From Candidatus Heimdallarchaeota archaeon (lineage in GTDB: Archaea > Asgardarchaeota > Heimdallarchaeia > Heimdallarchaeales > Heimdallarchaeaceae): a stretch of DNA of 64,000 nucleotides. The notes beneath the pieces were generated by a model. That model saw nothing but the letters and a program-made list of their open reading frames with translations, did no database searches and was not told the DNA's origin. Positions 1 through 64,000 of the stretch are shown one piece after another. The translations under genes were made by a program, and so were the position numbers. The DNA lies in assembly GCA_030603365.1 (NCBI GenBank), contig JAUVXV010000001.1:384001-448000 (forward strand), in the 5' to 3' direction. How positions within the stretch are numbered: position 1 is the stretch's first letter; each line of letters begins with the position of its first letter.

Positions 1-2
1 AA

Positions 3-1094
3 GGAGAAGTTGTTTCAATAGGTGTTTTATGCAATGCTATAGATTTGTTACAATATCTGGTTGAGGAAGAAATTACTCCTCTCGTTCTAACAGATCAAAC
101 TTCAGCTCATGATCTTTTGAATGGTTACTATCCAATGGGTATTAGTTATGATGAAGCAGATATAATGAGAGTAGAAAGTCCAGAAGAATATCTTGAACGC
201 TCGAAGAAAACAGTTGTTAAACATGTTAGTCTAATGGTTGAACTAAATAAACGGGGAGCAGAAACCTTTGATTATGGAAACAATATACGACAACAAGCTT
301 ATGAATTAGGAGTTGAAGATGCATTTGATTATTCTGGTTTTGTTCTAGAATATGTTCGACCCCTCTTTTGTGAAGGTAAAGGTCCTTTTAGATGGATGGC
401 TCTTAGTAATGATCCTGAGGATATCAAAATTACAGACAAATATGCAAAAAAACTATTCTACGATGATACTCAACTTGTTAACTGGTTGGAACTTGCAGAT
501 AAGTATATTCCATTTGAAAAAGGCTTACCCGCAAGAGTATTTTGGGCTGGTTTTGTTGGACGAGCTGCTTTTGGAATGTTGATGAACAAACTAGTTTCTG
601 AAGGAATTCTAAAAGCTCCAGTAGTTATCGGTCGGGATCATTTGGATGGAGGAAGTGTAGCTTCGCCGAATAGGGAAACTGAGGGAATGAAAGATGGTAG
701 TGATGCTATAGGTGATTACCCAATAATCAACCTCTTAGGAAATGCATTAAGTGGAGCAACTTGGGTGTCATATCATGGTGGAGGGGGTGTAGGAGTAGGT
801 TATTCGCTACATGCAGGTCAAGTAATTCTTGCTGATGGAACAAGACTTTCTCAAGAAAAACTTTTCCGTGTCCTTACTTGGGATCCCTTGAGTGCCGTTT
901 TACGTCATGCAGCTGCTGGGTACGAAAAAGCTATTGATGTTGGAAATGAACATAAGTTAGTTATTCCTGGACGAAATGAAATAAGAGAATTCGATTATGA
1001 GAAGCTTTACGACCATATAGTCACTCTGGTCAAAGATAGAACTGGAGTAGAATTATTTCCACCTATGGAAAACCTTGAATTATCCCTGAAGTGA
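3..1094 (+). CDS. hutU: Urocanate hydratase (5'-truncated by window edge)
   Basis: Motifs TDQTSAHD, FDYGNNIR, RPLFCEGKGPFRW, GRDHLD, SPNRETE, HGGGGVGVG; frame stays open upstream of 45 to position 3 (GEVVSIGVLCNA). Confidence 0.97.
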   Translation, partial: GEVVSIGVLCNAIDLLQYLVEEEITPLVLTDQTSAHDLLNGYYPMGISYDEADIMRVESPEEYLERSKKTVVKHVSLMVELNKRGAETFDYGNNIRQQAYELGVEDAFDYSGFVLEYVRPLFCEGKGPFRWMALSNDPEDIKITDKYAKKLFYDDTQLVNWLELADKYIPFEKGLPARVFWAGFVGRAAFGMLMNKLVSEGILKAPVVIGRDHLDGGSVASPNRETEGMKDGSDAIGDYPIINLLGNALSGATWVSYHGGGGVGVGYSLHAGQVILADGTRLSQEKLFRVLTWDPLSAVLRHAAAGYEKAIDVGNEHKLVIPGRNEIREFDYEKLYDHIVTLVKDRTGVELFPPMENLELSLK

Positions 1095-1189
1095 TATTCT
1101 TTTCTCATTCTTCTATTCTTTTTTCCCATCACATAGTAAATCTTTAAATTTCAACTAATTTATTTGAATATGTCTGTTCAGTGATTTAA

Positions 1190-1885
1190 ATGAATACTGA
1201 AATTACTAAGATTCTGGAAATTTGTAAAAATCAAGGAAAAACCGTTCTTTCTTATGAGGAATCTAGAACAATAATGTCTCTAGCAGGTTTTCCACTAAAT
1301 AAAATGGAAATTGCAGTAGACTCGGAAGATTGTTTGGTTAAAGCTAAAAAAATAGGTTATCCTGTTGTTTTGAAAGTTATTTCTGAAAATGTGATTCATA
1401 AATCAGATTCAGGTGGAGTTAAAATAAATATAAGCTCGGATGAGGATTTGAAAAAGGCACATGAAGAAATGTTAGTTAGCGTGAAAAATATCTACCCCGA
1501 TGCTACTATTACTGGTTTCAGTATTGAAGAAATGGTTGACGGTGTTGAATTACTCATAGGCACAAATACTGATGATCAATTTGGAAAGATGATTGCTTTG
1601 GGGATTGGGGGGATTTTTGTTGAAGTGTATAAAGATGTTTCATTCCGTTTGATTCCAGTAAATGAAAAAGATGTCTTAGAAATGATTGCGGAAATTAAAG
1701 GAAAGAAAATGCTTGAAGGGTATAGAGGCAAACCTGAAGTGGATAAAGCTGAACTAATCTCTTTAGTGCTAAAGGTCTCCAAATTTATAGAGCAATATCC
1801 AAATATCAAAGAAATGGATCTCAACCCTGTAGTTGTAACTAAGACTGGTCTTAAAACAATTGATGCGCGAATAATTCTAGAATAA
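1190..1885 (+). CDS. ADP-forming acyl-CoA synthetase beta subunit (ATP-grasp), no adjacent alpha gene
   Basis: GYPVVLK, HKSDSGGV, FG..IALGIGGIFVEVYKDVSFR, EMDLNP, DARI. Confidence 0.92.
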   Translation: MNTEITKILEICKNQGKTVLSYEESRTIMSLAGFPLNKMEIAVDSEDCLVKAKKIGYPVVLKVISENVIHKSDSGGVKINISSDEDLKKAHEEMLVSVKNIYPDATITGFSIEEMVDGVELLIGTNTDDQFGKMIALGIGGIFVEVYKDVSFRLIPVNEKDVLEMIAEIKGKKMLEGYRGKPEVDKAELISLVLKVSKFIEQYPNIKEMDLNPVVVTKTGLKTIDARIILE

Positions 1886-1941
1886 TGAGATGAAAAGATA
1901 AATTTTTATTTCTTAAAAAAACTTTAGACTTGGTGAAGTAC

Positions 1942-2211
1942 ATGAAAATTCGAGCATCACATATATTAATAAAAAAATATGGACAAGCTGAACAGATACT
2001 CTCTGAACTTAAAGGTGGCGGAAATTTTAAGCAATTAGCAAAAACCCATTCAACATGTCCATCTAGTAAGAAAGGAGGAGATCTTGGTCAATTTGGTAAA
2101 GGACAAATGGTCAAGGAATTTGAACAAGCTGCATTTAATCTAAAAAAAGGCGAATTATCAGGTTTAGTAAAAACCAAATTTGGATATCATATCATCAAAA
2201 GAACAGGATGA
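1942..2211 (+). CDS. ppiC: Parvulin-type peptidyl-prolyl cis-trans isomerase
   Basis: [35 protein letters not shown]; ATG 1942 preceded by GGTGA. Confidence 0.95.
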
Positions 2212-2297
2212 ACTCACTCCTTTTTTTTCTTCTTGTTAGAGAGAAATCTTTATATTTAACTATATGTGTATTAATTTAGCACACACGATGGTGTATT

Positions 2298-2960
2298 ATG
2301 ATGTCAGTAGATGTTGATGATAATATCAAAAGGCAGGTAAAAGAGATTTTCCAGCATATGGAAAATGAAGTTACTGCTAAGTTATTTGTAGACAAAGATA
2401 AATGTCTAACTTGCGCTCAAACAAAGGAAATTCTTGAATTGTTAGCTGAATTAGCACCAGAAAACAAGCTTAAAGTTGTGATTTTTAACAAAGAAGATAA
2501 TCCTCCAGAAATTGAGCAGTATGAAGTTAGAAGATTTCCAACAATTTTATTACATGGAGATGAAGAACATAAAGTTATATTCACAGGAATTCCAAGTGGT
2601 TACGAATTTGGTTCACTAGTTGAAGATATTCTAGATATATCCGCAAGAAAGGTTACTTTAAAACCAGAAAATCTAGAAAAAGTTAAGAAAATAGATAAAC
2701 CAATTCACATTCAAGTTTTTGTTACTCCAACATGTCCATATTGTCCAGCTGCAGTTCGTTTGGCTCACAAACTAGCAATGGCTAATCCAAATATTATTGG
2801 AGAAATGGTTGAAGCAACAGAATTTCCGCTTTTATCGAAGAAATATTTTGTAATGGGAGTTCCAAAAACAGTAATTAATGAAGGAAAGGTTCAATTTGAA
2901 GGGGCTTATCCTGAAGATGACTTTGTAGAAAAAGTTCTCGAAGCTTATAAGGATGCATAA
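2298..2960 (+). CDS. Protein disulfide oxidoreductase (two thioredoxin folds, PDO/AhpF-NTD type)
   Basis: CLTC and CPYC motifs, GIPSGYEF, GVPKTVIN. Confidence 0.92.
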   Translation: MMSVDVDDNIKRQVKEIFQHMENEVTAKLFVDKDKCLTCAQTKEILELLAELAPENKLKVVIFNKEDNPPEIEQYEVRRFPTILLHGDEEHKVIFTGIPSGYEFGSLVEDILDISARKVTLKPENLEKVKKIDKPIHIQVFVTPTCPYCPAAVRLAHKLAMANPNIIGEMVEATEFPLLSKKYFVMGVPKTVINEGKVQFEGAYPEDDFVEKVLEAYKDA

Positions 2961-2985
2961 TTGCACCTATAAGTTCCTTTTATTT

Positions 2986-4044
2986 TTATTCCTCTAAATC
3001 ATCTTTTATGATTTCACTAGGATCTTGTAATTCTTCTTCTTTTTCTTCCACAATTTTCTCATCAGAAGAGACTTCAGAAACGTCTTTAATTTCTTTAGTT
3101 TCGGAAACCTGCTCTTCAACAGCTTCTTCTTTGATTTCAACAGGATCCTCACTTATTTCTTCTTCCTCTTCCTCCTCTTCTTCTACATCTTCTAATTCAT
3201 GCTCTTTCTTTTCATTATACAATTTTTTGATATTCTGTTTTACTAAATCAATAGCAGTTTTCTTCTGCATTTCTACTTCTTTTAATTTAAGATTTATATC
3301 TTCTTCAGTTAGGATTTTCTTTGTTTCTTTATCATCATCTAATTCTATTGACTCAATATAATCTTTCATCATGTTTAATCTCATATTGAGGGCTTTGAAA
3401 CTATCATGATCCTTAACTTCGTTAATTTGTTTTGGTAAACCTTGCAGTTCTAGAAGATATTGCTGTATCTGGAATGCAAAATTTTCAAGTTTATCCATTG
3501 TCTGAAATACTTTCTTCTCAAGTTTTTCTTCTGCAATATCAGTTTTTGATAATCTAGCTTTTTTGGTTTCTTTGTCAGTGAAAAATAGAACATGAACTTT
3601 ACCATAACCATAGAGTAAGATTGGCATTACAAAGATCATTACAAAAATGGGTATAAAGCAAATAAGAGGAATAGCAATAATAGGTTTTAACCCTTGAAAA
3701 TTATTGAATAAATTCTGCAATGATTCTTCGAAAATTGGTATGGTTTCATGCAAGATAACAATAATCATACTGTAAAATAATACTACAGGAATTGATATTC
3801 CAAGTGATTTCAGTAGAGATTTGAACATATTGAATGTTGAATCAAGCGAAACTTCATCCTTATAGTGATATACACATTCTGTTACAGTAATCAACGCCAC
3901 TAGGAAAGCAAGAGGAACTTCAAAAATGGCTAAAATCAGAACATCTGTTGAAAATATAGGTATTAATAGCAGACTGAATATCGCGGCAATAATGAATGAA
4001 AATACACTTTGATTAAGATTCCTAGACATACTTGCATGTGGCAT
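2986..4044 (-). CDS. Hypothetical membrane protein (about 4 TM) with coiled coil and acidic tail
   Basis: Hydrophobic N-terminal half, Glu-rich C-terminus, 352-aa ORF. Confidence 0.75.
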   Translation of the reverse strand: MPHASMSRNLNQSVFSFIIAAIFSLLLIPIFSTDVLILAIFEVPLAFLVALITVTECVYHYKDEVSLDSTFNMFKSLLKSLGISIPVVLFYSMIIVILHETIPIFEESLQNLFNNFQGLKPIIAIPLICFIPIFVMIFVMPILLYGYGKVHVLFFTDKETKKARLSKTDIAEEKLEKKVFQTMDKLENFAFQIQQYLLELQGLPKQINEVKDHDSFKALNMRLNMMKDYIESIELDDDKETKKILTEEDINLKLKEVEMQKKTAIDLVKQNIKKLYNEKKEHELEDVEEEEEEEEEISEDPVEIKEEAVEEQVSETKEIKDVSEVSSDEKIVEEKEEELQDPSEIIKDDLEE

Positions 4045-4166
4045 AATTACTATATAGTTGAGATTCTAAAAAAAGGTTTTCCATGAAGGAAATCGATTGC
4101 ACATTATCGTAATTTCTAAATTGTTTATCAGTAATATTTTTCAATTCAATGGTTATACCTTAGTTA

Positions 4167-5471
4167 ATGAAGAAAAATCTATTAATATTCATATTTGTGT
4201 TTTCTCTCTTATTTTCTATACTTAACAGTAATAATGTCACATATGCTATAGATAATAACAATGTTACAGAAGACACAGAGCTACCCAAGCTAAATGTTAG
4301 TTTCAATGCAACATCAGCTTCAGAGTTTTTCAATGAAACATCATTTCCTAGATATGCTCTAGCTGCAAGACCTATGGGTATGATAAAATACCCAAACAAA
4401 GTAAATCCAGCAATCAAAATATATGATGAGGAAATAAACATCATAACTTCAGGATCTTCTGAAGCTAATACTTGGAACTTTACCATGATAGATGCAAATA
4501 CTTCTCTTTCTTTGAACATACTTGAATCCGAATATATTGATGGAATGTGGTATTTCACCACTTTACCAGAAATTCAAAGAGAAGGATTATATGATTTACA
4601 ACTCAATTGCAGTGAGGGTGATGATTACCAAACTCATGCAATTCAAATTCTTGAAGAACAGTTTTATCCCTTTACCTTTGTACATGTATCCGATACACAT
4701 TTTCCAGCTTATTATGAAGATTTTAATACCACAGATATCAATTTGCAAGAGATTGAGAACATAATAGCGTTAGACCCAGATTTCGTTATTGTAACTGGAG
4801 ATTTAATCCAAGGTCCTACTGCATACTTTTTGGATCCCGAAACTGGAAAGCCATTAAGATCTGAAATTCAATACCGCCTTGCAATTTGGGCTTTAGATCT
4901 GTTTAATAAACCAGTTTTTTATATTCATGGTAACCATGAATTTATAAAATCCTCTTTGATTCCTGATGATCCTGGGACAAATTATTTCAAATATTTTGGA
5001 ACTGTTGTTTATCAGAATTTTACTTTTCTGGATTGGTCTTTTGTTGGTTTTGGTTCTGAATGGTCTGGATTATCTCAAGCAGAATATGATGCTGTATTTC
5101 AAATACTTGCACAGAATTCTGATGGTGCTACAGTGCTATACTACCATTACGATTTTGCAGATCATGCTACAAGTTTACATAATAAATTTCCAATAGAATT
5201 GGCCTTATATGGTCACGAACACCATGAAGATTTGTATCTAAGTAAAAATACATTATATCATCTACAAGCTCCGTTATTTGACAGAGAATTTACATTGTTT
5301 TCAATTCTAAATGAAACAAGCTTAACTGTTGATTCACAAACCTTTAACTTTGAACTACTTCCTTATGTCCCTCCAGAACCAGTTGAAACAACACCTGTGG
5401 AATTTATATTCTTCGGGCCCTCTATGATGATTTTAGCATTAATGGTCAATTATTCAAGAAAAAAGAAGTAA
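4167..5471 (+). CDS. Secreted/surface calcineurin-like metallophosphoesterase with C-terminal membrane anchor
   Basis: Signal peptide; DTH, GDL, GNHE, GHEH motifs; many N-x-S/T sequons; PxxTTP linker, TM segment and RKKK end. Confidence 0.88.
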   Translation: MKKNLLIFIFVFSLLFSILNSNNVTYAIDNNNVTEDTELPKLNVSFNATSASEFFNETSFPRYALAARPMGMIKYPNKVNPAIKIYDEEINIITSGSSEANTWNFTMIDANTSLSLNILESEYIDGMWYFTTLPEIQREGLYDLQLNCSEGDDYQTHAIQILEEQFYPFTFVHVSDTHFPAYYEDFNTTDINLQEIENIIALDPDFVIVTGDLIQGPTAYFLDPETGKPLRSEIQYRLAIWALDLFNKPVFYIHGNHEFIKSSLIPDDPGTNYFKYFGTVVYQNFTFLDWSFVGFGSEWSGLSQAEYDAVFQILAQNSDGATVLYYHYDFADHATSLHNKFPIELALYGHEHHEDLYLSKNTLYHLQAPLFDREFTLFSILNETSLTVDSQTFNFELLPYVPPEPVETTPVEFIFFGPSMMILALMVNYSRKKK

Positions 5472-5556
5472 AACTCTTTTTTCATTCATTTTATTATCAA
5501 ACAAATTTATATTGTACATTGTATAAGCTTGTGTTGTTCATATAAGGGGCATTACT

Positions 5557-6846
5557 ATGCTGGAAATTGATAGATATAAAACATCCTTGAATGAAGTTTT
5601 CTTGGAACAAAAGAAGCTTGAATTACAACTATTAGTTGAGAAAGAGATTGCTGATGCTAATTTTCAATTAGGAAAGATTCCTAAAGAAGCAAATGATGTT
5701 ATTCAAGAAAAATGTAATCCTGTGTTCGTAAAACTAGAAAGAGTGAAGGAAATTGAAAAGGAAGTTCACCACGATTTAATGAGTTTAGTTTATGCGATTG
5801 CAGAACAGTGCGGTGATTATGGTGGTTATATTCATCTTGGTGCAACATCATCTGACATTCAGGATACAGTAAGAGGATTACAACTAAAGGAATCAAAGCA
5901 ACAAATCATTAATGCATTAGAGCAGAATATTGAATCTGTAAAAGAACTAGCTTCAAAACACAAAGATTTAGCTTGTATAGGTAGAACTCATGGAATCCAT
6001 GCTGTTCCAACAACCTACGGTATGAAATTCGGTAATTTTCTCAACGAACTTATACTTGTGAAGGAAACCCTTGAGAACGCTAAAGTAGATTATGGTAAAA
6101 TATCGGGGGCAGTTGGTACCTATGCATCATATGGAACACAAGAAATAGAAAAAATTGTTCTTAGCAAGCTTAAACTTAAGAAGCAACCAATCACATCTCA
6201 AGTAATTACGAGGGTTATACATGCAAAATATGTTCAAGCTCTAGTTTTAATTGCAACTGTTTTAGAACATTTTGCGAAGGAAATTAGAAATCTTCAGAGA
6301 ACTGAAATTGATGAAGTAAGAGAATCTTTTGTAGAAAAACAAGTAGGATCTTCTACTATGGCACAAAAAAGAAATCCTGAAAAAAGTGAGCGGATTTGTG
6401 GTATAGCTCGCATCATCAGAAGTTATGTACAACCAGCTTTAGAAAACATTGGCTTAGAACATGAAAGAGATCTTTCAAATTCAAGTGCAGAAAGGGTCAT
6501 TTTCTCACAAGTTTCAATTCTCACTCACTATATACTTCTTCAAATGGACCAAATTCTAAATTCACTTCATTTTAATACAGAAAAAATCCAATCCAATCTC
6601 TATTTTCGCAAAGGAGCACAATGTGCAGAACATCTTATGATTAAGATGACCGATAAAATAGGAAGACAAAAAGCTCATGATTTGCTGAAGAATTTAGCAA
6701 AAGAAGAAAATTTCATAGAAACAGTTAAGCAAAATGAAATTATCTCCAAATACTTTGACGATGAAGAACTAGATGAGATATTAGATCCTATGAACTATCT
6801 AGGCTTATCAAAAGAAGTCGTACAGAACTTAATAGATTCCCTATGA
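5557..6846 (+). CDS. purB: Adenylosuccinate lyase
   Basis: HLGATSSD, GRTHG.HA.PTT.G, GSSTMAQKRNP, HERDLSNS. Confidence 0.95.
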   Translation: MLEIDRYKTSLNEVFLEQKKLELQLLVEKEIADANFQLGKIPKEANDVIQEKCNPVFVKLERVKEIEKEVHHDLMSLVYAIAEQCGDYGGYIHLGATSSDIQDTVRGLQLKESKQQIINALEQNIESVKELASKHKDLACIGRTHGIHAVPTTYGMKFGNFLNELILVKETLENAKVDYGKISGAVGTYASYGTQEIEKIVLSKLKLKKQPITSQVITRVIHAKYVQALVLIATVLEHFAKEIRNLQRTEIDEVRESFVEKQVGSSTMAQKRNPEKSERICGIARIIRSYVQPALENIGLEHERDLSNSSAERVIFSQVSILTHYILLQMDQILNSLHFNTEKIQSNLYFRKGAQCAEHLMIKMTDKIGRQKAHDLLKNLAKEENFIETVKQNEIISKYFDDEELDEILDPMNYLGLSKEVVQNLIDSL

Positions 6847-6863
6847 TTTTTTTCAATTACTAA

Positions 6864-9389
6864 TTACTCATCCAAAAGATGAAGTTGTTTTAGTATGTTT
6901 TTTTCTCCTGCTAGAATTTCCTCTACGAATAGATTCTTACTAGTTTTTCTCAAAATCTCTAGTAAAACTAATTCTGGAGATTCATATATTTTTGGTGCTC
7001 CAAGAATACTTCTAATTTTTGTTGTTTGTGTGCCTTCCCATTCACCAATATTATATTGAATAGTTAAAAGAAGGTTGCCGAACTCTTCAATACCTGTACT
7101 TGAAAAATATTCAGAAGCTTGAACAATAATCTCATTGTAATCTTTTTCTCCCTTTATAATAAACTGCCAAAGTAAGTCGATTAAGAAAAGTACACCTCTT
7201 AGATAATAATAATTAGATTCGATAACAATACCACTTAACAAGCCAATGTAATTATCAACTTCTTGAGCTACAAAAGGATCTCGGAGATTTTCTTTGTTTA
7301 TTTCAATTACAAGTAGTATTAGATTAAACAGAATCCCTGATGAAATTAATTTATCTGTTTCAAGTGTTTTTTGTATTGTAGTTGCTAAACTAGTATAAGC
7401 TTCAACATATTCTTCATTATACATTTTCTTCAAAGCTTCAAGATATACTATCCAATTCTCTAATTCACTAATTTCATCTTGAAGTTCTCTTAGCTGTGAT
7501 AGAATTTCATCAAAGAATTCATCATTTTTCTCTAAAATATACAATAACCCTTTTTCCACCAGTACTTTGCTCAAGGTTAACTTGAGATTATTATCAATTA
7601 AGAATCTCTCTGCATATTTGTAATTCTCTTTAGAATCCTCTAATTTGTTCAAATATAGATTTACTTTAGCCTTGTTCAGGTTAATAATCACATTCTCAAT
7701 GTAATCTTCTTCTTCAGTGAGCAAACCTAACACTTTGTTATATCTTGCCAGACTTTCTTTAAAATCTCCCTTTATTGCTAAAATGTCTGCAATCTTTCTC
7801 AAACATCTAATCCTCTTATTTCGATCAAAAACATCAGAATAATGGCTATAGGATGATCTTAGCTTAACTAAAGCTTCATCAAACTTACCTTGTTGAATAT
7901 CAAAAGAAGCTTGAAGTTCTTTTATCTCTGCGATCTTCATGCTATCTGATATGCGCAAGAAGTAATTCTTAGCTTTTTCTAGGTGACTTTCAGCTTTCTT
8001 TATTTTACTTAGTCTAGTATAGGCTTGGGCAATCACAATGTCACAGTGGGCTATACTATCTTCATCTCCTACTTCAAAATATAGAATTTGACATGCTAAT
8101 AGTGTGAATATTTGTTTACTTATTTCTTCGCTTCGGCTAATGGCAATTTGTGCTCTAATTCTTAAGGCATCTGTTTTTCCTTTTTGATATTGTATCTCTT
8201 CTGAAAGTGTTTCGATTTGATGTGTTCTCTTAATAGCTGAGACAAAATTTCCTTGTCTATAGTCACTGATTGCTATTTGAACCAAAGCTTTAGCAAATTG
8301 TCTTTTGTTAGCAATATTGACAACCTGACTATATGCCTTATCATAAATCTCCTGAGATTTTTCTTTATCATTGGTCGTTGAAAAGCTTTCAGCCAAAGCT
8401 AATAATGTCAAGAAAGTATTACTGTAATCGTGATATTGATTGAAAAGTGAATGCGCCATCTCTAAGCTGTTTCTAGCTAATTTATGATTTCCTAGTTTTA
8501 CCAGAATCTGCCCTCTCATAAAGTGCCCTTTAGCAGCGTAGTATTGTGATATTCCTTGAAGTTTATCATTTGTTTGTGCTGCTAGAATATTCCCTTTCTT
8601 CAGCTCTCCCTTTAGGAAATGAACATGAGCTAAACCAATATCTGCTGCTCCCATTAAAGGTATATTGGATAGGTTTTCAGCTAACTTCTTTGATCGAGTA
8701 AATATCTTCTCTGATGCAATATAATCTGATGAATCTAATTGCTGTTCTCCTAGTATTTGCAAACCTATTAGCTGCCAGTATTGATCATTTGCGTTTTTCC
8801 TTTTTTCTACAAACTCTTCTATTTTTTTAATACCTGAAATGTTGCTTGCTGATTGAAGTTCTATTAAACCTTCAATAAAATCTCTCAATTCTTGAAGTTG
8901 TTGTGGAATTCTTCTAATATTTCTTGAATCAAAAATATCTTCTAGCAAGTTTTTATACTTATCAACATTTTCTGTGTCACCAATTAACTCTTTTAGATAT
9001 GTTATCCAAAAAATTGCTTCTATAAGAGGGACATTATCAGAAGTTTCAGTATCTATAACTTGCTGAAGTAAGGTTATTGCTTCATCTACCTCACCAATTT
9101 CAAAAAGAGCAACACTTCCCCAAACCTTTGTACCTACAATAGAGTCTGTAATGGATTTTATCGCTAAATCATACTGACCTGTAATTACGCCTATTTTTCC
9201 TGCTAAATACCTAAGTTCTTCATCAGTTTCATAAACAGGGTCGTCAATAATATTCCATAATATCCTGCCAATTTGTTTTGAGGCTTCAGCTGTAAATTTT
9301 CCATGGAGTGTTTGAATAATAAATTCTGTTAATTCAGGACTTATTCGGTTCCTGTGTGCAACGATCTCAGGTGGTATAGATTCAGCCAT
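6864..9389 (-). CDS. Large TPR-repeat (alpha-solenoid) protein
   Basis: Repeated helical units such as LG.....G.Y..A....A; 841 aa. Confidence 0.8.
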   Translation of the reverse strand: MAESIPPEIVAHRNRISPELTEFIIQTLHGKFTAEASKQIGRILWNIIDDPVYETDEELRYLAGKIGVITGQYDLAIKSITDSIVGTKVWGSVALFEIGEVDEAITLLQQVIDTETSDNVPLIEAIFWITYLKELIGDTENVDKYKNLLEDIFDSRNIRRIPQQLQELRDFIEGLIELQSASNISGIKKIEEFVEKRKNANDQYWQLIGLQILGEQQLDSSDYIASEKIFTRSKKLAENLSNIPLMGAADIGLAHVHFLKGELKKGNILAAQTNDKLQGISQYYAAKGHFMRGQILVKLGNHKLARNSLEMAHSLFNQYHDYSNTFLTLLALAESFSTTNDKEKSQEIYDKAYSQVVNIANKRQFAKALVQIAISDYRQGNFVSAIKRTHQIETLSEEIQYQKGKTDALRIRAQIAISRSEEISKQIFTLLACQILYFEVGDEDSIAHCDIVIAQAYTRLSKIKKAESHLEKAKNYFLRISDSMKIAEIKELQASFDIQQGKFDEALVKLRSSYSHYSDVFDRNKRIRCLRKIADILAIKGDFKESLARYNKVLGLLTEEEDYIENVIINLNKAKVNLYLNKLEDSKENYKYAERFLIDNNLKLTLSKVLVEKGLLYILEKNDEFFDEILSQLRELQDEISELENWIVYLEALKKMYNEEYVEAYTSLATTIQKTLETDKLISSGILFNLILLVIEINKENLRDPFVAQEVDNYIGLLSGIVIESNYYYLRGVLFLIDLLWQFIIKGEKDYNEIIVQASEYFSSTGIEEFGNLLLTIQYNIGEWEGTQTTKIRSILGAPKIYESPELVLLEILRKTSKNLFVEEILAGEKNILKQLHLLDE

Positions 9390-9459
9390 CGATAATCCTT
9401 CTATAAGCTAATATTATAAAATAAAGATATCTAACAATAAAAAAACTTTATGTAACTGA

Positions 9460-9708
9460 TTATTCCATCTTTAAGGACTCAAGATTGACATTTACTACCT
9501 GTTTAACTCCAGGAATCCTTTCTTTCAGTACTCGTTCAACATAGCCTGTTAAGGTTAATTGGCTGTAAGGACAACCTCTGCATGCACCTTGCAATTCTAC
9601 TCTAACGGTCCCAGTTTCTTCATTTACTTCTACAAGTTCGATGTCTCCACCATCTTGTTGAAGTGCTACACGAATTTCATTAAGTGTGGCTTGAACCTTA
9701 TCTTTCAT
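9460..9708 (-). CDS. NifU/Nfu-type Fe-S cluster carrier
   Basis: LQQDGGDIELV, LQGACRGCP; ATG 9708 preceded by GGTGA. Confidence 0.93.
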   Translation of the reverse strand: MKDKVQATLNEIRVALQQDGGDIELVEVNEETGTVRVELQGACRGCPYSQLTLTGYVERVLKERIPGVKQVVNVNLESLKME

Positions 9709-9799
9709 TATTATCACCAATTTATCTGGTTGTGAAAGTGTAGCTAGTGGTATTTATAGGTGTTTTTCTCGTACAACTTTTTTTTGTTTAAATTATCCT

Positions 9800-10342
9800 T
9801 TATCCCTCAAGCTGTTTGTAGACTTCACTTGTAAATGGTATTAGAGACATAATTATTGCTCTTTTAAAGACATCTTTCCTCATTATACGATTTTTTGTGA
9901 AAATTGCTGTACTTCCACCTTTTTGTTTGACATTATCCTCTTTTGCAATTCTATCCATAATGTCTCCTAGTTCCTTTTCTTTATTTGCTATAAGCTCATC
10001 AAATACAGCTCTAGGCAATGGCATTCTTCCTCCACCAGCGATTGATTTGACTCCACTACTATCACTCACACACACATACCAAGTTAGAAAAGCTCCGTGT
10101 TCATCTGCACTCATTCCCCCCTCCATGCTCACATAATAATCAGCTTTCTCAATTGTTTGAGCTATTTCAATCCGTTTTAATGCAGAATTTAGTGTTTCCT
10201 CAGAAGACATAGGTTGTTTAAAACCACCTAATTTCGCTGACAAATCTAAGAAATTCACCTCCATTTCCATAAAATATGATTTAAACGCTTCTTCTGCAGC
10301 TGAAATCTTAACAGGATTCTTAGAACAGACTATTATTTTCAT
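9800..10342 (-). CDS. Inosine/xanthosine triphosphatase (YjjX/DUF84 family)
   Basis: SKNPVKI, QP.S.EET, EGG, ELGDIMD, NVKQKGG. Confidence 0.9.
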   Translation of the reverse strand: MKIIVCSKNPVKISAAEEAFKSYFMEMEVNFLDLSAKLGGFKQPMSSEETLNSALKRIEIAQTIEKADYYVSMEGGMSADEHGAFLTWYVCVSDSSGVKSIAGGGRMPLPRAVFDELIANKEKELGDIMDRIAKEDNVKQKGGSTAIFTKNRIMRKDVFKRAIIMSLIPFTSEVYKQLEG

Positions 10343-10410
10343 TATTTTCAGTCTCTAAATAATGATATCTTTTTTAAGCATGATGTACAAACATATTTTA
10401 GGTGTTTAGG

Positions 10411-11238
10411 ATGAATGAATGCCACTATTGTAGAAACCCAGTACAATCTCATTGGAACTTTTGTCGTAAATGTGGAGCAAGACAGGTTCATAAAGAAGAA
10501 CCAGAGCTGGTTGTTAAATCAGAAGAAGTCATTGAAATAGCTAAAGTAGATCCAACCTCCCCGACTGGTATGATCTATGAACCTTTTGAACCAGAAGAAG
10601 TGAAAATAGAGGAAAAGGAAGAGAAAAAAGAGCTAACAGATGATGAACTTGTTGAAAGAATTGCAGATGTGATAATCAAACGAGAGCAATTCAACGCACT
10701 TCTCAAGAAGAAAAGCGAACTTGATGATGAGATAAATAAATTACTTGACCGAGTTAAAAACAAATTAATTCCTCGAGATGAAGCATTACCTCGAATTAAG
10801 AATTTGAAGGAAGAAGTGGAAGAAGTTACATCTCTAGAAGATGAATTTGAAAATTTCTCCGCTATTTTACCAATTGAAGAGATTATTGAAGACAGAGCTA
10901 ATCAACGTCAAAAGCTCAAAAAATTGTCTGGACTTAAAGGAGACAAAGCTGTCAGTAGGGCTACTTTAGAAGAAATGGAGACCAAATTTAAGAAAAATAT
11001 TGACAACCTAACAACTAAGCTAAATATAGAATTAGCTAAAATGAGAAAAACTTTTGATGCTCTAGAAAGAAAAATGAAATCACTTCAAAGAGATTTAGAA
11101 GTTCTTTATGTGAACTCGCAGACAGGAGAACTATCAGCTAAGAAATATGAGCAACATAAACAAGACAAATCAAAAGAAATCGAAAAAATGAAAAAAGTCA
11201 GTAAAACCGTTGCGAGTATTCTAGCTGAAGCAAGATAA
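10411..11238 (+). CDS. Zinc-ribbon plus long coiled-coil protein (CdvA-like coiled coil possible)
   Basis: CHYC...FCRKCG at N-terminus; heptad-rich remainder ending LEVLYV...GELS...YE. Confidence 0.7.
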   Translation: MNECHYCRNPVQSHWNFCRKCGARQVHKEEPELVVKSEEVIEIAKVDPTSPTGMIYEPFEPEEVKIEEKEEKKELTDDELVERIADVIIKREQFNALLKKKSELDDEINKLLDRVKNKLIPRDEALPRIKNLKEEVEEVTSLEDEFENFSAILPIEEIIEDRANQRQKLKKLSGLKGDKAVSRATLEEMETKFKKNIDNLTTKLNIELAKMRKTFDALERKMKSLQRDLEVLYVNSQTGELSAKKYEQHKQDKSKEIEKMKKVSKTVASILAEAR

Positions 11239-11250
11239 GTGGGTGTAAAA

Positions 11251-12234
11251 ATGATATCTGACCCAATACATACAATTAATGATAAAATTGCAATTATTGA
11301 TGGACCTTCTGGTGATGGGGGAGAACGTAATAGAGGATATTTACTTGGTAAAAATTCTTTTGCTATAATCAATACTGGTAGAAAAGGAAGCATCGAAAAT
11401 ACATTCCTAGAAGCCATTCATAATAAAGGAAAAGATGCAAAAGATGTAAAATATATTTTCATAACCCATCCTTATCCAGATGTAATGGGAGGAGTATATC
11501 GTTTAAAGAAAATCTTTCCAAAGGCTCAAGTAGCAATTCATGAAAAATGTAAAGATATTATGAGTGAGCCAAATACAATAAGAGATGTAAATTTCCGATT
11601 TACTAGAAAAGAAAAACTGTATTTTGCAGTGAAAAAGGATCCTTTTGATGATTTGGAGAAGTTTAAACCTGATATTTATTTCAAAGACGGAGAAAAGTTT
11701 GAACTTGATAACACTAAATTGATGGTTATTAATTTTGATGGTATTTGTAAAGGACATAGTATGTTTTTTGCTACTGCTGAAAGAACTATGTTCACAGGTG
11801 ATGCACTTAATCTTTACCCAGCTTTGTCCAGTAGTTATCTAATTGATTTTTCAGGATCATATAAAAAATGGCTGAAAAACATCGAATTTCTAGAAAAAGC
11901 AAAAATTTCAATGATTTGCCCTGCACATGATGGTTATCAAGAAAATAGACATGTTATACCATATATAGATGACGTGAAAATAGCATTCAATCAATTCGAA
12001 AATCAGCTTGAGATGGCAATGACAGAACAAAAATATCTTACCATGAATCAGTTAATTGAACGAGTTCATAACTCTCAAGGAATAGTATGGTACCATCCGT
12101 ACTCTGTTCTAGCTCCAAAGGCCAACATGGCAGCACATTTGCAAAAGCTAATAGATGAACAAAAAATTCAGAGAAACGAAAAATCTGATCCCATTACTTA
12201 TACGTACATAGCTCCAAAAGATGATTTTATCTAA
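11251..12234 (+). CDS. Metallo-beta-lactamase-fold protein with degenerate metal site
   Basis: Motifs INTG, ITHPYPDVMGG, FTGDA, CPAHD; possible C-terminal winged helix. Confidence 0.8.
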   Translation: MISDPIHTINDKIAIIDGPSGDGGERNRGYLLGKNSFAIINTGRKGSIENTFLEAIHNKGKDAKDVKYIFITHPYPDVMGGVYRLKKIFPKAQVAIHEKCKDIMSEPNTIRDVNFRFTRKEKLYFAVKKDPFDDLEKFKPDIYFKDGEKFELDNTKLMVINFDGICKGHSMFFATAERTMFTGDALNLYPALSSSYLIDFSGSYKKWLKNIEFLEKAKISMICPAHDGYQENRHVIPYIDDVKIAFNQFENQLEMAMTEQKYLTMNQLIERVHNSQGIVWYHPYSVLAPKANMAAHLQKLIDEQKIQRNEKSDPITYTYIAPKDDFI

Positions 12235-12246
12235 GCAAAAAACAGC

Positions 12247-13431
12247 TTAGATTTCTTTTATTATTTCTTTAAGAACAGAGAAAGGGTTTTCGATATCTTT
12301 TACAGAAATCTGGGCAAATGATTTATTTCCGCCACCTTTTGCACCTGTTTTAGAACTAAGTTTGCTTACAACCTCATTTGCAGGTAGTGATTCCAAAGAT
12401 GAGAGAAGATATAGAATACTATTGCTTCCAAGTAATCCAAGAAAAGAATCTTTCTCAAGTTCTTTTGCTGAAGATTGAATTATTTGTCTGTCAATTTCAT
12501 CTAATTCCAGAATCGTTACATGCTTATCATTTATTTCTTCGCTCCAAGTTTTAATATTTTCAAAAATCATTTTCAATAATTTTACATTTCCTTGAACTAG
12601 AGTTTCATTATTTCTAATCTTATTAGTAACCATTTCTAACAGTTTTTTTCCTTTCTTCTCTGTAATTTCTTCCAAATTATTCATTAGTAGCCTCTGTTCA
12701 TTAGCAAAATTTATTGCATGTTTATCAACAAAATATTTGATCATGTTCCCTTTGTAACTATCAAAGACTATTCCTTTAATCTCTGATAAATTTCTTACAT
12801 GAATACCTCCACAGCAGACTAAATCGAAACCTTCGTCTTTACCTAACTGAATCAATCTTACTGTATCTTCATCAGATGTTTTTCCTCTTGTTATTGACTT
12901 ATATCTTTTAGAATAAGTTTCTTGATCAACAATTATGGATATAATTTCCGCATCTTGATTAAGTGTATTGTTCTCTTCTTCAATGGCATCAAAAATATCG
13001 GAAAGATTGAGTTTTTTATCAATTTCAATCTCTACTTTTCCTTCCTCAAAATTTGCTTTTAATGTTTTACAATCATATTTTTTCATTAAAATATGAGTCA
13101 ATAGGTGCTGTGAGGTGTGGGCTTTCATAAATTCATATCTTCTCTCCCAATCAAGTTTCAGCAATACTTCTATGCCTACCTCAAACTGAATCTCTTTATT
13201 CTTCTTTATTTTATGCCAAATTTCTTCATCTTTTTTGTAAACTTCTACTATAGGAAATTCAGTATCAAGATAGAGAATTCTTCCCTTATCGTGCAACTGC
13301 CCCCCACCTCCTGGATAAAAAAAGGTTTGGCTAAACTGTACTTCTGACCCTTTAATTTTTGTAATCTTTGCATTAATCTCTTGTTGGTAAGGAGAACTCC
13401 AATATATGGCTGTAGCTGATTCTTGATTCAT
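12247..13431 (-). CDS. AlaX-type trans-editing protein with DHHA1 domain
   Basis: FYPGGGGQ..D.G, DWERRY..MKAHTSQHLL, CCGGIHV, KGGG...FAQ. Confidence 0.9.
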   Translation of the reverse strand: MNQESATAIYWSSPYQQEINAKITKIKGSEVQFSQTFFYPGGGGQLHDKGRILYLDTEFPIVEVYKKDEEIWHKIKKNKEIQFEVGIEVLLKLDWERRYEFMKAHTSQHLLTHILMKKYDCKTLKANFEEGKVEIEIDKKLNLSDIFDAIEEENNTLNQDAEIISIIVDQETYSKRYKSITRGKTSDEDTVRLIQLGKDEGFDLVCCGGIHVRNLSEIKGIVFDSYKGNMIKYFVDKHAINFANEQRLLMNNLEEITEKKGKKLLEMVTNKIRNNETLVQGNVKLLKMIFENIKTWSEEINDKHVTILELDEIDRQIIQSSAKELEKDSFLGLLGSNSILYLLSSLESLPANEVVSKLSSKTGAKGGGNKSFAQISVKDIENPFSVLKEIIKEI

Positions 13432-13503
13432 TAAAGGGAAATAATGGGATTCAATAAAAAAAGTTGTGATTAAATAGAATAAATAAAAGAAAAAAAGTGA
13501 AAA

Positions 13504-14118
13504 TTAAGCTTTTTTCAGTTTTGCACCGCAAGTTGTACAAAAATCATCAGTTCCTTTATTTGTGCCACCACAATGAGTGCAAAATATTTCACCAAGTTGT
13601 TTAACTGGTTGTGCTGGTTGTTGTGCTGGTTGGTAAGCAGTTTGAACTGGTTGATAAGCTCCTGTTGCAGCTTCAACATCATCTGCTTTATCTTTCCATA
13701 CAGCTCCACCTATAGCTGATCCAATAGCTGCTGCTCCAACAAACATAGCTGCTGCTACTATCATAGCTATAAGGAAAATTATTCCAACTACTACAAGCAA
13801 GACACCACCTATTGCCCCAACCAATCCAGTAATGAGGTTATCAGATACTGATTCTGCAAAGGTTTCTCCTGCTGTAAACATAATTACTCCAACTACTATT
13901 CCAAAGAGAGCTATAAGACCAGAAATTGCACCTGCTATTTTAACTCCATCACTCTTATAAGCTAAGAATCCTAGTACAAATCCACCCAGTATGACCCCCC
14001 CTGCAGTAAATGCTATATTACCATAATTTCCTGTATTTGTGAAAACTACCATAGGAATCATTATTCCAAGTCCTACTACAGTTCCCAGTACATCAAATAG
14101 TGCTCTACTACGTGCCAT
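13504..14118 (-). CDS. Membrane protein with Q/P linker and C-terminal zinc ribbon
   Basis: About 4 Gly-rich TM segments, YQPAQQPAQP linker, FCTHCG...FCTTCG. Confidence 0.8.
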   Translation of the reverse strand: MARSRALFDVLGTVVGLGIMIPMVVFTNTGNYGNIAFTAGGVILGGFVLGFLAYKSDGVKIAGAISGLIALFGIVVGVIMFTAGETFAESVSDNLITGLVGAIGGVLLVVVGIIFLIAMIVAAAMFVGAAAIGSAIGGAVWKDKADDVEAATGAYQPVQTAYQPAQQPAQPVKQLGEIFCTHCGGTNKGTDDFCTTCGAKLKKA

Positions 14119-14229
14119 GAAATATTATTGGACTTTTTACTATATATTTGTTTAGAAACAAGAAATGCAACTTAGTATTGTTTTGTAAAGAGTAGTATTC
14201 CAAAAATTTTTAACAAATATAAAGAGTGA

Positions 14230-15663
14230 TTGTTGAGAGCTATGACAGCGAGACTAGAGAAATATTTTAACGCTAAATCATTTTGCGTGGTAGGAGCTTC
14301 TACAACACCCAATAAACCAGGGAATGTCGTAGCATATAATTTTGTTCATTCTTTCCCTGGTGAGACTTACTTGGTTAATCCAAGGGGTGGGGAGTTATAC
14401 AATAAAAAACTCTACAAATCTATATTAGAGATAGATGCTCAAATTGATGCAGCATGTATTATTGTACCTGCTAAGTATACACCTCAAACATTAAAACAGT
14501 GTGGTGAAAAAGGTATAAAAAATGTGATAATTACCACCGGTGGTTTTAGTGAAGCAGGTGAAGAAGGCTTACAATTACAGCAACAAATGCTCGAAATCAT
14601 GAAAAAATATGAAATTAATGTTATTGGTCCAAATTGTCTCGGACTCTATTCTCCTGCTCTTGGTTACGATACAATGTTTTTACCATCGAGTAAATTAAAG
14701 AGACCAAAAAGTGGCCCTGTTTCCATTTTAACACAAAGTGGTGCTTTCGGAGCAGCTTTTATAGATCAACTTTCTAGACTGGGTTCTGGACAATGGGTTT
14801 CTAAATTTGTTTCCTATGGTAATGCCAGTGATATAAATGAAACAGATTCATTAGAATATGTTGGTAATGATTCAAATACTAAAATGGTACTCATTTATCT
14901 TGAAGATTTCAAAGATGGACGAAGATTTATGGAAAAAGCCAGAGAGATTTCTTTAAGAAAACCTATAATGGGAATTAAAGCGAATAGGACAGAAACAGGT
15001 GCTAAAGCTGGAGCTTCCCATACTGCTGCTTTATCTTCAGATGATGTTATTGTTGATGACCTTATGAAAGATGCTGGTATAATCAGAGTTACAACTTGGG
15101 ATCAGTTAGAAGACTGTGTCTTAGCATTTGGAACACAACCTCTTCCACTCGGAGATAAAGTTGCTATAATTACTGATGGGGGAGGAGCAGGTGTAATGGC
15201 TTCTGATATGGTTTCTGATTGTAATCTAAAACTAGCAAAATTCTCTTTAGATGTTCAAACTAAATTGAACGAAATCTTCCCCTCATTTTATGCTACAGGA
15301 AATCCTATAGACATTACAGGAAGTGCAACAGCTGAAGATTATAAAATTGCACTAGAAGCAGCTTATAATGATCCTGAAGTAAATTCAGTGGTTAACATCT
15401 GTATTCCTGTTATACCAGATTTAGATATCAATGAATATATGAAAATTACTAAAGAAATTGCAAAGAGAAAAGAAAAACCCTTTGTAACTGCATTAGTAGG
15501 AGGAGAAGAAGCAGATTTTGCAGCTGCTGAATTATTAAGAGAAGACATTCCAGTTTTTACTAGCCCTGGAAGAGCTGTTAGGGCATTAGGAATGTTAACA
15601 GATTATACAAATTATCTAAGGAAACACGGTGTGGATCCAAGTTCAATTTCAGTGGAGGAATAA
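14230..15663 (+). CDS. ADP-forming acyl-CoA synthetase alpha subunit
   Basis: VVGAS..P.K.G, GGFSEAG, IGPNCLG, QSGA, SHTAAL phospho-His motif, NPIDITG. Confidence 0.95.
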   Translation: MLRAMTARLEKYFNAKSFCVVGASTTPNKPGNVVAYNFVHSFPGETYLVNPRGGELYNKKLYKSILEIDAQIDAACIIVPAKYTPQTLKQCGEKGIKNVIITTGGFSEAGEEGLQLQQQMLEIMKKYEINVIGPNCLGLYSPALGYDTMFLPSSKLKRPKSGPVSILTQSGAFGAAFIDQLSRLGSGQWVSKFVSYGNASDINETDSLEYVGNDSNTKMVLIYLEDFKDGRRFMEKAREISLRKPIMGIKANRTETGAKAGASHTAALSSDDVIVDDLMKDAGIIRVTTWDQLEDCVLAFGTQPLPLGDKVAIITDGGGAGVMASDMVSDCNLKLAKFSLDVQTKLNEIFPSFYATGNPIDITGSATAEDYKIALEAAYNDPEVNSVVNICIPVIPDLDINEYMKITKEIAKRKEKPFVTALVGGEEADFAAAELLREDIPVFTSPGRAVRALGMLTDYTNYLRKHGVDPSSISVEE

Positions 15664-15665
15664 AA

Positions 15666-16352
15666 ATGAGCGATAATAAAACACTTTTCCAAGAAGCAAA
15701 ATTAGAAAATCGTGAAGCACTTTTAGAACATGAAGCTAAAGAAGTTTTGAAAAATATGGGTGTTAAAATACCTCCATCTAAACTAGCTAAGACAGAAGAT
15801 GAAGCTGTAAGTGCTGCTGAATCCTTTGATTATCCTGTAGTAATGAAACTAATGTCTTCTGATGTTCTTCATAAAACAGATGCAAAAGCAGTAATAATAG
15901 ATCTAAACTCTCCTTCGGAAGTAAGAGAAACATTTCAAGATTTCATGACAAGGTTCGCAAATGTTGCTGTAGCTGGAGTATTAGTTGAAAAGATGGTTAA
16001 AAAAGGAATTGAGCTAATTATAGGAACTAATACAGATGATGACTTCGGTCCTGTAATCTTATTTGGTGTTGGAGGAGTCTTAGTAGAAGCAATCAAAGAT
16101 GTTGTATTTCGAATGTGTCCTACTACAAAAGAGCAAGCTTTTGATGCAATCAACGAGATTAGAGCTAAAGTTATCTTGGAAGGATTTAGAGGTCTTCCTG
16201 CAGTAAATAAAAATGAACTATCAGACTTATTGGTTAAAATATCTCAACTAGCTTGGGAATATCGTGATTATATCTTAGAAATGGATTTCAACCCAATTAT
16301 CGCTAATGAAGATGGATTGTTCCCAGTAGATGCACGAATAATTCTAAAATAA
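15666..16352 (+). CDS. ADP-forming acyl-CoA synthetase beta subunit
   Basis: YPVVMK, HKTDA, FGPVILFGVGG, EMDFNP, DARI; 2 nt after the alpha gene. Confidence 0.95.
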   Translation: MSDNKTLFQEAKLENREALLEHEAKEVLKNMGVKIPPSKLAKTEDEAVSAAESFDYPVVMKLMSSDVLHKTDAKAVIIDLNSPSEVRETFQDFMTRFANVAVAGVLVEKMVKKGIELIIGTNTDDDFGPVILFGVGGVLVEAIKDVVFRMCPTTKEQAFDAINEIRAKVILEGFRGLPAVNKNELSDLLVKISQLAWEYRDYILEMDFNPIIANEDGLFPVDARIILK

Positions 16353-16406
16353 TCCATTTCTCTCTTCTTGTTTTAGAAATTAAGAGTGCTAAAAAGAGAA
16401 TTTATT

Positions 16407-18608
16407 CTAGATTTCTTCCAAATACTCTTCAAGCTCAATTTCCTCTTCCTCTCCTTTAGTAGCAAATCTCATATCTAATTCTGCTATTGTTTTCTTTAAA
16501 GTCTCAAGAACAACAGAATCATCTTCATAGTGTTGAGAGTCAATAACTCTTTTGTATATTTCCTCTGGAAGATTCTTATAGTATCTAATACCATAAGCAA
16601 TAGAATCTCTTACTTTTGGATCTCGATCATTTTCCAGAATCTTGATTATTCCTTCAAGAGTATCTTCATTATTCTGGTAAAGTAAACATATTGCCGCTGT
16701 TGCTCTTTCAATTGGATAACTACTGTCTAACATTGTAATGAGTTTTGTATTTGTTTGTGCAGATTCTCCTCTTTTGGTAAGAACTAGTGCTAACCATATT
16801 TTAAGAAATGCAGGAGATTCATCAAGGCTTTCTTCGATTTTACCCATATCTAAATTCTTTCTTAAAACCAGTTCTTTTAGTGCTGTTTCCGTATTATCTC
16901 CTGCTAAGGTCAAAATTAATGACCCCAAATTATCTTTTCTCATAGTAGGAATTATAATCATTGGCACAAAGAAGAGTGCTATAAGGGGGTAATATCCAAC
17001 ATTGTTGTATACAAGGTTATTGAGTGCTACAAAGAAGTAGATTATACCTCCTAGCAAACCAACAATTTTCAGAGGATATTGATATTTGAATCTACCTCTC
17101 GATATAGGGTTTTTAACAAAGAAGAAAGCTATAGCAAAAGCTATGACTCCTATTGAAATTGGAACTGCAGTGTAGAGGAAGATAGACGTTCCAGTTAAAG
17201 TTTGGCTCGTAATCGCGGTTGCAAGATACATAACTCCAAAGTAAATAATTACTGGAATTCCTGTTGATAAGGTAAGTATTGTAATTCTTCTCTTGCGTAA
17301 TTTCTTTTCCAGAAATGTTGCTTGTTTTTTTAGTGGAGGAACAACTGGATCTGTCATTTGGAGAGTAGCTTGTGTCATAGTTTTCATTAAGCCAGTATAG
17401 CTTTGTGCGCCATATCGTTTAGTTATCAGTTTGTTAACTAGACCAACTAAAACAATGAAAATTATTAAAGAAAATAAAATTCCAAGGAATTGGAAAATAA
17501 ACTGTAATATTACTTCAATTAACAATATAACAACAAAAAACACTAATAATGCTACTCCTTGTTTTCTTAGAGTTTTCCAGGTTTTCTTGGCAAAACTAAC
17601 TGTGTCCCTATAGAATATAATAGGGTAAATTATCATCCCGTAAAGACCTATTGTTTGCAGAGTCTTCATTATATTGATTAGAATTGATGATATATGGGAT
17701 TTATCAGGAAAATCCCATTTTAAAATAACAATAAATTCAAACACATTAGAAGTGTCATATCCAAAGCCAAATCCCAAAAAAAGTAAGATCATAGCTAATT
17801 CTATCCTCCTACTTAAATGATAAACCAGAATTATAACTAAGGAGACTACTAGAAAATAGAAGAGATCCGTTAGAAATGGAATCAATAGAGTGTATGACTG
17901 CTCTTGAAATGCTGTAACTAGATACTGTGGCATTGAAAACTGAGAAAGTAAATAGAACATCAAAAGAATTGTAGCTGTAGATACTGCAACACCATCCATT
18001 GTGTTTACTTTTTTGTTAATTGAATACATTATCCCAGCATATAGCAAAGCAAAAACTGCACTAGCCAGCAGTATTGCTCCAATGTATATTATATAATCAT
18101 TTGTCTTATAATCAACTTGAGGTACTGATGTGTTTCCATTAGAAGGTGATCCGTTTATTTGTTCTATGTTACTCTCAATTCCTGCAATTTTTTGTGCTGC
18201 AGGTTGAAGAAACTTGGTATAAATATTTGACATACCGAGGATGAAAACAAATCCAAAAAGGGCTATTTTAAGGATATTCAATTTATTGCTAGCAATCTTC
18301 TTTGGAGAATTGATGCGGATTCCCAGTTTAAGAATATAATAGACACTTAGCCCCACTACTGCTATGAATGTACCAACATATACGAGGATGTATGAAGTTA
18401 AATTTATAGTGTCTCCTGGAGTAAATAAATCATTGAAGACTTTAGCACCCATGATAAATCCCAATAGTATAGCTAGACCAATACCTAATAATTGTCCTCC
18501 AAATTGCACTGTCCAATCCATGAAAATGAGGTCTCTTGCAAGAATAACACTAAAGGGTTCAAATTCTTCCTCTTCAGGTTTCTCTTCCTTGCTTTCATCA
18601 TTTGACAT
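16407..18608 (-). CDS. Polytopic membrane protein with C-terminal HEAT-like repeats
   Basis: More than 12 hydrophobic segments; C-terminal ERATAAICL and DRDPKVRDSIAYGI repeats. Confidence 0.75.
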   Translation of the reverse strand: MSNDESKEEKPEEEEFEPFSVILARDLIFMDWTVQFGGQLLGIGLAILLGFIMGAKVFNDLFTPGDTINLTSYILVYVGTFIAVVGLSVYYILKLGIRINSPKKIASNKLNILKIALFGFVFILGMSNIYTKFLQPAAQKIAGIESNIEQINGSPSNGNTSVPQVDYKTNDYIIYIGAILLASAVFALLYAGIMYSINKKVNTMDGVAVSTATILLMFYLLSQFSMPQYLVTAFQEQSYTLLIPFLTDLFYFLVVSLVIILVYHLSRRIELAMILLFLGFGFGYDTSNVFEFIVILKWDFPDKSHISSILINIMKTLQTIGLYGMIIYPIIFYRDTVSFAKKTWKTLRKQGVALLVFFVVILLIEVILQFIFQFLGILFSLIIFIVLVGLVNKLITKRYGAQSYTGLMKTMTQATLQMTDPVVPPLKKQATFLEKKLRKRRITILTLSTGIPVIIYFGVMYLATAITSQTLTGTSIFLYTAVPISIGVIAFAIAFFFVKNPISRGRFKYQYPLKIVGLLGGIIYFFVALNNLVYNNVGYYPLIALFFVPMIIIPTMRKDNLGSLILTLAGDNTETALKELVLRKNLDMGKIEESLDESPAFLKIWLALVLTKRGESAQTNTKLITMLDSSYPIERATAAICLLYQNNEDTLEGIIKILENDRDPKVRDSIAYGIRYYKNLPEEIYKRVIDSQHYEDDSVVLETLKKTIAELDMRFATKGEEEEIELEEYLEEI

Positions 18609-18611
18609 AAA

Positions 18612-20486
18612 CTAGACCTCGATATCACTGAGTATGACGTCAAAACGTCTTTTTCTACTTTTAGTATACTTTCTTATTCGTTTTCCAATCAGGTAAAAGA
18701 TTACAACAACCACTCCCACTGCAATTGCTATTCCAGTATATATTACATTCCAATTCCTACTTACTTTGATGAAAATTTGATAAGTATTATCGAATTCATA
18801 GAGTTCATAGATTTGACTCCCAGCATCAACAAAAATGGAAACGTTCCAAACTCTCAACCCAAATCCTTGAAATTCTTCAAACTGAAGAGACAGTGTTTCA
18901 TTTACATCTAAGCTTTCTATTTCTTCACTTAGTTTGATGGAATCATTTACTGCTAATGTAACCCAAAAGGGAGCTGAAAGAATAGTACCATTATTCTGAA
19001 CAGTAAAATCAATTTGTAATCTTCTGAACTCTGTAGGATTTTCAGGACTAACTATAACCTCTTTTACATTTAAATTTGGAAAACGATACCAAGAATAGAT
19101 ATCAGTTGTATTTTCATCATATTCTGCGAAATATGATATTATGTTCATAGGATATAGAATATTGGCGGAACTATTCCAATTTTCAGTTTCTGGAGGGGAA
19201 GTTATTACGCTACTAAAGAAGCTTGTTGTACCTATTATTCCTAACGAATAATTCCCATAATAGGTTAAGATATTGCCTTCTCCTCTTATAGCATAATTAT
19301 CTAAATCATAGATTAATGTTCCATTTTCTTCTGTATATATAGGGATAATTTCTGAACCATCTTCTAATACAATTACTCCTAATCTCTGATTTCGATAGGA
19401 CAAGGTCGTATAGAAGAATTCACCATATTTCATATTGTCAACTGAAATATATTGTATTCCTGCTTTGTGTGGTTTACCATTGATTGTATAATTGTAAATT
19501 ATTGTTAGAGAGAAATTGAAATCTGCATCTGTAAAGATTCTGTGATAATTTTCAGAAGGATTCAACTCATTATTTGGGAGTGTTTCTGTACCATTTGCTA
19601 CTAATACTGTAAAAAGTTCATATATTCGAAAATCTGTATCTCGAAATACAATTCCGCCATCTTCAACTGTGGATATAGTTAACTCTGCGCTTCCTTGTAA
19701 AGATGGAATTGAGTCTGTATCTGGGGATGGATAAGCATAATATTCTGTTCCCCAAAGAAATTGAGGAATTGCTGTATAAACAAAAGATCCTTCTTCTAAT
19801 GATAGTGAATAAAAGACTACGCCTATTGGTCCTGAACCTCTAATGGTAGTTCCTTTGCTTACTTCTATGTCTATTGTTTGTCCAACAAAATCTATCTTAA
19901 GTGTTTGATCCGCAAAACCAGGAGTACTAACAGTAACTTCTGAATTATTGAATCCTGCAACAATTTTTGCCTTCATATTGTCGTATGGACTTTGATATTC
20001 ATCTCCCCACATAGACAATACTAAGGGGGCATACGAAAATGTATCATCCGAATCATTAGTTTCAGATGAATGATATACATTGATTTGTAATGGTACGAAA
20101 GTTTGGATCAAGGAACCATTTACCATATTCTCTTCAATTGCTGAATTAAGAGTTAATGTTTGATTCGCATCAATATATTCAGTAGAATTATATTGTATGG
20201 GCTCAAACCCAAAAATGACTGGAACACCATCATAGAACGTAGTTATCTCTACAATAGTAGGACCAAATGGTCCAGCTCTGAATAGTAAAGGTAATCTATA
20301 ATTGAGATATAATCCTCCAGCTGAGCTTCCTCCACTAGTATCTTCCCCACCTCCCGGAGGAGGAATTTCACCAGAACTGGGACTACCAGCAAATGTATAA
20401 CTTATGGTATATGAACTTGAGATAGAGAAAGGACTAATTAATAGTAATAGGAATATGAAAATTGTAGCAAAAACTCGTTTTCTCAT
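18612..20486 (-). CDS. Secreted, membrane-anchored protein with CARDB-like Ig domain
   Basis: Signal peptide; PNLNV...VQNNG...VDAGSQIYELYEFDN CARDB pattern; C-terminal TM with basic tail. Confidence 0.8.
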   Translation of the reverse strand: MRKRVFATIFIFLLLLISPFSISSSYTISYTFAGSPSSGEIPPPGGGEDTSGGSSAGGLYLNYRLPLLFRAGPFGPTIVEITTFYDGVPVIFGFEPIQYNSTEYIDANQTLTLNSAIEENMVNGSLIQTFVPLQINVYHSSETNDSDDTFSYAPLVLSMWGDEYQSPYDNMKAKIVAGFNNSEVTVSTPGFADQTLKIDFVGQTIDIEVSKGTTIRGSGPIGVVFYSLSLEEGSFVYTAIPQFLWGTEYYAYPSPDTDSIPSLQGSAELTISTVEDGGIVFRDTDFRIYELFTVLVANGTETLPNNELNPSENYHRIFTDADFNFSLTIIYNYTINGKPHKAGIQYISVDNMKYGEFFYTTLSYRNQRLGVIVLEDGSEIIPIYTEENGTLIYDLDNYAIRGEGNILTYYGNYSLGIIGTTSFFSSVITSPPETENWNSSANILYPMNIISYFAEYDENTTDIYSWYRFPNLNVKEVIVSPENPTEFRRLQIDFTVQNNGTILSAPFWVTLAVNDSIKLSEEIESLDVNETLSLQFEEFQGFGLRVWNVSIFVDAGSQIYELYEFDNTYQIFIKVSRNWNVIYTGIAIAVGVVVVIFYLIGKRIRKYTKSRKRRFDVILSDIEV

Positions 20487-21424
20487 CTAACACGACCTCT
20501 TCTTTTGGAACCAAAATAGGTTATCAACAGTTTCTCCATTAAAACAGTTGTTGGAGCATCAATTACGTCAATATTCAGACCTAATACTTTGCGTTTAAAT
20601 TCGTTAATTTCCTTTATCTGCAATCCAAGTTCATACATAAACATACCTCTCTCAAGCAGATTACTGAAATTAACCGCTATGATATCTCCCGTTTCAGGAT
20701 CTTGGAATTTTACCTGTCTTGGATTTTTTGGGAATAAAAATTCTTCAGGATCATGTATGTGAATTAGCTTGACATCATGTCTTTTCACATTTGCAACTCT
20801 GAATCCATCCAAAGCACTTTCAAGATTTCCATGAAGATCAGTTAGAACGATGATTATTGCCCTTCTTTTTTGTGCTAATGCTATCTCTCTAATACTTTCT
20901 CCAATATCTGTATTTCCAAGAGGAGCAACTTTAAGCATCTCATTGAATATGTGGTACAGGTGTGTTTTTCCACCTCGTGGACGTATATATTTATGAATTT
21001 TATTAGAGAATGACACCCAACCAAAATTATCTCGGTTGTTCATAACTGTATAAGCTAGGGTTGCGATTGCCTCTACTGCCATTTTTATTCGAGGTGTTGG
21101 ATCACCTAGCAACATTGAGTAACTTGTATCGAGCATTAGAATAACGTTGGTGTTCCTTTCTTGTTCGTAATCTCTTACAATTAATTTGTGAGGAACTCTT
21201 GAAGATGCATTCCAATCTATGAATCTAAGATCATCTCCTTCAGTATATTCTCTTAAATCAGCATATTCTGTACCTGGACCTCGAAAGATAGATCGTCTGT
21301 GACCTTGAAGAAAACTGGTAGACCTCTCTTTGGCAAGAATCTCTAACCTTCTTAGTTTCTTAAGAGGAATTTTTCCGCTTTCTTTTTTCTCTTTCACTGA
21401 TTTTTGGTCTTCTGCTAGGGTCAT
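20483..21424 (-). CDS. DUF58 / von Willebrand A domain protein (MoxR partner)
   Basis: G.EYADLREY..GDDLRFIDWNAS, LDTSYSM MIDAS motif, LTD. Confidence 0.93.
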   Translation of the reverse strand: MTLAEDQKSVKEKKESGKIPLKKLRRLEILAKERSTSFLQGHRRSIFRGPGTEYADLREYTEGDDLRFIDWNASSRVPHKLIVRDYEQERNTNVILMLDTSYSMLLGDPTPRIKMAVEAIATLAYTVMNNRDNFGWVSFSNKIHKYIRPRGGKTHLYHIFNEMLKVAPLGNTDIGESIREIALAQKRRAIIIVLTDLHGNLESALDGFRVANVKRHDVKLIHIHDPEEFLFPKNPRQVKFQDPETGDIIAVNFSNLLERGMFMYELGLQIKEINEFKRKVLGLNIDVIDAPTTVLMEKLLITYFGSKRRGRVR

Positions 21425-21428
21425 AATC

Positions 21429-23021
21429 TTACCTTCGTTTCATCAATTCATCATAAATATTTTTGATTGATTTGAGTATTTTTGAACCATCTTTTAATGA
21501 ATAATCATCGTCCCAAAGTAAACTATCCACAACATTGAAAACTTGTTTAGCTTCTTTGAGAATTTGTTTTTCATCTTTAATCATGTCAAGAATAACATTA
21601 TTGATGTCCACTAGAACACTGATGTTAATTTCTCCTTTAACTATAATGGCTAATATTTTTTGATACGATTCTAGTATTTTTAGTGCTTCTTTTCCTTTCT
21701 TCTTAATTTTCTTAATATCTATTACAAGAGGTTCTTTTACCTTTACTCTGTCTTTTAGATCCTCTTCTAAAATCTCTTCAAGCTCTCTTTCTACTCCTCG
21801 TGCAAACCGTATTTTTCTTTTTCGTAGAACTGCTAGATATGCAAATAGAGGGAAGAGATTAAATTGCCAACTAGGTTCGAAGATTCCTTTTTCAACTAGT
21901 AATTTTTCGAAATACCTATTCAAGGAAAGTCCTATAGAAATAAGAATTAGAAATAGGTGGCATATAATCATCCATGAGTATGAGGTATCATCGGCGTTGA
22001 GAAAAATCATAACAGCTGCACTCAGTAAAAACCATATCGCCATTGCTATGAAAATGTAGCTTTCTTTTTGCCAGTATAACCAAACGCCAATAAGACTTGA
22101 AACAATAGTAACAAGATAGAAAATTATTACTTGGATAATTGCAATTTTAGACCAGAAAGTGAAATAAAACACTGCAAGCATGAGGGTTGAAAACATTGCT
22201 GCTCCAAATGCTGCTTGTACAAGTTGTCTAACATTACTTTCAAATTTGATGTCTGACTTAAATTGATGTCTATCTAGGGTCCCCCTGAATTTCTCGTAGT
22301 TTTGATAAAGAACAGCAAACATCATTCCACCCATTATTCCAATGTCTAGGATTGAAATGAATGTTGTAGTTTGTAAAAGGGGTGTAGCATCTACTTCATA
22401 GACTTCAAGGAATTTTGCAAAAATATCTCCATGAAAAACCATGGGGGCGAAGATTATGATTAATACCGTATATAGTAACCATAAGAGATTATTTGCTGAG
22501 CTAATAAGATCTAATGCAATTGGTGGTTCAGCAACATTCCATTCTGCACCACTTAGGAATTTTGGCATTCTATCCTGAATATATCTCGATCTAATCACTC
22601 TTTCTAGAATTTCCGAGCCTATAATTATCATTGCAATTATTGGTAAAGAAATCCAAATACCCAAACCATTAGGACTTGAACCAAGTAAGAGTAAAAAGAG
22701 GTTTACTCCTGTTGTATTGGCAATTCCAACACCTGCATTAGGAATGGTTGCTTGTAGAATTGAGAATAATATTATTATCAAAAATGGTGTTAATTTTAAG
22801 AAGGAATACCAGAGTTTCTCTAATCTAATACGAATTCCAACACCTCGAGCTGTTTCAACTAGTGTTGCATTTAGTTCATGTGGATAAACCTTACGTGTGC
22901 CTCTAACAATAGCTCTTGTTTGACTTTTAAAAAGCCTAGTTCTCATCCCAAAGGATCTCATGAGAACATCCATTTTTTTCAGAGATCTTTCTAGTGGTGT
23001 AGTAGGTTTTTTGGAGCTCAT
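21429..23021 (-). CDS. Hypothetical polytopic membrane protein (MoxR cluster)
   Basis: About 9 TM segments; start overlaps the stop of the upstream gene. Confidence 0.75.
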   Translation of the reverse strand: MSSKKPTTPLERSLKKMDVLMRSFGMRTRLFKSQTRAIVRGTRKVYPHELNATLVETARGVGIRIRLEKLWYSFLKLTPFLIIILFSILQATIPNAGVGIANTTGVNLFLLLLGSSPNGLGIWISLPIIAMIIIGSEILERVIRSRYIQDRMPKFLSGAEWNVAEPPIALDLISSANNLLWLLYTVLIIIFAPMVFHGDIFAKFLEVYEVDATPLLQTTTFISILDIGIMGGMMFAVLYQNYEKFRGTLDRHQFKSDIKFESNVRQLVQAAFGAAMFSTLMLAVFYFTFWSKIAIIQVIIFYLVTIVSSLIGVWLYWQKESYIFIAMAIWFLLSAAVMIFLNADDTSYSWMIICHLFLILISIGLSLNRYFEKLLVEKGIFEPSWQFNLFPLFAYLAVLRKRKIRFARGVERELEEILEEDLKDRVKVKEPLVIDIKKIKKKGKEALKILESYQKILAIIVKGEINISVLVDINNVILDMIKDEKQILKEAKQVFNVVDSLLWDDDYSLKDGSKILKSIKNIYDELMKRR

Positions 23022-23761
23022 TCAGTTTTTCCTCCTTCTTCCTTACGGTTTTTTGGCGTTTTCGATATTGCTCCCATCAATTTTTTAAAGGCTTTTTTAG
23101 AAAATTCACCCATTTTAGGAATTCCTACAAATAATGATGGAGTAATCATAATTAACAAAATAACTACAAAAACAAAGATCCATCTAACAAACGTTTGTGG
23201 ATCTGGAAATCCAGGGAGATTTATTATTGGTAGAGCAGCACCTCTTTCTACCTGAATATAAGATCTATCTCCTGGAAAGTATGCTATATAGAGCGTATCT
23301 TCTGGTTGCAATGAACTATGAGCAATAATTTCTATTGAAATATTAAACAGATTGTAATCATTTGGTGCAAGCAATGTGGTATTTATGTGGTATATTTGAA
23401 TTGTTTCATTCAGCATAAAATCTTCTGCATGGAGATATCTTGCTTCAGTTTCATTGTCAGGATAAACATAAGTAATATCAACATAGGTAATAGTAATATT
23501 CTCACCTGGAGGTATTTCACCTGTCTTTGCTTCAAGTGTGATGCTAAAGTTTACTCCTACATTTTCTTCCCAGCTTAATGGAGCTCTAGAAACAACTGTG
23601 AAGTTTGTATTTTCATCGATTTCAAATCTATAAGTTGGTGATGTGTATACACTCTCCTGTCCTTCAGTTGGAAGGATGAGGAATATAGACAGCACTAATA
23701 CTGTGATTATTAATAAATTACGAATAGGTTTCTTTAACTTCATTATTGCTCTTTTCTCCAT
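23018..23761 (-). CDS. Hypothetical secreted single-pass membrane protein (MoxR cluster)
   Basis: Signal peptide, beta-rich domain with N-x-S/T sequons, C-terminal TM. Confidence 0.75.
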   Translation of the reverse strand: MEKRAIMKLKKPIRNLLIITVLVLSIFLILPTEGQESVYTSPTYRFEIDENTNFTVVSRAPLSWEENVGVNFSITLEAKTGEIPPGENITITYVDITYVYPDNETEARYLHAEDFMLNETIQIYHINTTLLAPNDYNLFNISIEIIAHSSLQPEDTLYIAYFPGDRSYIQVERGAALPIINLPGFPDPQTFVRWIFVFVVILLIMITPSLFVGIPKMGEFSKKAFKKLMGAISKTPKNRKEEGGKTE

Positions 23762-25947
23762 TTTTCAAATTTCTCAATTAATTTCATTACAGATTCTAAA
23801 TAATCTCTGGATTGAGGTTTTGTGTAGTAGATTTGCTCTTCATTTAACACATTAAGGGAAATTCCACTACCTATTGAAAGTAATTCAAGAGTTTCAGCGA
23901 CTAAAAATGCAGGAATATATCTTTTTATGGTTTTTTCATGCAGATCTTCATTTACTGCAAGAAGGTTTACAGGTACAATTCTACTAAGATAACCAAGTAA
24001 TTCCCAATACTCACCCAACATAGCTTTCCAAGGTTCTAGAGACATGTCAATTTCTCTTGATCTTTTTATAGCCTCAATTTGTATCTCTTCAACTGATACA
24101 AGCATTTCATATTTTTGCTCCTCTTCCTGAATTTTCTTAATCATTCTTCTTCGAATAATGAAATAAGTTAGTAGAAATGCGAGAATGGGGGCTATGAAAC
24201 CTAGAAGACTTAGAAAAATGAGGTTATTCATCAAGGAATTTTGTTGTTCTTCAGTAAGCTCAGTTTCTACTCTGAAATGTTCGAATCTTGCTGATAAATC
24301 TTCTATTGCATCAAGAACATCAATAAATGAATATGTAATTTGTGCAGAGAATAGATCGTGATACGGATCAATTTCTCTATCATTATGAATAAATCTAATT
24401 TTTGTCCTTCCCTCAGGAGTTTTTTCTAGATTTCCATCGATATCTAAAATTAGATAACTCTCAGGAGATGCACTATATACTATCGAGTCTTCAGGCATGA
24501 TAACTGTATATTCAATATTGGCTCTTGAATAATCATAATCTGGGGTTGTTTCATTTTGCATGTCAGGATCTATAAATAACAACCAGAAATAATCGAGATA
24601 AACAAGGATGTTACTATTATTGTAATAAACATAGGGTTTGACTATCTCATAATGTATATATCCTTGAAGATTTCTTATAAGAAATCGGTCACTATACTGT
24701 TGAAATGATATAGGAGTTCCAAACTCATTATAGGCTCTGAATTCTAGAACCTCGCTTGTATCGATCCAGATGCTAAAATTGTCAACCGTAAAACCAATGT
24801 CCATGTATACTGTTTCAAATGCAATTCCATCCTTTCCTAAATCTACGATTGTTTCATAATCAATAACTCCATCTTCGTTAAATGTTGGAGTAGTTCCTTC
24901 CAGTGTTAATGTTTTATTATTAGTAATTGTTTGATAATTAACATCATCTACCGTTTGATCATTGATGTGAAAGGTAGGAGAAACCAACAATAGAATGAGG
25001 AATACATTGAATAGTGCAGAAACCCGTTTTCTTGGGTCTGCTTCTCCTTCTATGTCTCTGAGCATTTTCTTAGGTAAACTTCTAGCTTCATTCAATTTAG
25101 ATTTGAACTTCTTTTTTGCACGTAAATAACCATAAAGCGCAGCTGCTATACTTACTACAACTGCAAGGAATGCGATTAATTTGAAATAGGTTTGAAGTAG
25201 ATCTAGAAGATTTTCTATTTGTTCAAGCTCTTGTTCCTGTCTTTGATTTTGATACATCTGTTCGGTAAATTGAAGATAGATAGGATCAAAATTATAGGTG
25301 ATTTCATATGTTAAAGGATCATGAAATGGATCCATTGCTCTTTCCTCATAATCCCATGTAATTCCAAATGACTCCCCTTCCTTTACAATAACTGCATTTT
25401 CAGTAGGAGCAAAACTGACAAGTCCTGCACCTTTTGGAAGTATTTGTTTATTATGATAGGTTACGGGGGCATATCTTATTTCATCTTCTGGTGTGAGATA
25501 ACTAAATTGAGCCCAAAATGTATCAAAAATTACAATAAAGTTGGTATCTATGAAATAATCAGGTTCACTATAAACTTCTATTTTGTAATATATTTCTGTA
25601 GTTCTAGGAGTTATCTCAATTCTATCATCAAATAGGAAGAAATCAACATTTTCTGTTAAATTACCTATACCGTCCCAAAAAGCAATCAATCGCATTTGAA
25701 GAACGTTTCCATATATAGTAAGATATCCGCCTGGTGAATTAAGATCTATCCAATAGATATACCCGTTTGTTTCCGTTATGTTATCTCTGAAATAATATTG
25801 ATCTTTACTGATAACAACAGTGAAATCAGTTTCTTGGGCTTGAACATCATTCGTTTTTGAATGGATTACAAAAGCACTTCCACCCACTAAAGCAATGATT
25901 TCTAAACCTATGATTATCAACAAGATTAGCTTGCGTTCGATCTTCAT
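23743..25947 (-). CDS. Membrane protein with internally duplicated extracellular domain (MoxR cluster)
   Basis: Two halves with LPKGAGLVSFAP/MPEDSIVYSASP and DPFHD..YEITY/DPYHD..AQITY, each followed by coiled coil and TM. Confidence 0.78.
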   Translation of the reverse strand: MKIERKLILLIIIGLEIIALVGGSAFVIHSKTNDVQAQETDFTVVISKDQYYFRDNITETNGYIYWIDLNSPGGYLTIYGNVLQMRLIAFWDGIGNLTENVDFFLFDDRIEITPRTTEIYYKIEVYSEPDYFIDTNFIVIFDTFWAQFSYLTPEDEIRYAPVTYHNKQILPKGAGLVSFAPTENAVIVKEGESFGITWDYEERAMDPFHDPLTYEITYNFDPIYLQFTEQMYQNQRQEQELEQIENLLDLLQTYFKLIAFLAVVVSIAAALYGYLRAKKKFKSKLNEARSLPKKMLRDIEGEADPRKRVSALFNVFLILLLVSPTFHINDQTVDDVNYQTITNNKTLTLEGTTPTFNEDGVIDYETIVDLGKDGIAFETVYMDIGFTVDNFSIWIDTSEVLEFRAYNEFGTPISFQQYSDRFLIRNLQGYIHYEIVKPYVYYNNSNILVYLDYFWLLFIDPDMQNETTPDYDYSRANIEYTVIMPEDSIVYSASPESYLILDIDGNLEKTPEGRTKIRFIHNDREIDPYHDLFSAQITYSFIDVLDAIEDLSARFEHFRVETELTEEQQNSLMNNLIFLSLLGFIAPILAFLLTYFIIRRRMIKKIQEEEQKYEMLVSVEEIQIEAIKRSREIDMSLEPWKAMLGEYWELLGYLSRIVPVNLLAVNEDLHEKTIKRYIPAFLVAETLELLSIGSGISLNVLNEEQIYYTKPQSRDYLESVMKLIEKFEKWRKEQ

Positions 25948-25959
25948 TTAATTCAATCT

Positions 25960-26976
25960 CTATGCTTGTACACTTGGAGCTGGTGTGTGTTTCAATATTC
26001 GATCTATAATTATCTCTGAAGTTGTTCCATCGAATTCATATTCAGGTTTGATAAGCACTCTATGTCTTAACACGTTTTTAGCAACCTTCTGAATGTCTAC
26101 TGGATTAACATATTTTCTTCCATCCATAGCTGCTTCAGCTTTTGCAGCAATAGTCATCCATAAACTAGCTCTTGGACTTGCACCCATATATACTTCTTCG
26201 CTTTCTCTAGTAAGATTCACTATTCTAACTATATATTTAGTAAGATCTTCTGATATACTAACTCCACTCCTAACGATTTTTTGCAATTCCAGAACTTCAT
26301 CACCTGTCATCACAGGTTTGATATCTTCTAATTTATCATAAGAATCAAACTCACCAGTGAAACGGTTTACAATTTCAACTTCATTTTCTTCCACAGGATA
26401 AGTTACAAGAATTTTGAAAGCGAAACGATCAATTTGTGCTTCTGGTAGAGGATATGTTCCTTCAGTTTCTATGGGATTTTGAGTGGCGAACACCAAAAAT
26501 GGTGCGGGTAGTTCATATGTTTTCTTTTCAACAGATACTTGTTTTTCTTGCATACTTTCAAGCATTGCTGCTTGTGTTTTTGGAGGAGCTCTGTTAATTT
26601 CATCAGCTAACAGTAGGTTTGTAAAAACTGGACCTTGTTTGAAAAAGAAATCCCCTGTCTCTGGTCTAAAAGCCATGACTCCTGTTACATCAGAGGGCAT
26701 AAGATCTGGTGTAAACTGAATTCTTTTAAAATCAGCAGAGATAGCTTTTGCCAATGCACGTGCCATGAGTGTTTTTGCTATACCTGGTACTCCTTCTAGT
26801 AGAACATGGCCATCTGCTAAGATTGCTGCAATCATTGCATCGATGACTTCTTCCTGACCAACTATAACTTTACTAATACTCTCTTTAATCAATTTAATTT
26901 TTGTTGAAATATCTTTGATGCCAACTTTGGCAGATTGTGTTTTTTTCTTTGAAGTAGTTTTCTCCTTAGAACTCAT
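25960..26976 (-). CDS. moxR: MoxR-family AAA+ ATPase
   Basis: HVLLEGVPGIAKT, RIQFTPDLMPSD, DEINRAPPKTQ, ATQNPIE.EGTYPLPEAQ.DRF, GASPRA. Confidence 0.96.
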   Translation of the reverse strand: MSSKEKTTSKKKTQSAKVGIKDISTKIKLIKESISKVIVGQEEVIDAMIAAILADGHVLLEGVPGIAKTLMARALAKAISADFKRIQFTPDLMPSDVTGVMAFRPETGDFFFKQGPVFTNLLLADEINRAPPKTQAAMLESMQEKQVSVEKKTYELPAPFLVFATQNPIETEGTYPLPEAQIDRFAFKILVTYPVEENEVEIVNRFTGEFDSYDKLEDIKPVMTGDEVLELQKIVRSGVSISEDLTKYIVRIVNLTRESEEVYMGASPRASLWMTIAAKAEAAMDGRKYVNPVDIQKVAKNVLRHRVLIKPEYEFDGTTSEIIIDRILKHTPAPSVQA

Positions 26977-27073
26977 AATAGATACTCCTTAAGTAGAAAA
27001 GTCAAATTCCCTTATAAACATATTTTATTCAAAGAAATTAAAAATAACGGAAGAACAAAAATTATTACTTAAA

Positions 27074-27787
27074 TTACGTTTCTTCTTCTACAACTTTTCT
27101 ATTTGATTTTGTTGGAACTTCTTCTTCCCATTCTTCATCAAAAGACCATTGTGACAGAGAAATAGTAAATGAAGAATCTTCTTTACCAGGACATTCAATT
27201 CTTATAGTAAGCTGATCCTTAGAAATTTCTTCAATTTCAGGATGTAAACAGTTTTCTTCAAGAATATCCATAAGCGCAGCTACGTAGGTGTTTGAAATCG
27301 TATTGATACTCTCTTCCTGGATTTTAAGTCCAACCTCTCCTAATTTATAACATGTTTTACGGCCGTCGCTAAATTTTTCAACTAAATTAGCTTGTATCAT
27401 CCTATCTGCATGATGTCTAACTGTATCATGATGAATACTTAATGACTTTGCAATTACAGTTTGATGAGAGCCTTCATTATTCAAAATATAAGCAAAAATC
27501 TTTCTTGCTGTTACATGTTTCAAAACAACAAACGCTTTCTCAACATCTTCATCTCTTAAAGTCCTTGAATAATAGACCCGTTTGCCCACGAATTTTGTAG
27601 TCTTTATTAAATTCGCTTCTTCTAACTTCCTCAGATGCCAGTTAATTGTACCATGCGGGGCAGTCAAAGCGCTAGATAATTCAAAAAAATATGCACCAGG
27701 GGTCTCACAGACAAGACGGTAAATCTCACGGCGTAATGGATGAAGAAGCAAAGTGAGACGTTTTTCCTTTACTCTCCTTCGAACCAA
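27074..27787 (-). CDS. Tandem winged-helix (ArsR-like) transcription regulator
   Basis: Two HTH units (RREIY...PG..F.EL...INWHL; RKIF...HQT.IA...VRHH); TTG start with AGGAG upstream. Confidence 0.82.
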   Translation of the reverse strand: MVRRRVKEKRLTLLLHPLRREIYRLVCETPGAYFFELSSALTAPHGTINWHLRKLEEANLIKTTKFVGKRVYYSRTLRDEDVEKAFVVLKHVTARKIFAYILNNEGSHQTVIAKSLSIHHDTVRHHADRMIQANLVEKFSDGRKTCYKLGEVGLKIQEESINTISNTYVAALMDILEENCLHPEIEEISKDQLTIRIECPGKEDSSFTISLSQWSFDEEWEEEVPTKSNRKVVEEET

Positions 27788-27802
27788 AAAAGGTTCGCTC
27801 CT

Positions 27803-28231
27803 TTAAACTGTTAGAGTATCAACCTCTACGCTTGATACTCCTTCGATGCGCTCAAGTTCATCCTTGATTTGATCAATACTGACTTCTTTAAGCTCATCTG
27901 AGTCAATATAACCTTCATACACACAAGCACTTTGTGTGAAACACAAACCAGTACTGTACAGTGTTTTAATACCGAGTCTAATGAAAATAGAACCCATTTT
28001 ACGAAGGAAATCAGGAGATAATTTTCCGATATTAATGTTGATTTTTGCTACTTCATTAGTACTTGTAGGTATAATTCTAATGATTCTAGTATTCGGAGCA
28101 AGAATCAATACTGCAAAAGTTTTACCATCTGGTTTGAGAGCTGATAAGAATTCTTCTGGAAGTTCAATTGGCTTCTCAGCCTCTAACTTAACCATCTTTG
28201 CGATTGTAACAGATTGCTTTTCGCTGCTCAT
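27803..28231 (-). CDS. Putative AbrB-like plus ACT-like domain regulator
   Basis: N-terminal IELPEEF..AL...IRIIP; C-terminal ACT-like beta/alpha pattern ending L.RIEGVSSVEV. Confidence 0.55.
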   Translation of the reverse strand: MSSEKQSVTIAKMVKLEAEKPIELPEEFLSALKPDGKTFAVLILAPNTRIIRIIPTSTNEVAKININIGKLSPDFLRKMGSIFIRLGIKTLYSTGLCFTQSACVYEGYIDSDELKEVSIDQIKDELERIEGVSSVEVDTLTV

Positions 28232-28270
28232 TTTCTTTTTTCTCCATCTATAACTATTATTGATTACTGT

Positions 28271-28290
28271 ATGTAATTACATTTATATAA
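28271..28290 (-). promoter_or_regulatory. TATA box (28283-28290) with adjacent 12-bp palindrome ATGTAATTACAT (28271-28282)
   Basis: Perfect palindrome directly downstream of TTATATAA, upstream of the first gene of the regulator/MoxR block. Confidence 0.5.
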
Positions 28291-28471
28291 CTATTTTGCC
28301 TTTCTTAAATACTTTACGCTACTGCGTGGTATATTTAGGTGTTTTATTTTATAAAATTAGATGATTATTTAACTAAATATTTGTTTTAAGATTGCGGTTT
28401 TAATGAGAATTTTTAACAATAAGTTTTAATAACACTCTCGCCCGTCTATCTTCAAACTTGAGGATGCAATA

Positions 28472-30157
28472 ATGAGCGAATCAGCAGTAGAAACATCTAA
28501 ACAAGAAGATGATGATTTATACACCATCCCTCACCCAAACCGATCTTTAATAGGCATTCTAATTTCAACCTTCTTTCTAAGAGTAGCTTTTGGAAGTACA
28601 ACTGTTCTTATGCCAGTTTTTATTTTCCAACATCTGAAAGACTTACCTGGATGGGGTGCTAGTATGGGTATTATTGTTGTAGAAATTACTTATGCAATAG
28701 CAGTGATTGTTAGTTCAGGATATTTTGGTTTTCGTTCCGACACATCAAATTCAAAAAGATGGATATTATTGGGAACAGCAGCTGGTGGAATGATATTAGC
28801 TGGATATGGTGTATGCGCTCTGAATTGGGAAGGGTGGATTGGAATTACTCCCTTGGTAAATGGTTTGTTAATTTTTGGAATGAGTATTTACCACTTCTTA
28901 CATGGACTTGCAGGTTCATGTAAAGTCAATGCATCTTATGGATATATCTCCCGATTTTCCGTGTATGAGACAAGAGCAACTCGAGTGGGTTTCTATAATG
29001 TCTCAGTTTCAGGGGGTCGAGCAGCAGGTGTTCTTCTTGCTGGTGTGCTGTATGATAGAATGGTGGGAGTAACTGAATCTACTGTTTACTCCTATACAAT
29101 AAGAAATCCAGGGAATGTAGTGAAGATTTTTGAACCAATTCCTGGCATAACAGAAATCGGTCAATCTTGGGTTCCAACCACGCCATATAATCTGGTCTAT
29201 ATCTATTTGTTATTTGGTTTTGCAATTCTAATATCTGCAGTAGTAGTATATTTTATGCTCGATAAAACAAGGCCTGTTGCAAAAGAAGAGAAATATAACA
29301 TTAAAAAAGAGCTCCTTACCTCTTGGAGACTAATTAAAGATAAAAGCAGAAGAGGTATCGTATTACCACTTCTTGGAACGGCATCAATAATAGGAATTCT
29401 CAATAATTGGGGCTATCTGGTACTTTCTATCGAATCTTCTCCTGGTGCAGCTAGTTGGACTACTGTTATCTTCACCTTAGTTTTGGGTGTTCCCATGGCA
29501 CTTTGGGGCTGGTTAGCAGATAAAATAGGTCGAAGGAAAACACTTTGGATAGGAGTCTCTGGTCTCTTATTGATGGCTGTGGCAATAGGCTTAGCTTTCT
29601 TTGGAAACTATCTTACTGGAGGTAAGTCTTGGACTGATCCTACTGCCAGTTTTGATCCTAGCGGTTTCGTGAAAAATACTTGGATATTGGTTCTACTTGT
29701 AATTTCACTTTTTATGGGGTCTGCTTATTTTCCTGCAATCAGTGGAAGATTAGGAGATAGTAGTTCTCTTGGAGTTACAGATGAAGAAGTAGATGAAACA
29801 GAAGAGCTTGAAAGAACTGCTGAATTTCATGGTGCTACAATGAGTATACAACAAACTATCATTTCTATAAGTGAAATTATAGGAATAGTATTGGGTGGTG
29901 TAGCTTTGATGATAGTATTTGCAATAGCTGGAACAAGAAATAATTTTGCCTACAATATGATTGGAATGATTATACCAATTCTATTACTACTTATCTTCAC
30001 AACTGTAGTCTCATTTATGTGGCCAGCTGAAGATGATTTCGTAGAAACCAGTCAAGTAAGAAGAAAAGAAAAAGCATCAAAAGATGATTCTGAAACAATA
30101 CTAAACAAAGCTTCTACTTTCATTAAAGGCAAATTTGGGAAGAGTAAAAAAGAATAA
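28472..30157 (+). CDS. MFS transporter
   Basis: About 12 TM segments, GWLADKIGRRK motif A. Confidence 0.88.
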   Translation: MSESAVETSKQEDDDLYTIPHPNRSLIGILISTFFLRVAFGSTTVLMPVFIFQHLKDLPGWGASMGIIVVEITYAIAVIVSSGYFGFRSDTSNSKRWILLGTAAGGMILAGYGVCALNWEGWIGITPLVNGLLIFGMSIYHFLHGLAGSCKVNASYGYISRFSVYETRATRVGFYNVSVSGGRAAGVLLAGVLYDRMVGVTESTVYSYTIRNPGNVVKIFEPIPGITEIGQSWVPTTPYNLVYIYLLFGFAILISAVVVYFMLDKTRPVAKEEKYNIKKELLTSWRLIKDKSRRGIVLPLLGTASIIGILNNWGYLVLSIESSPGAASWTTVIFTLVLGVPMALWGWLADKIGRRKTLWIGVSGLLLMAVAIGLAFFGNYLTGGKSWTDPTASFDPSGFVKNTWILVLLVISLFMGSAYFPAISGRLGDSSSLGVTDEEVDETEELERTAEFHGATMSIQQTIISISEIIGIVLGGVALMIVFAIAGTRNNFAYNMIGMIIPILLLLIFTTVVSFMWPAEDDFVETSQVRRKEKASKDDSETILNKASTFIKGKFGKSKKE

Positions 30158-30209
30158 AAAAGTGCTCTTACCCACACTTTTTTAACCTAGTATTTCTGGC
30201 AGTCATTCG

Positions 30210-31094
30210 ATGAAAAATACTTGGTTGTTTCTAAATCAGATGTCTTTTGATACCAATCTAGTAAATTCTAACACAACTGTAATAGTAGGTTTTTCTGGTT
30301 ATGGTTCAGTAGGTACTACAGTTCTTAATCATATCATAGAGAAACTAAGTGTTGAATCAATAGGATTTTGGGGAACACTAAGTTGGTTTCATAAAGGAGC
30401 TTTAGAAACTCCAATTACTATTTACAATCTAAAATTAAAATCAAAAGATGAAAAGGAAAATTTCATCTTAATAACATCTAGATTACCTATTCCAGTTGTT
30501 GGTTATAATGCTCTACCCGATGCATTCTGGAAATGGTTATCTCAAGAAATTCTCTCATGGAAAGCTAAACGATATGTAGTCGTTGGCGGTTTAAGAGAAG
30601 ATATTCGTAATTCTTCTGATGATTCATGGACAACTTTAATTCCTACAAGGAAATACTCAGAAATTTATGGGACTCAGAGAACTTTTAAAGATGATTTAAC
30701 AATAAAGGGACCAATAAGTTTCTTATTGACAGAGGGAACAGCCTTTAACCTTCCAATCCTTGGTATTCTATCATATTGTAATACTTATGATGTTGATTTA
30801 GATGCAGCTCTTATGGCTTTGAAAGACTTAGAAAAACAACTTGATTTAGATTTAGACTCTACAGAAATAAAGGAATTTGATTTTTCATTTCTAGATAACC
30901 AAGTAGAATTCTTTCAAGACGAATCAGAATTTGATGAAGATTTTGAGCCTGAGTATGAAGAAGATTATGGCGAAGAATTCGAAAGTTTTGATGCTGAAAA
31001 GGAGAATACTGAAGAAACAAAATTTTCTCGAGAAAAAACTTCTTCATTTCACTCAGATAGAACCAATAAAGATGATTTAAACAAATATAAGTGA
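30210..31094 (+). CDS. PAC2-family (proteasome assembly chaperone-like) protein with acidic tail
   Basis: IVGFSGYGSVG, VVGG, I.GP...LL, D..AA; D/E-rich C-terminus. Confidence 0.75.
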   Translation: MKNTWLFLNQMSFDTNLVNSNTTVIVGFSGYGSVGTTVLNHIIEKLSVESIGFWGTLSWFHKGALETPITIYNLKLKSKDEKENFILITSRLPIPVVGYNALPDAFWKWLSQEILSWKAKRYVVVGGLREDIRNSSDDSWTTLIPTRKYSEIYGTQRTFKDDLTIKGPISFLLTEGTAFNLPILGILSYCNTYDVDLDAALMALKDLEKQLDLDLDSTEIKEFDFSFLDNQVEFFQDESEFDEDFEPEYEEDYGEEFESFDAEKENTEETKFSREKTSSFHSDRTNKDDLNKYK

Positions 31095-32009
31095 TTATGA
31101 AACGATTTCTGTGTAATCATTAATTTCTTCTAAAGTAATTGCGTTAACAGGACATACATTTACACAAATCCCACAAGCTTTGCAGTAAGCTTTGATGACC
31201 TTTACTGTATCTCCTTCTTTGTGAATTGTTCCTTCAGGACAATGAAAGAAACATTGCAGACACTGGATGCATTTTTCTTGATCAACTATAGCTTTCTTGT
31301 GACTCCATACTCCTGTTATTCTTGAAACAGCTGCCCCTGGACCAATCATCTGACCTGATTCTAGTTTCATTTTTGGTATAATTGTTCCAACAGGTAAATC
31401 ATTAACAGTAGGTAACCACGTCTGTATTTTTGTATTATTTCCTCCCCCCTTAGTTTTCCCAAAAATGGTTTCCTCAAAAGCTATTCGTGCAGCTTCAACA
31501 TTCATCTTAGCCATTCTATCTCCCAAACGATCCCCAAAAACAGACATTATTCCTTTCTCTAAATCTTCAAAAGTGATGATTTCAGTGCTTTTGATCAAAG
31601 CTCCTAACATTGCACTATTAACAACAGGTTCTACTAAGAATTCCTTAGCTATTTTAGTAGCATCTACAACTGCTACTTTTGTAGGTTTAGATAGTTTGAT
31701 TTGATCGGGTTTCTTAGACGAGTTTAAAACCCCCATTCCTTTTGGTTTTAGACCTTGTGCTACATCAACCAATTCAAGAAGAGAATCATCTAAGACTACA
31801 ATAATATCTGGTTCGTAAATTTGAGTTCTTTTGTAAATTTTCTTATCATCAATTCGAGCAAATGCCAATACCAGAGCTCCTCTCCTCTCAGCGCCGAATG
31901 ATGGGATCGCTATAGCATGTTTTCCAGCATAAAATACAGCTTTAGTAAATGCTCTAGATGCTAATACAGAACCTGTTCCACCTCTGCCATGGAATCGGAT
32001 TTCTAACAT
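31095..32009 (-). CDS. 2-oxoacid:ferredoxin oxidoreductase gamma-delta fusion
   Basis: EIRFHGRGG.G, SFGAERRG, then TG.W and two CxxCxxCxxxCP motifs. Confidence 0.92.
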   Translation of the reverse strand: MLEIRFHGRGGTGSVLASRAFTKAVFYAGKHAIAIPSFGAERRGALVLAFARIDDKKIYKRTQIYEPDIIVVLDDSLLELVDVAQGLKPKGMGVLNSSKKPDQIKLSKPTKVAVVDATKIAKEFLVEPVVNSAMLGALIKSTEIITFEDLEKGIMSVFGDRLGDRMAKMNVEAARIAFEETIFGKTKGGGNNTKIQTWLPTVNDLPVGTIIPKMKLESGQMIGPGAAVSRITGVWSHKKAIVDQEKCIQCLQCFFHCPEGTIHKEGDTVKVIKAYCKACGICVNVCPVNAITLEEINDYTEIVS

Positions 32010-32065
32010 CTAGTATCACTATATTTCAAAAACCCCAAGTACAATATAAGATTGTTGAAAGAACA

Positions 32066-32626
32066 TCACTCTGTCTTCTTAATAGATTCAAGATCCTTTT
32101 CTACCAACCAGCGGTTGAACTCTGTAGCCAATGATATTTCTTTTGTTTTAGTTACCTTCTTCTTCCTCAATCTTTCTTCAAGTTTCATTTTTTCAAGAAA
32201 CAGAGGAATGATCCTACTCATATCGACTGCATATAAATCGAAGAGAAAAGCTATAGGCTGAAAATAGATCTGAAGGAACTGTTCAAATTCGTCGAAGCAT
32301 ATCATGAGCTCTTTATGAGTTTCTCTTGAAACAACTAGATTGACAATTGTAACAGTTTTTCTTTTTAAACGAAAATCTTTTGCATCCAAGTTTTTTAGGT
32401 TTAAAGCATATGCGAAGAGAAATAAATCATCGTTTATTTTTGTAGAAGCCAATCCTTTGATATCTTGGTTTTGCATCATACCCATTAGTGTGGGATATGT
32501 TGTTAGCATAATTTCTAATTTCATATCTTCAATATCTGATGCAAAAATCTCAAAACCATTATCAGCAAAATAAACTATAGTGAAACCTTCGATTTTCTTT
32601 TTTTCAGTATCCAGTAGTGTTGTCAA
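32066..32626 (-). CDS. Hypothetical protein (possible longin/uDENN-like fold)
   Basis: 186-aa ORF; beta-beta-alpha-beta-beta-beta-alpha pattern with D.R motif. Confidence 0.6.
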   Translation of the reverse strand: MTTLLDTEKKKIEGFTIVYFADNGFEIFASDIEDMKLEIMLTTYPTLMGMMQNQDIKGLASTKINDDLFLFAYALNLKNLDAKDFRLKRKTVTIVNLVVSRETHKELMICFDEFEQFLQIYFQPIAFLFDLYAVDMSRIIPLFLEKMKLEERLRKKKVTKTKEISLATEFNRWLVEKDLESIKKTE

Positions 32627-32724
32627 CTTGCTTCATAATCTCTCCTCAAGTTTATTATAAAAACCCCAATTTGCTTAGTACAATTCAGTAAGGTAATTAT
32701 AGAAGAGATTATGTTAACCAAACA

Positions 32725-33444
32725 ATGGAAAAGAAGCTTCTTAAACGCATGGAGAATTTCAAAAATACTCCTGATAGATTAAAATTTTACTTGTTAAAGG
32801 AATTGTCGGAATTAACTGATGATAAAAGAATCAATGATTTTCTTTTAAACGTGGTTGAAAATGAAAAATACGACAAAATCCGAATTAATGCTGTTCTTCT
32901 TTTAAAGAAATTTGAAAATGATTCTACTATTGAAAAACTAAAAACAATTTATGCTTTTGAGCATGATAAAAGTGTAAGGCTGGTGATTGTTGAAACGCTT
33001 GGAGATATGAACTCTGTTGATGTTGACGATTTCTTTCAAACTATTGCTATAAAAGATCTTAACGATGTTATTCGTGCCGCATCTATCAGAATTTTACACG
33101 AGAGAGGTAAGTTGGAGAAATCTATTGCGCTTGATTTATTGGTGGATGTTATTCAGAATGATTCCTCTGTTTTTCCAAAGCAAATCGCATTAAGCTCTCT
33201 TTCCCACTATGCTAATAATTCCACATATGGAATTATAAAAAAAGTGTTTATTAGAGAAGAAATGATTCAAATGAAAAAACTTTTTTATAGAACTTTAAAA
33301 GAAATTTCCTCAAAACTAAATCAAGAATTAGATGTTGATGAACCTCAAGATCCTATAGTAGAGGATACTAAGAAAGCAAGAAAAAAGAGGAGAAAAGAGC
33401 GAAAAAAGAAGAAGTTAGACAAAGATGATTATGTGTATTTTTAG
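32725..33444 (+). CDS. HEAT-repeat protein with basic tail
   Basis: IRINAVLLL, VRLVIVETLG, IRAASIRIL repeats; K/R-rich end. Confidence 0.8.
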   Translation: MEKKLLKRMENFKNTPDRLKFYLLKELSELTDDKRINDFLLNVVENEKYDKIRINAVLLLKKFENDSTIEKLKTIYAFEHDKSVRLVIVETLGDMNSVDVDDFFQTIAIKDLNDVIRAASIRILHERGKLEKSIALDLLVDVIQNDSSVFPKQIALSSLSHYANNSTYGIIKKVFIREEMIQMKKLFYRTLKEISSKLNQELDVDEPQDPIVEDTKKARKKRRKERKKKKLDKDDYVYF

Positions 33445-33507
33445 ACAATATGCATGATTTCAGTTAGAATGGAATTAAAACAATTCAAGAGAAAAATATG
33501 TTTTGGT

Positions 33508-34164
33508 CTAATTTTTCTTTTCTGGCTTCTGGGCTACTACCCAGATATAACCTCTTCTATCTTTTGGTCGAACTAACCTTACTTCTTTTGCTATTGAATA
33601 TATTTTCCACCCCTTAAGTGCTTGTTTAATTTCTGACATGGTGATGAATCTTAAGGGTGGTTCTGTCTTAAAATGAGGTTTAACATTTCCACCATACAGA
33701 AAGAATCCTCCTGGTTTTACAGCATCGAGTAGTTCATACATTTTTGGTAATGCATGATCAAACAAATATTGTAAGCACTGAATTGCAGACACAACATCAT
33801 AACTCTCTGGTTGTGTTTCATAGGTATCTATATCTGTAAGAAGAATTTTCATCTTCTCTCTTACACCTAATGCGGTTGCACGTTTTTCAGTAATGTCTAT
33901 AGCTGATGGTAGTATATCAATAGCTTCAACATTATATCCTAATTGAGCTAGAAAACATGCATATCTCCCATCTCCAGCTCCAAGCTCAATTGCAGTTTTT
34001 CCCTCATGTTCTTTACCTTGTGTGAAGAAAAAGAACTCTAGTAGTGCATAATGAACATAATGGGGTGGTAACTCATCGAGTTTCTCCTCTGATTGCTTCT
34101 TGTATAGATTATCCCAACCTTCCATATATTTATCGGGAATAGACGAGGGATATCTTTTTGTCAT
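33508..34164 (-). CDS. Class I SAM-dependent methyltransferase (TehB-like)
   Basis: IELGAGDGR, AIDI, VKPGG; start moved to ATG 34164 because the upstream extension overlaps the divergent gene and its promoter. Confidence 0.88.
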   Translation of the reverse strand: MTKRYPSSIPDKYMEGWDNLYKKQSEEKLDELPPHYVHYALLEFFFFTQGKEHEGKTAIELGAGDGRYACFLAQLGYNVEAIDILPSAIDITEKRATALGVREKMKILLTDIDTYETQPESYDVVSAIQCLQYLFDHALPKMYELLDAVKPGGFFLYGGNVKPHFKTEPPLRFITMSEIKQALKGWKIYSIAKEVRLVRPKDRRGYIWVVAQKPEKKN

Positions 34165-34316
34165 GTTGTAAAACAATATTAGATATTTATAACCCTCTTG
34201 GATTAATATCTTCCTCCTTTTGCTTAGATTTTTAAGAAAGAAAAATTTAATTATTAGTATCTTATAAGGGCGAAAGAGTTTAGTATTCAAAAGAGAAAAA
34301 TTGTTAGGGAGATAAA

Positions 34317-35999
34317 ATGAACTTAAGGAAAATCTTGATTGCAAGTGGTATAATATTATTAGTGCTTAATTTAACACCTTCTTTTTCTGAAGCGAAAGAA
34401 AGCCCTCAAACAGATTCAAGTCTAATTGTTAACCAAGAAGTGAATTTCTATTTCAATGTTACAACCATGTACACTGAAATTTCAATTCGAAGTGATGGTT
34501 CTATAGATATTTATTATTTAATTCAATTCTTTAATCATCCAAATTCCTCATATAGTGAGCCTATATGGGTTTTTGATATTGGTTTTCCAAATGTCTATTA
34601 TGATCTTGATTCTGTAAGAGCAAAAATAAATGGTACGGAAATTACAGATATTAACAAAAGTCCTTATGTTGATATAGGCGTAGAAGTGATTCTTGGTTCG
34701 TATGCCGTTCCTTTGGGATACACTGGTGTTCTAGAAGTGTGGTGTCATAATCCAATAATGGTTTATGAAGATGAAAATGAAGGCTTTGGATCTACTGTCT
34801 TTCTACAAACATGGTTTGATTTCCAATATGTTTACCATCAAACCTTTAGAACTGTTCGATTTTATTTCCCCGATGGTTTGGAAGACATAACTGTGGTGGA
34901 ACCGCGTGTTTATGATAGAGGTGATTTTACGGTATTTGAACACCCTACAGATAACGCTCTATCTTATGTTCAATTTTATTATATAGGTTATCCTGATGAT
35001 GGCTATTGGGTTGGTGTAGCTTTTCCTAAAGATTATGCAAGAATTTTCAGTTCATTCTGGCGATTGAAGGTTTTTGGAAACATTATACAGAATCCTTTTT
35101 TTACAGTCGTTATTGCTTTAATAATCCTCGGAATCATTGCTCTTAGTATCAATAAAAGAAGAAATAAGAGAAAATATCTTCCCCCATCAATCAGTTCTTT
35201 GGGCGGGGGGGTAAGAGAAGGTCTAGAGCCTTCAGAAGTAGCGATTTTACTTGAAAGACCATTAACGCAAGTAGCTTCTTTAATGTTATTTGAAATGATG
35301 GAAAAAGGGTATTTAGCTATAAAACAGACATCACCAGCTCTAAGAATGGATGTTACAATAAGTACAGAGGCTGCAAGAGAATTACCCAAATATCAAAGAA
35401 CAATAATCGGAGGGATAAAAAATAGAAATAAAGAAGATATCAAATGGGAAAAGGGTGCTTCATCTGGAGCAATTCCGCCTGAACCTGTTCATCAAGATGC
35501 AATTAAGAGTGCTTTAGTTACTCAAATTAAATCAGTTACTAAAAAGATGAAAGGATTTTCAGCTAGAAAGTCTAGAGATTATTATGAAGCAGTTATAGAT
35601 AGAGCTTGGCAGGAAATGGATAAATCCAAACCAGAATTGAAGAATGCTTTCCTATGGATAATGGTAGATGAGAAGTATGAGCAACAACTTGAGAAATCTG
35701 GTGGAAACTATTACTACCCAAGATGGTATGTGTTTAGTTACTACCTCTATGTTGGAGGACCTCGTCCAACAACTAGAGGTCATTATACAAGAATCCCCTC
35801 CCATAGAAGTATCTCACATGCAGCTCCTGTGAATACTTTTATGTCTGGATTAATTCATAAACCTCAATCTCTCCACAATTCTATAAGGAACATTACTCGA
35901 CCTCCATCAACTAGCTCAGGAAGAAGTGGTGGTGGCGGTGGCGGAGGGTGTGCATGTGCTTGTGCATGTGCTTGTGCTTGTGCAGGAGGCGGAAGATGA
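34317..35999 (+). CDS. DUF2207-like membrane protein with C-terminal G7-(CA)6-GGGR tail; candidate radical SAM substrate
   Basis: Signal peptide, ISI.SDGS extracellular domain, one TM, L.P.EVA.LL cytoplasmic domain, Cys-Ala tail. Confidence 0.82.
   Translation: MNLRKILIASGIILLVLNLTPSFSEAKESPQTDSSLIVNQEVNFYFNVTTMYTEISIRSDGSIDIYYLIQFFNHPNSSYSEPIWVFDIGFPNVYYDLDSVRAKINGTEITDINKSPYVDIGVEVILGSYAVPLGYTGVLEVWCHNPIMVYEDENEGFGSTVFLQTWFDFQYVYHQTFRTVRFYFPDGLEDITVVEPRVYDRGDFTVFEHPTDNALSYVQFYYIGYPDDGYWVGVAFPKDYARIFSSFWRLKVFGNIIQNPFFTVVIALIILGIIALSINKRRNKRKYLPPSISSLGGGVREGLEPSEVAILLERPLTQVASLMLFEMMEKGYLAIKQTSPALRMDVTISTEAARELPKYQRTIIGGIKNRNKEDIKWEKGASSGAIPPEPVHQDAIKSALVTQIKSVTKKMKGFSARKSRDYYEAVIDRAWQEMDKSKPELKNAFLWIMVDEKYEQQLEKSGGNYYYPRWYVFSYYLYVGGPRPTTRGHYTRIPSHRSISHAAPVNTFMSGLIHKPQSLHNSIRNITRPPSTSSGRSGGGGGGGCACACACACACAGGGR
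35949..35984 (+). repeat. Hexanucleotide repeat (TGTGCW)x6 encoding (Cys-Ala)6
   Basis: tgt gca tgt gct tgt gca tgt gct tgt gct tgt gca; variation only at the Ala wobble position. Confidence 0.95.
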
Positions 36000-37339
36000 T
36001 GAATTTATCAGAATTACTGAACAGATTTAGAATAACAAGAAAATCAGAGATGTTCCACCAAAGGAATCTAGATACCACTTCAAGAATGCATCTGCGGAAA
36101 GAAAGGAAAGGAAAGAGTCTTCTCTTAGTTAATGCAACCATGATTTTTCATTTAAACAAGACAGCAACAGACTTTGCTTCTCGAATCATTGATGGTAAAG
36201 ATGATGCTGAAATAATAAGAGAAATGAAAAGGAAATATCGCGTTTCAGAGGAGCAATTGAAAACAGATTTGGATGATCTAAGGAACTCCATTAACCGTCT
36301 ATTAGATGAACCTGATATTGACCCTGTTCAACACCTGTCTCAAGATGTAAGCCCTTTGCTAGAAGCATCCTTTTCGGCACCTTTGAGAATGGATCTTGCA
36401 ATTACATATAGATGTAACAACAAATGTTCAAAGTGCTATGTTGAGAATTACAGAGATGTTAGAGAATTATCAACTATTGAATGGAAAAAAGTTCTAGACA
36501 ATCTTTGGAAAATAGGCATTCCACACGTTACTTTTACTGGTGGAGAACCTACAATAAGACAAGACCTTCCAGATCTTGTTGAATATGCTGAAGATCTTGG
36601 AATAATAACTGGTTTAATTACAAATGGAAGGAAACTCAAAAATGCTAAATTAGTAAACAAACTAGTAAATGCAGGAATTGACCATTTTCAGGTAACGATT
36701 GAAAGTCATGATGCTTCAATACATGATTCAATGTGTGGTGAAAGAGGATCATGGCAAGAAACAGTTGAAGGAATAAAGAATATTGTTCCAACTCCTGTTT
36801 ATATTATGACTAACACAACCTTGACCCCTTATAATATCAAAGATATTGAAAAAACTGTCGAATTTCTTCATTCTATAGGGATTGAGAAGTTTGCAGCAAA
36901 TAGCATTATCAAATCTGGTGGAGGAAAACAAGAGGATTTAGCAATCTCTGTCGAAGAACTAGATGAAGCTCTAACGAAAATTATGAATAAAGCTTATGAA
37001 CTAGGTATGAGTTTTATTTGGTACAGTCCAACAAGATATTGCGATTTTAATCCTATAGACAAAGGATTGGGGATGAAGCAATGTTCAGCTGCTCATATAG
37101 CCATGGCTATCGAACCGGATGGGGAAGTAATACCATGTCAGAGCTATTTTGAAACTCTAGGAAACATTCTTACAACTAGATGGGGTAAAATCTGGAACCA
37201 TAAAACCTCAAGAAAATTAAGAAATATGAAATATCTTCAAGAGGAATGCTTAGATTGTCCTGAAAGAGAAGTGTGCGGTGGAGGGTGCCCATTAAATTAT
37301 GCTGCACCCATGAATATTTGTAAAACCCCATTCTCCTAA
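35996..37339 (+). CDS. Radical SAM/SPASM protein with N-terminal PqqD/RRE domain (peptide-modifying type)
   Basis: LNKTA...IIDG...II.EM...Y.V..EQL..DL RRE pattern; CNNKCSKC; FTGGEP; SPASM CSAA...DGEVIPC...CLDC.....CGGGC...C; ATGA overlap with upstream stop. Confidence 0.93.
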   Translation: MMNLSELLNRFRITRKSEMFHQRNLDTTSRMHLRKERKGKSLLLVNATMIFHLNKTATDFASRIIDGKDDAEIIREMKRKYRVSEEQLKTDLDDLRNSINRLLDEPDIDPVQHLSQDVSPLLEASFSAPLRMDLAITYRCNNKCSKCYVENYRDVRELSTIEWKKVLDNLWKIGIPHVTFTGGEPTIRQDLPDLVEYAEDLGIITGLITNGRKLKNAKLVNKLVNAGIDHFQVTIESHDASIHDSMCGERGSWQETVEGIKNIVPTPVYIMTNTTLTPYNIKDIEKTVEFLHSIGIEKFAANSIIKSGGGKQEDLAISVEELDEALTKIMNKAYELGMSFIWYSPTRYCDFNPIDKGLGMKQCSAAHIAMAIEPDGEVIPCQSYFETLGNILTTRWGKIWNHKTSRKLRNMKYLQEECLDCPEREVCGGGCPLNYAAPMNICKTPFS

Positions 37340-37358
37340 TTTTTTTCTGGTGCTCGAA

Positions 37359-38114
37359 ATGTCAAACAGAACCAAAGATGTTAACTGGGGACCAGAAATT
37401 CATGAACAATTCAAGAGACAAGCTAAATGGACTGAAGATTTTAGATCTCAAATTTATCGCCAAATAAATCTCAGGAACGCAAAGAGAGTTTTAGAAGTGG
37501 GATGTGGAACAGGCGTAATAACCAATGAACTAAAACAGAAAACTTCTGCTAAAATTACTGCAATTGATTCTGATGAAAACATGGTAGAAATAGCAGAAAA
37601 AAATGTTGTAGATGTCAAATTCTTAGCTGAAAACGTTGAAAAATTAACTATGAAAGACAATTTTTTTGATGTAATTTTGTGTCAGTATCTTTTTCTTTGG
37701 TTATCAAATCCCAAGATAGCAATAAGCGAAATGGTTAGAGTGTGTAAAAAGGGAGGACACGTTGTAGCTTTAGCAGAACCAGATTACGGAGCATGGATCG
37801 AATATCCTGAATTGAATTTAGGGGAAAAGCACATTGAATATCTCAAAAGTGAGGGCGCTGATCCATTCATGGGAAGAAAGATACTCAGTTTATTTGAAGG
37901 AGCAGGTTTACAGACTAACCTTATTACTATAGCTCAGAGCTGGAATCAAGAGAATCTTAAAAACAATATTGAAGAAGAATGGCAAAGAGTATTAGAAGCT
38001 AACTTGATTACCGAAGAAGAATATTCACGTATTATTAAAAAAGAAATGGATCTGATTAGAGAGAATCAAAGAATGATTTTTATGCCAGTTTTTTGCGCAA
38101 TTGGAAGAAAGTAG
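37359..38114 (+). CDS. Class I SAM-dependent methyltransferase
   Basis: VLEVGCGTG, AIDSD, FDVI, EMVRVCKKGG; 19 nt after the radical SAM gene. Confidence 0.9.
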   Translation: MSNRTKDVNWGPEIHEQFKRQAKWTEDFRSQIYRQINLRNAKRVLEVGCGTGVITNELKQKTSAKITAIDSDENMVEIAEKNVVDVKFLAENVEKLTMKDNFFDVILCQYLFLWLSNPKIAISEMVRVCKKGGHVVALAEPDYGAWIEYPELNLGEKHIEYLKSEGADPFMGRKILSLFEGAGLQTNLITIAQSWNQENLKNNIEEEWQRVLEANLITEEEYSRIIKKEMDLIRENQRMIFMPVFCAIGRK

Positions 38115-38136
38115 TTCTTTTAAAATAAAAGAAAGG

Positions 38137-38291
38137 TGGTCGGGCTTCCGTGATTTGAACACGGGACCGCTCGGTCTCTACCGGCTGACGCCTTGATCAT
38201 TGCTCACAAGGGTGTCATATGACTACAGCCGAGAGCTCTAAGCCATTTCTCTGAGTTCACACACAATGAGACTCATCTGAGCTAAAGCCCG
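38137..38291 (-). tRNA. tRNA-Tyr(GUA) with encoded CCA and two introns (about 38246-38276 in the D-loop; 38176-38222 at 37/38)
   Basis: Minus strand: acceptor CGGGCTT/AAGCCCG with C1:G72 and A73, D-stem GCTC/GAGC, anticodon stem CTCGG/CCGAG with CT-GTA-G, T arm CCGTG-TTCAAAT-CACGG; removing 31+47 nt gives 77 nt. Confidence 0.93.
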
Positions 38292-38456
38292 ATGTTTATC
38301 CACACATTTTTTCCTTCTACTCTATTCTTAAATTTTTCTTTTCTAATCTATAATTTATTTACTGATATCCTTCTACTTAATGCCTTGATTTCTAATATGA
38401 AATACCCCATTTAAGTAAACTTAAAAGTAAGTTCTTCTTACTTTTACTCGATAATT

Positions 38457-38939
38457 ATGAGCGAATCCAACGTGCATTATTATAAGCTTTTAGAGCGTCA
38501 ATATGATATTGAAGAAGAACTCCATAAAAAATTGAGTGATCTTCAGGACTTAAGAAAAAAGATTGCAGACCTGAATAAAGGTAAAGCTAAGGATAATAGA
38601 GAAAAAGAAGAACATCTAATAAAGAAGGCTGAGTTTGAGGGTAAAGCTTTGGCGGACAAAGCACTTAAGAGTGAAGTCAAAGCCATGAATCAGGATACTC
38701 AAATAGCTAAGAAAGATGCTAAAATCAAGGAATTAGAACGTAAGATCCTAAAAGTAGAAGAGGAAATCGATGACCTTGAATCAGAGTTTAGTGAAGCTGA
38801 AGCTGATGTTAAAGCTCATGAGACTGGTGTTCCTGATGATGAACCTGTAGTCGAATCTTATGAACCATCGGTTTTAGATGATTCTGAAGAAGAATATGAT
38901 GAAGACAAACCAGTTGATGATCTTAGTTATCAAGACTAG
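38457..38939 (+). CDS. Hypothetical coiled-coil protein with acidic tail
   Basis: Continuous heptads, D/E-rich end. Confidence 0.75.
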   Translation: MSESNVHYYKLLERQYDIEEELHKKLSDLQDLRKKIADLNKGKAKDNREKEEHLIKKAEFEGKALADKALKSEVKAMNQDTQIAKKDAKIKELERKILKVEEEIDDLESEFSEAEADVKAHETGVPDDEPVVESYEPSVLDDSEEEYDEDKPVDDLSYQD

Positions 38940-39040
38940 AATTCTTATATTTTCTTCTTTTTTATATTTTCTTTTCTAAATTTTGTCTTTCCAAGAAATT
39001 TATTTATAGCTATCTTTTCTATTCCTCTAGGTGACATATT

Positions 39041-39424
39041 ATGGAATTGTACGGTACAGCTGATTGGAAAACTGAAAAACATGTGCCAGTAATTGAAGTT
39101 GCTGATGTAATTAAGACAGGCGAAAAAACTCCTGTGATTGTAAGTGTAGGAAAAGAAATTACTCATCCTAACAAAACAGAGCACCATATATCTTGGATTA
39201 AGCTTATGTTTTGGCCAGAAGAAGAGAAATATCCTTATCAAATTGGTTTAGTCAATTTTGATGCTCATGGTGCCTCACTCAAGGGACCTGATTCAAGTGG
39301 AGTTTATTCTGAACCCTATGCAGTTTTTCACATAAAAACTGACAAACCAGGAAAACTAATTGCAACCTCTTACTGTAATATACACGGCTTTTGGAAATAC
39401 GAAAAAGAAGTAAAGGTAGAGTAA
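39041..39424 (+). CDS. Superoxide reductase (neelaredoxin / class II SORL)
   Basis: EKHVP, HP...EHHI.WI, YCNIHG; AGGTGA RBS. Confidence 0.93.
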   Translation: MELYGTADWKTEKHVPVIEVADVIKTGEKTPVIVSVGKEITHPNKTEHHISWIKLMFWPEEEKYPYQIGLVNFDAHGASLKGPDSSGVYSEPYAVFHIKTDKPGKLIATSYCNIHGFWKYEKEVKVE

Positions 39425-39516
39425 ACACTTACTCTTTTTCTTTAATTTTTCTTTAAAATTCTTGATTTTTTACTTTTTTTGGAATTGTCCAATAGAAATA
39501 AGATTATGAAAAATAA

Positions 39517-40299
39517 TTGTTAAATATGAAAGATATTGAATCCTTAGAACAAAAAGATTTTTTTGAACTGTTCTTACAGGATGGGGAATATCCTTTTTCA
39601 GGTTGGGATTTCTCATATGTAGCAAACAGGATGGTTACAGCACCACTAACTTGGAGTTATAGTACAGAGATTTTACCTTATATCAGAAACGCACAGTCTT
39701 TATTAGATCTGGGTACAGGCGGAGGAGAATTCCTATCCAAGCTAAATCCTTTCCCTCCCCACACATGTGCTACAGAATCTTATGATCCTAATGTCCTTCT
39801 TGCGAAAAAACGTTTGTCTCCTTTAGGTATCAATGTGGTTAAGATTGATGATGATGACAATCTCCCATTCGAAGATGGAGAATTTGAGTTAATAATCAAT
39901 AGACATGAGTCTTTTTCAGTAAATGAGGTCTACAGAATTTTAACTCCCAGAGGGTATTTCATAACTCAACAAGTGGGAGGAAAGAATGATCAACTGCTAA
40001 GAGAGATGCTTGACAACAAGAAAGAAGGGGCTTATGAGCACTGGACATTAGACTATGAGATTGAAGAATTAGTGAATAATGGGTTTGAAGTTTTAAAAAA
40101 GAAAGAAGCATTTCCTATTACTCGTTTCTTTGATGTAGGTGCGATTGTTTTCTACATGTTTGCAGCACCTTGGGAGATACCTGGTTTTTCTGTTGAAAAA
40201 TATCGCGATAAGCTATGGGAGGTTCACAATGTGATTGAGGATAATGGTTATATGGATGTCATCAGTCATAGATTTTTCATTAGAGCAAGAAAGATTTGA
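39517..40299 (+). CDS. Class I SAM-dependent methyltransferase
   Basis: FSGWDFS, LDLGTGGGE, LPF.D..F.LIINRH, TQQVG. Confidence 0.9.
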   Translation: MLNMKDIESLEQKDFFELFLQDGEYPFSGWDFSYVANRMVTAPLTWSYSTEILPYIRNAQSLLDLGTGGGEFLSKLNPFPPHTCATESYDPNVLLAKKRLSPLGINVVKIDDDDNLPFEDGEFELIINRHESFSVNEVYRILTPRGYFITQQVGGKNDQLLREMLDNKKEGAYEHWTLDYEIEELVNNGFEVLKKKEAFPITRFFDVGAIVFYMFAAPWEIPGFSVEKYRDKLWEVHNVIEDNGYMDVISHRFFIRARKI

Positions 40300-40327
40300 A
40301 TGATTTAAATAGAATTTAATAGAAAGG

Positions 40328-40377
40328 TTTATTAAGTTACCATCCCACTGGATGTTGAGTAACATCTGGGTGAATGT
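40328..40377 (+). promoter_or_regulatory. TATA box followed by two quasi-palindromic operator boxes
   Basis: TTTATTAA at 40328-40335; cCATCC-N4-GGATGt at 40340-40355 and ACATCt-N4-gaATGT at 40362-40377, just before the RHH gene start. Confidence 0.55.
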
Positions 40378-40380
40378 TGT

Positions 40381-40830
40381 ATGAATAATGAACTTACTGA
40401 AAAACCTGACAAGAACTATGAAAAAATTACGGTAAATCTTCCTGTAGTGGATGTGGGGAAGATTGATTATCTTACTGAACAAGGACACTACAATTCACGT
40501 GCTGAATTTATAAGAGTAGCTGTAAAAAATGAAATTAGTACTCATAAGTATGAATTTGAGCAAATATCACGTTCATTCCAAAATGAAAGGTCGACAAAAA
40601 TGAATTTTGTATTAGGTTCTTTGAATATATCTAGAACTTATCTAGAAAAACTATCTAAGGAAGGAGATAAAGCTAAAATCTTTGTTATCGGACACTTACG
40701 CATTGCAAGAAATGTTGATGTTGAATTAGTTGAAAAAACTGTAGAATCTTTTAAAGTGTACGGAATAAAAAGAGGACCACCTGGAGTTATTAAATTTCTT
40801 GAAAGTTTGAAGTACTCTAGTGAGAATTAG
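40381..40830 (+). CDS. CopG/ribbon-helix-helix transcription regulator
   Basis: EKITVNL..VDVGKIDYL...G.YNSRAEFIR.AV. Confidence 0.88.
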   Translation: MNNELTEKPDKNYEKITVNLPVVDVGKIDYLTEQGHYNSRAEFIRVAVKNEISTHKYEFEQISRSFQNERSTKMNFVLGSLNISRTYLEKLSKEGDKAKIFVIGHLRIARNVDVELVEKTVESFKVYGIKRGPPGVIKFLESLKYSSEN

Positions 40831-40952
40831 ATCTTTTCCTTTCTTTTTTTTTTTATCTAAGGGACAGACATTCATCCCCTTGTTATAGTTGGCTTCATAA
40901 ATAACACCAATTTGATGAATAAACTTTTGTTTGAAAAGGGAATTAATATCTT

Positions 40953-41501
40953 ATGAACAAAAAAAATAGTGTAAATGTTCCTTTCCCAAGACCAGGCTCA
41001 GCTGAATATGGTTTACTACTTGAAACTGATGAAAAGAAAAAAAAGAAGATACTTACAAAATGGAAGAGAATGAACAAACTTTTCATAATTCCTTTGTATA
41101 GAATAGGTTTACTACCTATATTTGGCATCAACAAAATCTTCTTGCTTCTGTATACGAAAGGGAGAAAAACTGGAAAAACTCGAATAACTCCAGTTGAGTA
41201 TCGTAGGAAGGACGGTTATGTTCATGTTGTTGCGGCAAGAGGTAAAAAAGCTCACTGGTTCAAGAATATGATTGCACATCCTGAGGAAGTCATGGTCAAG
41301 ATTGGGTTCAAAAAAAGAAAAACTTCATTTGAAATATTTGAAAGCATAGACAAAAAAAACAATTTGTTTAAGTGGTATGTTGAGAAATATCCAAAGGCTG
41401 CGAAGTACCTTTTTGGTTGGGATCCAAAAATTGATGTTTTGGAAACTGCTGATTTCACTTCTTTCTCCGAATTAATTGAAATAATAAAATTCGATTTATG
41501 A
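40953..41501 (+). CDS. Deazaflavin (F420)-dependent nitroreductase family protein
   Basis: LLLYTKGRKTG..R.TP, W..N..AHP.V. Confidence 0.85.
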   Translation: MNKKNSVNVPFPRPGSAEYGLLLETDEKKKKKILTKWKRMNKLFIIPLYRIGLLPIFGINKIFLLLYTKGRKTGKTRITPVEYRRKDGYVHVVAARGKKAHWFKNMIAHPEEVMVKIGFKKRKTSFEIFESIDKKNNLFKWYVEKYPKAAKYLFGWDPKIDVLETADFTSFSELIEIIKFDL

Positions 41502-41562
41502 GACCTAATCTTTGCATTATGAAGTAAATGTTTATATTTTTAGAGCATGTATATTCATTACC

Positions 41563-43476
41563 TTGAATCTACATTCTAACAAGTATTATGGGTACAGAGG
41601 ACAAATTCTCATAGTTGATTTAGAGGGATCTACTGTCCAAAAAAAACCACTTGATTCGAATTATATTGAAGAATTTTTGGGAGGAAGAGGTTGGGCAATT
41701 AAATACCTCTATGATAATCTTAAACCGAATGTTGATCCACTTGGTCCTGATAATATTCTCATTGTCAGCTTGGGTCCATTAACTGGTACTCTAGCTCCTT
41801 CTTCCGCTCGTTATACAATTGCAGCAAAATCTCCTCTTACTGGAGGGATTGGTTATGCAAATTCTGGAGGTCATTTTGCACCTGAACTAGCATATGCTGG
41901 ATATGATGCCATCTTTATTCATGGTCGTGCAAAATCACCTGTATATCTCTACATCAAAGATGATGAAGTAGAGATTAAAGACGCTGAACATCTGTGGGGA
42001 AAAGATACTTGGGAAACTGATGAAATATTAAGAACAGAACATTCTGAAGATTTCCAAAGTCTTTGTATTGGACAAGGAGGTGAGAATCTTGTCAAATATG
42101 CAGCAATAATAAATAATCTTTCACGTGCTGCTGCAAGGACAGGAGTGGGAGCTGTAATGGGTTCAAAGAATCTCAAAGCTATCACTGTTAAAGGATCGGG
42201 AGCAGTTAGAGTCGCACAACCTAAAACATTCAATGCTTTGATAGATGAAACATTACAAAAAATCTATGATGATCCTGCATACCCAAGTCTTTCTTATTAT
42301 GGAACAGCTTTTCTTGTGGATTTAGCTTATATCAGTGGAGGATTAGCTACAAGAAATAATCAAACTGGTATTTTTGAGAAATATGAATCTATTTCTGCCG
42401 AAACATTTGATGAAGAATATAGAGTAAAATCTGAAAGTTGTTTTGCATGTCCAATTCATTGTGGTAAATACTCAAAGGTTGAATTTGGTAAATACGCAGG
42501 TACCAAAGGTGGAAGTCCTGAATTTGAGACAATCGTGTGTTTGGGATCGAAATGTGGTATTGGGGATTTATCTGTAATTATTAAAGCAAATGAACTTGCT
42601 AATAGATATGGTCTTGATACAATTTCTCTAGGTGATAGTATAGCTTTTGTTATGGAAGCATTCCAAAAAGGGATACTGAGTAAAGAGGATACTGATGGTA
42701 TGGAGGTCGTATGGGGGAATGATGATGCTTTGATATCCTTAATAACAAAAGTAGCTTTTAGAGAAGGGTTTGGGGATCTTCTAGCTGAGGGAACTAAAAG
42801 ACTATCTGAGAAAATAGGAAAAGGTTCTGAAGAATTTGCTCATCATATAAAGGGAATGGAACCTCCAGCTTATGATGTTAGAACAGCAAAAGCTTTTGGT
42901 TTAGGGTGGGCTACTGCAACAAGAGGTGCCGATCATTTAGCCGCTCTACCAAATTTTGAGCTCTTAGGATATGAACCTGAGAAAGGTCTTGAATGGTTTG
43001 GTTCAAAGGATGCAGTTGACCCTCTCTCCTGTAAAGGAAAACCCAAAATGGTTTATTGGCATGAGAATTTCGGTGCTGTTGTCGACTCAGCTGAGATGTG
43101 TAAATATACTTGTTTTTCAGCTTATGCTATTAAGCCAGAGGATATGTCAAAGTTTCTAATTTATGCGACAGGTTTAGATTTCTCTCCTGAAAAATTGATG
43201 TTAATTGGAGAGAGGATATACAATCTTGAACGACTATTTAATCTGAGGGAAGGAAAAGGGATGGAAGAAGATCGATTACCTTCTAGATTTACTGATGAAC
43301 CATTACCTGAAGGTCCATCTAAGGGGAATTATGTCGAGTTAGATAAAATGCTTCCTGAGTATTACAAACTAAGGCAATGGAGTACAGATACAGGTTTACC
43401 AAGCGTTGAATTATTACAATCGCTGAATCTGTTTGATGAGGCCAAAAAATATAACTTAATAGATAAGGAGGAATAA
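41563..43476 (+). CDS. aor: Aldehyde:ferredoxin oxidoreductase (W/Mo-pterin AOR family)
   Basis: LGGRG, KSPLTG, AAR.GVGAVMGSKNLKA, CFACPIHC, PEFET, GLDTIS, RGADH; TTG 41563 lies about 25 nt after TTTATATT. Confidence 0.93.
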   Translation: MNLHSNKYYGYRGQILIVDLEGSTVQKKPLDSNYIEEFLGGRGWAIKYLYDNLKPNVDPLGPDNILIVSLGPLTGTLAPSSARYTIAAKSPLTGGIGYANSGGHFAPELAYAGYDAIFIHGRAKSPVYLYIKDDEVEIKDAEHLWGKDTWETDEILRTEHSEDFQSLCIGQGGENLVKYAAIINNLSRAAARTGVGAVMGSKNLKAITVKGSGAVRVAQPKTFNALIDETLQKIYDDPAYPSLSYYGTAFLVDLAYISGGLATRNNQTGIFEKYESISAETFDEEYRVKSESCFACPIHCGKYSKVEFGKYAGTKGGSPEFETIVCLGSKCGIGDLSVIIKANELANRYGLDTISLGDSIAFVMEAFQKGILSKEDTDGMEVVWGNDDALISLITKVAFREGFGDLLAEGTKRLSEKIGKGSEEFAHHIKGMEPPAYDVRTAKAFGLGWATATRGADHLAALPNFELLGYEPEKGLEWFGSKDAVDPLSCKGKPKMVYWHENFGAVVDSAEMCKYTCFSAYAIKPEDMSKFLIYATGLDFSPEKLMLIGERIYNLERLFNLREGKGMEEDRLPSRFTDEPLPEGPSKGNYVELDKMLPEYYKLRQWSTDTGLPSVELLQSLNLFDEAKKYNLIDKEE

Positions 43477-43479
43477 AAA

Positions 43480-43980
43480 ATGGGGAAATTACAGATGAAA
43501 CGTATTTTTGTCATGGAAGATAGATGTAATGGGTGTAGAATATGCGAACTAAGATGTTCTTTTTATCATGATCAAATGTACTCTCCAACTCTTTCTAGAA
43601 TATATGTTGTCAAAAATGAAATAGAAGGATTCACAAAGCCAAAAACCTGTGTTATTTGCGGAAAATGTATCGAATCTTGCCCAGAAAATGCTATCTCAAA
43701 ATCCGAACTGACTGGAGCTATATCTATAAACGAAGATCAATGCACAGGATGCATGGAATGTGTGAAAGCCTGTCCATTTGAAGTAATGAGATTTAACCAT
43801 GCTACAAATAAAGCATTTACTTGTGATTTGTGTGATGGGGATCCTCAATGTGTTAAATACTGTCCTGAAGAAGCTTTGTTCTATACAACTTCAAAAGAGT
43901 TTTCTGATTTTAAGAAAAAAGAGAACGAAAAGAAAGCTTCTGATAAGATAAAAAAACCTCATGTGATTCCACAAGAATAA
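43480..43980 (+). CDS. Polyferredoxin (4Fe-4S) subunit partner of AOR
   Basis: CNGCRICELRC, CVICGKCIESCP, CTGCMECVKACP, CDLC..DPQCVKYCP; AGGAGG RBS. Confidence 0.93.
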   Translation: MGKLQMKRIFVMEDRCNGCRICELRCSFYHDQMYSPTLSRIYVVKNEIEGFTKPKTCVICGKCIESCPENAISKSELTGAISINEDQCTGCMECVKACPFEVMRFNHATNKAFTCDLCDGDPQCVKYCPEEALFYTTSKEFSDFKKKENEKKASDKIKKPHVIPQE

Positions 43981-44006
43981 GCTAGTTTCACTTTGTGGTA
44001 AATAGA

Positions 44007-45827
44007 TTATTTTCCATTTTTCAAATCTTCTTCAACTTCCAATAAAATCTCCATATTCTTCTGAAAAATCTCATTGTTAGAACTGATGTCTTTAGCAAAC
44101 CTTACTCTAATAAAAACATAGAAATTCATCGCTACATTTTTGATAATTGATGCTATGGTTTTATACTTAATGACAGAAAAAACTAACACTCCGAAAAGAA
44201 GGAGCCATAATGGTATAAGGTAAACTCCATAAAATAGAGGCCAGTTATTGAACTTTCTTGGATTAGTGAGATTGTAATATTCATCAAGATTCGAAAAACC
44301 ATCGCCATCCGGATCTTGATATGTACTTATTTCGAGTGGATCTAATCTGTATTCCACTTCCCAGTTATCAGGCAAGAGATCATCATCTGTATCATTTTTA
44401 TTCGGGTTAGTATGATAATAATTTGTTTCAATCAAATCGTCCAGAAAATCTCCATCACTATCTGGTCTACCATGATGGAGATAACTGCCACCATAAGTCC
44501 ACCATGAACTTGTAGAATTTGTAGATTCTGATAACTCAAAACAGTAGAGGTCATTCTGAGCAGGTCTAGCAATTATAATTTCCAACTTAGAATCTAGATC
44601 AATATCAGCTACTAGAGGAGGTTCTTTACTCATGCTATCTAGTTCTCTATAGAGCATAAGTTGTCCTAAAAAGTTTAAACCAACAAAATTTTCATTTCCT
44701 TCGGTGAATAATGTTTCCAGTTTTCCATCATTATCTATATCTACTAAAGCAGGACTACCAACAGGTTTTGTTGCGTTAAAATTCCAAACATCTTGTCCTG
44801 TTGAATCAATACAAAAAACTTGACCAAATCTTGTTTCCCAATCATAACTACTTGAAATTATTTCCAGATTTCCATTGTCATTTATATCCGCTATACATGG
44901 ATCATGATACATGAAATTACTTCTGTTATCTGCATGTTTCTGCTGATACGCCCACTCAATTCCTCCTTCGTGATCAAAACAGAATAGTTTGAAGGTACTT
45001 CCAATACATATTTCCAAAGTGCCGTCATTATCAAGATCAGCTATGCTAAACAAAGCATCTCCTCGTAATGTTGGAGAAGCGATCCATTTTTGTTCTCCTT
45101 GTTGGGAAATACAATGTAGTTTGTAATCGTTTCCAATAAGAAGGATTTCAATTTCTCCATCATTATCAAGATCTGCAATAGTTGGTGCTCCCCCTAAAAT
45201 ATCTGTCCAAAATCCAGCGTAATCTAATTCAAGATTGAATTCTTTCACAAATTCTCCATTGCGATTTAAAAGAAAAGGTTGACTAATTGTTTTTGCAGTT
45301 GATATGAGAATATCCAAATGATCATCGCCATCTATGTCAAAAATACAGGGGGTAAAATCCTCTAATTCATAATTAGTAGTGTATTCCCATCTCTTTAATC
45401 CCTGAGAATTCAAACAAATTATCGAAGATTTTCCTGTTAGTATAATGTCGGGTTTTCCATCCTCATTCAAGTCAGCTATAACAATTTTACCAGTTAAAGT
45501 ACTTTTCAGATAAGCTCCCCATCTCAAGCTCCCATCGGAATTTATACAATATAAATCGTGGGGGGTCGCAATTAAAATTTCTTTGAACCCATCCCTCTCC
45601 AAATCTGCAAGTAAAGGTGATCCGATAATATCTTTATTTAAAGCAGTTATCCACGAAGTTTCTAAATACTCTGTTCCAACTAAGCCATCATCTAAACCTT
45701 TTCCAGAAATAGGCTGATAGAGTACTAAAGATGAAAGGAATAATACCTGAATTACCATAGTTATGAGTTTTAAGTGCTTAGCCTTTGCCTTGTTCACCCT
45801 AACAACCATATTAACATGTGTGTTCAA
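44007..45827 (-). CDS. Surface protein with FG-GAP/VCBS beta-propeller repeats, Asp-rich Ca-binding repeats and C-terminal TM
   Basis: About 7 ADL/IDxDGxxEI repeats; DSDGDFLDD..E, DTDDD.LPD.WE, DPDGDGFSN..EY. Confidence 0.87.
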   Translation of the reverse strand: MNTHVNMVVRVNKAKAKHLKLITMVIQVLFLSSLVLYQPISGKGLDDGLVGTEYLETSWITALNKDIIGSPLLADLERDGFKEILIATPHDLYCINSDGSLRWGAYLKSTLTGKIVIADLNEDGKPDIILTGKSSIICLNSQGLKRWEYTTNYELEDFTPCIFDIDGDDHLDILISTAKTISQPFLLNRNGEFVKEFNLELDYAGFWTDILGGAPTIADLDNDGEIEILLIGNDYKLHCISQQGEQKWIASPTLRGDALFSIADLDNDGTLEICIGSTFKLFCFDHEGGIEWAYQQKHADNRSNFMYHDPCIADINDNGNLEIISSSYDWETRFGQVFCIDSTGQDVWNFNATKPVGSPALVDIDNDGKLETLFTEGNENFVGLNFLGQLMLYRELDSMSKEPPLVADIDLDSKLEIIIARPAQNDLYCFELSESTNSTSSWWTYGGSYLHHGRPDSDGDFLDDLIETNYYHTNPNKNDTDDDLLPDNWEVEYRLDPLEISTYQDPDGDGFSNLDEYYNLTNPRKFNNWPLFYGVYLIPLWLLLFGVLVFSVIKYKTIASIIKNVAMNFYVFIRVRFAKDISSNNEIFQKNMEILLEVEEDLKNGK

Positions 45828-45871
45828 GCAGTTAAAAACATAATTAAAAGAACATTATTTGACGTTAGAGT

Positions 45872-46150
45872 TTATCCACCAGCTATCGCAGGCATTAATA
45901 CTACCATATCATCCTCATGTAATTCTGTATTGAAGCCATCTAGAAGATTGATATTACGTGCATTTACCAAAATTCTGTAAATCTTACGTATCTCTCCTTT
46001 TTCGTTGAGTAACTCTTGTTCAAGTTCGGGACCAAATTCCTTGATTAGTTTCTCTATTAGGTCTTTAATCATAGTAGCTTCATAATCAAATTGTTTCTTA
46101 CCTATTATTTGTTTAAGCCTAGCAAAAGTAACAACAACTATTTTTACCAT
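45872..46150 (-). CDS. MoaD/ThiS/SAMP ubiquitin-like sulfur carrier
   Basis: FA.L....G, ILVN, L..DD.V...PAIAGG di-glycine terminus. Confidence 0.92.
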   Translation of the reverse strand: MVKIVVVTFARLKQIIGKKQFDYEATMIKDLIEKLIKEFGPELEQELLNEKGEIRKIYRILVNARNINLLDGFNTELHEDDMVVLMPAIAGG

Positions 46151-46218
46151 TTCAATCCCAATTATCCATATGTTTACTAAATCTATAACTTATTTATCCT
46201 ATTCAAAATTAAAAATAT

Positions 46219-48162
46219 TTATCTTTTACTTGGAAAAATCATCTTAGCAATTTCTTCAATCATGATTTTAGAATCCGAAACTAATGCTCTTGAGCTCTTA
46301 ATGGATTTAATTAGTTCTTCCCAAACTGAAGTGGATGTTCCTATTATTTTTGAAAATGCTTCCAATTTCTGAGATGCAGAATAGGTTTGACCTCTTATTA
46401 CATATCCAAAGAAGAGAGGTTTCTTAGGTTTAATCAAGACAGTATATTCTTGATGTTTAATTCTTTCAACCGAGCCTTGTGATGAGAACGTTTCTTTACA
46501 GAAATTTATTATCGCAGCTAAGAACCCCCCTATTAAAACACCATCTAATTGACTTCCTTCAAGAAAATTTTTGGTATACAAAGGTGTTCCTGAATCGGCT
46601 AGAATTAGAAGCATAACTGGTTCTTCGTTTATTAATTGAGGGAATTCAACATCTCCTTTATTACTTAAACTTACCATCAATTCTCCAAATCTAGTTAATT
46701 CTAGTCTATCTTTTAAACTTGCATTTTTACTAATCAAATCTTCCCAATCACTCAATTGTTCAAGCAAAACATCATGCTCATTAGAGATTTTCATAGCTAA
46801 ATGCTTGAGATTTTTGTCATCAGCAATTTGTTCAGCTTGTGTAAGTAAGATTCTAGCTTGTACTAAATCAAGGTCGATTAGAGCAAGCTGACTTTGTAAT
46901 AAGTAAGTTCTTGCTAATAACGTAAATGAATTTTGATGGTCAGCGATTTCTGAAAGACTGTCTACCATGGACTTAATTAAATCCAATAACTCTTGATCTC
47001 CTGACATTTTGAGTTCTTCTAAGAGTAGTTCAATAAAATTAAGAAGAGCGGTTATGGTTAAGGAGTGATCTAGAACATCTTCTTCTAAAATCTCTTGAAA
47101 CAATTCTTGAGCTCTAACTTTGTCCTTCATTCTGGTACTGAGTTTCAAAAAGTGAGCTTCTGCTATTCTGCAAATTTGATCTATGAATTCATTCGTTTCT
47201 TTATTATTAATCCTGATAATTCTATCTAAATATCTCTTAGCTCTTTCTTTCATTTGAGCATCCAAAGAAACTGTGACTAATCCATATAATGACAATACAA
47301 TATCTGCCTTATTTCCGATTCTCTCTCTCAGGTACAAACTCTCTTTATAGTATAGTGTTGCTGTTTCCCAGTCTCCTCTTTGTTGGTAAATATCTCCAAT
47401 GTTACATAAGACCAAAGCAGTATATTGTTCATTTCCTATTCCTTCCCATAACTTGAGACATTGCTTGAAGTAATCTAAAGCCTTGTCAATTTCCCCTTTA
47501 TACATGTAGAGATTGCCAATGTTGTTCAAAGATGTAGCTATGTCATCATCATTTCCAAGTTCTTTGTAAATGGGTAAACTTTGTTCATAATACTCCAATG
47601 CTTTATCTAACTCACCCTTGGTCCTGTGGAGTACACCAATGTTGTTTAAAATAGTACTAATTTCTTTTTTATCTTCAAGTTCAATCCATATTGCCTGACT
47701 TTCAGTATAGAATTCTAGTGCTTTACCATGATTGCCTTTAGATTGGAAAATAACTCCTTTTAGCTTTGCAATACTTGCTTTTCGTTTTTTAATCTCCTTG
47801 CTATTTCCATTTCTAATAGTTTCAAGAATTTCTTCATTTTGTTTAAGTGTCTCTAATGCTTGGTTTAATCTCCCAAGTCTCCAAAGCGAATATGCTTTTT
47901 CAATAATTGTGTCCATTGATAGATAAAGAAAATTCTTGTTCATGCTTTCTTGAGAAGTAAGTTCTAACAACTCAAGTGCTAGATTATATTTGCCTATTTT
48001 GTTGAATATAGTACTCTTACATATTTGACAACTAATTTGCTCTTTAGCCTTTAAACCATTAGATTTTTCGAGAGTTTCCACTATTTGAAGAGCTTCTTCA
48101 TATTTTCCTTTAACAATTAACTGATCAGCTCTAGCAAGCTGGTTTGTGTTTGAACCAACCAA
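46219..48162 (-). CDS. TPR-repeat protein with C-terminal longin-like domain
   Basis: LNNIG......GE.DKALEYY..SL repeats; C-terminal LLIL..SG.PLY...F...LIGGFL.AI..F..ETF. Confidence 0.85.
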   Translation of the reverse strand: MVGSNTNQLARADQLIVKGKYEEALQIVETLEKSNGLKAKEQISCQICKSTIFNKIGKYNLALELLELTSQESMNKNFLYLSMDTIIEKAYSLWRLGRLNQALETLKQNEEILETIRNGNSKEIKKRKASIAKLKGVIFQSKGNHGKALEFYTESQAIWIELEDKKEISTILNNIGVLHRTKGELDKALEYYEQSLPIYKELGNDDDIATSLNNIGNLYMYKGEIDKALDYFKQCLKLWEGIGNEQYTALVLCNIGDIYQQRGDWETATLYYKESLYLRERIGNKADIVLSLYGLVTVSLDAQMKERAKRYLDRIIRINNKETNEFIDQICRIAEAHFLKLSTRMKDKVRAQELFQEILEEDVLDHSLTITALLNFIELLLEELKMSGDQELLDLIKSMVDSLSEIADHQNSFTLLARTYLLQSQLALIDLDLVQARILLTQAEQIADDKNLKHLAMKISNEHDVLLEQLSDWEDLISKNASLKDRLELTRFGELMVSLSNKGDVEFPQLINEEPVMLLILADSGTPLYTKNFLEGSQLDGVLIGGFLAAIINFCKETFSSQGSVERIKHQEYTVLIKPKKPLFFGYVIRGQTYSASQKLEAFSKIIGTSTSVWEELIKSIKSSRALVSDSKIMIEEIAKMIFPSKR

Positions 48163-48242
48163 TGAAACCCCTAATAATATACTATACCAATTACAATTAA
48201 TAAACTTACGAAGAAGGTAATGAAAAAATAACTGTTTGTTTT

Positions 48243-48491
48243 TCAGCTGTTTGGGTATTTCTCTTTTAAAATCTGCATTGCTTCAGAAATAGTTAAACTG
48301 GCTAATTCTTTAGCAGTTTCATAATGTTCTCCACAGAACCACTCCGCATAAGGTGGGTGCCCAACAGCTCCTTTTCTTTCCATCTCTTTAATCCATTTTT
48401 TATCGCTTTTGCGTTTCTTAAAATAGATTACACCACCTTCGTCTGAATGGGGGAACCTTTTATCACAAATTGTGCAAATAGGCGGTTTCAT
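48243..48491 (-). CDS. Small hypothetical protein, putative Zn-binding
   Basis: CTIC, GHP and WFCGEH motifs; 82 aa. Confidence 0.72.
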   Translation of the reverse strand: MKPPICTICDKRFPHSDEGGVIYFKKRKSDKKWIKEMERKGAVGHPPYAEWFCGEHYETAKELASLTISEAMQILKEKYPNS

Positions 48492-48515
48492 TGCTCTTTA
48501 CCACGCACGTTATGA

Positions 48516-48875
48516 AACTTGGTCAAACTTGCCAGAGGGCGTTTAACCGTCGTTTAAGTGGATCCCCTCACGTGCGTTGAGGGGAAGAATCATGAGGATC
48601 ATGATTGAGGGAGGAAAGAAGGGAGTGCGCATGAACTCCTACGTCATTCCACCCATTGCGCGAAGTGCTGAATGGTTCAAACATTACTAACTGAGGGACA
48701 GGTGGTCACGCACCTGCGAACCATAGAAAGGTGAGTATTCACCTAGCACTACCTATATATCCGTACTTTCACATATAAACTCGTAGAAAAATGGAGGATG
48801 GGGGAAGCACCATCTCTCTCGCTTGAGAACGCAATATACGCACACTAGAAAACTTATGGCAAGATTGAGTAAGTT
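48516..48875. ncRNA. Unassigned ~360-nt structured RNA candidate (+ strand favoured by G.U pairs)
   Basis: GC-enriched intergenic block closed by a 19-nt terminal stem (48516-48534/48857-48875) containing at least 9 nested helices. Confidence 0.7.
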
Positions 48876-48928
48876 CTTATGCTTCAGTCATCTACGGTGT
48901 TTCTTATAAAAAGATTTAGGGCATTTCA

Positions 48929-49813
48929 TCATTCTAATCTTATGCTTCTTCTAATAGCAGTCATAGTTTCTGTTGCCATTAATCTGTTGTTTGGGTCTTC
49001 ATCATTTCTAGCAATTTCCCCTAATATATCTATAGCATTGGGTTCCTTTAGAACACCGATATTGCTTATTGCTTCAAATCTTACTCTTGCATTATCATCA
49101 TCTAAAGCTTTTAGATTAATTTCATACATTCGGGGGTCTTCAATTTCTCCTAAGTCTATTAATTTTCTTAGTTCTTGAAGAGCAAGTAATCTGATTTCCC
49201 AATCAATGTCTTCATAGGCTTTTTCTAGATGTGGAACAGGATTTCCCTCAACTCGATAAGTTAAGAACTCTACAGCTACTTCTTTAACTAGTTTGTTTGC
49301 ATCTAATACAAAACGAGCAACTAAGGACGCTGGAACTTTTATTGGAAAATGAAGTAAGGTAGTTTTAGCTTCCTCTCTAACTGATTCAGTGCTGTCTTTT
49401 AATGATCCAAATAAAGGCTCTATCATTGTCATATCATCAAAATTCTTTAGTTCTTTTGCAGCAGAATATCGTACTTGGGGATTCTCATCATTAAGTCCAA
49501 AGGTAATGAATCGAACCGTATCAGGATTTCCATGCTTTCCAAATGATGAAATTGCAGCTTGTCTCACTTCCCAATCTGAATCTTCTAATGCTTGAGATAG
49601 AGCAACTGAAGCTTTACTATATTCAACTTCACCAAGGATTTCAGCAGCATAACTCCTAACATCAGTATCGCTGTCTTTCAAGGCTTGAATAATAGTTTGG
49701 ATAGCAAGATCAGAATCAATAAAAGGAATTAGCTGCTCCAAAGCCAATTGTCGGAGAGCTGGATTATCGTTTTCTAGTAACTTGATAATTTTCTGTATTT
49801 GTTCCTCAGTCAT
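48929..49813 (-). CDS. HEAT-repeat (PBS lyase-like) protein
   Basis: ALKDSD.DVR..AA..LG repeated about 8 times. Confidence 0.9.
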   Translation of the reverse strand: MTEEQIQKIIKLLENDNPALRQLALEQLIPFIDSDLAIQTIIQALKDSDTDVRSYAAEILGEVEYSKASVALSQALEDSDWEVRQAAISSFGKHGNPDTVRFITFGLNDENPQVRYSAAKELKNFDDMTMIEPLFGSLKDSTESVREEAKTTLLHFPIKVPASLVARFVLDANKLVKEVAVEFLTYRVEGNPVPHLEKAYEDIDWEIRLLALQELRKLIDLGEIEDPRMYEINLKALDDDNARVRFEAISNIGVLKEPNAIDILGEIARNDEDPNNRLMATETMTAIRRSIRLE

Positions 49814-49980
49814 TTTTTATCTCTCGTTTAGTTATTCTTCCTTAATCATCTGTGGGATTCTTGAAATTTAAGATTACTGGAAGTATTCGATTTAGACTAT
49901 AACTTTCATTGCAAAGTTTTATATAAAGTTGAAAATACTTTGGTTACTGTCATCGAGAAACAACTTGAGGGTCTTATAGT

Positions 49981-51429
49981 ATGCTTACAAATAGACAAAA
50001 GATTTACTATGCTATCTGTCGATTTGGTTCTACGATTTTACTAAATGTGGTTTTTATAGCTACTTTCTGGATGTATACAAACCAAGTTGAGTTGGACCCT
50101 ATTCTCAATGGTGTAGGTAACGCAGTAGGAAAACTGGTAATTGGAATTTCTTCACTACTCTTTGGTTATTTATCAGATTCTCTTTCCTCCTCTAAAGCTA
50201 GAATGGGGAGGAGAAAGTTATTTATTTGGACAGGGGCACCAGCACTAGCACTATCATTTGTTATGCTTTTTACTCCTCAACTCTTCATCCCAGCAAGTAG
50301 TCAAACAATAAAATTCGTTTGGTTATTAGTTTGGAATGCCTTATTTCATTTATTTTATGGCTATCTGCTAATACCTTTTCAAAGCTGGATGCCGGAAATA
50401 ACAAATGAAGAGGAAAGAGTACAAGTCTCAGGTTTGCAGAATTCAGTAAATCTAGTAGGTAGTGCAGTAGGTTCAGGTTTTGTTCTGATTATGTCTGGTT
50501 TCATAAAAGATGATCCACAAGGAATTTATGGTCCTGCAGGAACTTATCTTCTGGTTTTTGCTCTAATCTTTGCAGTAATAGAGATGATATTCTTCTTACC
50601 TGCTTTGCTGAAAATTAAAGAAAAGAAAGTTGTACACGAACGCAGACAACTATTTAGTGAAATTAAAGTTGCTCTAAGAAATCGTAATTACATGATTTGG
50701 GTAGGTGGTTTTACAGTATTAAATGTTGGAGTAACCTTGCTAACGGCTCTGATGATAGACTTTATAGAACAGGTTTTAGGTGTGGTTAGTGCATTACAAA
50801 AATTTCTCTTTGGAACAATTATGTTTTTAGTTGTAATTATTAGTTTCTTTTTCTGGTCACGATTTTCTAAACGATTTGGAAAGAAATGGTCTCTTATATT
50901 TTCCTTTTCATTCCTATTGTTTTGGATGCCTCTAACACCTTTAGTAGGTAAAATACCAGTTATCCCTCCAGTGGTCCAAGGCTATGTTTTTGGAGTAATA
51001 GCTTTATTTGGAATGTCATCAGCTTATCTTTTTCCATATGCAATTTTGGCTGATTTTGCTGACGAAGATGAAAGAAAAACAGCTGAAAATCGATCTGGTA
51101 TGTATACAGGATTCAAGAGTTTACCATTCAATATAGCTCAAGCAACTGGATTCATACTCGCTGGATTTATGAGGAGTTGGTCAATAGAAAAAATGTTTGG
51201 TTATGTGGGTATTGGAGTTGTGAGTAACAGGATTACTGGTATAAGTGATAGCACTACCCCCCTAGGACTTATTTGGTTAGGACCTATAGTAACTATATTC
51301 TTAGCTTTATCTATTCCTATCCTTTGGCAAGGTGATTTTGATCCTTTCCTCAAAGATGAAAGAGTAAAGAAAACTTCAATTTTCAAACAAATATTCAATA
51401 GAAATAAAGTAAATAAAAGTGAAGATTAG
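49981..51429 (+). CDS. MFS transporter, GPH/MelB-like
   Basis: GYLSD......GRRK, PF.SW.PEIT..EER, LAD.ADEDE..T.E.R.GMYTG. Confidence 0.9.
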   Translation: MLTNRQKIYYAICRFGSTILLNVVFIATFWMYTNQVELDPILNGVGNAVGKLVIGISSLLFGYLSDSLSSSKARMGRRKLFIWTGAPALALSFVMLFTPQLFIPASSQTIKFVWLLVWNALFHLFYGYLLIPFQSWMPEITNEEERVQVSGLQNSVNLVGSAVGSGFVLIMSGFIKDDPQGIYGPAGTYLLVFALIFAVIEMIFFLPALLKIKEKKVVHERRQLFSEIKVALRNRNYMIWVGGFTVLNVGVTLLTALMIDFIEQVLGVVSALQKFLFGTIMFLVVIISFFFWSRFSKRFGKKWSLIFSFSFLLFWMPLTPLVGKIPVIPPVVQGYVFGVIALFGMSSAYLFPYAILADFADEDERKTAENRSGMYTGFKSLPFNIAQATGFILAGFMRSWSIEKMFGYVGIGVVSNRITGISDSTTPLGLIWLGPIVTIFLALSIPILWQGDFDPFLKDERVKKTSIFKQIFNRNKVNKSED

Positions 51430-51548
51430 TAGTTAAACACACCATATCTTGCTGCTTGAGTTAGTTGGGTTGTTCTGCTTAACTCATTTGCTAACCTTTG
51501 ATTTAGTCTGTAGTTTTTTTGTTTTTCAGTTTTGATTTTTATTGCCAT
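51426..51548 (-). CDS. Small basic 40-aa protein absent from the ORF track
   Basis: MAIKIKTEKQKNYRLNQRLANELSRTTQLTQAARYGVFNY*; AGGTG about 9 nt upstream and CTTAATAA TATA-like box further upstream. Confidence 0.5.
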   Translation of the reverse strand: MAIKIKTEKQKNYRLNQRLANELSRTTQLTQAARYGVFNY

Positions 51549-51773
51549 TTTTTTTGCACCTATGATTACATAGAAACATCGTTTATTAAGCATTTATTTA
51601 ATTAATTCGAACAACAGTTAAACTAAAGAGTCAAAACACGAAACCAGATTTTAGAATCAATAAGTAAGAGAATTAAGATAATAATATGAGAAGTTCATGT
51701 TTTAAACCGAATGGTTAAAGCTTGAAAAATGGACAGCACGCAAAGTTTAAGACAGAAATAAAGAAGTCAACTT

Positions 51774-52580
51774 ATGAAAGAATGGTCCCTGATTTCTTGG
51801 AATGTGAATGGGATTCGAGCTGTTTCAAAGAAAGAAGTTAGTGAAAATCTGAAATTCAATGAATGGATGAACAAAACTTCCCCTGATATATTATGTATTC
51901 AAGAAACTAAAGCTCACCCTGAGCAATTAACTGGCAAGTTATTGAATCCTCAAGGATATCTAAGCAATTGGTCTTCAGCTGAAAGAAAAGGGTACAGTGG
52001 TGTCGTAACCTATTCAAAGACTAAACCAATAGAAATAAACACAAAACTAGCTGATGAGAGGTTTAACAATGAGGGGAGATTGATGGAAACTGAGTTTTCT
52101 GATTTTGTTTTATTGAATGTCTACTTTCCAAATGGAAAATTGAATGCTGAAAGACTTAAGTATAAAATGGGATTTTACGATGTTTTTTTGGAGCATGTAG
52201 TCAATTTAAGAAATCAAGGAAAATCAGTTATTATCTGTGGTGATGTCAATACTGCTCATACTGAGATTGATTTAACTCATCCTAAATCCAACGAAGATGT
52301 TTCTGGTTTTCTACCTAAAGAACGTAAATGGATAGACAAATTGATTTCCATAGGTTTTGTAGACATGTTTAGACATTTCAACAAAGAGCCACAATACTAT
52401 ACCTGGTGGTCCATGAGGAATATAGTCAAAGGTGTTACGGCAAGAGAAAGAAACGTAGGCTGGAGGATAGATTACTTCTATGTCTCAGATGATCTAATTG
52501 ATAAAGTATCTGAGTCCTATATGCTTAAGGATGTAATGGGTTCAGATCATTGTCCAATCGTACTCAAATTGAAAGTCTAA
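51774..52580 (+). CDS. xth: Exodeoxyribonuclease III / AP endonuclease
   Basis: SWNVNGIRA, LCIQETK, GYSGV, EGR, GDVNTAH, GWRIDYF, GSDHCP. Confidence 0.96.
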   Translation: MKEWSLISWNVNGIRAVSKKEVSENLKFNEWMNKTSPDILCIQETKAHPEQLTGKLLNPQGYLSNWSSAERKGYSGVVTYSKTKPIEINTKLADERFNNEGRLMETEFSDFVLLNVYFPNGKLNAERLKYKMGFYDVFLEHVVNLRNQGKSVIICGDVNTAHTEIDLTHPKSNEDVSGFLPKERKWIDKLISIGFVDMFRHFNKEPQYYTWWSMRNIVKGVTARERNVGWRIDYFYVSDDLIDKVSESYMLKDVMGSDHCPIVLKLKV

Positions 52581-52648
52581 GAGCTGAATTGTCTGTTTAT
52601 TAGGACATGGTTCACAACACTTATTTTTGTTTATCTTTTTTTTTTGCT

Positions 52649-53434
52649 ATGTTCGAAATAGTGAAGTTAGAAGACATCGACATTCAGAAATTTTGGGACT
52701 ATGTCCTCAAAGATATCCCTGGGTATTTCTTCTTCATACTTGATCAAAAACAATATCCAGAGAGTAGTCAATTCTTGATTGCTTTAGAAGAAGAAAATAT
52801 AGTGGGAATATGTCTAATTTGGAAAAAGAGCATTGTACATGTCCGTAGTCATGATGAGGAAATTGTGAAAGCTCTATATGATGCAGTACCAAAAGATCTT
52901 ACGATTACACAAATTAATTTTCCAATTCAACATAAAGAACTATTACATAGCTTAGTTCCAAAACCAAAACACAAAATCTCAATACACAGAATGTTACTAA
53001 AAAAAGAGAACATGATTCCTAGATTTCAATTAGATAAACCTTTTACTCAAAGAGCTTTAACTAAAGAAGATGCTGAAGAGATTGCTAGACTTTGTGCGAA
53101 AGCTGAACCAGTTTTTTGGGGTAAAATGAAGGCTGAAAATTTCGTTTTTGATGAAAATCAGATATATACAGGTTTACTTGATGGTAAGAAACTTATATCT
53201 TTCACATTGGCATGGATTGACGAAGCTGCAGCCATAATATCAACAGCAGCAACACTTCCTGAGTACCAAAATCAAGGATTAGCAACATATCTAGTTAATG
53301 AAAGTATTCATAGGATGATGGAGAATACTGAAATCGCTATTATACATGTTGTTACAGATAATGCCCCTGCAATCAAGGTATATTCTAAAGTAGGGTATGA
53401 AGTTTATGCAACTTATGAAATGGTAGGAATTTGA
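52649..53434 (+). CDS. GNAT-family N-acetyltransferase
   Basis: ATLPEYQNQGLA, N.PAI.VY.KVGY. Confidence 0.88.
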   Translation: MFEIVKLEDIDIQKFWDYVLKDIPGYFFFILDQKQYPESSQFLIALEEENIVGICLIWKKSIVHVRSHDEEIVKALYDAVPKDLTITQINFPIQHKELLHSLVPKPKHKISIHRMLLKKENMIPRFQLDKPFTQRALTKEDAEEIARLCAKAEPVFWGKMKAENFVFDENQIYTGLLDGKKLISFTLAWIDEAAAIISTAATLPEYQNQGLATYLVNESIHRMMENTEIAIIHVVTDNAPAIKVYSKVGYEVYATYEMVGI

Positions 53435-53474
53435 GATAGTTGATTATCTTAAAAAATAAAGTGATTAGTAAAAA

Positions 53475-54743
53475 CTAGTTGGTTGATTTCTTTTTTGTTT
53501 TAATCATCAGGAAATCAGGAAGTGTATCATTATCCATATAAGCTTGCCTTGGGTATTTCTCCACTATCTCTTTAGATGCTTTGGGTTCACTCATCTCTAT
53601 TATTTCTAAATCATTCTTAACTAGCTCATTTACATAATTGCTTATTGGTCTAGGAAATGCAAGTGATGGTGTTTCCCATCCAAATGGAAGTAAAGTTGGT
53701 CTTTCATCGAAATAATCCAAAGCAATTTTGCGTTTATCTTCATTTCTTTGACTATCAGGAGGAACTCGCATAGACGTAGTTGCAGGCCAAGCAAATGCAG
53801 GATGTGTGATGCTAAAAACAAAGATACCCTCTTCTTTCAAAACATGAGAGATGTTTTTGATTGTAGTTTTATAATCAGCGATATCCATTAGAGCCATATT
53901 ACATATGACCTTGTCAAAAATAGCTGTTTCGAATTCATTCGATAATTCTTCAGCACTCATCTTCAAGTATTGAATTCCTAACTTATCTTCATGTTCACTT
54001 TCCATTGCTCTATCAATCATTTTTGAAATATCGATTCCTGTCACTTTTGCTCCATGCTTGGCCAGATATCTAGCAACAGTTCCCTCACCACAAGCTACAT
54101 CTAGAATGATTTCATCCTTTTGGGTATCAAGCAGGCGATATACTTCGGGTAATATTAAGTTGGTATGATGATATTCTCCCTCTGCTTCAGGAGATATCCA
54201 GAACTGTGCCATTTTATCCCAAGTAGACTTTGGAGTATAATCATCTAAAGAGTCTAGTCTAGTGTGCTTGGGTGCTTTTCCTAGAGCAAGTATTCTTTCT
54301 GATCCCCAAGATCTGTGAGGGAATTCTTGAGACTTTAATTCTTCTTTATAGATGGGCATCCAGATAACAACATCCTCCTTTGGAATAAGATCACCAATTT
54401 GAAAAGGGTGTTGACCATCATATTCTGCAAAATCTAAAGCAGGATTGGGTGAATTACATTTATGACAAGGAATATTGTAATAGTAATCGTAAATGAGAAA
54501 TTCTTTTCTTACCATTTTTTCTTCTACACAACGGAGACATGTGAACACTTTACAGTCAGAACACCATGCAATTCCATTAAAATGTGTCTCTTTACCACAT
54601 TTACTACATTCATACTGCCAATGTAGAAAACAACGAGGTGTAAAAGATTCCTTTTCATGATAAGCGAAATTTTGTGGGTAATCAGTAGCAATTTTAGCAT
54701 ATTCAGAACAATAGAAACATGTGACATACTCTGAAGATGTCAT
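53475..54743 (-). CDS. Class I SAM methyltransferase fused to N-terminal multi-Cys/His domain
   Basis: ILDVACGEG, GIDIS, FVFSITHP; N-terminal CFYC, CFLH, CSKC, CSDC, CLRC, CHKC. Confidence 0.87.
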   Translation of the reverse strand: MTSSEYVTCFYCSEYAKIATDYPQNFAYHEKESFTPRCFLHWQYECSKCGKETHFNGIAWCSDCKVFTCLRCVEEKMVRKEFLIYDYYYNIPCHKCNSPNPALDFAEYDGQHPFQIGDLIPKEDVVIWMPIYKEELKSQEFPHRSWGSERILALGKAPKHTRLDSLDDYTPKSTWDKMAQFWISPEAEGEYHHTNLILPEVYRLLDTQKDEIILDVACGEGTVARYLAKHGAKVTGIDISKMIDRAMESEHEDKLGIQYLKMSAEELSNEFETAIFDKVICNMALMDIADYKTTIKNISHVLKEEGIFVFSITHPAFAWPATTSMRVPPDSQRNEDKRKIALDYFDERPTLLPFGWETPSLAFPRPISNYVNELVKNDLEIIEMSEPKASKEIVEKYPRQAYMDNDTLPDFLMIKTKKKSTN

Positions 54744-54778
54744 AATAGAGATAAAGATGAAGAGTATAAAAAAATACT

Positions 54779-55128
54779 CTATCGTTTCTTCTTAGTGTCT
54801 TTGTGGTGCAAAATAGAAATTATGAACAGTAAGCTTCCAAAGCCAGATAAAGACCAGAATCCTGATGTTTCATTAGAATATCTGTCAAAATACTCTGGCA
54901 TGTATTCGATGTAAATAAAAGGCACCATCATTTCCTCAACTTCCACCCATGACCAAAGATAGCTTTGACCATTACTTATTTCTGTAACTGTGAGATTTGC
55001 ATAACCTTCTTCAGTAAAATTTGTGAAATAGGTTGGTTGTTCTCCAAGAACTCTGTAATCGAACCATTCCAAGCTCTAGCAGTTCCAACATTATATGTTA
55101 TATACAAACCACTATTATCTCTCACCTA
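54779..55128 (-). pseudogene. Truncated, frameshifted third paralogue of the upstream surface-protein family
   Basis: One frame gives YNVGTARAWNGSIT, the other continues RVLGEQP...GQSYLW.W plus TM; no N-terminus. Confidence 0.75.
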
Positions 55129-55140
55129 ATCAAGATCAGT

Positions 55141-56055
55141 TTAAAGCTTAAATCTAAATTTCCTTAAAATTAAGGAAAATACTAACATTCCTAATAAAGA
55201 AAAGAAATATTCAAAGTAAAGAGTTGTCGGAGTAGTATTAGGCGTTGTCGGAGTAGTATTAGGAGTTGTAGTGTACTCCTCTGTTCTTTGGAAATCATAA
55301 CCTACTCCTACATGATTGTACTGTTCAAATTGAGATTCAGTCCAAAATTTCCATTTATAGCTCTTACCGTTTTCAATATCTGTGATAATCGGCATATTTG
55401 GATTTGTATCATTTATTTCTGGATAATAGAAATGTGGTTCTATTTCATAGACTCTGAATTCAACAATTTCTGTAGTTACACCATCCCATGCTCTAGCAGT
55501 TCCTATATCGTAAGTGAAGTATGTATAGGTTCCTGAAAATGAGACTGAAGAATATGAATATCTTACTGTTGTGTTTGAATACCCTTCACAAGTAACATTG
55601 CACAGTGCAAAAAGTCTATATCCACTCAGTCCAGAGTCGAAATATTCTTCATACCAAGAAGCATATGGTTCATCGTTTGAATTTGGCCAGAATAATTCAA
55701 ATCCTGTTTCTAATCCATTTACTTCAACACTAAAATTCCATTGTATGTAATCATCCATAGATACGAAAGGAGCTGCTAGAATAATTTCGGTTGTATTATC
55801 TGGGTTGTATAGTGTATAGTTTCCATCAAAAACAACCAATTGTTCATGATAATAACCATATGACCAATTTATGTCCATTAACACATTTGCCTCTATCATC
55901 TGAAGATTAGTATCGTTCACCGGTAGAAATCCACCTGAAGAAACTTGAATAATTGAAATTGGATTGCCTACTAAAAATACATTTATTGGAAGAAAAAACA
56001 CAGAACCTAATAATATAAAAACAAAAAAAGCGAAATTTTTCTTTGACAGAGACAA
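55141..56055 (-). CDS. Secreted surface protein with C-terminal TM anchor (paralogue 2)
   Basis: Signal peptide, SGG.LP.NDT.LQM.EANV, FDGNYT.YNP, YDIGTARAW, T/P linker, TM and basic end. Confidence 0.8.
   Translation of the reverse strand: MSLSKKNFAFFVFILLGSVFFLPINVFLVGNPISIIQVSSGGFLPVNDTNLQMIEANVLMDINWSYGYYHEQLVVFDGNYTLYNPDNTTEIILAAPFVSMDDYIQWNFSVEVNGLETGFELFWPNSNDEPYASWYEEYFDSGLSGYRLFALCNVTCEGYSNTTVRYSYSSVSFSGTYTYFTYDIGTARAWDGVTTEIVEFRVYEIEPHFYYPEINDTNPNMPIITDIENGKSYKWKFWTESQFEQYNHVGVGYDFQRTEEYTTTPNTTPTTPNTTPTTLYFEYFFSLLGMLVFSLILRKFRFKL
55223..55264. repeat. 21-bp tandem duplication encoding the TPNTTPT linker
   Basis: gttgtcggagtagtattagg(c/a) occurs twice in tandem. Confidence 0.9.
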
Positions 56056-56204
56056 TTTTATCGCATAACAATTGTATTCTCAATATTTATATTTTTACTT
56101 TAATGAAGAACCGGTATTTGTTAACTTCTGTTTCTTGTATGTTGAAGCCAGCTTCCTCGAGATACTCCTTGTATATATCTTCATTCTGTTTGGTTCCTCT
56201 AACT

Positions 56205-57098
56205 TCATATCTTGTGTTGAATTACTCTTTTTCTTTTGTATAATGTAGAAATTAAAACCAAAGATGATAAACCTATCATCAAACCTTCATTGGATACTAA
56301 CCACAAATCACTAGATATGTAACTTATCTCAATACATTTTTCTTTGATTCTCTCATTTTCCCAAATCCATGAATATTCAAAACCATTTTGAATCTGTTCA
56401 ATAATAGGTTCTTTGTTAATCCAATGAGTTTCATTAAAACTATAACATGAAAAATCATGAGGTTGTTTACCGTAAATTGAAAATACCACAGTTTCAGTAA
56501 TGTTTCCATTCCATGCTGCAGCGGTACCAACATCATACACGAAAGCATAGATGTTCTTGTTTCTATCCATTTTAAGTGTGATAGTATCAAAACTGTATCT
56601 AATTGTTGTATTTGAATATCCTGTGAAAGTGATATTGCATATTGCAAAAAACCTCTCATAATATATGCTTGAACCAAAGTAATCCTCCCACTGAGTAAAG
56701 TTAAGACTTTCATCAAAAATGTTAACTATTGTATAATTTAACAGAGTGTTTTCCACTTCAATTTTCAATGAATCGGCTATGTCATCAGAAAATGAGAAGA
56801 AAGGTGCCCCTATAAATGTCTCAATTGTAATATTAGGATTGTAAATTGTATAGTTCCCATCAAATAAGATTCTGAACTCTCCTTTTTCTCCGTAAGTTTC
56901 ATCAATATCAAATCTTACATTAGCTTCAACCATTTGAAGATAAGTATCGTTTATTGGTAGTAATCCTCCTGATGCATCAAAGCCTACTTCAACTGCATTA
57001 CCAGAACAGAGTGTGTCATGATTTATCATCAAAGATATGGTTAACAAAGATATAAGAACGACTTGAAGAAATAACTTCTTGGATTTCAGTACAACCAT
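56205..57098 (-). CDS. Secreted surface protein with C-terminal TM anchor (paralogue 1)
   Basis: Same motifs as 55141-56055: SGGLLPINDT.LQMVEANV, FDGNYTIYNP, YDVGTAAAW. Confidence 0.8.
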   Translation of the reverse strand: MVVLKSKKLFLQVVLISLLTISLMINHDTLCSGNAVEVGFDASGGLLPINDTYLQMVEANVRFDIDETYGEKGEFRILFDGNYTIYNPNITIETFIGAPFFSFSDDIADSLKIEVENTLLNYTIVNIFDESLNFTQWEDYFGSSIYYERFFAICNITFTGYSNTTIRYSFDTITLKMDRNKNIYAFVYDVGTAAAWNGNITETVVFSIYGKQPHDFSCYSFNETHWINKEPIIEQIQNGFEYSWIWENERIKEKCIEISYISSDLWLVSNEGLMIGLSSLVLISTLYKRKRVIQHKI

Positions 57099-57287
57099 TG
57101 TTGCAGATACGTTCTCTTAATATCTTATTACTTTTTCGCAGGACCGTAATATTCATACGGAAAAATATGTTTTCATTATTCTGCAAAGGAAGGGACCTTT
57201 TTGGATGGGACACTATGCAAGAACATCCTACCTTCTCGGCAGTGGAAATGACCTGCTCTTCCAATGGAGTATTTTGAACTAAAAAAA

Positions 57288-57968
57288 TTACCTATCTACT
57301 ATTCCTACTCCTCTGATTCCTCTTTTAGCAATCCAATCAATAATCATCTCCCTAAGTTCTTGGAGACCTTCTAAAGTTGCACATGAGGTATTCAAACTTT
57401 TAATGTGATTGATATCAATAGGAAGCGCATGATCGTTAACATACTCGAGTATTGTTGAGGTTACATTTGCAATATTTTTCTCATCAGGTTTATCTAAATC
57501 AACTTTATTGGAAATAAGAACAACCAATGTATCTTCATAAATCCATTCTTTTGCTATAGCAAACCTTAACCAAATCTCAAGAGATTCAAGCGTACTAAAT
57601 CGAGTAACATCATATATCAATAAGAGCACTGAAACCCTTAACAAAGCTGGAAAGCAGTCAAAAACCGATAATATCTCATCAAAAGTTGTACTTTTATCAG
57701 ATATCTTCTGTCTTTGTCCTGGAAAAACATAAAACTGAAGAGTAGTAGTTATGGGTAAGTCGTCTACTTCTACTTTTTCACTGCAGAACTCTAATTCTAT
57801 GTTATATGATTTCTTTGTTTTAAGTAGAATTTCTTTAAGCTCTTCATCTGACACGTTTGGATTGATGATTAATCTAGAAAGTACGGATTTCCCAGTAAAC
57901 CCATCACCTAGAGGGATAACTGATCCAGTAGCATAGTGCTTAATTTCATCTGCCATAGAATTCAACAA
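57288..57968 (-). CDS. Ras-superfamily (Rab-like) small GTPase with atypical G3
   Basis: G1 GDGFTGKS, G3-like YVFPGQ, LLIYDVT...T...L..W, G4 NKVD, G5 TSC. Confidence 0.82.
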   Translation of the reverse strand: MLNSMADEIKHYATGSVIPLGDGFTGKSVLSRLIINPNVSDEELKEILLKTKKSYNIELEFCSEKVEVDDLPITTTLQFYVFPGQRQKISDKSTTFDEILSVFDCFPALLRVSVLLLIYDVTRFSTLESLEIWLRFAIAKEWIYEDTLVVLISNKVDLDKPDEKNIANVTSTILEYVNDHALPIDINHIKSLNTSCATLEGLQELREMIIDWIAKRGIRGVGIVDR

Positions 57969-58053
57969 TGTTCATTGTAATGTAGACTTAATCAAAGAAC
58001 ACATTGTATCAATCAAATAAAATTCTTTGCAAAGTAGCAACCAATAGAATCTT

Positions 58054-58299
58054 TCAGAGTAATTCCTTTATTTTATCAATCCCAAGAATTCTTCCTTCGA
58101 TTACGACTTTACCATCTATTCGTAATGCTGGTGTCATAAAGACATCTAAGTCTGCGAATCTGGTTATATCAGTAAAATGTTCAACTTCATATTCTTCTGT
58201 TTTACTAGCTTCTTCAACAGCTTTATTAGCTATTTCGTACTGTTTTTCACATTTACTGCATCCTTTTCCAACTACTTGTATCAATTTCTTTTCTGTCAT
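58054..58299 (-). CDS. Small thioredoxin-like protein (MTH895/ArsE type)
   Basis: G.GCSKC, V.MTPAL.IDG.V...GR. Confidence 0.88.
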   Translation of the reverse strand: MTEKKLIQVVGKGCSKCEKQYEIANKAVEEASKTEEYEVEHFTDITRFADLDVFMTPALRIDGKVVIEGRILGIDKIKELL

Positions 58300-58314
58300 A
58301 ATTTCACCTTCTGT

Positions 58315-59766
58315 TTATACAAACGTTATCGGTTCATGAGAGACTATTAACCCAAAGAGCAATCCTGCTAATACTGTAAATATTATAACTAGAAGGATAT
58401 ACACAAGATTTTTTTTATCTCCTATAAATTTACGTGTAACTAAAATACTCTGAATGGATAATTCAGGATCTGCCAATAAATAAGCAAGCAGTACTCCTCT
58501 AGCCATACCCAAATCTAGGAACATCTGTGCAATTGGTACTTCCATTAAGGTTGGAAAATATGCTATTACACCAAATGTAACACCTGCAAGATTAGCTACT
58601 ACTGTGTTTCTACCTGCTATATTTTGAATAAATTCAGGAGGAATAAGTTGCCTTAACATACCAGCTAGAAAAACTCCCAGAATTAGATATGGAAAAATTT
58701 TCTTAACAAAAATCCATGTTTCTTTCATCCACTCTTTGCTATCTTCCTTGTCAAACTTCTTAATAGCATAGATGACAATTACTCCTGCTACTATAAGTGA
58801 AAGAACTGTCTTTATACCCATGTTCGCTAAGTCTATTCTGAAAGCTTCAGATGCAAAATATTCTAAAGTACCTACCAATTCAGCTCCTCCTCCTGAACTT
58901 AAGAACTGACTGATATCTATAGAAATCCAGTAATGTATGGTACTTATAAATCTAGGTCCTCCTTTTGCGATTGAGAAGTAACTGATTTGTGATGTACCAG
59001 TAAAGAGTAGATATATTAATCCCAGAAAGATATTTGTTTTTGCATTTTGAATTATTAAACAACACACGATTAAGAGTAGTAATCCTGTTCCCCAGATAAT
59101 TGTTTGAATTAACGCTGGATTCTTAACTCCAATTGACTGTAAGTTGTTTCTATTTAGAAAAGCTATAAGCACTCCGATAATAAGAACTAAACTTGCTACA
59201 AATCCTTTCAAAATATCCATAGCTTCTATTTCTCTTCTTTCATTAATCTCGGGATTTTGATTTTCTTCTTTTACTTCTTTTCCATTCTCTTCTAAATTCT
59301 CTTCTTTGTTTTTCCTATCTCGAAAGATTAGATCCATCAATAATCCAATAACCACTGCAAATACTAAAGCAAGAATAGCTCTAGCTATTGCAACATCCAT
59401 ACCTATCAAGGTACCTGTGTAAGTTATTGCTAGAATATTAACTGCTGGTGCTGAAAATAAGAATGTCATGGCAGGCCCAAGTCCAGCACCCTTCTTCTTA
59501 ATTCCAGCGAAAAGTGGTAAAACTGTACATGAACATACTGCTAGTAAAAAGCCTGAAATTGCTGCAACTGGATATGCAATAATTTTCTTGGAATCCTTAC
59601 CCATGTATTTAATAATCAAATCTTTTGGAACAAAAACGATCATGGCCCCTGCAATAAAGAATGCGGGAATCAAACATAGTAACACATGTAGTGATAGATA
59701 GTCTGCGAGAGCTAAGACTCCCCCTAAAAGTACTTCGCCTGCTTTTATCCAAAACCAATGCACCAT
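58315..59766 (-). CDS. ArsP/DUF318 family permease
   Basis: HVLLCLIPAFFIAG, AVCSCTVLPLF, FLFSAPA.N, YFPTLMEVP. Confidence 0.9.
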   Translation of the reverse strand: MVHWFWIKAGEVLLGGVLALADYLSLHVLLCLIPAFFIAGAMIVFVPKDLIIKYMGKDSKKIIAYPVAAISGFLLAVCSCTVLPLFAGIKKKGAGLGPAMTFLFSAPAVNILAITYTGTLIGMDVAIARAILALVFAVVIGLLMDLIFRDRKNKEENLEENGKEVKEENQNPEINERREIEAMDILKGFVASLVLIIGVLIAFLNRNNLQSIGVKNPALIQTIIWGTGLLLLIVCCLIIQNAKTNIFLGLIYLLFTGTSQISYFSIAKGGPRFISTIHYWISIDISQFLSSGGGAELVGTLEYFASEAFRIDLANMGIKTVLSLIVAGVIVIYAIKKFDKEDSKEWMKETWIFVKKIFPYLILGVFLAGMLRQLIPPEFIQNIAGRNTVVANLAGVTFGVIAYFPTLMEVPIAQMFLDLGMARGVLLAYLLADPELSIQSILVTRKFIGDKKNLVYILLVIIFTVLAGLLFGLIVSHEPITFV

Positions 59767-59783
59767 TATTTCACCGACAGTTC

Positions 59784-59808
59784 ATATCGAAATTATTCGA
59801 TATATAAA
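59784..59808. promoter_or_regulatory. ArsR-type operator (ATATCGAA-N4-TTCGATAT) overlapping the TATA box of the permease gene
   Basis: Perfect 8-4-8 inverted repeat at 59784-59803; minus-strand TTTATATA at 59801-59808; GGTGA RBS at 59771-59775. Confidence 0.7.
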
Positions 59809-59887
59809 TATGATGGTTGCAATGCTTGAAATTTATAAAGAATGAGGTTTTGATAGAAACTTTTATGTTTAGTAATTAGAATTATTT

Positions 59888-60319
59888 TTGAATATGACTG
59901 ACAGTAAACATGAGAAATCAAAAAAAGAGTTGGAACAGAAATTATCTCAATTGCATAAGCAAGGGGTTGTAAAAGAGATTGCAGAGAAGAGAATCATTGA
60001 TCTAGAACTAATAGAGAAGAGTATTCCTAATATGAGGAAAGATGAAAGTATAAGCAAGATGTTAAAATTATTCAAAGCTCTAGCCAATAAAAATCGTCTA
60101 ATGATCCTTTGGTTGCTAATGAAAGGAGTAAGATGTGCATGTGAGATTGAACATTTGCTCAAACTGTCACAATCTACTGTATCTCATCATATCAATTCTC
60201 TTGTTGAAGTTGGAGTAATAGATGCAGTAAAATCTGGAAAATGGAATTTAGTAGAGTTAAATGAAAAAGAATTTTCAAAAGAATTTTTCCTTTCTTTATT
60301 GAGTTCCATAATTGAATAG
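59888..60319 (+). CDS. ArsR/SmtB-family transcription regulator
   Basis: FKALAN..RL.IL, CACEI, LSQSTVSHH; divergent from the permease. Confidence 0.92.
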   Translation: MNMTDSKHEKSKKELEQKLSQLHKQGVVKEIAEKRIIDLELIEKSIPNMRKDESISKMLKLFKALANKNRLMILWLLMKGVRCACEIEHLLKLSQSTVSHHINSLVEVGVIDAVKSGKWNLVELNEKEFSKEFFLSLLSSIIE

Positions 60320-60601
60320 ATTCAGTTACTAACTACTATGAATGATGTTGACTTCTATTCTATTTCAATATTAGATATTAGAAGAAAATATTGACTACAT
60401 ATAGGTTAATCATTAAACTGTGTCTGAAACAAATTCTGAAATGATTAAAACCTATAACTAGTGCAAATATTATCCTCTTGTAATAAATAATTTTCTCGAA
60501 AAAGTAGAGATATTTGTTTGATTAGAACTTCATAGTTATGGAGAAATCTTTAAAGTTGTAAGATAGACATGCTTTGTAACAATCATCTGGATGTATATAG
60601 A

Positions 60602-61846
60602 ATGTATGAACAATTTAGTGAAATTGGACCACACTTTGAGTTGAGTGAAACACATAAAATGGTTCGACAAAGTGTTAGGGAATTTGCTGAAGCTGAAATT
60701 GCCCCTTATGTTAAAGAATGGGATCAAGAACAGGTATTTCATAAACCAATTTTGAAGAAGATGGCAGAACAAGGTCTTCTTGGAATAAGTATCCCAGTTA
60801 AATATGGTGGAGGCGGTCTAGATTATATCGCACTAGCTATAGCTTGTGAAGAACTTGAAAGAATAGATACTGCATTTAGAGTAATCTTATCTGTCCATAA
60901 TGGATTGTGCTGTTCAACTATTTGGCAATGGGGTACAATGGAGCAAAAGAAGCAATACTTACCAACTTTAGCTACAGGAGAAACAATGAGCACTTACGGT
61001 TTAACTGAACCTGCTGCTGGAAGCGATCCAGCAGGACTCAAAGCTACTTGTAAACTTGAAGGTGATGAATGGATAGTTAATGGAGAAAAAATGTGGATTT
61101 CATACACAGAATCTTCTGATATCTTCCTTGTTTTCGCTTATGAAATAGATGTTCGTCATAAAGGTATGAGAGCGTTTATAGTTGAACGAGACTTTGGAGG
61201 TGTAACTTCTGGTAATCTTCATCACAAAATGGGTGTAAAAGCTGGTGAAACAGGATGGGTTAATTTTGATAACACTCCTATTCCAAAAGAAAACTTACTT
61301 GGTGAACCTATTGAAGGTTTCAAGGTAGCAATGGCAGCTCTAGATTGGGGTCGTTATACTGTCGCTGCTGGTGCTGTTGGTGGAGCTAAAGCATCTTTAG
61401 AAGCTGCAGTTAAATATGCTAATGAACGTGAAACTTTTGGTCAAAAAATAGGTCACCATCAATTCATACAAGGAATGGTAGCTGATAGTGTTGCAGATAT
61501 TGAAGCTGCAGAATTACTGACATGGAAAGCAGGATGGACAAAGAATCTTGGAAGAGTCAATACCCGTGAAACATCAATGGCAAAATGGTATGCAACTAAT
61601 GCAGCTGTCAGATGTGCAGATCGTGCAATACAGATACATGGGGCTTATGGATTCTGTGATGATTATCCAGTAGCAAGATATTATCGAAATGTTCGAGGAG
61701 CAACAATTTACGAAGGAACTAATGAAATTCAGAAGATTATCCAAGCAAGATATGCTTTGGGTTACTATGAAGATAAACCACTTCGTTGTATGCCACCTAA
61801 GTATGACCCTGAAGAATGGGCAAAAGAGAATACAGATAAATTCTAA
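60602..61846 (+). CDS. Acyl-CoA dehydrogenase
   Basis: YGLTEP.AGSD, NGEKMWIS, GR..VAA.AVG, RETFG..I, QIHGAYG, IYEGTNEIQ. Confidence 0.96.
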   Translation: MYEQFSEIGPHFELSETHKMVRQSVREFAEAEIAPYVKEWDQEQVFHKPILKKMAEQGLLGISIPVKYGGGGLDYIALAIACEELERIDTAFRVILSVHNGLCCSTIWQWGTMEQKKQYLPTLATGETMSTYGLTEPAAGSDPAGLKATCKLEGDEWIVNGEKMWISYTESSDIFLVFAYEIDVRHKGMRAFIVERDFGGVTSGNLHHKMGVKAGETGWVNFDNTPIPKENLLGEPIEGFKVAMAALDWGRYTVAAGAVGGAKASLEAAVKYANERETFGQKIGHHQFIQGMVADSVADIEAAELLTWKAGWTKNLGRVNTRETSMAKWYATNAAVRCADRAIQIHGAYGFCDDYPVARYYRNVRGATIYEGTNEIQKIIQARYALGYYEDKPLRCMPPKYDPEEWAKENTDKF

Positions 61847-61894
61847 TTCTCCTTTTCTTTTTATTTCTTAATCTTAAAAAATTAAAATAGATAA

Positions 61895-62305
61895 TTAGGA
61901 AAACTTGTTTTCTATTTCTTTAATAGATGTTTTCATAATTTCATAAACTTCATCAGCGAGTTCATTTAATTTATCTACTTTAACTACGCTCATAGCTTCT
62001 TTAGGATTCATTGCAGAAACTACTATCTTTCCTTTTTCATTCTCATAGATAATGACATTGCAAGGTAAGAGCGCACCTATTTCTGGAACTAAAATTATGG
62101 CTTTGTGAGCAAATGGAGGATTACATGCGCCAAGTATCTTATAGGGTCTAATTTCTGCTCCAATTTTCTTTTTCAAAGTTTCTTTAGCATCTATCTCTGT
62201 TAAAATACCAAAACCATGTTCAGCAAGAACTTCCCTAGTAACTTTTTCAACTTCATCGAATTTATCATAACCAACATTCAGTTCTGTGGTAATTACGAGT
62301 GACAT
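61895..62305 (-). CDS. DUF302 family protein
   Basis: GFGILTEID, Y.ILGACNP..A, IGALLPCNV. Confidence 0.92.
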   Translation of the reverse strand: MSLVITTELNVGYDKFDEVEKVTREVLAEHGFGILTEIDAKETLKKKIGAEIRPYKILGACNPPFAHKAIILVPEIGALLPCNVIIYENEKGKIVVSAMNPKEAMSVVKVDKLNELADEVYEIMKTSIKEIENKFS

Positions 62306-62362
62306 AATTATTCATTTAATTAAACACAAATAAGTTTTTACTTTTGTTGGAAATTAAAGTAT

Positions 62363-63229
62363 CTAATCTAGTACTTCTGGAACGTTCTCCTTTAGATAGT
62401 CCATAGATTTTATTGCTTCATCGAAACTAAGTTCATAAACTAAGGGTCCTGTGAATTTCTTTTCAGAGAGTTTTAAGAGCAAATCTCTAACAGGTAAGTC
62501 ATATTCTCCAAGAGGTTTATGATCAATTCTTGGATATTTACCATCATGTAGATGGAGTTCAATAATCCTATCATAGTATTTTTCAATAAATTCTAGAACA
62601 TCCATTTTTCCTGAGAATCCTGCAAGTAAGTGACCTGTATCTAAACATATGCTCAGGTCTAGTTGTTGAATTACTGGAAACATTATTTCAAATGGATATT
62701 CGATGTTTTCAACTGCTATTTTTCGTGAAGGAATTCCAGTTATTTCCAGAGTCTTCTTTATAGCTTCAGCAGCATGGGATGTAAATTGATTCATCATTAA
62801 TCCTTTTGCAAAATCTGGCAAATTCATATTCATGAATTCAACTGTCAAAGTTCCTGTAGGATGAATAACCCAACAAAGTGGGTCAAGAGGTTTGGTTAAA
62901 TTTATACAATCAACAAAGCTCTCTACAGATCCTTTTCTTATTTGCGGTGCAAATGCAGCAGGTTCCATACCCCACAAAGGAAGATGAACTGAGAACGTGA
63001 TATTTTTCTCTTTTTTCAGTTCAACTAACTGTGCAATTATTTCTGGTGTTAAAATACCCGGAAGAACATATATCAGATCACCAGTTACTTCTATATGTTT
63101 GAAACCTGCTTCAACATGTTTTGTAACTGCTTCAACATAGTTAAGCTTAGAAAGATCAAACAACCCATCCTGGAACAATGCGAAGAAATCTGCAAATTCG
63201 AAAGGTCTTGTACCAAATAATAAAGCCAT
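62363..63229 (-). CDS. Xylose-isomerase-like TIM-barrel metalloenzyme (CbiR / AP endonuclease 2-like)
   Basis: SVHLP, VIHP, VENIE, LDTGH, LHLHD...DH, LVYE; GGTGA RBS. Confidence 0.75.
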   Translation of the reverse strand: MALLFGTRPFEFADFFALFQDGLFDLSKLNYVEAVTKHVEAGFKHIEVTGDLIYVLPGILTPEIIAQLVELKKEKNITFSVHLPLWGMEPAAFAPQIRKGSVESFVDCINLTKPLDPLCWVIHPTGTLTVEFMNMNLPDFAKGLMMNQFTSHAAEAIKKTLEITGIPSRKIAVENIEYPFEIMFPVIQQLDLSICLDTGHLLAGFSGKMDVLEFIEKYYDRIIELHLHDGKYPRIDHKPLGEYDLPVRDLLLKLSEKKFTGPLVYELSFDEAIKSMDYLKENVPEVLD

Positions 63230-63230
63230 T

Positions 63231-64000
63231 TTAGTCACCATTCACTTTTTTCTTGTTCATTTTCTCAGCTGTTTTTCTTATACTATCTAAAAATGGGTCA
63301 AAGTTTGCAAAGTAAATTGTTGGGAGTGATAGCAAGAAAAATACAGCAACAATTGGTCCTAGCCACTGTAATCCAATACCTGATCTAAATTTAAGAAAAA
63401 CTGGTAACACTTCATCTGAGAGTATTGAACGAACTCCAGAGCTATGTGGAAAGTGAATCAGAGGAACTAAAAGAAAAGCCATAGCTTGGAAAATGTTTAG
63501 AGGAATAGAATTGAATCCTGTATACATTCCAGCTCTAGATTCTTTAGTACTTCTTTCATCTTCATCAGCAAGGTCACCAATTATTGCATTTGGAAATAGA
63601 TAGGTGGTTGATAATCCAAAACCTAGGAGAATACCAAAAGCGAAAGTTTCTATATTGTCTGGAATTAAAGGGATTTTCCCCAAAACTAGTGTTAAGGGAA
63701 GAATTATTATGAGACATCCATAACTTATGAACAGGTCAATACGTTTTCCAATTTTTTTGGATGTTTTCTCCCAAAAAATAAAACTTAACATCGTAGTTCC
63801 AAACATTGCTGCAGCAAAAATGGCAAAATCTGCTATTCCCGTAAGTCCAAGAAAGCTAATTAGATTAAATGTTAAAGCTGTAAAAAGAGTCAATCCCATA
63901 GAGTAAATGCCTTGTGTGATAAACCACAATACATAATTTTTATTTGATAAGACTACTTTGAATTCTCTAAGAATATTCCTCTCTTTTCTTACCACTGGTT
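63231..64000 (-). CDS. MFS transporter, GPH-like (5'-truncated by window edge), paralogue of 49981-51429
   Basis: IIGDLADEDER.T.E.RAGMYTGF.S.P.NI.QA, WLGPIV..FDPFL shared with the paralogue. Confidence 0.88.
   Translation of the reverse strand, partial: PVVRKERNILREFKVVLSNKNYVLWFITQGIYSMGLTLFTALTFNLISFLGLTGIADFAIFAAAMFGTTMLSFIFWEKTSKKIGKRIDLFISYGCLIIILPLTLVLGKIPLIPDNIETFAFGILLGFGLSTTYLFPNAIIGDLADEDERSTKESRAGMYTGFNSIPLNIFQAMAFLLVPLIHFPHSSGVRSILSDEVLPVFLKFRSGIGLQWLGPIVAVFFLLSLPTIYFANFDPFLDSIRKTAEKMNKKKVNGD

Follow-up and report, generated by a model that had tools for sequence, protein, structure and literature searches.

The locus studied here raises the question of what a radical SAM enzyme with a fused RRE modifies when it is encoded directly behind a membrane protein and no precursor peptide is found. 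It lies in a window of 64,000 nucleotides (the whole stretch of DNA analysed, from a Candidatus Heimdallarchaeota archaeon; all coordinates refer to it), for which a sequence-only reading had proposed that the enzyme modifies the cytoplasmic Cys-Ala tail of the membrane protein. This was supported by genomic linkage, by the absence of a precursor and by the co-variation of tail type and enzyme clade; the chemistry is a proposal. The genes point to a cassette dedicated to protein modification, with a whole membrane protein, not a small peptide, as target. That the tail is covalently modified by the enzyme, through whatever chemistry, is given a probability of roughly 0.73.

Genes of the cassette

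The first gene (34317..35999, + strand) encodes a single-pass membrane protein of 560 aa, the presumed substrate. The layout described earlier (signal peptide, one TM helix, Cys-Ala tail) was confirmed by the ORF and by hydropathy, which placed the signal peptide at residues 6-24 and the single TM helix at residues 260-278 (35094..35150, +; helix 260-285 in AF2). Since a basic stop-transfer patch directly follows this only TM helix of a protein with a signal peptide, the tail is predicted to be on the cytoplasmic side. The extracellular part is a beta-sandwich (residues ~43-240; 34443..35036, +) with the fold of the ribophorin I lumenal and M1 aminopeptidase N-terminal domains (6c26_1: Z 15.0, rmsd 3.4, 182 aligned residues; VIA-align, Foldseek also used), and the ectodomain contains no peptidase catalytic domain. 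The cytoplasmic helical domain (residues ~302-510; 35220..35846, +) appears weakly GOLPH3/Vps74-like; the top two structure matches, 3kn1_A (Z 6.5, 153 aligned) and 2zih_A (Z 6.0), gave middling scores with 153-163 aligned residues and an rmsd of ~4.2.

No Pfam or NCBIfam family scored above its cut-off for the 560-aa protein, and DUF2207 and TIGR04222 gave no match to it at all. TIGR04222 weakly matched the cytoplasmic domain of 5 of 60 relatives (best E 3e-7), and one protein of the sister class described below reached 21.6 bits with PF09972 (cut-off 24.4). In an Atlas structure comparison, TM values of 0.48-0.69 to DUF2207-bearing clusters and a language-model feature score of 0.94 were obtained. 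The protein may be a remote relative of DUF2207/TIGR04222 proteins.

At its C-terminus lies a conserved Thr-x-Pro segment (T527 91%, P529 96%), a candidate RRE-binding leader, and after it a variable Ser/Gly linker (conservation 55%); the two span 35871..35948 (+). They are followed by the core-like tail (35949..35996, +), predicted to be disordered, which reads (Cys-Ala)6 and Gly-Gly-Gly-Arg and thus consists of Cys, Ala, Gly and Arg only. The (Cys-Ala)6 repeat occurs once in the 3.65-Mb source genome. Its DNA pattern was matched in 60 of 400 Asgard genomes, a reversed control pattern in none. Across an alignment of 60 proteins the final 14 residues are without variation while their synonymous codons vary freely, and (Cys-Ala)6-Gly3-Arg is kept even among homologues of only ~30% identity. 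A microsatellite was rejected as the cause of this conservation, because all synonymous codons are in use; a Shine-Dalgarno constraint was rejected for the same reason and because the tail is kept where the enzyme gene lies elsewhere. Tail-bearing ORFs are ~500-800 aa long. When the protein body alone was used as query, 116 of the best 150 matches ended in a Cys-Ala tail and most others looked truncated or frameshifted; the cytoplasmic domain alone matched 569 clusters (50% identity) at E ≤ 1e-10.

The second gene (35996..37339, +) encodes the enzyme of 447 aa. Its ATG overlaps the stop codon of the membrane protein (ATGA), and Pfam matches to PqqD/RRE (PF05402, 28.1 bits, cut-off 23.4), Radical_SAM and SPASM bear out the architecture that had been read from the sequence. 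It is the only PqqD/RRE match in the source genome, which has a single RRE and a single tail. An alternative GTG start at 35948, which would add a Met-Cys extension, was rejected as the tail read out of frame; alignments with relatives begin at about residue 10. The radical SAM CxxxCxxC motif (C140/C144/C147), the SPASM/twitch cysteines (349, 363, 381, 418, 421, 427 and 431) and the fused RRE, all features of sactipeptide and ranthipeptide enzymes, are present. The three motif cysteines and six of the SPASM cysteines are invariant in 68/68 cases, C349 in 67/68. The catalytic-site profile (Y148/T181/I208/T234/Q382/S383) is closer to StsB (Y/T/I/S/K/L; residues from PMC10288494, mapped by motif and spacing only) and SkfB (Y/T/F/S/Q/L) than to CteB or PqqE. 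The HMM cut-offs were missed for StsB (86, cut-off 625) and SkfB (96, cut-off 300), as well as for SbtM (TIGR04082; 70.4 bits, cut-off 350), CrpC (TIGR04463; 37.7 bits, cut-off 525), TIGR04115 (39.8 bits, cut-off 350) and TIGR04340 (72.1 bits, cut-off 400). A predicted complex of the enzyme with the cytoplasmic domain and tail scored 0.39 (control 0.74) and was weighed neither way.

The third gene (37359..38114, +), whose ATG lies 19 nt past the enzyme stop as described before, encodes a SAM-dependent methyltransferase of 251 aa and is conserved as part of the Cys-Ala (class I) cassette. The second methyltransferase gene noted upstream (33508-34164) is real and divergent but was rejected as part of the unit: it occurs in 14/31 family genomes, is adjacent only within the genus and is absent from bacterial cassettes. 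A 138-aa TM protein was rejected as a separate Cys-rich substrate in the source genome, since it occurs in only 11/31 family genomes and its Cys segment is predicted to lie outside.

Linkage of tail and enzyme, and a second tail class

Linkage was determined on 120 tail loci from many phyla, of which 114 could be judged for the next gene. The enzyme was the next gene in 89 of these, and it was present in 29/30 tail loci with wide flanks; where it was not adjacent, all five genomes tested (5/5) encode it elsewhere. Among 400 Asgard genomes, both genes were found in 119, neither in 256 and one only in 25, and 59 of the 60 tail-positive Asgard genomes have the enzyme. In Asgard family f12, nine genomes (72-89% complete) encode the enzyme without a detectable tail or membrane protein. 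The cassette is not Asgard-specific: it occurs in many anaerobic archaea and bacteria, the unit ranging from Asgard archaea to Chloroflexota, Planctomycetota and Methanomassiliicoccales. Ornatilinea apprima (locus L058) is a cultured host.

No conserved short leader-core precursor was found nearby or genome-wide. The sequence-only reading had been staked on two genomic points, tail-enzyme linkage and the lack of a separate short precursor; the linkage is very strong, and neither point refuted the idea. In both tail classes, the conserved neighbours (neighbour clustering) include no peptidase or protease, no exporter or transporter and no alternative substrate gene. Partner genes include a 2-TM zinc-ribbon protein (63/75 loci) and a PAS-like protein, and many class I cassettes contain a catalytically dead enzyme copy, which has about three separate origins; in the source genome, neither the dead paralogue nor the zinc-ribbon partner was found.

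In the sister class (class II) the body of the protein is the same, the tail reads (Cys-His-Ser-Ala)n and the enzymes form a clade of their own (SH-aLRT 100); the enzyme adjoins in 90 of 96 loci. Tail type and enzyme clade showed 0 nearest-neighbour mismatches in 178, and the residues lining the active site are common to both enzyme classes. In both tail classes, Ala, Gly or Ser nearly always occupies positions i-1 and i+3 relative to a Cys (i-1 is Ala for 99% of class II Cys), with Gly at i+3 for the last Cys; the commonest bacterial tail contains a Cys-x-x-Cys unit that breaks the strict i+3 rule (13% of Cys). The co-variation strengthens the reading of enzyme and substrate; the match rests on few independent events, and co-inheritance alone could explain it.

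Proposed modification and its alternatives

The proposed mechanism starts from what the genomes contain: a membrane protein whose cytoplasmic side carries a folded domain and ends in an invariant, disordered Cys-Ala tail, this protein being co-inherited with the enzyme and the methyltransferase. The RRE would dock on a leader-like stretch shortly before the tail, with residues ~519-531 as the candidate, the 5'-deoxyadenosyl radical would take H from the C-alpha of a small residue (Ala or Gly), and a tail thiol would be bound by an auxiliary Fe-S cluster. Cys-S-C thioether rings could then form, most simply from Cys(i) to the i+3 or the neighbouring i-1 residue. Precedents are the i to i+3 sactionines of streptosactin (PMC8172795), the thioethers in four-residue motifs of the CrpA protein (PMC13692751) and the thiomorpholine between neighbouring residues of enteropeptins (PMC12395415). 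The methyltransferase may subsequently methylate the tail, and the product would remain attached as a rigid, ligand-bearing appendage of a receptor-like protein, with part of the class I Cys or class II His residues possibly left free for metal binding. Such Cys-to-Ala/Gly thioethers on the intact protein are the likeliest chemistry, held at slightly less than even odds. The open site of auxiliary cluster I might be occupied by the nearly invariant C349; thiol capture would then be a poorer fit than Cys oxidation. Tentatively, the family may be an unnamed, widespread group of receptor-like proteins that cross the membrane once and combine an ectodomain like that of ribophorin with a cytoplasmic domain like GOLPH3, the intact protein receiving an enzyme-built macrocyclic or heterocyclic metal-binding tail, with two tail codes each read by its own radical-SAM clade and a pseudo-enzyme partner that evolved repeatedly.

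It is unlikely that the tail stays unmodified and binds a metal or Fe-S cluster, with the enzyme acting on another substrate (small molecule, cofactor or lipid) or loading a cluster and the genes linked as one complex. Cys/His repeats are typical metal ligands, and the Cys-x-Cys and Cys-x3-Cys/His repeats could be conserved as such; the zinc-ribbon and PAS-like partners, the nine genomes with an enzyme and no tail, and the retention of dead enzyme copies, by which the enzyme fold should also have a non-catalytic job, fit this as well. However, a fused RRE is a mark of enzymes that act on peptides or proteins, the enzyme clade changes exactly with the tail type, no other substrate gene is conserved, and the strict Ala/Gly around Cys and the invariant terminal Gly-Gly would exceed the needs of metal binding. 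Alternate Ala could also be converted to D-Ala in a proteusin-like L/D alternation, as RRE-rSAM epimerases are known and the tail alternates strictly every two residues; this is very unlikely, since it leaves the invariant Cys and the period-4 sister class unexplained and no epimerase family was among the 25 best NCBIfam matches.

If each Ala-Cys, the unit common to both tail classes, were oxidised to a 5-thiooxazole as by SbtM, the tail would become a poly-thiooxazole that chelates metal. This would parallel, without a need for oxygen, the modification by MNIO enzymes that has been proposed for TIGR04222 membrane proteins at their Cys-rich tails (PMC12452194). SbtM performs this type of oxidation at Gly-Cys (PMC9204691) and family members weakly match TIGR04222, but the SbtM model was missed by far, the catalytic site is sactisynthase-like and this reading gives no reason for the invariant Gly three residues after the last Cys, which makes it quite unlikely. 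Less likely again is release of the modified tail as a free RiPP with the membrane protein as a giant leader, the weaker branch of the sequence-only reading. The Gly-rich linker looks like a cleavage site and the streptosactin core likewise has a Cys-x-x-Gly ring near its end; against release, no protease or exporter is conserved, the linker is poorly conserved, and all members retain both folded parts, the ectodomain and the cytoplasmic domain.

Comparison with known systems

RiPP-type radical SAM chemistry on whole proteins is known from few tested cases (QhpC, CrpA), and in the searchable literature no case on an integral membrane protein was found. Searches for the tail motifs, for DUF2207 with radical SAM and for Asgard RiPPs returned no description (most subscription papers lay outside the search). 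The cassette could bring to light a new crosslink pattern and, in anaerobes, a new type of membrane protein for sensing or handling metals. With a presumed substrate of 16 residues, two tail classes with two enzyme clades as a natural substrate swap, a naturally dead paralogue and a cultured host, the system is directly testable.

The enzyme shares its domain order and similar catalytic-site residues with StsB, SkfB and GggB, and the tail resembles the Cys-x-Cys-x-Cys core of StsA, the streptosactin rings joining Cys to Gly/Ser at i+3; unlike here, these sactisynthases use short precursor peptides (StsA, SkfA, streptosactin) with proteases or exporters. The CXXX-repeat (TIGR04115/TIGR04117) and ACGX (TIGR04340) systems of Haft likewise have regular Cys with small flanking residues beside an rSAM-SPASM enzyme, but their substrates are short free peptides. 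The TIGR04222/MNIO proteins (PMC12452194) and DUF2207 proteins also combine a membrane protein, a Gly/Ser linker and a Cys-rich C-terminal tail of proposed enzymatic modification. The present family appears to share with them a weak homology in the cytoplasmic domain, below HMM cut-offs; the TIGR04222/MNIO enzyme class is another, the tails are variable and predicted to be periplasmic, and modification is a proposal there, too. In QhpD/QhpC of quinohemoprotein amine dehydrogenase (PMC7876137), an RRE-rSAM enzyme crosslinks a protein that stays a protein, but QhpC is a small exported subunit with Asp/Glu acceptors and no repeat tail. The closest precedent is CrpC/CrpA of Methanococcus voltae (TIGR04463; PMC13692751, 2026), of which the present enzyme is not a member. 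Both are archaeal RRE-rSAM-SPASM enzymes with a whole-protein partner encoded alongside and no obvious release machinery. Thioethers are installed in four-residue Cys motifs of CrpA and are predicted here; CrpA, a Cys-rich protein of 29 kDa built of repeats, has C-x-x-Q/D motifs and ranthionines, whereas the present cassette encodes a single-pass membrane protein that ends in a Cys/Ala/Gly tail of 16 residues and, unlike CrpC/CrpA, includes a methyltransferase.

Anatomy of the cassette and conservation of its tail

The C-terminus encoded by the membrane protein ORF (34317-35999, + strand, 560 aa) consists of a Ser/Gly linker followed by six Cys-Ala units and Gly-Gly-Gly-Arg; a Cys-Ala tail like this occurs only once in the genome (G000). 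The ATG of the enzyme ORF (35996-37339, + strand) overlaps the membrane-protein stop codon, a methyltransferase starts 19 nt past the enzyme ORF and a second methyltransferase lies upstream in divergent orientation. This layout, described in the sequence-only reading, was borne out by ORF reading, and for the PqqD-like RRE, rSAM and SPASM domains proposed there, matches to PqqD/RRE, Radical_SAM and SPASM were obtained. Of the genome's 29 radical SAM matches, only the window enzyme also has a PqqD match. It reached none of the NCBIfam cut-offs; the closest solved enzymes are PqqE and SkfB (each E about 1e-20). The genus of the organism includes Heimdallarchaeota AB_125 and the family Ca. Heimdallarchaeum aukensis.

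Hydropathy and an AF2 model predict that a signal peptide and a beta ectodomain precede the single TM helix, and that a helical cytoplasmic domain and a disordered tail follow it. The ectodomain matched ribophorin I and the M1 aminopeptidase N-terminal domain (Z 15.0, 182 residues). For the cytoplasmic domain, predicted separately (pTM 0.84), the top two matches were GOLPH3 and Vps74, with middling Z scores of 6.5 and 6.0. According to Atlas searches and weak HMM matches, the protein is a remote relative of DUF2207/TIGR04222, not a member. Among 72 homologues, every complete one carries the same C-terminal tail, usually with one extra Gly inserted in bacteria. Conservation is complete over the final 14 residues, compared to a column mean of 57-68% in the folded domains, and every synonymous codon is in use in the tail.

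Beyond the cassette, a probable tRNA-Tyr(GUA) gene (38137-38291, - strand) with encoded CCA and two introns (D-loop and anticodon loop) was missed by ARAGORN and Rfam. In silico excision of both introns can yield a tRNA-Tyr call, and other excisions yield other calls. By sequence motifs, further ORFs resemble desulfoferrodoxin/neelaredoxin (39041-39424), aldehyde:ferredoxin oxidoreductase with ferredoxin (41512-43980) and MoaD (45872-46150); these are not conserved cassette neighbours.

Linkage of tail and enzyme in two tail classes

A search with the tail-only DNA pattern gave at least 120 loci, treated as a sample, from Anaerolineae, Planctomycetota, Methanomassiliicoccales, Fermentibacterota, Aminicenantes, Asgard archaea and others. 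The ORF bearing the tail belonged to the same protein family in every readable case. The linkage to an RRE-rSAM-SPASM enzyme, which the sequence-only reading had put up for checking, was recovered: in 89 of the 114 loci with room for a next gene, that gene is an enzyme homologue; a homologue is present in 29/30 loci with wide flanks and was located elsewhere in all five tested genomes lacking an adjacent one. Of 400 Asgard genomes, both genes are present in 119 and absent from 256; the other 25 are discordant (protein only, 7; enzyme only, 18), and five of the 18 proved to contain a tail or fragment. The main counter-observation is nine genomes of Asgard family f12 (72-89% complete) with the enzyme, in which the putative substrate was not detected. 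Distances between the membrane proteins track those between the enzymes (rho 0.72, against at most 0.12 in 500 permutations; kin not independent), which shows co-inheritance, not co-evolution.

Distant Asgard matches share the protein body, but have a Cys-His-Ser-Ala repeat tail with the terminus Cys-Val-Ser-Gly-Gly and a more distant enzyme alongside (class II, as opposed to the Cys-Ala class I). A metagenome scan gave 120 class II loci, the tail being terminal in 119; carriers have 501-791 aa where upstream DNA suffices, and the enzyme is adjacent in 90/96 loci. In a quick, midpoint-rooted tree, a branch with SH-aLRT 100 separates the class II enzymes from the others, and for none of 178 enzymes was the nearest neighbour in the opposite tail class. 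Some class I-like proteins have hybrid tails. In class II, a 4-TM protein replaces the methyltransferase; this unnamed 324-aa protein (L267:3196-4167, + strand) follows the enzyme in 79 loci and has no Pfam match. In Asgard family f31 (L156, L157, L158, L159, L172-L175), the membrane protein of class II carries an additional extracellular domain and is divergent from the enzyme, and a metallophosphoesterase often follows.

Accessory genes

The downstream methyltransferase is present in 40/61 loci with room and, in family f5, has exactly the distribution of membrane protein and enzyme, 11 of 22 genomes being positive for all three. It stays with the enzyme in split cassettes, and the complete genome of H. 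aukensis retains it about 50 kb away. The upstream divergent methyltransferase is patchy and adjacent within the genus only. An unlinked paralogue of the cassette methyltransferase (G000:C9:130243-130965, + strand, 43% identical) occurs across most of the genus; G027, which has no cassette, also carries it. In family f12 (G092-G110), the genes for enzyme and membrane protein are not linked, and several membrane-protein genes are broken at contig ends.

A 2-TM zinc-ribbon protein is encoded upstream in 63/75 class I loci, including most bacterial cassettes. The unnamed example at L166:2841-3218 (- strand, ~125 aa) lies directly upstream of the membrane protein; its zinc ribbon is C-terminal and it ends in a conserved Pro-Lys-Trp. 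In 35/61 loci there is a second enzyme copy that retains RRE and barrel, with the CxxxCxxC motif and SPASM cysteines lost. Such dead copies form one clade in Chloroflexota, many of whose cassettes carry them (Ornatilinea apprima, L058:2121-3260, - strand; alignment A4), and occur separately in two Asgard lineages (G143 and G310). In the window's own genome, neither zinc-ribbon protein nor dead copy was found. Anaerolineae loci (L005:3868-4206, + strand, and others) encode one or two stand-alone PAS-like proteins of ~113 aa between active and dead enzyme genes. A 138-aa single-TM protein with a Cys-rich segment (L296:3786-4199, - strand; G000:C15 ~48285-48698) is genus-restricted, found in 11/31 family genomes and tandemly duplicated in two.

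Candidate chemistry and known systems

Beyond anatomy, conservation, linkage and co-variation, which are established, the tail is probably covalently modified (probability about 0.73). That a thioether is formed on the intact protein has somewhat less than even odds. The RRE would bind near residues 519-531, where T527 and P529 are conserved, and the radical would attack a small residue beside a tail Cys. Around each tail Cys (i), both classes have Ala, Gly or Ser at i-1 and i+3 with few exceptions, and Gly stands at i+3 of the last Cys. This spacing resembles the Cys31-Gly34 ring of streptosactin (PMC8172795), and the pattern from Cys to i+3 in both classes resembles the four-residue motifs of CrpA (PMC13692751). 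Alternatively, a ring with a neighbouring residue might form, as in enteropeptins (PMC12395415). The six catalytic-site residues, defined as in PMC10288494, are Y/T/I/T/Q/S in the window enzyme and Y/T/I/S/S/S in class II, in both cases a closer match to StsB and SkfB than to CteB or PqqE. With seven conserved auxiliary cysteines for eight iron sites, one site is left open, on one or the other cluster.

Conversion of the tail to thiooxazole has a precedent in SbtM (PMC9204691) and a parallel in TIGR04222/MNIO, and is rather improbable here. Release of the tail as a peptide is decidedly improbable; neither a conserved protease nor an exporter was found among cassette neighbours, and no small peptide is conserved there, in agreement with the earlier statement that no short precursor ORF can be seen near the cassette. 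Epimerisation is hardly to be expected. That the tail is an unmodified metal site is unlikely. Speculatively, four-residue rings that do not overlap might each expose one unmodified Cys (class I) or His (class II) as metal ligand; the tail of the window protein would then have about three crosslinks and keep three thiols free.

The literature search, with most subscription papers outside its coverage, found no description of the cassette. Its mode of action would resemble that of CrpC/CrpA, QhpD/QhpC and the sactisynthases, but it fails the HMM cut-offs for these systems and lacks a short precursor. Protein substrates for such enzymes already have precedent; new are the putative integral membrane protein substrate, the two tail codes and the recurrent pseudo-enzyme.
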